DNA from: a virus
Lineage: Duplodnaviria; Heunggongvirae; Uroviricota; Caudoviricetes
Length of the DNA stretch: 15,457 nucleotides
IMG/VR virus record: IMGVR_UViG_3300029456_000117
Direction: 5' to 3' (one strand)
Within the stretch, counting starts at the first letter, position 1; each line of letters begins with the position of its first letter. Below the pieces are notes generated by a model. That model ran no database searches. It was not told the origin of the DNA and worked only from the letters and a program-made list of their open reading frames with translations. The translations under genes and the position numbers were made by a program. Shown here one piece after another: positions 1-15,457 of this stretch.

Positions 1-370
1 CTTTTCTTGCACCATATATACAATTACTGATTTCTTTTCCTATGAACGGATAGCCATATTTCTCAATTACTTTCCGAAATGTCAGTTTTGGTTTTATCCA
101 ATCCACATTTTCAAAAGTCTTAACAAACTCTCTTATCTCTGGATATTCAAGGCCTGTATCTATGAACATTGCCTTAATGTTGGGGTACAGTTTTCTCGCA
201 ATATCAAGAAGAACTGTACTGTCTTTTCCACCAGAGAAAGAGATATACACACCATCCTCTCCGTACTCATCTACCCACTCCCTGATTCTCCGCTGTGTCA
301 TGCTGATTTTTGCATTAAGCGGCAAGGACTGCATCTGGTAGAGGTCGGATATAACGTGTTTGTTACTCAC
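1..370 (-). CDS. PAPS-reductase-family (PP-loop) phage protein, 5' part (runs off window)
   Basis: Not in ORF track; hand-translated from GTG 370 with RBS AAAGGAG: MSNKHVISDLYQMQSLPLNAKISMTQRRIREWVDEYGEDGVYISFSGGKDSTVLLDIARKLYPNIKAMFIDTGLEYPEIREFV... Contains the SGGKDS PP-loop and DTGLE motif. Confidence 0.88.
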   Translation of the reverse strand, partial: MSNKHVISDLYQMQSLPLNAKISMTQRRIREWVDEYGEDGVYISFSGGKDSTVLLDIARKLYPNIKAMFIDTGLEYPEIREFVKTFENVDWIKPKLTFRKVIEKYGYPFIGKEISNCIYGARK

Positions 371-393
371 TTCTCTGTTTCTCCTTTCTGGTG

Positions 394-630
394 TTACATA
401 TAAGTTGCTTCTTTGAATACGAATGTGTCCTCAGAGTCTACCTTTTCCGATAACTCTCTCAGGCGCAGATCATTGGAGCTGTAAATCTTTTTCTTTTTCA
501 TATCAGCCACAAAAAACTCCTGCCCTGCCTGAATATACTCTCCCACTTTGCTCTTCCGGCAAATCTCATAGGAAGCATACTCAGTCTCTTTATCCTCTGC
601 CTGTTTTCCCTTTACGGTTTTTCCTAACAT
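394..630 (-). CDS. Hypothetical phage protein
   Basis: ORF 394..687, but RBS AAGGAG (641-646) supports ATG at 630 (MLGKTVKGK...). Confidence 0.7.
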   Translation of the reverse strand: MLGKTVKGKQAEDKETEYASYEICRKSKVGEYIQAGQEFFVADMKKKKIYSSNDLRLRELSEKVDSEDTFVFKEATYM

Positions 631-659
631 ACCGATTTTTCTCCTTTCTTTCATAATTT

Positions 660-677
660 TGTTTGTCTGACTAAACA
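660..677. promoter_or_regulatory. Remote copy of the 18-bp repressor operator
   Basis: TGTTTGTCTGACTAAACA, 14/18 to palindrome TGTTTAGTCGACTAAACA, with a perfect right half-site; intergenic. Confidence 0.6.
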
Positions 678-693
678 TTCTCTTCAAAAAAAT

Positions 694-915
694 TTAATGC
701 AATCCGTCAGACCATCTATACAGAATAACGGCGGTATCTTCGTTAGGATAAGAAACTCCCAAGAATTTGCCATTAACTGTTTCGCAAGCCTCTGTTACTC
801 TGTCCACGAATTTATTGAAGTCCTCTTTCACTGTCACATAATCGTGAAATCCCATTGTTCCCTCGTCTCTTTCGTGGTTTTCTCTCATTACCACCATCTG
901 TTTTAATTTCTGCAT
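694..915 (-). CDS. Hypothetical phage protein
   Basis: 73 aa ORF, GGAGG RBS immediately after the MTase C-terminal ORF stop. Confidence 0.7.
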   Translation of the reverse strand: MQKLKQMVVMRENHERDEGTMGFHDYVTVKEDFNKFVDRVTEACETVNGKFLGVSYPNEDTAVILYRWSDGLH

Positions 916-923
916 ATTGCCTC

Positions 924-1259
924 CTATTTCTTTACCTTGCAGTCTCTATATACATCCTCTTTTCCGATGAATAACTGCCCTAAGATTGCAACCAGAACAT
1001 TTACCACGATACTGTTTCCGGCCTGCTTATAAAGCTGTGTGTTACTATTTACTTTCTCCGCCTTATGGAAATCTGCATCTGAGAAATCCATCAGCCGCCA
1101 GCACTCTTTTGGAGTGAGCTTTCTTATGCGGTACTCTGTGCAAACCTTTGAGTTCGCATCTCCATGCGTTCCGGCGGTCAACGTTGGAGAATTGCCATTA
1201 TCAGAATAAACAGATCCGCATTGACTTCCCTCGTTGGAAATCTGCCCTACTTTTGCCAT
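924..1259 (-). CDS. C5 DNA methyltransferase C-terminal subunit: TRD-like module T10 + motifs IX and X
   Basis: RBS AAGGAG + ATG 1259. GSVYSDNGNSPTLTAG (TRD-like), RIRKLTPKECWRLMDF (motif IX), LYKQAGNSIVVNV (motif X). Confidence 0.88.
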   Translation of the reverse strand: MAKVGQISNEGSQCGSVYSDNGNSPTLTAGTHGDANSKVCTEYRIRKLTPKECWRLMDFSDADFHKAEKVNSNTQLYKQAGNSIVVNVLVAILGQLFIGKEDVYRDCKVKK

Positions 1260-1287
1260 TTCTGTACTCCTTTCCGCGATATTGTCA

Positions 1288-1512
1288 CTATGCTGCATAC
1301 CGTCCTGCCCCCCCCCCCCGAACAATTTTCTCAATACGGCAAATCCCCATGCTTTGGGACGTAAGTGTAGGGCATACATGACCGCCGCCTTGCACTCTTC
1401 CTCGCCGTAATTTACTTGTCGGGTATGAGAAATCTGCAACTCCGCCAATCTCACATTCGATATAACCTTTCTGTGTTGCCTGCCGGATGCCTACATACTC
1501 TCTATCCATCAT
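1288..1512 (-). CDS. Stand-alone MTase TRD-like module T9
   Basis: IRQATQKGYIECEIGGVADFSYPTSKLRRGRVQGGGHVCPTLTS, a motif typical of phage MTase variable regions. Ends just after the G12 tract. Confidence 0.7.
   Translation of the reverse strand: MMDREYVGIRQATQKGYIECEIGGVADFSYPTSKLRRGRVQGGGHVCPTLTSQSMGICRIEKIVRGGGAGRYAA
1308..1319 (-). repeat. G12 homopolymer (tract 5)
   Basis: C12 on +. G11 or G14 would fuse T9 in frame to the motif IX-X ORF. Confidence 0.9.
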
Positions 1513-1705
1513 CCACCGTCCTTATCTCTAAAACCAGATTGTCTTTTTGAACAGTTGTGAGGGTGTTGGATATGCCATCAGTTCTTGCTTCAAGTTGAGT
1601 CATATTGCCTCTTTTTTCTGAAATCTGGTGGCTTTCGTATAATTTTCTTATCCTTTTGCCGTATTCAGTTCTGACGCAACGGCATATCGCAAAGTCAATC
1701 CTCAT
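1502..1705 (-). CDS. Stand-alone MTase TRD-like module T8
   Basis: GGAG RBS + ATG overlapping the T7 end; ...LEARTDGISNTLTTVQKDNLVLEI. Confidence 0.7.
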   Translation of the reverse strand: MRIDFAICRCVRTEYGKRIRKLYESHQISEKRGNMTQLEARTDGISNTLTTVQKDNLVLEIRTVDDG

Positions 1706-1871
1706 TTACTCTTATCTCCAAAACATAGTTGTCTTTTTGGACGGAAGTAAGTGTATTGCACAACCCCTCTGAGTTTGGCTCTAACCGTTGTTCCGTTGGT
1801 GCGCCTGTGGTTCTGTCTGATGGATTGCTTGGGTTTCGCCCTCTGCTTGCAACAATGATTCTTTCAACCAC
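1695..1871 (-). CDS. MTase TRD-like module T7
   Basis: GGAGG + GTG 1871; IIVASRGRNP...EQRLEPNSEGLCNTLTSVQKDNYVLEI. In the present G9 state it is also in frame with the T6 N-half (ORF 1695..2030). Confidence 0.65.
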   Translation of the reverse strand: MVERIIVASRGRNPSNPSDRTTGAPTEQRLEPNSEGLCNTLTSVQKDNYVLEIRVNED

Positions 1872-2030
1872 GTTTTCGCCTCCGTCTCTGTTATTATGCA
1901 AGGTACAGTACCCCCCCCCACTCGTAATCGCCGGAGCTATGCCGCCGGTATCATACACTCGCCCTTGGTTTGGGTTCTCTCTCGTGGAAGTGGGGAGAAT
2001 ATTGCCTAACCTCTTAATCCCGGTCTGCAA
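1872..2030 (-). CDS. MTase TRD-like module T6 (currently read through into T7)
   Basis: TTG 2030; LGNI...NPNQGRVYDTGGIAPAITSGGG. The likely cognate ending TVPCII needs G8 or G11. Confidence 0.6.
1911..1919 (-). repeat. G9 homopolymer (tract 4)
   Basis: C9 on +, lies in the Gly loop of T6. Confidence 0.9.
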
Positions 2031-2054
2031 TATCTTCTTTCCTTTCCTTGATTT

Positions 2055-2207
2055 CTAATATCTTTGGTTCCAAATTGCCCCCCCCCCACAAGTGTTTAAG
2101 GTCGGGGCAATTCCGTCTACGGAATAAATTCTTCCGCTCTGAGGATTATCCCAGCTCTTTCCTACGGCGATATTCCCCAGTTGTATGCAGCGTACCTTAT
2201 TTGCCAT
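2055..2207 (-). CDS. MTase TRD-like module T5 (currently truncated by frameshift)
   Basis: Not in ORF track. GAGG + ATG 2207: MANKVRCIQLGNIAVGKSWDNPQSGRIYSVDGIAPTLNTCGGGAIWNQRY*. With G8 or G11 it ends ...CGGGNLEPKILEIKERKEDIADRD* (stop 2016-2014). Confidence 0.7.
   Translation of the reverse strand: MANKVRCIQLGNIAVGKSWDNPQSGRIYSVDGIAPTLNTCGGGAIWNQRY
2078..2087 (-). repeat. G10 homopolymer (tract 3)
   Basis: C10 on +, lies in the Gly loop of T5. Confidence 0.9.
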
Positions 2208-2208
2208 T

Positions 2209-2445
2209 TCATAGTTCCTCAATTACATATTTCAAATGTTTGTAGTCGCTCGCCAATAGGGTAGGGCATATCATTTTGTACAATGCTTTATTGTATGGGT
2301 CGTAGATTCCACAAGCACTTTCGGAGGATCTTTGTAGTCTGTTGCCCTTATCGCTTGGCAAATACCCCCCCGATAAAACTCGGACCCTGTCCTGGACTTC
2401 TTTTTCCGGGTTCAGTGAGCCGACTACGATTATTCTGTCTGCCAT
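2209..2445 (-). CDS. MTase TRD-like modules T3/T4 (frame-switch fusion)
   Basis: GGAGG + ATG 2445. With G7 it reads into T4 (IYDPYNKALYKMICPTLLASDYKHLKYV). With G6 or G9 it reads GICQAIRATDYKDPPKVLVE...* (stop 2273-2271). Confidence 0.68.
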   Translation of the reverse strand: MADRIIVVGSLNPEKEVQDRVRVLSGGYLPSDKGNRLQRSSESACGIYDPYNKALYKMICPTLLASDYKHLKYVIEEL

Positions 2446-2584
2446 TTACTTTTTCCTCCACTAAAACTTTCGGTGGATCTTTATAATCCGTTGCCGACAA
2501 TGCCACTGATATGCCATCCGGGGACATTATACGTCCTCTTTCTCCGCCTGTTCCCGTATGAGCCACAATCAATGGCCGGCTCAT
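2348..2584 (-). CDS. MTase TRD-like module T2
   Basis: ERGRIMSPDGISVALSATDYKDPPKVLVE; paralogous to T3 (32/39 nt identity, 2457-2495 vs 2308-2346). Confidence 0.65.
   Translation of the reverse strand: MSRPLIVAHTGTGGERGRIMSPDGISVALSATDYKDPPKVLVEEKVNGRQNNRSRLTEPGKRSPGQGPSFIGGVFAKR
2365..2371 (-). repeat. G7 homopolymer (tract 2)
   Basis: C7 on +, crossed by both the T2 and T3 reading frames. Confidence 0.85.
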
Positions 2585-2600
2585 GGTTCATCTGAGCTGT

Positions 2601-3122
2601 CTACTTCTGTAACACCGCATCCCAATGATGCCTGTCTACTGAGCCTCTGCCCCCCCCCCTAACGGTTTTTGAGATGCCATCTAACTGGCCGCTCTCTTGT
2701 AAGTCCTTGATGAGTTTCTGCGCCTTTTCGGAGTTGATATAATACTTTTCGTCTACCTCGTCCTCCAAATAATCTTTCATTGTCTTATCCAGTGGAACCG
2801 GCTGCGGAAATTTGTAATTATAATCTCCCAGAATAGATACCATGAAGCATCGCTCTCTGTTCTGCGCCACGCCGTAGTCCTTTGCATTGAGAATCTGCGT
2901 ATAACACTTATATCCCTTGCTTTCAAGGAAGCTGCACCAGCTATGAAAATCATCTATGTTGTCCGCACTAATAACCTGTGGCACGTTCTCCATGAGAAGT
3001 ATCTGGGGAAGATTTTCTGTCTCATTCAGAAGTCTTTCAACTTCCCACAGTAACCCGGAACGTGTTCCTGATCCTTTTTTCATTCCTCGCATCTTTCCGG
3101 CGAGTGATAAGTCCTGGCAAGG
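2601..3122 (-). CDS. C5 DNA methyltransferase core: motifs IV-VIII + TRD-like module T1
   Basis: Frame open from PCQDLSLAG (3122); first ATG only at 3092. GTRSGLLWEVER, LLMENV (VI), LNAKDYGVAQNRERCF (VII-VIII), GISKTVRGGGRGS (T1). Confidence 0.88.
   Translation of the reverse strand, partial: PCQDLSLAGKMRGMKKGSGTRSGLLWEVERLLNETENLPQILLMENVPQVISADNIDDFHSWCSFLESKGYKCYTQILNAKDYGVAQNRERCFMVSILGDYNYKFPQPVPLDKTMKDYLEDEVDEKYYINSEKAQKLIKDLQESGQLDGISKTVRGGGRGSVDRHHWDAVLQK
2650..2659 (-). repeat. G10 homopolymer (tract 1)
   Basis: C10 on +, lies in the Gly loop of T1. Confidence 0.9.
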
Positions 3123-3124
3123 TC

Positions 3125-3586
3125 TTATGGAAACGAATACGTCATAAGGTAGGTGTATCTGTCAGTATTCGTTATTGCCAGATCACCCCCCCTCATTGAG
3201 CAAATGTTGACAAGGTTGTGCGTGGCTTTTATGTTGTTGTAACATTCTCTGCGCCATGCGTCACTGTATGAATGACTCCTTATCTGCTCTTCCGTGAGAG
3301 GTTTCTTTCCATCCACGGATATTCCCAACTGAGTAAGTGCCTGTATAACATCCTCGGAACTCATTTCTGCGCTGTAATCAGTATCATCGTCCGCCATGTG
3401 AATAGCTTTGTATGATGCCGTGGCGTGCATTTCCCATTCAGACATAAGGTAATGTTCAAACGGTACGCCAAGATTACGGAGTGCCATCGCCTGGGAACCA
3501 ACCCCGGCAAACAATTCTATCAATCGCACCGGGTTGTCAGTCTTAAATGTTGGGTACATTAAATCAAACATTGAAATCTGATCCAC
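3125..3586 (-). CDS. C5 DNA methyltransferase N-terminal part: motifs I-III and start of IV
   Basis: AAGGAG + GTG 3586; RLIELFAGVGSQ (motif I, FxGxG), SEWE (II), HNLVNI (III). Ends LMTYSFP* directly before the catalytic Cys. Confidence 0.88.
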   Translation of the reverse strand: MDQISMFDLMYPTFKTDNPVRLIELFAGVGSQAMALRNLGVPFEHYLMSEWEMHATASYKAIHMADDDTDYSAEMSSEDVIQALTQLGISVDGKKPLTEEQIRSHSYSDAWRRECYNNIKATHNLVNICSMRGGDLAITNTDRYTYLMTYSFP

Positions 3587-4217
3587 TCGTTTTCTCCTTT
3601 CTTTGATTTTTTATCATGCAAAATCTCGCATAATTAAGCTGCCGGAAGTAGTCATTATTCGCATTTTCCCACATTGCCGGTAAGGTACTCAGCCGTGTTT
3701 CATAACACTTATCACACACCTTTTTCCCTTTCATTGTTGGATTTTTGCCACATATATAGCAAATGCCGTAGTCCGGTCTCTCTGAACGTGACAAATCGCA
3801 TCGGTTTTTGTCTCTGTAATTTTTCAGATACGCCCTGCATCTCTGGCATAAACCACCATTCTGTGATTGATGTTTTCCGCATCTGGGGCATAGTCCGTTT
3901 TCGATGCGTGTCTGTTTTAATTGCCTTTTCCTCAGCCGATCTTTCTCTTTCTGTTCATCGGTTTTTCCTTTTTCCGAATAACTATCTTGAAATTGGCCCA
4001 AACACTCATAACATAGCTTTTTGTTAGGTTCTGCTGGATTTTTCCCACAATGAGTGCATATCCCAATCCTTTCATGGTATTTTCGGTTTTGCTTGCGTAA
4101 TTCAGAATTTCTTGCAGCACAGTCAGGACACATGGATCTTTCCGGCGTTGGGTTTTCCTTACCGCACTTCGGACACAATCCTCTTTCCCTCATCTCTTTG
4201 TATGATAATTTTCTCAA
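3564..4217 (-). CDS. Basic protein with four CxxC...CxxC zinc-ribbon repeats
   Basis: CPKCGKENP...CPDC, CTHCGKNP...CYEC, CPRCGKH...CQRC, CYICGKNP...CDKC, separated by Arg/Lys-rich segments. Start uncertain. Confidence 0.75.
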   Translation of the reverse strand: MRKLSYKEMRERGLCPKCGKENPTPERSMCPDCAARNSELRKQNRKYHERIGICTHCGKNPAEPNKKLCYECLGQFQDSYSEKGKTDEQKEKDRLRKRQLKQTRIENGLCPRCGKHQSQNGGLCQRCRAYLKNYRDKNRCDLSRSERPDYGICYICGKNPTMKGKKVCDKCYETRLSTLPAMWENANNDYFRQLNYARFCMIKNQRKEKTSGSDFNV

Positions 4218-4265
4218 TTCATTTCAGAGGTTCCCAGGATTTATGCGCGCTGCCCTTTCCTCCGT

Positions 4266-4925
4266 CTATTTTCTACCGAACTTCTCATACATTTCATCCA
4301 GTCTCTTTCTGGTTTCGTTTGACATACCGGATGGTGGTTCGGTCTTTTCCTCCGGCACTTCAATTTTTTGCATTTCTATCTGTGGGTCTACTGCCTTTTC
4401 CATAAGTGCTGCGTGTTTCTTCCCCATATCGGCTATGAGCATCCTTACATTCTCCGGCAGACGTGCCTCTTCTTTCATCCGCTGCACCGAAGTCCGATAG
4501 TTCCTGATAAAGTGCGACTGTTCAATGGTTGCCACTTGGTCTGAATCCATCAACGCCCACTCTTTGAGGTTTGCCGCCGTTCCAACAGCTCTTTGGCACG
4601 CCTCCGGCAGTTTTGCAAATTCCTCTTCTGAGTTATAACCGGAGTTCCTTAACGCCCTCTGTACCAACGCCCATGCCTGCAGTTCGCTCATGCTTTCTTC
4701 CGCCGGAGCAATTATCTCCGTTGCTTTAGTGCGAATATCTGCGATGGTTGGTGGAAAACGTTCACTCGTCATGTACTTTTGTATCGCCAAATTTGCCTGC
4801 TCATACGGAAGATCTTGTAACAATCCATACCACACATCGAAAGCGTCTTTATCTGGTATGAATGTCGGCTGTGCGTAGACAGCTTTCATAGCTTTTACCA
4901 AAATCTTAAATTCTTCTCTTTCCAT
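4266..4925 (-). CDS. Replicative helicase loader/inhibitor (SPP1 G39P-like N-terminus)
   Basis: MEREEFKILVKAMKAVY...WYGLLQDLPYEQ...FPPTIADI pattern; position directly after the replisome organiser (TAATG overlap). Confidence 0.75.
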   Translation of the reverse strand: MEREEFKILVKAMKAVYAQPTFIPDKDAFDVWYGLLQDLPYEQANLAIQKYMTSERFPPTIADIRTKATEIIAPAEESMSELQAWALVQRALRNSGYNSEEEFAKLPEACQRAVGTAANLKEWALMDSDQVATIEQSHFIRNYRTSVQRMKEEARLPENVRMLIADMGKKHAALMEKAVDPQIEMQKIEVPEEKTEPPSGMSNETRKRLDEMYEKFGRK

Positions 4926-5755
4926 TACCAGCCATCCACATCCTTTACTCTGTTTCCAATGCGATCTCCGCTATTTCTGTATGCAGAAGATGATTGCAAT
5001 TTATCCCAAATAATGCCTTTCCATCCATTCGACATACATTCATCAATAAGATTGCATACGGCAGTATCTCCATAGACAGAGACCTTATTGGCAACCTGTT
5101 TTAACAACGACTTCATGCCCTGTTCCTTATATCCGTCTTTCCGTTCCGTCTTATACTTGAACCATTCGCGAAGTTTATCTGCCATTACATCAGAGATGGT
5201 GTACTCAGGGAGAAGCCTTTCAAAAATTGATTGGGTAGTTTCCCTCTTTCCCCCTTTTTTATTTTCTTTCTCTAACTCTTTCTCTAACTCTTTCTCTATG
5301 TTACCTTTTTGAACATTAACGTTACTCTCTGTTACACGTTCGTTACATTCAGTGTTTTCGGGTGTCTCAGTGGGTTTTGTCTTGTTTTTTTCTCTCTCCC
5401 GATACTCCCTAACCCTCTGTGCGGATGCCGATTCAGACCCAATCATTTTCAGAGATTTTGGTAAAAATAGTGTGCCGTCACTTTCCGTAACCACAAGCTG
5501 TAATTTTGAAAATTGTTGTAACGCTTGTGTAACAATCTGTAACGCAAAACCGGATGCTTCCGCCAACATTTCTGCGTCATACGGAATATCTTCGGAAAAT
5601 CGCAGTTTGCCCTCATGGTCGATTGACTCTGTAATCATCCATATATAGAACATAACCAAAAGATCGCCATTATCCTTTGCTCTAAGTATCTTGATATAGT
5701 GTTTTTCAAAGAAGTTCCGGGGCATTTTGAGCCAAAAATACTTTTTCTCAGCCAT
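4925..5755 (-). CDS. Phage replisome organiser / replication initiator
   Basis: N-terminal KKYFWLKMPRNFF...IPYDAEMLA; A-R-V-R-x-x-R linker; EKEL repeats; C-terminal GWKGI motif. Confidence 0.85.
   Translation of the reverse strand: MAEKKYFWLKMPRNFFEKHYIKILRAKDNGDLLVMFYIWMITESIDHEGKLRFSEDIPYDAEMLAEASGFALQIVTQALQQFSKLQLVVTESDGTLFLPKSLKMIGSESASAQRVREYREREKNKTKPTETPENTECNERVTESNVNVQKGNIEKELEKELEKENKKGGKRETTQSIFERLLPEYTISDVMADKLREWFKYKTERKDGYKEQGMKSLLKQVANKVSVYGDTAVCNLIDECMSNGWKGIIWDKLQSSSAYRNSGDRIGNRVKDVDGW
5267..5543. repeat. Putative phage replication origin repeats inside the initiator gene
   Basis: TTTCTCTAACTC x2 plus a partial copy (5267-5298); GTTAC at 5300, 5321, 5331, 5342; oppositely oriented TGTAAC at 5517, 5528, 5538. 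Confidence 0.6.
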
Positions 5756-6158
5756 CGAACGGTCCTTTCTCTATCTCTTCAAGGAATATCTCAATCCTTG
5801 GGTTTTTCTTATCCACATAGAAGTCATGCGTAAAGTTGTCGATTTCTTTCCAACCATCGTTTTTAATCACTCCACATTTCTGCAAAGCATCCTGAAAAAC
5901 TTTATCGGCAAAGGAAAAAATATTGCCCTTGTCGCGTTGTTTATCCGGCTCATAGAAGTTGTAATGAATGATGATAGGGTTTGTAATCGTAAGTCTTGGT
6001 AACTGCGTTCTGATAGCGTTACACACGATCATCTGGTAATCTCTTTTCATTTTTGCACCCATCTGAGGATGCCTCGCACACTCATGTAAGTAATCGTTAA
6101 GATCCGGTAAGGTTCTGGTTCTGCCGTAGTAATTTCCTTTGATAACAACCTTGTGCAT
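5748..6158 (-). CDS. rusA: RusA-family Holliday junction resolvase
   Basis: AAAGGAGG RBS; RDKGNI...KVFQDAL...GVIKNDG...PRIEI pattern; position upstream of the initiator. Confidence 0.72.
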   Translation of the reverse strand: MHKVVIKGNYYGRTRTLPDLNDYLHECARHPQMGAKMKRDYQMIVCNAIRTQLPRLTITNPIIIHYNFYEPDKQRDKGNIFSFADKVFQDALQKCGVIKNDGWKEIDNFTHDFYVDKKNPRIEIFLEEIEKGPFDG

Positions 6159-6378
6159 CCCTAAGTCCTCCTTTCTTTCATTATAGGTGGAGCCGCCGGA
6201 ATGACGGCTCCTGGGTAATTTAACAAAAGATCCTTGTCAGGGGTTTATACCATTCAACTAATCGAATTTCTTAAAAGGAGGTAAACCGTTTGTGTGTTCT
6301 GCGGCTTTCGTGACATATTTTCCTCAGAGACCAATCTTAGGAGATAATTGCAGAAACATATTTACGGGTTACGATTAT

Positions 6379-7110
6379 TTAAGAAATCACAAAGATGTTT
6401 GATACATCCGCAAGTTCTTTTTCGAGATACGCCTTAATGTTGGCTTTCGCCTCATTCTTCCATGCGCCTCCATCTGCCTCAAATAAGGCACAGGTAACGC
6501 CATAACGATCATTGTCCTTTACTCTGAAAATGAAGTTGCTCATAGGCTGTGCAACTTCTGTAAAGGTTCTGTACGGCATCAGGCGGCAAGGACTCGGAAC
6601 TTCGACTTCCTGCAGAGAGGCAACGCCTTTCTTGATTGCTGCTTTCTGCCCTACTCCGGTGTCTCCGTATTCTGCAACAGTGCCGGCCTTAACATTTCCG
6701 GCGAACTGTAAGATGATCGGCTTATCATTTGCATCAGCATCCTCATTTAAGAACTTGGACTGCACACCGATAACAAACTCTTCGTTCCCAATGAACTGAC
6801 CGAATGAAAACTCCGGGATCTCTGCTTTGACAACTGCCAGTGTTTCTCTCTGACGGTCTGCATCCAAACTGGAAAACAGACGAACCTCGGTAGGAGATAC
6901 CACCTGGGCGATGTAATGACCGGTCTTGAAATCTGCTTTACTCTTTTTGATGAAATCCACAAGGCTGCTCAGATTACTCATCGTGATACTGGTTGCTCTG
7001 AGTTCCTTGCCGATCTGTGTCATATCTTTGTCTACATAGGTTCTTCCCTCAATTTCCTCAATATGGGGAGCATCGAGAGAAAGAATTTTCTCAATAGCTG
7101 CTTTTAACAT
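6379..7110 (-). CDS. Conserved phage hypothetical protein
   Basis: 243 aa, GGAGG RBS; LMPYRTFTEV...FIFRV...ALFEADGGAWK. From recall, this type usually pairs with the 7680-8159 type gene. Confidence 0.75.
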   Translation of the reverse strand: MLKAAIEKILSLDAPHIEEIEGRTYVDKDMTQIGKELRATSITMSNLSSLVDFIKKSKADFKTGHYIAQVVSPTEVRLFSSLDADRQRETLAVVKAEIPEFSFGQFIGNEEFVIGVQSKFLNEDADANDKPIILQFAGNVKAGTVAEYGDTGVGQKAAIKKGVASLQEVEVPSPCRLMPYRTFTEVAQPMSNFIFRVKDNDRYGVTCALFEADGGAWKNEAKANIKAYLEKELADVSNIFVIS

Positions 7111-7122
7111 ATTTCCCTCCTG

Positions 7123-7395
7123 TTACTGGATAATCTGCCAATCCTCTGCCAGAATATCTCCGATTGACGGAACCCACATCGCATGAGAACCATCTGCGGT
7201 TTTAATCTGCAAGTAAGGGTCGCATTTGAATAAGTCTCCCTCATTCATCCCCCATGCTTTGGCTGTCTGCAAGTTACAAGGGATGCCGTCAGGGTAACCT
7301 TTCTGGAATACAACAAACATTCCCTTTCCATTCCATCCGAGACGGAATATTTTTTTGCCGCTTTTAACGGCCTCTAATGCTTTTCCAAAATCCAT
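7123..7395 (-). CDS. DUF2829 / Tad2-like (Thoeris anti-defence sponge family) protein
   Basis: MDFGKALEAVKSGKKIFRLGWNGKGMF...PYLQIKTADG...WVPSIGDILAEDW is the DUF2829 signature. Confidence 0.8.
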   Translation of the reverse strand: MDFGKALEAVKSGKKIFRLGWNGKGMFVVFQKGYPDGIPCNLQTAKAWGMNEGDLFKCDPYLQIKTADGSHAMWVPSIGDILAEDWQIIQ

Positions 7396-7397
7396 GA

Positions 7398-7670
7398 TTA
7401 AACCTCCTGCAAATCTACATCTTCCATAACAGCTCTTGCTTCAAGAACTGCAATATAGTCTGTCATGGCTTTGATCTGCATATTGTAGGTACTTCTCGGA
7501 CAAGTAGGAGTAAAATTGAGTTCTCCATTGTCCCACTTTTCAAGCATCGCCTTTAACTTCTGATAACGAATAACAACCTGACAATACTCCGCTCTAAAAC
7601 GTTCCTTGTAGTCCTTGCTCATCATCATTTCTGCGGTGTCGGCTAATTCCATAGGTCTTTTATCGCACAT
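7398..7670 (-). CDS. crAss001_48-like small helical phage protein
   Basis: DYKERFRAEY..V.IRYQKL...Q..AM..Y..VLEAR two-helix pattern; GGAGG RBS. Family recalled from memory. Confidence 0.6.
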   Translation of the reverse strand: MCDKRPMELADTAEMMMSKDYKERFRAEYCQVVIRYQKLKAMLEKWDNGELNFTPTCPRSTYNMQIKAMTDYIAVLEARAVMEDVDLQEV

Positions 7671-7679
7671 AATGTCCTC

Positions 7680-8159
7680 CTAACTGTTTACTGCGTCTCT
7701 CATGCTGATTACTTTCGGACCCTCTTTCGGAGTTTCTTTTTCCAGAACTTCTCCGGTCTCAGGATCGCAGCCAAGTTCCTCAGCCGTTACCGGTCTCTCT
7801 TCCTCATCTTCCTCCGGGTTCATGCTCATACCGCAATCATCCAAAGTGAGCTGACCTTTGATTGCACCTTTGGAGTGCTCCGTAAGCGTTGTAACACCGC
7901 TTCTGAAATCCTTGTTGATGAACAACTGAGTTTTCAGTCCCATCTCAGGAGCTAACTTAACGGAAGTCTGCACCTCAACGGAAACATCCTCTCTATCATC
8001 CTCATTCGGAGTGAGAGTAATCTTTACGTCAAGTACACGTTTCTTCTTTGCATCAGTGTTCAAATCCAGAATGTTATCTGAGATTTTCGCTAACGCTCTG
8101 TCGATACGTTCCTGAACCCCTCCGGCACACATGGATGCCAATGTAAGTTTCTCTGCCAC
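7680..8159 (-). CDS. Conserved phage protein (often annotated 'replication terminator protein')
   Basis: GGVQERIDRAL..I.DNI.D.NT.AKKKR...TSVKLAP pattern. GTG at 8159 fits the RBS better than 8168. Confidence 0.65.
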   Translation of the reverse strand: MAEKLTLASMCAGGVQERIDRALAKISDNILDLNTDAKKKRVLDVKITLTPNEDDREDVSVEVQTSVKLAPEMGLKTQLFINKDFRSGVTTLTEHSKGAIKGQLTLDDCGMSMNPEEDEEERPVTAEELGCDPETGEVLEKETPKEGPKVISMRDAVNS

Positions 8160-8207
8160 TGTTTTCACTTCCTTTCAAAAGAATTATTTATAATAAGCAT
8201 TTGCCTA

Positions 8208-8525
8208 CTATACGAATGTTTTTCCGTATCTTTTCCGAAACATTTCCTTTGCCTCGTTTTTATCCTTGGCTTGTCCGGTAGATACCATTTCAAGCTCATA
8301 CGCCAACTGTGCAATGATATGGCTCATTACTTTCATTTCCTTGTTGTGATGAACACTCATTCTGCTTGAATTGTGGTGGTCCGGCGATAAAGGAACCCAC
8401 AGACCATCTTCGTCTGCATGGCTCCTGTTCGCCCCACCCATCAAATGATGTCTCTCGACACCGTAAGAGCCGTCTATCATATCGTAATCAGCGTATTTCA
8501 TATCAATTACGATTGAATCTTTCAT
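8208..8525 (-). CDS. HNH/Ref-like His-rich phage protein
   Basis: ERHHLMGGANR...GLWVPLSPDHHN...VHHN; TAATG coupling to the upstream exonuclease. Confidence 0.55.
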   Translation of the reverse strand: MKDSIVIDMKYADYDMIDGSYGVERHHLMGGANRSHADEDGLWVPLSPDHHNSSRMSVHHNKEMKVMSHIIAQLAYELEMVSTGQAKDKNEAKEMFRKRYGKTFV

Positions 8526-9367
8526 TAAATCTCTCCCATCAACATATCCATGGAGACGGGGCCATCCAGAACCTCAGTATCAGCACAATAATCGCAGACC
8601 TCGCATCTCAGAGGTTCAATTTCTCCATCTTTCAGGCGTTGAACCTTGATGATGTTGCTTTGGAACTCTGCCAGTTTCTCATCCATAACCATAGGTGGAA
8701 TTTCAATAACCTTAATTCTCGGATGAGGTATATTTCCTGGAGAAGTCTTATCTTTGCTAATTGCACAAATATAAAACGGTAACAATTTACCCGTGTTCTG
8801 CCTATATATTTCTCTATAAACAGCCCCTTGGAGGTCATATCCCCACCATTCGCAGAAATTAAGTCTCTGCCCCAGGTCCTTTGCATAAAAAGTTTCTGTA
8901 ACAGATTTTACGGTTTTTAAGTCAGTGATCCTTTTTCCATCACAACTATCAATTTTGATTTTTACCGGTATGCCATTGATTTCCCCTGTCATAATTACCT
9001 GTTTATCTCCGGCCATATACTGCATAAAAACTTTGTCTTTTTCTGCCCTGTCAATCATTGCAGAGGCCTGTTTGTACTCGGCTTTCAATTCTCCGGCGGT
9101 TTTACCTCTGGATGAAAAGATTTCTGGGTGCTGAGCGGAAAATGTAGGAAGTGTCCCCTCAAAGTAGGCATCCACATAAGAACCTACCAATAACGGAGTG
9201 GTGGAGACTTCCTCTACTTCTCCCCGGAGTTTTGCCATCGCATAAGCCTCGCAACCTAACTTTCCGGTTGTTCCATTGAAGTCCTTATACTGAGATACGG
9301 ACACATACTGCATATTGGCTTCCTGCGAGTAGTAATTCTCCGGGGTAAGTGCGATGAGGTCACTCAT
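8525..9367 (-). CDS. PD-(D/E)XK exonuclease (DUF3799 / RecE-like partner of RecT)
   Basis: KIKID...ITDLKT and GYDLQGAVY motifs; adjacent to recT. Confidence 0.82.
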   Translation of the reverse strand: MSDLIALTPENYYSQEANMQYVSVSQYKDFNGTTGKLGCEAYAMAKLRGEVEEVSTTPLLVGSYVDAYFEGTLPTFSAQHPEIFSSRGKTAGELKAEYKQASAMIDRAEKDKVFMQYMAGDKQVIMTGEINGIPVKIKIDSCDGKRITDLKTVKSVTETFYAKDLGQRLNFCEWWGYDLQGAVYREIYRQNTGKLLPFYICAISKDKTSPGNIPHPRIKVIEIPPMVMDEKLAEFQSNIIKVQRLKDGEIEPLRCEVCDYCADTEVLDGPVSMDMLMGEI

Positions 9368-10163
9368 CTACTTCCTTAAATGTTCCGTCAATCACACCAT
9401 CAGAATCCTCATCTCCGTTATGAGAACTCTGATCCTGAGACTGATAAATGTCCTGTGCCTGATACTTCTCTTTTGGCTTTTCCTTTACATCAAAGGCAGA
9501 TCCATCTTCAAATGCCTGGCACTGTTCTGCGGTATCAAAGTTGAGGTCAATCAACTTACACAGTCGGCGGAGAACTGTTTTCTTACACATCTCTCCGTAA
9601 CTTTCTTTCCACGCCTTACTGTTTGCTGCCTTTGAGAATGTCTGTCTGGTATGTTCAATGTCCTCTTTGCTCATGGTGTCGTACATCATGGAACCGTCTT
9701 TGTAGAGGACTACCGCAAATGCACCGATAATCTCTCCGTTTGAAAAAGCCTTAGGTCTGAAATTGACATACTGCTTACCGTTTTCAATTACTTCCTCAAA
9801 CTTATCTCCCTCACGGACTACCTTTGCGTAAATGTCTTGAATAGGATTGCTCGAATATCTCTTGCACAGCTTGATCTCTCCCTTGTAATCAGTCTGGAAC
9901 TGACACTGATTTCCGTAAGGAATTGCGTAACACTCTCCGTTAAAGAAATCGAGACCAAGGAAAGCTCCTTTTAAGAGTGTTCGCACAACGGTCGGTGCTT
10001 CGCATTTTGAGAAATCAGCTTGTCCGTCCTGCAGAACCGTCATGCAGTTCTGTAAAAATCTCTGCTTGTTGAATTTCTCCGGCAGAGCTGCAACCTGTTT
10101 TTCAAGGCTTTCGTCCAGTCCTTTATGAACTGCAACTAAATAATTTGTGTCTTTTGTTGCCAT
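9360..10163 (-). CDS. recT: RecT-family single-strand annealing recombinase
   Basis: GECYAIPYG..CQFQTDYKG, VVREGDKF, W...YGEMCKKTVLRRLCK motifs. Confidence 0.92.
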   Translation of the reverse strand: MATKDTNYLVAVHKGLDESLEKQVAALPEKFNKQRFLQNCMTVLQDGQADFSKCEAPTVVRTLLKGAFLGLDFFNGECYAIPYGNQCQFQTDYKGEIKLCKRYSSNPIQDIYAKVVREGDKFEEVIENGKQYVNFRPKAFSNGEIIGAFAVVLYKDGSMMYDTMSKEDIEHTRQTFSKAANSKAWKESYGEMCKKTVLRRLCKLIDLNFDTAEQCQAFEDGSAFDVKEKPKEKYQAQDIYQSQDQSSHNGDEDSDGVIDGTFKEVDE

Positions 10164-10187
10164 AAATAACCTCCTTGTATTTTTATG

Positions 10188-10224
10188 AATCTGCCTACCA
10201 AGAAAAGGCTATGGCAGGCAGATT
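10188..10224 (-). other. Intergenic stem-loop upstream of recT
   Basis: On - RNA AAUCUGCCUGCCA / UGGUAGGCAGAUU, 13 bp with one G-U; no U-tail on that strand. Confidence 0.5.
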
Positions 10225-10238
10225 ATTTATTTTATTCG

Positions 10239-10598
10239 CTATCGTCTGTACCCCCCCCCGAAAAGGTTCTTCAAAAAATCCGCAAAACCATCTTCGGAGT
10301 CGGGTTTAACTTTGACGGTATCGAAACCAAATTTCTTTTTCATCAGATCAGTGAGCTTTATTGTCTGCTCAGACATAATATCTTTGATGAGGTTGCTGGT
10401 TTCCTCCGCCCACTCCATTCCACCGTCAATATCTTCGAGAAATGCCTTATTTCCAGAAGAACTGCAACTGATTGATGTAGGCGTTACGGTCACTTCACAA
10501 GTGAATGGATGGATTTCAATATCTTTCGTATCATCCATAATGTGTTTGAGTGCCATCATTGCCATAAGTGCGTCAAAGTTATCATTCTTTCCTGCCAT
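10239..10598 (-). CDS. Hypothetical phage protein
   Basis: 119 aa, GGAGG RBS; G9 tract (10251-10259) near the C-terminus. Confidence 0.7.
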   Translation of the reverse strand: MAGKNDNFDALMAMMALKHIMDDTKDIEIHPFTCEVTVTPTSISCSSSGNKAFLEDIDGGMEWAEETSNLIKDIMSEQTIKLTDLMKKKFGFDTVKVKPDSEDGFADFLKNLFGGGYRR

Positions 10599-10609
10599 AG
10601 TGTTTCCTC

Positions 10610-12040
10610 CTACAGTTCAATAACTGTTAATTCATTGTTGCTTGTGGTTCTGGTTGCTATGAACTGCAACCCTTTCTTTTTGCACTTCTCATAGAGACGT
10701 GTGCGGTTTTCCTCAGACAGTTTCTCAGTACCATCAATGAGGATGATCTGTAAACCGGACGGATTCTGAATTGCCACATCAATGCAGAGATCAAGTTTTT
10801 CTCCCTCTGACAAATTGCTTACCGGCAATCCATTGATAAGAGGTATTCCGTCTTTAACGGTCAGACCCTCAATCGGAATCTCTGCGGTTTCCAGAATGGT
10901 TCCCGGAAGAGTTCTTGCCAGTTCGATCTTCTCTGTAAGACTGTTTGACTCACTCTGCAACTCATCAACCTCTTTCTGGATGTTCAACATTCTGCGCCAC
11001 TCATTGATATGGCCTTTCATCTTCTCAGTCTCATTGGCTTTTGCCATAAGATCATCAATAGGTGTGGTTTCCATATCTGCGTATTCTGCGTAGGATGCCT
11101 GCTCAGCTTCATACCTAGACACGGATGCCTCATACTCCGACTGAATTACCTTTACCTTGTCCGCTTTTACACCAGCAAGGCCGTCTTTCTTCTCTCTGAG
11201 GGCTTTTATTCTCTCTTCAAGCTGTGCCAACTCACTCTCAATGTTCTTTTCCTGCTGAGCCATTTCCGTATCAAGTGCGGCAATCTTAATTTCCTTGTCT
11301 GCCTGAAATGAGCGGATTTTTCCATCGTGGCTGTCTCTAAGGCGTTTTGCCTTTTCAATAGTCTCGTTGTTCTTGCGGATCTTCTCGATCTCTGTGTAGA
11401 GTTCTGAGAGGTTTTCCTTTTCCCATCTCTCTCCGTCATAGTCGATAGGAAGTGAGCTGCCAATATCTGCGATAACTGCTTTCTTCGCACGAATATCACG
11501 GTTTACATCCTGACGGTGCATAAAGTAGTAACCGTTCTCTGCCTGAATATCATTCAGGACAGCCAAGATATTCTGCTCGTAATTTACATCCCTCGGAATT
11601 TCCCCGAACCATTCCTTGATGGTGTCAAGGTTCCAATCGTACTGAATCATATCCAAAATCGTTGCGTTCTGGGTTTTCTTATCCATAGAGATGAACTCCA
11701 TAGGGGAAAGCTGCAACGGTGTGAATATTGTTTTCAGAAACGACTCAGGACTGGGAATCACATTGCCGTTCTGCTTAACAGATTTGTAATCTGTCATTGC
11801 CGTTCTGGCTTTTCTGTCAATGGAGAGACCGTTATCTGTTTCTATGTAAATCTCTCCCTCTGTCTCTCCGTTTTTTACGATAAATTCACGGTCTGAGGAA
11901 TTTGTAAGAGCATATCTGATTGCGTCAATAACGGATGTTTTTCCAGTACCGTTGTCTCCGACAAGCTCAATGTTCTTTCCGTCCCCCTGCCATTCCTTAA
12001 TCCCGAAGAGCTGCTTTATCGTGATTTTTGAAATCTTCAT
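10610..12040 (-). CDS. SMC/Rad50-like ABC ATPase with coiled coil
   Basis: Walker A GDNGTGKTS, long coiled coil, signature LSEGE, Walker B IILIDG. Confidence 0.87.
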   Translation of the reverse strand: MKISKITIKQLFGIKEWQGDGKNIELVGDNGTGKTSVIDAIRYALTNSSDREFIVKNGETEGEIYIETDNGLSIDRKARTAMTDYKSVKQNGNVIPSPESFLKTIFTPLQLSPMEFISMDKKTQNATILDMIQYDWNLDTIKEWFGEIPRDVNYEQNILAVLNDIQAENGYYFMHRQDVNRDIRAKKAVIADIGSSLPIDYDGERWEKENLSELYTEIEKIRKNNETIEKAKRLRDSHDGKIRSFQADKEIKIAALDTEMAQQEKNIESELAQLEERIKALREKKDGLAGVKADKVKVIQSEYEASVSRYEAEQASYAEYADMETTPIDDLMAKANETEKMKGHINEWRRMLNIQKEVDELQSESNSLTEKIELARTLPGTILETAEIPIEGLTVKDGIPLINGLPVSNLSEGEKLDLCIDVAIQNPSGLQIILIDGTEKLSEENRTRLYEKCKKKGLQFIATRTTSNNELTVIEL

Positions 12041-12096
12041 GGTGGATTTTCCTTTCTCTGTTTATGGGGTTCGGCAATGCCTTACCCCCTAAACCG

Positions 12097-12300
12097 CTAC
12101 TGAATTACTGTTACGTTGGATGCCTGCGGTCCCTTGGTTCCGTCAACAACATCAAATTCTACGGGCTGTCCCTCTACGAGAGTCTTGTAACCGTCCATCT
12201 GCAATGCGCTGAAATGGCAGAACACGTCAACTCCATCTTCGCCTGTAATGAAACCATAGCCCTTTGCAGCGTTGAACCATTTAACTGTACCTTTTCTCAT
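12097..12300 (-). CDS. csp: Cold-shock domain protein (CspA family)
   Basis: [15 protein letters not shown] (RNP1), DVFCHFSAL (RNP2), KGPQASNV. Confidence 0.95.
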
Positions 12301-12351
12301 GGTGCGTCTCCTTTCCTCAAAAAATATCTATTAAACAATCCTTGCGGATGC

Positions 12352-12546
12352 TTAACCTATACCAAGTCGTTCTTTCTCCTGATCCAAAAGGTGGCGATAT
12401 ATGTAAAATCCCCACTTGGATTTACCCTCTCGCTTTATGGCATATCCAATAGGCAATTTCTCCCTTTTCATAAGTTCACGGAGCGTAATCACATCCATTT
12501 GCAACTCTTTCGCTGCATTTTTTGGTGTCACTCTCTCATTGTTCAT
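12352..12546 (-). CDS. Excisionase-like HTH DNA-binding protein
   Basis: 64 aa, VTPKNAAKELQMDVITLRELM...LPIG..Y.IY winged-HTH pattern; position after cro. Confidence 0.6.
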   Translation of the reverse strand: MNNERVTPKNAAKELQMDVITLRELMKREKLPIGYAIKREGKSKWGFYIYRHLLDQEKERLGIG

Positions 12547-12608
12547 TGCTTCTTACCTCAATCTGTTCGTTTTGCTGTGCCTTAGTTCGTTGTGGATTAT
12601 CCTTTTCG

Positions 12609-12626
12609 TGTTTGCTCGACTAAACT
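12609..12626. promoter_or_regulatory. Operator copy overlapping the cro stop codon
   Basis: TGTTTGCTCGACTAAACT, 15/18 to TGTTTAGTCGACTAAACA. Confidence 0.7.
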
Positions 12627-12817
12627 TTTTGGGTAAAAAGTTTGCTGACAGGGACATTCAAAGCCGCCGCCAACGATTTCAGAGTACCGACCATAGCCTC
12701 ATGTTCTTCGTTGTTTTCAAGCAGAACTATGGTTGTTCTGCTTACGCCAGACATTTGAGCTAACTGTTCCTGGGTAAGTTTCTTCTTTTCTCTAAGTTCT
12801 CTGATTCGATACGCCAT
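12620..12817 (-). CDS. cro: Cro-like XRE HTH regulator
   Basis: AAAGGAGG + ATG 12817; IRELREKKKLTQEQLAQMSGVSRTTI..LEN; divergent from cI. Confidence 0.88.
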   Translation of the reverse strand: MAYRIRELREKKKLTQEQLAQMSGVSRTTIVLLENNEEHEAMVGTLKSLAAALNVPVSKLFTQKV

Positions 12818-12842
12818 TACTGCGCCTCCTTTCTTTGTCTGA

Positions 12843-12860
12843 TGTTTGCTCGACTGAACA
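12843..12860. promoter_or_regulatory. Operator downstream of the lytic promoter
   Basis: TGTTTGCTCGACTGAACA, 15/18 to the palindrome. Confidence 0.75.
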
Positions 12861-12865
12861 ATTTG

Positions 12866-12894
12866 AGTATAGCCGACTAAACATTTATTGTCAA
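12866..12894 (-). promoter_or_regulatory. Lytic (cro) promoter with overlapping operator 12866-12883
   Basis: TTGACA (12894-12889) - 17 nt - TATACT (12871-12866); operator AGTATAGCCGACTAAACA, 15/18. Confidence 0.82.
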
Positions 12895-12912
12895 GCACAT
12901 TTTACAAAAAAA

Positions 12913-12951
12913 TTGACTTTTTGTGCAGTGCATTGTATAATGGACTAAACA
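12913..12951 (+). promoter_or_regulatory. cI promoter with overlapping operator 12934-12951
   Basis: TTGACT (12913-12918) - 17 nt - TATAAT (12936-12941); operator TGTATAATGGACTAAACA, 15/18. Confidence 0.82.
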
Positions 12952-12969
12952 TCGAAAGGAGGTTTTCGT

Positions 12970-13632
12970 ATGACATTAGGGCAGATAATAAGGGCATATA
13001 GAGAAGAAAATAGCATGAGCATGGATAGTTTTGCGAAAGCTAGTGGTTTGAGTAAAGGTTACATATCTCAGCTTGAAAATAATCTCAATCCGAAAACAGG
13101 AGAACCGCCTGTTCCGTCTATGACCTCTATAAAGAAAGCGGCAAACGGAATGTTTATGAGTTTTGATGAGTTGTTTTCTCAGTTAGACGATAATATGAAA
13201 GTATCGGTTTCTCCCGAAAAAGTGAAAATGGCTAAGAAAGCAATCCGTATACCGGTTCTCGGTAATGTGGCTGCCGGAATACCCATTGAAGCTATTGAGG
13301 ATATTATAGACTATGAAGAAATTTCTGAGGAATTGGCTCATACAGGAGATTTTTTTGCATTGAAAATCAAAGGGGATTCTATGGAACCACGCATATGTAA
13401 TGGGGATGTAGTAATCGTCCGCAAACAGAATTATGCAGAAAGTGGAGATCTCGTCATTGTATTGGTAAATGGAGACAGTGCTACCTGTAAGAAATTGGCA
13501 AAATATCCGAGCGGCATCAGGCTAATCCCTTTTAATCAGGCATATGAACCACTCTTCTACTCAAATGAAGAGATTGAAAATAAACCAGTGAGAATCATTG
13601 GTAGAGTCGTTGAAAATCGACAGAAATACTAA
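12970..13632 (+). CDS. cI: CI-like repressor (XRE HTH + S24 LexA-type peptidase)
   Basis: N-terminal HTH; VAAG Ala-Gly cleavage site, GDSM catalytic Ser, TCKK catalytic Lys; AAAGGAGG RBS. Confidence 0.93.
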   Translation: MTLGQIIRAYREENSMSMDSFAKASGLSKGYISQLENNLNPKTGEPPVPSMTSIKKAANGMFMSFDELFSQLDDNMKVSVSPEKVKMAKKAIRIPVLGNVAAGIPIEAIEDIIDYEEISEELAHTGDFFALKIKGDSMEPRICNGDVVIVRKQNYAESGDLVIVLVNGDSATCKKLAKYPSGIRLIPFNQAYEPLFYSNEEIENKPVRIIGRVVENRQKY

Positions 13633-13667
13633 AATAGAAAACCGCCTCTGCTGCTAACAGAGACGGT
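13631..13667 (-). terminator. Intrinsic terminator on - strand
   Basis: ACCGUCUCUG-loop-CAGAGGCGGU followed by UUUCUAUUUU. Confidence 0.7.
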
Positions 13668-13714
13668 ATCTATGAACACACACCGGAAAGCTCCGATATG
13701 CGCTCGTCTGGACA
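13631..13714 (-). ncRNA. Putative ~80-nt antisense sRNA between cI and int
   Basis: Own promoter, a 14-bp hairpin (13674-13705) with four G-U pairs that forms only on - RNA, and a terminator hairpin 13641-13667 with U-tail. Ends estimated. Confidence 0.6.
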
Positions 13715-13720
13715 ACTTGC

Positions 13721-13749
13721 ATTATATCATCTTCCCGGTAGAAAAACAA
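13721..13749 (-). promoter_or_regulatory. Leftward extended -10 promoter for the antisense RNA
   Basis: TTGTTT (13749-13744) - 17 nt - TATAAT (13726-13721) with TGn extension (TGATATAAT). Confidence 0.65.
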
Positions 13750-13797
13750 TATACCGGGCATTTTTGCGCCCATTTTTAAGAAAAGGGGGATGATATT

Positions 13798-15018
13798 ATG
13801 CGTCTGCCAAACGGTTACGGTAGTGTAATCAAACTAAAAGGCAAGAGGCGTAAACCTTATGCTGTCAGAACTTCTGAAATTGCGGAATTTGTAGAGATTG
13901 ATGCTCCGAAAGATCCGCCGCCTAATATCCGCCGGGAACTCAACCGGTATAACTTCAAATGGAAAAGAAAAGCTCAGATGTGGGCTGCTATTTCCTCAGA
14001 TGCCATCTGTGAGTTCGCCGAGACTCTGATGCAAGAAGAGGGCTATGAGTATTCCATAGCTTACCGGCAAACGTTCAAATACCTTGAATACTTCGCCAAA
14101 CAGGAACACGCCTATGCTTTTCTGTCGGAATTGAATAATGCCGATGTGGTTGCGGAACATATTAAATACGCCGAGACACCTACTTTTGCAGAGATGTATG
14201 GAAAGTGGAAAAATTATCGAAAGGCTCTGCCGGATAAGATTTCATCAAACACCTGGCGGAACTATGAGATTGCTTTCAACCACTTATCAGATTTGCACCA
14301 CAAGAAATTTAATGCCCTACGAACTGATGAGGTCCAGGAGTGTATCAATAAATGGACCTGTAAATCAAACTCTACTGTCTCTAATATCCGCACGATCCTT
14401 AACAATCTATACAAGTATGCCCTAATGAACAACTATATAGAAAAAGATTTGTCTCAGTTCTTTGTATACTCATGGGTTGATCCGACAGAACAAATCCATA
14501 GCAGATATACCAATGAAGAAATTGCAACCCTTTGGTCTAAACTGTATGTGATAAACAATGTGGACCTCATTCTCATTACGATCTACACCGGCCTAAGACC
14601 TACGGAACTTTTGGAGATAACCACGGATAATGTGCATCTGGATGAACAATACATGATTGGAGGAATGAAAACAGAGGCAGGCACAGACAGAACAATACCA
14701 ATCGCAGACAAAATTTTGCCACTAATAAAGAATCGGTTCAATCCGAACAGAAGATTTCTTGTGAATAATAAGTACGGAAACCACTACACCTACGGTTCGT
14801 ATGTGAGTGCAAATTTCAACACCGTTATGAACAGACTCGGTATGCAGCATCTACCGCATGACGGCCGCCACACCTTTGCATCGTTGATGGATGATGCCGG
14901 AGCGAATGAGGTTTGTATCAAACTCATAATGGGTCACAGCATGAAAAACAATGTCACAAAGGGAGTGTACACACATAAAACCACACAACAGCTTATTGAT
15001 GAAGTCAACAAAATTTAA
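13798..15018 (+). CDS. int: Tyrosine integrase
   Basis: RLPNGYGSV arm-binding N-terminus; catalytic R (TGLRPTE), K (GMKT), HxxR (HDGRH), H (GHS), Y (GVYTH). Confidence 0.95.
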   Translation: MRLPNGYGSVIKLKGKRRKPYAVRTSEIAEFVEIDAPKDPPPNIRRELNRYNFKWKRKAQMWAAISSDAICEFAETLMQEEGYEYSIAYRQTFKYLEYFAKQEHAYAFLSELNNADVVAEHIKYAETPTFAEMYGKWKNYRKALPDKISSNTWRNYEIAFNHLSDLHHKKFNALRTDEVQECINKWTCKSNSTVSNIRTILNNLYKYALMNNYIEKDLSQFFVYSWVDPTEQIHSRYTNEEIATLWSKLYVINNVDLILITIYTGLRPTELLEITTDNVHLDEQYMIGGMKTEAGTDRTIPIADKILPLIKNRFNPNRRFLVNNKYGNHYTYGSYVSANFNTVMNRLGMQHLPHDGRHTFASLMDDAGANEVCIKLIMGHSMKNNVTKGVYTHKTTQQLIDEVNKI

Positions 15019-15040
15019 GGGAGGTCATGCCTCCCTTTTA
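15017..15040 (+). terminator. Probable int terminator
   Basis: AAGGGAGG-tcatg-CCTCCCTT followed by a short T-run. Confidence 0.6.
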
Positions 15041-15075
15041 CTGTATAAATATTCTAAAACAGTGCCAAAAACCAA

Positions 15076-15151
15076 GTATATTATGCGTATATTATGCAAA
15101 ATCGTTTGTATCTTGCGTGTATATTATAAGTATATTGCCAGTATATTACTA
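15076..15151 (+). repeat. 11-bp-period GTATATT repeats (probable att arm-type/Xis sites)
   Basis: GTATATT at 15076, 15087, 15119, 15130, 15141 and GTATCTT at 15108. Confidence 0.7.
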
Positions 15152-15201
15152 TCAAATTTTTACTCAAACTTACGAACACTTACTGTAAAAATACGCACAA
15201 T

Positions 15202-15239
15202 AAAACCCCGGAAACATTGAATTTCCGGGGTTCGTTTTT
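15202..15239. terminator. Terminator downstream of gdhA (likely bidirectional)
   Basis: 11-bp stem AACCCCGGAAA (15204-15214) / TTTCCGGGGTT (15222-15232), flanked by A- and T-runs. Confidence 0.8.
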
Positions 15240-15244
15240 ATTGA

Positions 15245-15457
15245 TTAGCACACACCCTGTGCTAACATAGCTTCTACTACCTTCTCAAATCCGGCAATAT
15301 TTGCACCTGCTACATAATCTGTCTTTCCACCAACGGTTGCATTGTATCTCTTAGCAGCATCGCTGATGTTAGCATAAATAGTCTCCATGATTCCCTTAAG
15401 CTTTCCGTCAACTTCTTCGAATGTCCAGTGAAGTCTCTCAGAGTTCTGGCTCATCTC
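15245..15457 (-). CDS. gdhA: NADP-specific glutamate dehydrogenase, 3' end (host gene)
   Basis: EMSQNSERLHWTFEEVD.KLKGIM...DYVAGANIAGFEKV.EAMLAQGV is the conserved GdhA C-terminus. Confidence 0.95.
   Translation of the reverse strand, partial: EMSQNSERLHWTFEEVDGKLKGIMETIYANISDAAKRYNATVGGKTDYVAGANIAGFEKVVEAMLAQGVC

Follow-up and report, generated by a model that had tools for sequence, protein, structure and literature searches.

The window analysed here, a 15,457-nt stretch of viral DNA, holds at 924-3586 on the minus strand one C5 DNA methyltransferase laid out in about ten reading frames, with ten TRD-like modules and six poly-G runs, and the split methyltransferase described in the earlier note is thus confirmed. 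We consider it moderately probable that the approximately ten ORFs are translated as separate pieces of one enzyme, the targets of which shift as the six hypervariable poly-G runs slip. The remaining genes of the window are all intact, and no other PF00145 gene was found in the genomes G001 or G002. The carrier is a common gut prophage.

The motifs of this single gene are distributed across three alternating frames. Pfam PF00145 matches three pieces, at 3125-3586 (E 7e-6), 2601-3092 (E 1e-28) and 924-1454 (E 1e-12), of which the first contains motif I (ELFAGVGS) and aligns to PF00145 positions 2-49. Motifs VI (LLMENVPQV), VIII (QNRERCF), IX (RKLTPKECWRLMDF) and X (QAGNSIVVNV) are also present, with the ten modules between VIII and IX. 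Motifs I and IV do not share a frame, as the first frame ends in TYSFP and TAA, followed by PCQDLS in the -1 frame. The coding pieces are as follows.

3125..3586, minus strand: N-terminal ORF of 153 aa with a GTG start and motif I, ending in TYSFP and TAA
3120..3127, minus strand: 8-nt insertion TAAGACCT that separates CCA (Pro) from TGC (Cys) in motif IV and comprises a stop codon, GA and a second Pro codon
2601..3122, minus strand: core frame with PCQDLS (IV), ENV (VI), QNRER (VIII) and module T1 (GISKTV)
2581..2649, minus strand: T1 tail frame, its stop TGA overlapping the T2 ATG; joined to the core in relatives L017, L028, L048 and L051
2348..2584, minus strand: T2 ORF (GISVAL), running out of frame over the T3 start up to run 3; omega 0-0.13
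2209..2445, minus strand: ORF of the T3 head (MADRIIVVG...) and T4 (MICPTL), as read with 7 G
2271..2364, minus strand: T3 core frame (GICQAIRATDYKDPPKVLVE), without a joined start codon in this window, its stop overlapping the ATG at 2274
2055..2222, minus strand: T5 ORF with ATG at 2207 (GRIYSVDGIAPTLNTCGGG), aligned to M.HhaI residues 228-258
2014..2077, minus strand: T5 tail frame, NLEPKILEIKERKEDIADRD followed by a stop
1695..2030, minus strand: ORF in which 9 G link T6 (GIAPAI) to T7 (GLCNTL); a separate T7 start, GTG, lies at 1871
1502..1705, minus strand: T8 ORF (GISNTL), a free-standing TRD mini-protein of 67 aa
1288..1512, minus strand: T9 ORF (HVCPTL), ending behind run 6
924..1259, minus strand: closing ORF with ATG at 1259, T10 (GNSPTL), motif IX and motif X (PF00145, E 1e-12)

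The break in motif IV (8 nt, 3120-3127) had been overlooked in the earlier note. In the core frame the catalytic Cys is preceded by no ATG, GTG or TTG, and the first ATG (3092) lies downstream of this residue. Without a start codon between the insertion and the Cys, an active enzyme would need a recoding step. The insertion is identical in all of the carriers found (49/49), the 49 sequences of which represent 38 distinct N+core haplotypes, and relatives with an intact motif IV read TTT CCN TGY. Motifs I and IV share one ORF in 29 of 80 viral relatives. Purifying selection persists in both pieces flanking the insertion, with rare isolated variants amounting to 10 synonymous and 0 non-synonymous in the N piece and 4 and 2, respectively, in the core. 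A stretch of 140 nt around run 1 and the insertion is free of polymorphism, which could indicate that the insertion is young. In the mRNA, motif IV reads CCA UAA GA CCU UGC, from which we infer that a ribosome hop from CCA to CCU would explain the constraint on both sides of the insertion; the candidate take-off and landing codons are synonymous Pro codons, not identical ones. Local RNA folding does not stand out (z -0.70), and a 6-bp pairing (CUUAUG/CAUAAG) includes the candidate take-off site.

All ten TRD-like cores previously noticed between motifs VIII and IX were recovered on the minus strand (GISKTV, GISVAL, GICQAI, MICPTL, GIAPTL, GIAPAI, GLCNTL, GISNTL, HVCPTL and GNSPTL). The start codons and ribosome-binding sites ascribed to most of them are likewise real, as ATG at 2445 and 2207, TTG at 2030, GTG at 1871 and ATG at 1705, 1512 and 1259 each have a Shine-Dalgarno-like sequence 7-9 nt upstream, and the tight stop/start overlaps could be read directly as ATGA at the T1-tail/T2 and T3/T4 junctions, TGAAATG at T4/T5 and ATGAGGATTGA at T7/T8. 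The layout is untidy, with T2 reading about 30 codons out of frame over T3, and with T3 and T4 overlapping in two frames. The alignment of T5 with the TRD of M.HhaI (residues 228-258) supports the identity of the modules, and the same modules are also found within single-chain PF00145 proteins. Fused versions occur in relatives (P0060, P0063, P0065 and P0072), so that splitting is not a requirement for the modules to exist. Free peptides related to T8 form 59 clusters of 36-118 aa; in the 27 clusters that were aligned, down to 46% identity, both start and end are conserved.

Comparison among relatives showed that the ORF boundaries are kept and that the breaks are neither errors of assembly nor fresh decay. 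Among 19 full-length relatives (about 98% identity), every frame-shifting indel falls at one of the six G runs, the sole indel elsewhere being a single in-frame 3-nt change, and contigs from four further runs again confined frame-shifting indels to the G runs. Frame changes away from the G runs are conserved together with their start and stop codons, and among the 57 relatives tabulated modules were never joined across junctions lacking a G run. Of the 80 viral loci, 68 show both motifs I and X, never within a shared ORF, and motifs IV and X are in the same ORF in 0/22 genome loci with a core of at least 55% identity, versus 34/58 more distant loci; the gene as a single ORF is absent from every relative with a core of at least 55% identity. 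Two-ORF forms with an overlap occur in relatives, such as L069 (347 + 176 aa).

For each piece, omega was 0.01-0.3 in its own frame and exceeded 1 in both others, at dS 0.5-2. In a 48-member clade, the own frames contain 325 synonymous, 104 non-synonymous and 3 stop variants, and the other two frames 55/360/15 and 51/350/30, respectively. Start codons were exchanged for start codons and stops for stops (T10, ATG in 38 and GTG in 14; T8, TAG in 37 and TAA in 13). The own-frame omega values indicate purifying selection in every piece. Rare isolated variants in the TRD modules and closing piece (5 synonymous, 11 non-synonymous and 1 stop) are near the neutral expectation of about 22% synonymous; the rare recent variants of the TRD modules look relaxed. 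Clustered variants (130 synonymous, 45 non-synonymous) hold much of the synonymous excess and may have their source in recombination.

Runs of at least seven G are found at seven places in the window, six of them within the methyltransferase gene. Overlapping matches of at least seven G number 22 in the window versus 1.0 expected, a count reached in 0/200 shuffles. The six runs are as follows.

3186..3192, minus strand: run 1, 7 G, coding RGG; 8 G would give an immediate stop (MRGG*)
2650..2659, minus strand: run 2, 10 G, downstream of T1; a length of 8 or 11 G would carry the core on into the conserved tail QRLSRQASLGCG...
2365..2371, minus strand: run 3, 7 G, a three-way switch
2078..2087, minus strand: run 4, 10 G; the tail NLEPKILEIKE is added to T5 at 8 G
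1911..1919, minus strand: run 5, 9 G
1308..1319, minus strand: run 6, 12 G; T9 becomes continuous with T10 and motifs IX-X at 8 or 11 G

It had been claimed that no change in G-tract length yields one ORF, and this proved correct because all three frames behind run 2 (2650-2659) close by 2581. The runs are no bystanders, however, as their lengths vary in nearly every relative and determine which module halves become joined. At run 3, 7 G joins the T3 head to T4, 8 G joins T2 to the T3 core, and 9 G joins the T3 head to the T3 core and T2 to T4. As at contingency loci, the repeats (six runs of 7-12 G) lie within coding sequence where length changes shift the frame, and lengths differ by non-multiples of three among near-identical genomes. 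Run 1 has 7 G in 42/48, 8 G in five and 9 G in one, and is thus in frame in 42/48. The lengths of runs 2-6 cover all three residues modulo 3, and 34 relatives gave 32 distinct run-length vectors and 17 ON/OFF patterns. States labelled ON are not enriched (run 2, 16/48; run 3, 18/48; run 4, 10/44; run 5, 7/47; run 6, 7/43). Given the near-universal length differences between relatives, the G runs are most likely slippage switches for single modules.

The structure prediction proposed in the earlier note was carried out with T8. When the core, the closing piece and the free 67-aa T8 were folded together, T8 was placed in the TRD position with an ipSAE of 0.77, versus 0.02 for the best control; the ipSAE mark applied is reached by 116/157 solved complexes and 2/215 mismatched pairs. 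Three fold runs share at least 96% of contacts, with a partner pLDDT of at least 76. The free T8 peptide is accordingly predicted by the model to dock between the core and the motif IX-X piece, and this docking model may stem from likeness to solved single-chain C5-MTases.

Taken as a mechanism, the mini-ORF pieces are likely to be translated separately and are predicted to assemble into a single enzyme, in which the catalytic piece (motifs I-VIII and T1) would pair with the closing piece (T10 and motifs IX-X), as the two subunits of M.AquI do. T8 and other free TRD peptides would be docked between these pieces, with the C-terminal strand of the TRD (LVLEIR) pairing with the strand that precedes motif IX and the TL loop facing motif VIII. 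As each G run lies in or behind the GGG after the TL motif, its length would decide whether a module keeps its docking end or joins its neighbour, so that slippage could provide a phage population with many methylation patterns, the probable purpose being bet-hedging against host restriction systems. In this lineage, ribosomes would in addition have to hop from CCA over UAA-GA to CCU, giving TYSFP-CQDLS with the junction peptide TYSFPCQDLSLAGK. The multi-subunit reading of the earlier note is partly supported, by layout, frame-wise selection and the T8 docking prediction, and needs amending in that the catalytic core is itself split at motif IV. The fully specified version, in which one core made by a hop over CCA-UAA-GA-CCU is served by free TRD mini-proteins, individually switched by poly-G and docking in turn by strand pairing to give a combinatorial methylome, heritable yet reversible, is put forward tentatively, as a possibility on the doubtful side.

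It is also conceivable, though unlikely, that an M.AquI-like pair of end pieces (with T1 and/or T10) works alone and that the middle mini-ORFs are a reservoir of silent or rarely used cassettes. Whole modules are indeed gained and lost between near-identical phages (T8 is missing from 21/57 relatives, and 14 relatives have an additional module bearing a G run of its own), neighbours are joined in many ways by the G-run states, rare module variants look relaxed, and just two ORFs are common in relatives. A silent reservoir is, however, hard to reconcile with middle ORFs that retain starts, Shine-Dalgarno sequences and stops through start-to-start and stop-to-stop substitutions, that show omega of 0.01-0.2 in their own frames at dS 0.5-2, and that include T8, for which free homologues are conserved down to 46% identity and docking is predicted. 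That the gene is dying appears decidedly improbable; on this view the enzyme of this lineage was lost through the 8-nt insertion, and what is left would be debris of recent origin, its copies resembling one another through shared ancestry and recombination. The fixation of the insertion in 49/49 carriers despite 38 N+core haplotypes, the 14 synonymous to 2 non-synonymous rare isolated variants of N+core, the freedom of the 19 full-length relatives from indels outside G runs bar one in-frame 3-nt change, and run 1 being in frame in 42/48 all argue against decay, as do the other breaks, which predate the insertion and are common to relatives with an intact motif IV. What decay would account for is the motif IV stop, after which no start codon precedes the Cys, the polymorphism-free island that could mark a young event, the relaxed-looking rare TRD variants (including a stop in T8 of L029) and the ON states without enrichment.

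Programmed frameshifting or hopping at every junction, producing one long multispecific polypeptide like M.SPRI, is very improbable. Single-chain arrays of the same modules do exist in relatives (P0063, 513 aa; P0072, 563 aa), and matched codons occur at motif IV and as GAT...GAT at the T8/T9 junction; against this, nine junctions of mixed +1 and -1 sense lack slippery heptamers, a start codon preceded by a Shine-Dalgarno sequence lies close to a stop at every one of them, in the manner of coupled operons, and the multiplied efficiencies would be near zero. We attach virtually no probability to the breaks being sequencing or assembly errors at homopolymers, given that dozens of independent assemblies, as well as the genome sequence of a cultured isolate, agree exactly on the junctions outside G runs, and that no other gene of the window is broken; lengths of homopolymers are prone to error, and part of the 6-12 G spread may be of this kind.

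If free TRD peptides act in trans, as the reading of separately translated pieces would have it, recognition in C5-MTases would be more modular than in any studied enzyme, DNA recognition being supplied as exchangeable subunits of 55-110 aa. This would bear on TRD positioning in multispecific enzymes, for which we know of no solved structure, and on the engineering of targeted methylation. Dozens of methylation states would be available to a single prophage if every G run were to switch one specificity. This would be a phage-side counterpart to bacterial phasevarions and would add a new layer to the gut's arms race over restriction. With constraint on both flanks, the fixed 8-nt gap in a catalytic motif is a concrete candidate for a natural short-distance translational bypass, which, if the hop is true, would operate in a bacterial virus. 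Since the prophage is present in the genome of Diplocloster hominis CSJ-3, an isolate in culture, the system appears amenable to experiment.

In line with the earlier note, which knew of no described precedent, our literature search found no description of this split, multi-ORF TRD layout. Translational bypass and stop-hops are represented by T4 gene 60, synthetic stop-hops and Magnusiomyces mitochondria, and few natural cases are known (PMC5009743). As in these cases, a stop follows the candidate take-off codon in motif IV and a candidate landing codon precedes the resume codon, and bypass would restore a conserved protein. Unlike them, this candidate has a gap of no more than 5 nt, synonymous rather than identical codons (CCA/CCU) and no stimulatory signal found at the site. 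M.AquI is broken within its variable region; its larger piece contains motifs I-VIII, its smaller one the remainder of that region and motifs IX-X, and the two are active together, whereas M.EcoHK31I needs a small separate polypeptide that supplies motif IX (both in PMC3404938). On that account, the window resembles M.AquI in its variable-region split, with motifs I-VIII apart from IX-X on separate adjacent or overlapping ORFs, and differs in its extra breaks, as M.AquI consists of two pieces with one specificity and the present gene of about ten, including peptides without catalytic or closing motifs. Likewise, the small piece of M.EcoHK31I, as described there, brings motif IX, whereas the small pieces here carry TRDs.

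The C5-MTases of Bacillus temperate phages (M.SPRI, M.Phi3TI, M.Rho11sI and that of SPbeta) are multispecific through tandem TRDs between motifs VIII and IX, each TRD being thought to provide one specificity, and protect against several host restriction enzymes; to our knowledge, no repeat switches have been described for them. The present enzyme is similarly phage-borne with several TRDs in a row between VIII and IX, ten in this case, but in place of a single polypeptide for core and TRDs it has about ten ORFs, with the modules on separate or overlapping frames, five of them with poly-G, and the core itself in pieces. In phase-variable methyltransferases, such as the Type III mod genes of phasevarions and Type I hsdS, slippage of repeats in the coding sequence switches the enzyme or its specificity. 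The same kind of coding-repeat slippage would act as a methyltransferase switch here, as read from the lengths of the runs; phasevarion genes, by contrast, are cellular, mostly have one repeat, and switch a whole enzyme or swap hsdS halves, whereas here six runs in one phage gene would switch it module by module.

A single cytosine-5 DNA methyltransferase (C5-MTase) is laid out over three reading frames on the minus strand of the window (924-3586), and three of its pieces match Pfam PF00145. The pieces, the ten TRD-like modules (T1-T10) and the six poly-G runs within the gene are arranged as follows.

3586-3125, minus strand: N-terminal ORF (N piece) with motif I, ending in ...TYSFP-TAA
3122-2601, minus strand: core frame, the second piece in 5' to 3' order, with PCQDLS, ENV and QNRER (motifs IV, VI and VIII) and module T1 (GISKTV)
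After the core frame, minus strand: modules T2 to T9, in alternating frames
1259-924, minus strand: closing ORF with T10 and motifs IX and X
3186-3192 (7 G), 2650-2659 (10 G), 2365-2371 (7 G), 2078-2087 (10 G), 1911-1919 (9 G) and 1308-1319 (12 G): runs 1 to 6

The earlier note had described a methyltransferase fragmented into TRD mini-ORFs, and this observation was confirmed: all ten TRD-like cores are present, each of the start codons proposed there was found together with a Shine-Dalgarno-like sequence, and the tight stop/start overlaps are of the coupled-operon style, e.g. ATGA, TGAAATG and ATGAGGATTGA. T5 aligns weakly (E 0.7) with the TRD of M.HhaI at the right place (residues 228-258, ...GERIYSTRGIAITLSAYGGG), and the GGG after the TL motif in this alignment is encoded by the G runs. 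The window as a whole represents early-region DNA of a temperate phage, in which the genes for integrase, CI-like repressor, RecT, exonuclease, replisome organizer and RusA are all intact; among named genomes, that of Diplocloster hominis CSJ-3 is closest, and megablast of the region against phage GenBank records gave no match. A CxxC-rich 217-aa protein without PHROG match (3564-4217, minus strand) overlaps the methyltransferase start by 23 nt and is kept ahead of the methyltransferase in relatives L051, L052 and L058. Downstream lies a phosphoadenosine-phosphosulfate reductase-like gene (phrog_424; 2-370, minus strand), cut by the window end; such genes are frequent companions of phage DNA-modification genes.

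A scan of viral contigs yielded 319 relatives; the best 80 of these were retained. In 19 full-length relatives (~98% identity) frame-shifting indels occur solely at the six G runs; one further indel, of 3 nt and in frame, was observed, and three of these relatives (L029, L032 and L037) vary in length over their final codons and stop. Contigs of four more sequencing runs likewise have their indels confined to the six G runs, while the X5 contigs, which end on both sides of run 6, were not counted as evidence. As tabulated for 57 relatives, modules are joined across a junction without a G run in none, and are joined or unjoined depending on run length where a G run is present. Motifs I and X share an ORF at none of the 68 loci in which both were found among the best 80 of the 319 viral relatives, 12 of the 80 having no motif X on the stretch covered. 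Among loci from isolate and MAG genomes, an ORF containing both motif IV and motif X occurs at 0/22 with a core at least 55% identical to that of the window, against 34/58 more distant ones, so the split is a trait of the window's subfamily; a continuous ORF in close homologues, which had been named in advance as evidence against the proposal, was thus found at none of these 22 loci. Judged by these comparisons, the breaks are neither an artefact nor fresh decay.

The six runs of 7-12 G belong to a total of seven in the window, where 22 overlapping G 7-mer matches were counted against ~1 expected from shuffles. Their lengths range from 6 to 12 in relatives, and among 34 relatives in which every one of the six runs could be read, 32 have distinct length vectors, giving 17 ON/OFF patterns. 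Run 1 is in frame with 7 G, as in 42/48 relatives, and with 8 G leads to MRGG-stop. Lengths of runs 2-6 are distributed over all three frames, and their presumed ON states are not enriched (16/48, 18/48, 10/44, 7/47 and 7/43, respectively). Run 3 is a three-way switch among overlapping frames, joining the T3 head to T4 with 7 G, T2 to the T3 core with 8 G, and both the T3 head to the T3 core and T2 to T4 with 9 G. An ON length of 8 G for run 5, taken from a TVPCIITE tail, is doubtful, the tail being without constraint (2 synonymous, 5 non-synonymous and 2 stop variants); comparison with protein clusters P0063 and P0072 suggests that its native state may be the 9-G reading joining T6 to T7. The seventh run (9 G; 10251-10259, minus strand), near the 3' end of a 119-aa ORF without PHROG match (10239-10598), may be a further slippage switch. 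In the nearest genome, the locus L163 (G001:C2:94400-106400) carries runs of 8, 8 and 10 G at 2504-2511, 5234-5241 and 6208-6217, on the methyltransferase strand and within ~6 kb downstream of it.

Modules are also gained and lost. T8 is absent from 21/57 relatives, through recombination between the similar ends of T7 and T8, and 14 near-identical relatives (L002, at 6218-6402, L006, L011, L017, L022, L026, L027, L035, L038, L042, L047, L048, L049 and L051) carry a further TRD module (RFFKDGCCGTLRTIDGCGDK), placed between T6 and T7 and provided with a 7-G run of its own. Stand-alone T8-like proteins form 59 clusters of 36-118 aa, and the 27 that were aligned (46-90% identity) start a few codons ahead of AILR.VRTEYGK and end directly after DNLVLEI. 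The T8-type TRD was also found inside 211 longer proteins, and the fused forms include the following clusters.

P0063, 513 aa: closing piece and many TRDs in one frame
P0072, 563 aa: a single frame from motif IV to motif X
P0065: T8, T9, T10 and motifs IX-X in one ORF
P0060, a cluster of 110 member sequences: T8 and T9 fused, without the 7 nt of the T8/T9 break

Module borders thus tolerate a break in the chain but do not require one. The T8/T9 break in the window (1502-1521) resembles an imperfect 7-nt tandem duplication (GGTGGAT GATGGAT), which yields the T8 stop and the ATG ATG of T9.

Structure prediction, suggested in the earlier note, was run with T8 as partner of two further chains, a T1-less core taken from the intact L028 protein (residues 1-296) and the motif IX-X end of the closing ORF (38-111), each chain being entered as an alignment. 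T8 reached a docking score of 0.77 against 0.02 for the best control; the docking mark is reached by 116/157 solved complexes and 2/215 mismatched pairs. At least 96% of contacts agree between runs, with a partner pLDDT of at least 76. In the model, T8 residues 57-62 (LVLEIR) pair with EYRIRKL ahead of motif IX, and I45 and S46 of GISNTL contact core residues 238-240 in the motif VIII region, so that T8 is predicted to occupy the canonical TRD position. This docking result may be owed to likeness to solved single-chain enzymes, and the model consequently shows compatibility, not binding.

Comparison of the window with eight relatives (72-88% identity; dS 0.5-2) gave the per-module dN/dS proposed earlier, with an own-frame omega of 0.01-0.3 for every piece and mostly >1 in the other two frames. 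Within the clade, 48 close relatives sharing an insertion at motif IV were compared over aligned pieces of at least 93% identity, leaving out L011, L017, L028 and L048 (without the insertion) and L047 (88% overall). Their own-frame variants comprise 325 synonymous, 104 non-synonymous and 3 stop changes, against 55/360/15 and 51/350/30 in the other frames; singletons number 136/56/1. The pieces retain their start and stop codons, in T10 through a start-to-start change (ATG 38, GTG 14) and in T8 through a stop-to-stop change (TAG 37, TAA 13). The synonymous excess lies mostly within clustered variants, which may stem from recombination. Rare stand-alone variants, counted after dropping L081 (identical to L083 in the region), are 10 synonymous and 0 non-synonymous in the N piece and 4 and 2 in the core; in the TRD modules and closing piece they are near neutral, at 5 and 11 plus one stop. 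The clustering of the synonymous excess and these near-neutral variants weigh against a constrained, working enzyme.

The catalytic motif itself is interrupted. At motif IV, where intact relatives have TTT CCN TGY CAR (FPCQ), the sequence in the window and in each of the 49 other carriers is TTT CCA TAA GA CCT TGC, an 8-nt insertion (TAAGACCT); among 50 contigs with the flank of this allele, 49 have the insertion and the remaining one is unrelated, the allele being found in none without its insertion. Ahead of the catalytic Cys there is no ATG, GTG or TTG, and no G-run length restores the motif IV frame; run 1 with 6, 8 or 9 G hits stops before PCQ. A -1 frameshift lacks a slippery site and would place SIR between F and PCQ, and for a non-AUG start only ATA codons without a Shine-Dalgarno sequence are available. 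An alternative genetic code was rejected: the frame is interrupted by shifts rather than by in-frame stops, and TAA readthrough at motif IV leads to unrelated sequence. No second PF00145 gene or C5-MTase core able to use the TRD peptides was found in the nearest genome (G001) or the virus record G002, both stand-ins for the window's assembly. A candidate ribosome hop would fit the product: peptidyl-tRNA-Pro moving from CCA to CCU with UAA in the A site would give exactly TYSFP-CQDLS, with TYSFPCQDLSLAGK as the hop-spanning junction peptide. CATAAG, brought in by the insertion, is the reverse complement of a CTTATG lying 13 nt upstream, so a 6-bp hairpin including the take-off codon is created (3128-3151); the insertion may have been templated. 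Among rare stand-alone variants the flanks of the insertion remain constrained, and two common variants directly after it (TGC/TGT and GAC/GAT) are synonymous in the PCQ frame only. Against a hop, CCA and CCU are synonymous, not identical, the local RNA fold is unremarkable and indistinct from shuffles, and 140 nt around run 1 and the insertion are without polymorphism, so the insertion may be young. A review (PMC5009743) describes bypasses over longer distances as well as stop-hops from one codon to a matched one. In distant relatives (L066-L073 and L079; around locus position 4880-4910), a (TTAC)4-5 repeat encodes FTYLLTY(SF) directly before motif IV; the loss of one unit in L073 and L079 puts motifs I and IV into separate frames, and this tetranucleotide repeat appears to switch the enzyme as a whole.

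A working, fragmented, phase-variable multi-TRD methyltransferase is the likeliest reading, at slightly better than an even chance, and the catalytic motif also holds a fixed coding gap. Multispecific C5 enzymes occur in Bacillus phages, and mod and hsdS genes are phase-variable. Full-text literature searches for TRD mini-ORFs switched by G runs found no paper describing them. M.AquI and M.EcoHK31I are described in PMC3404938 as natural two-piece C5-MTases. The probable enzyme would combine three known ideas, namely arrays of TRDs as in the multispecific enzymes, the splitting of a C5-MTase into pieces, and switching by repeats.
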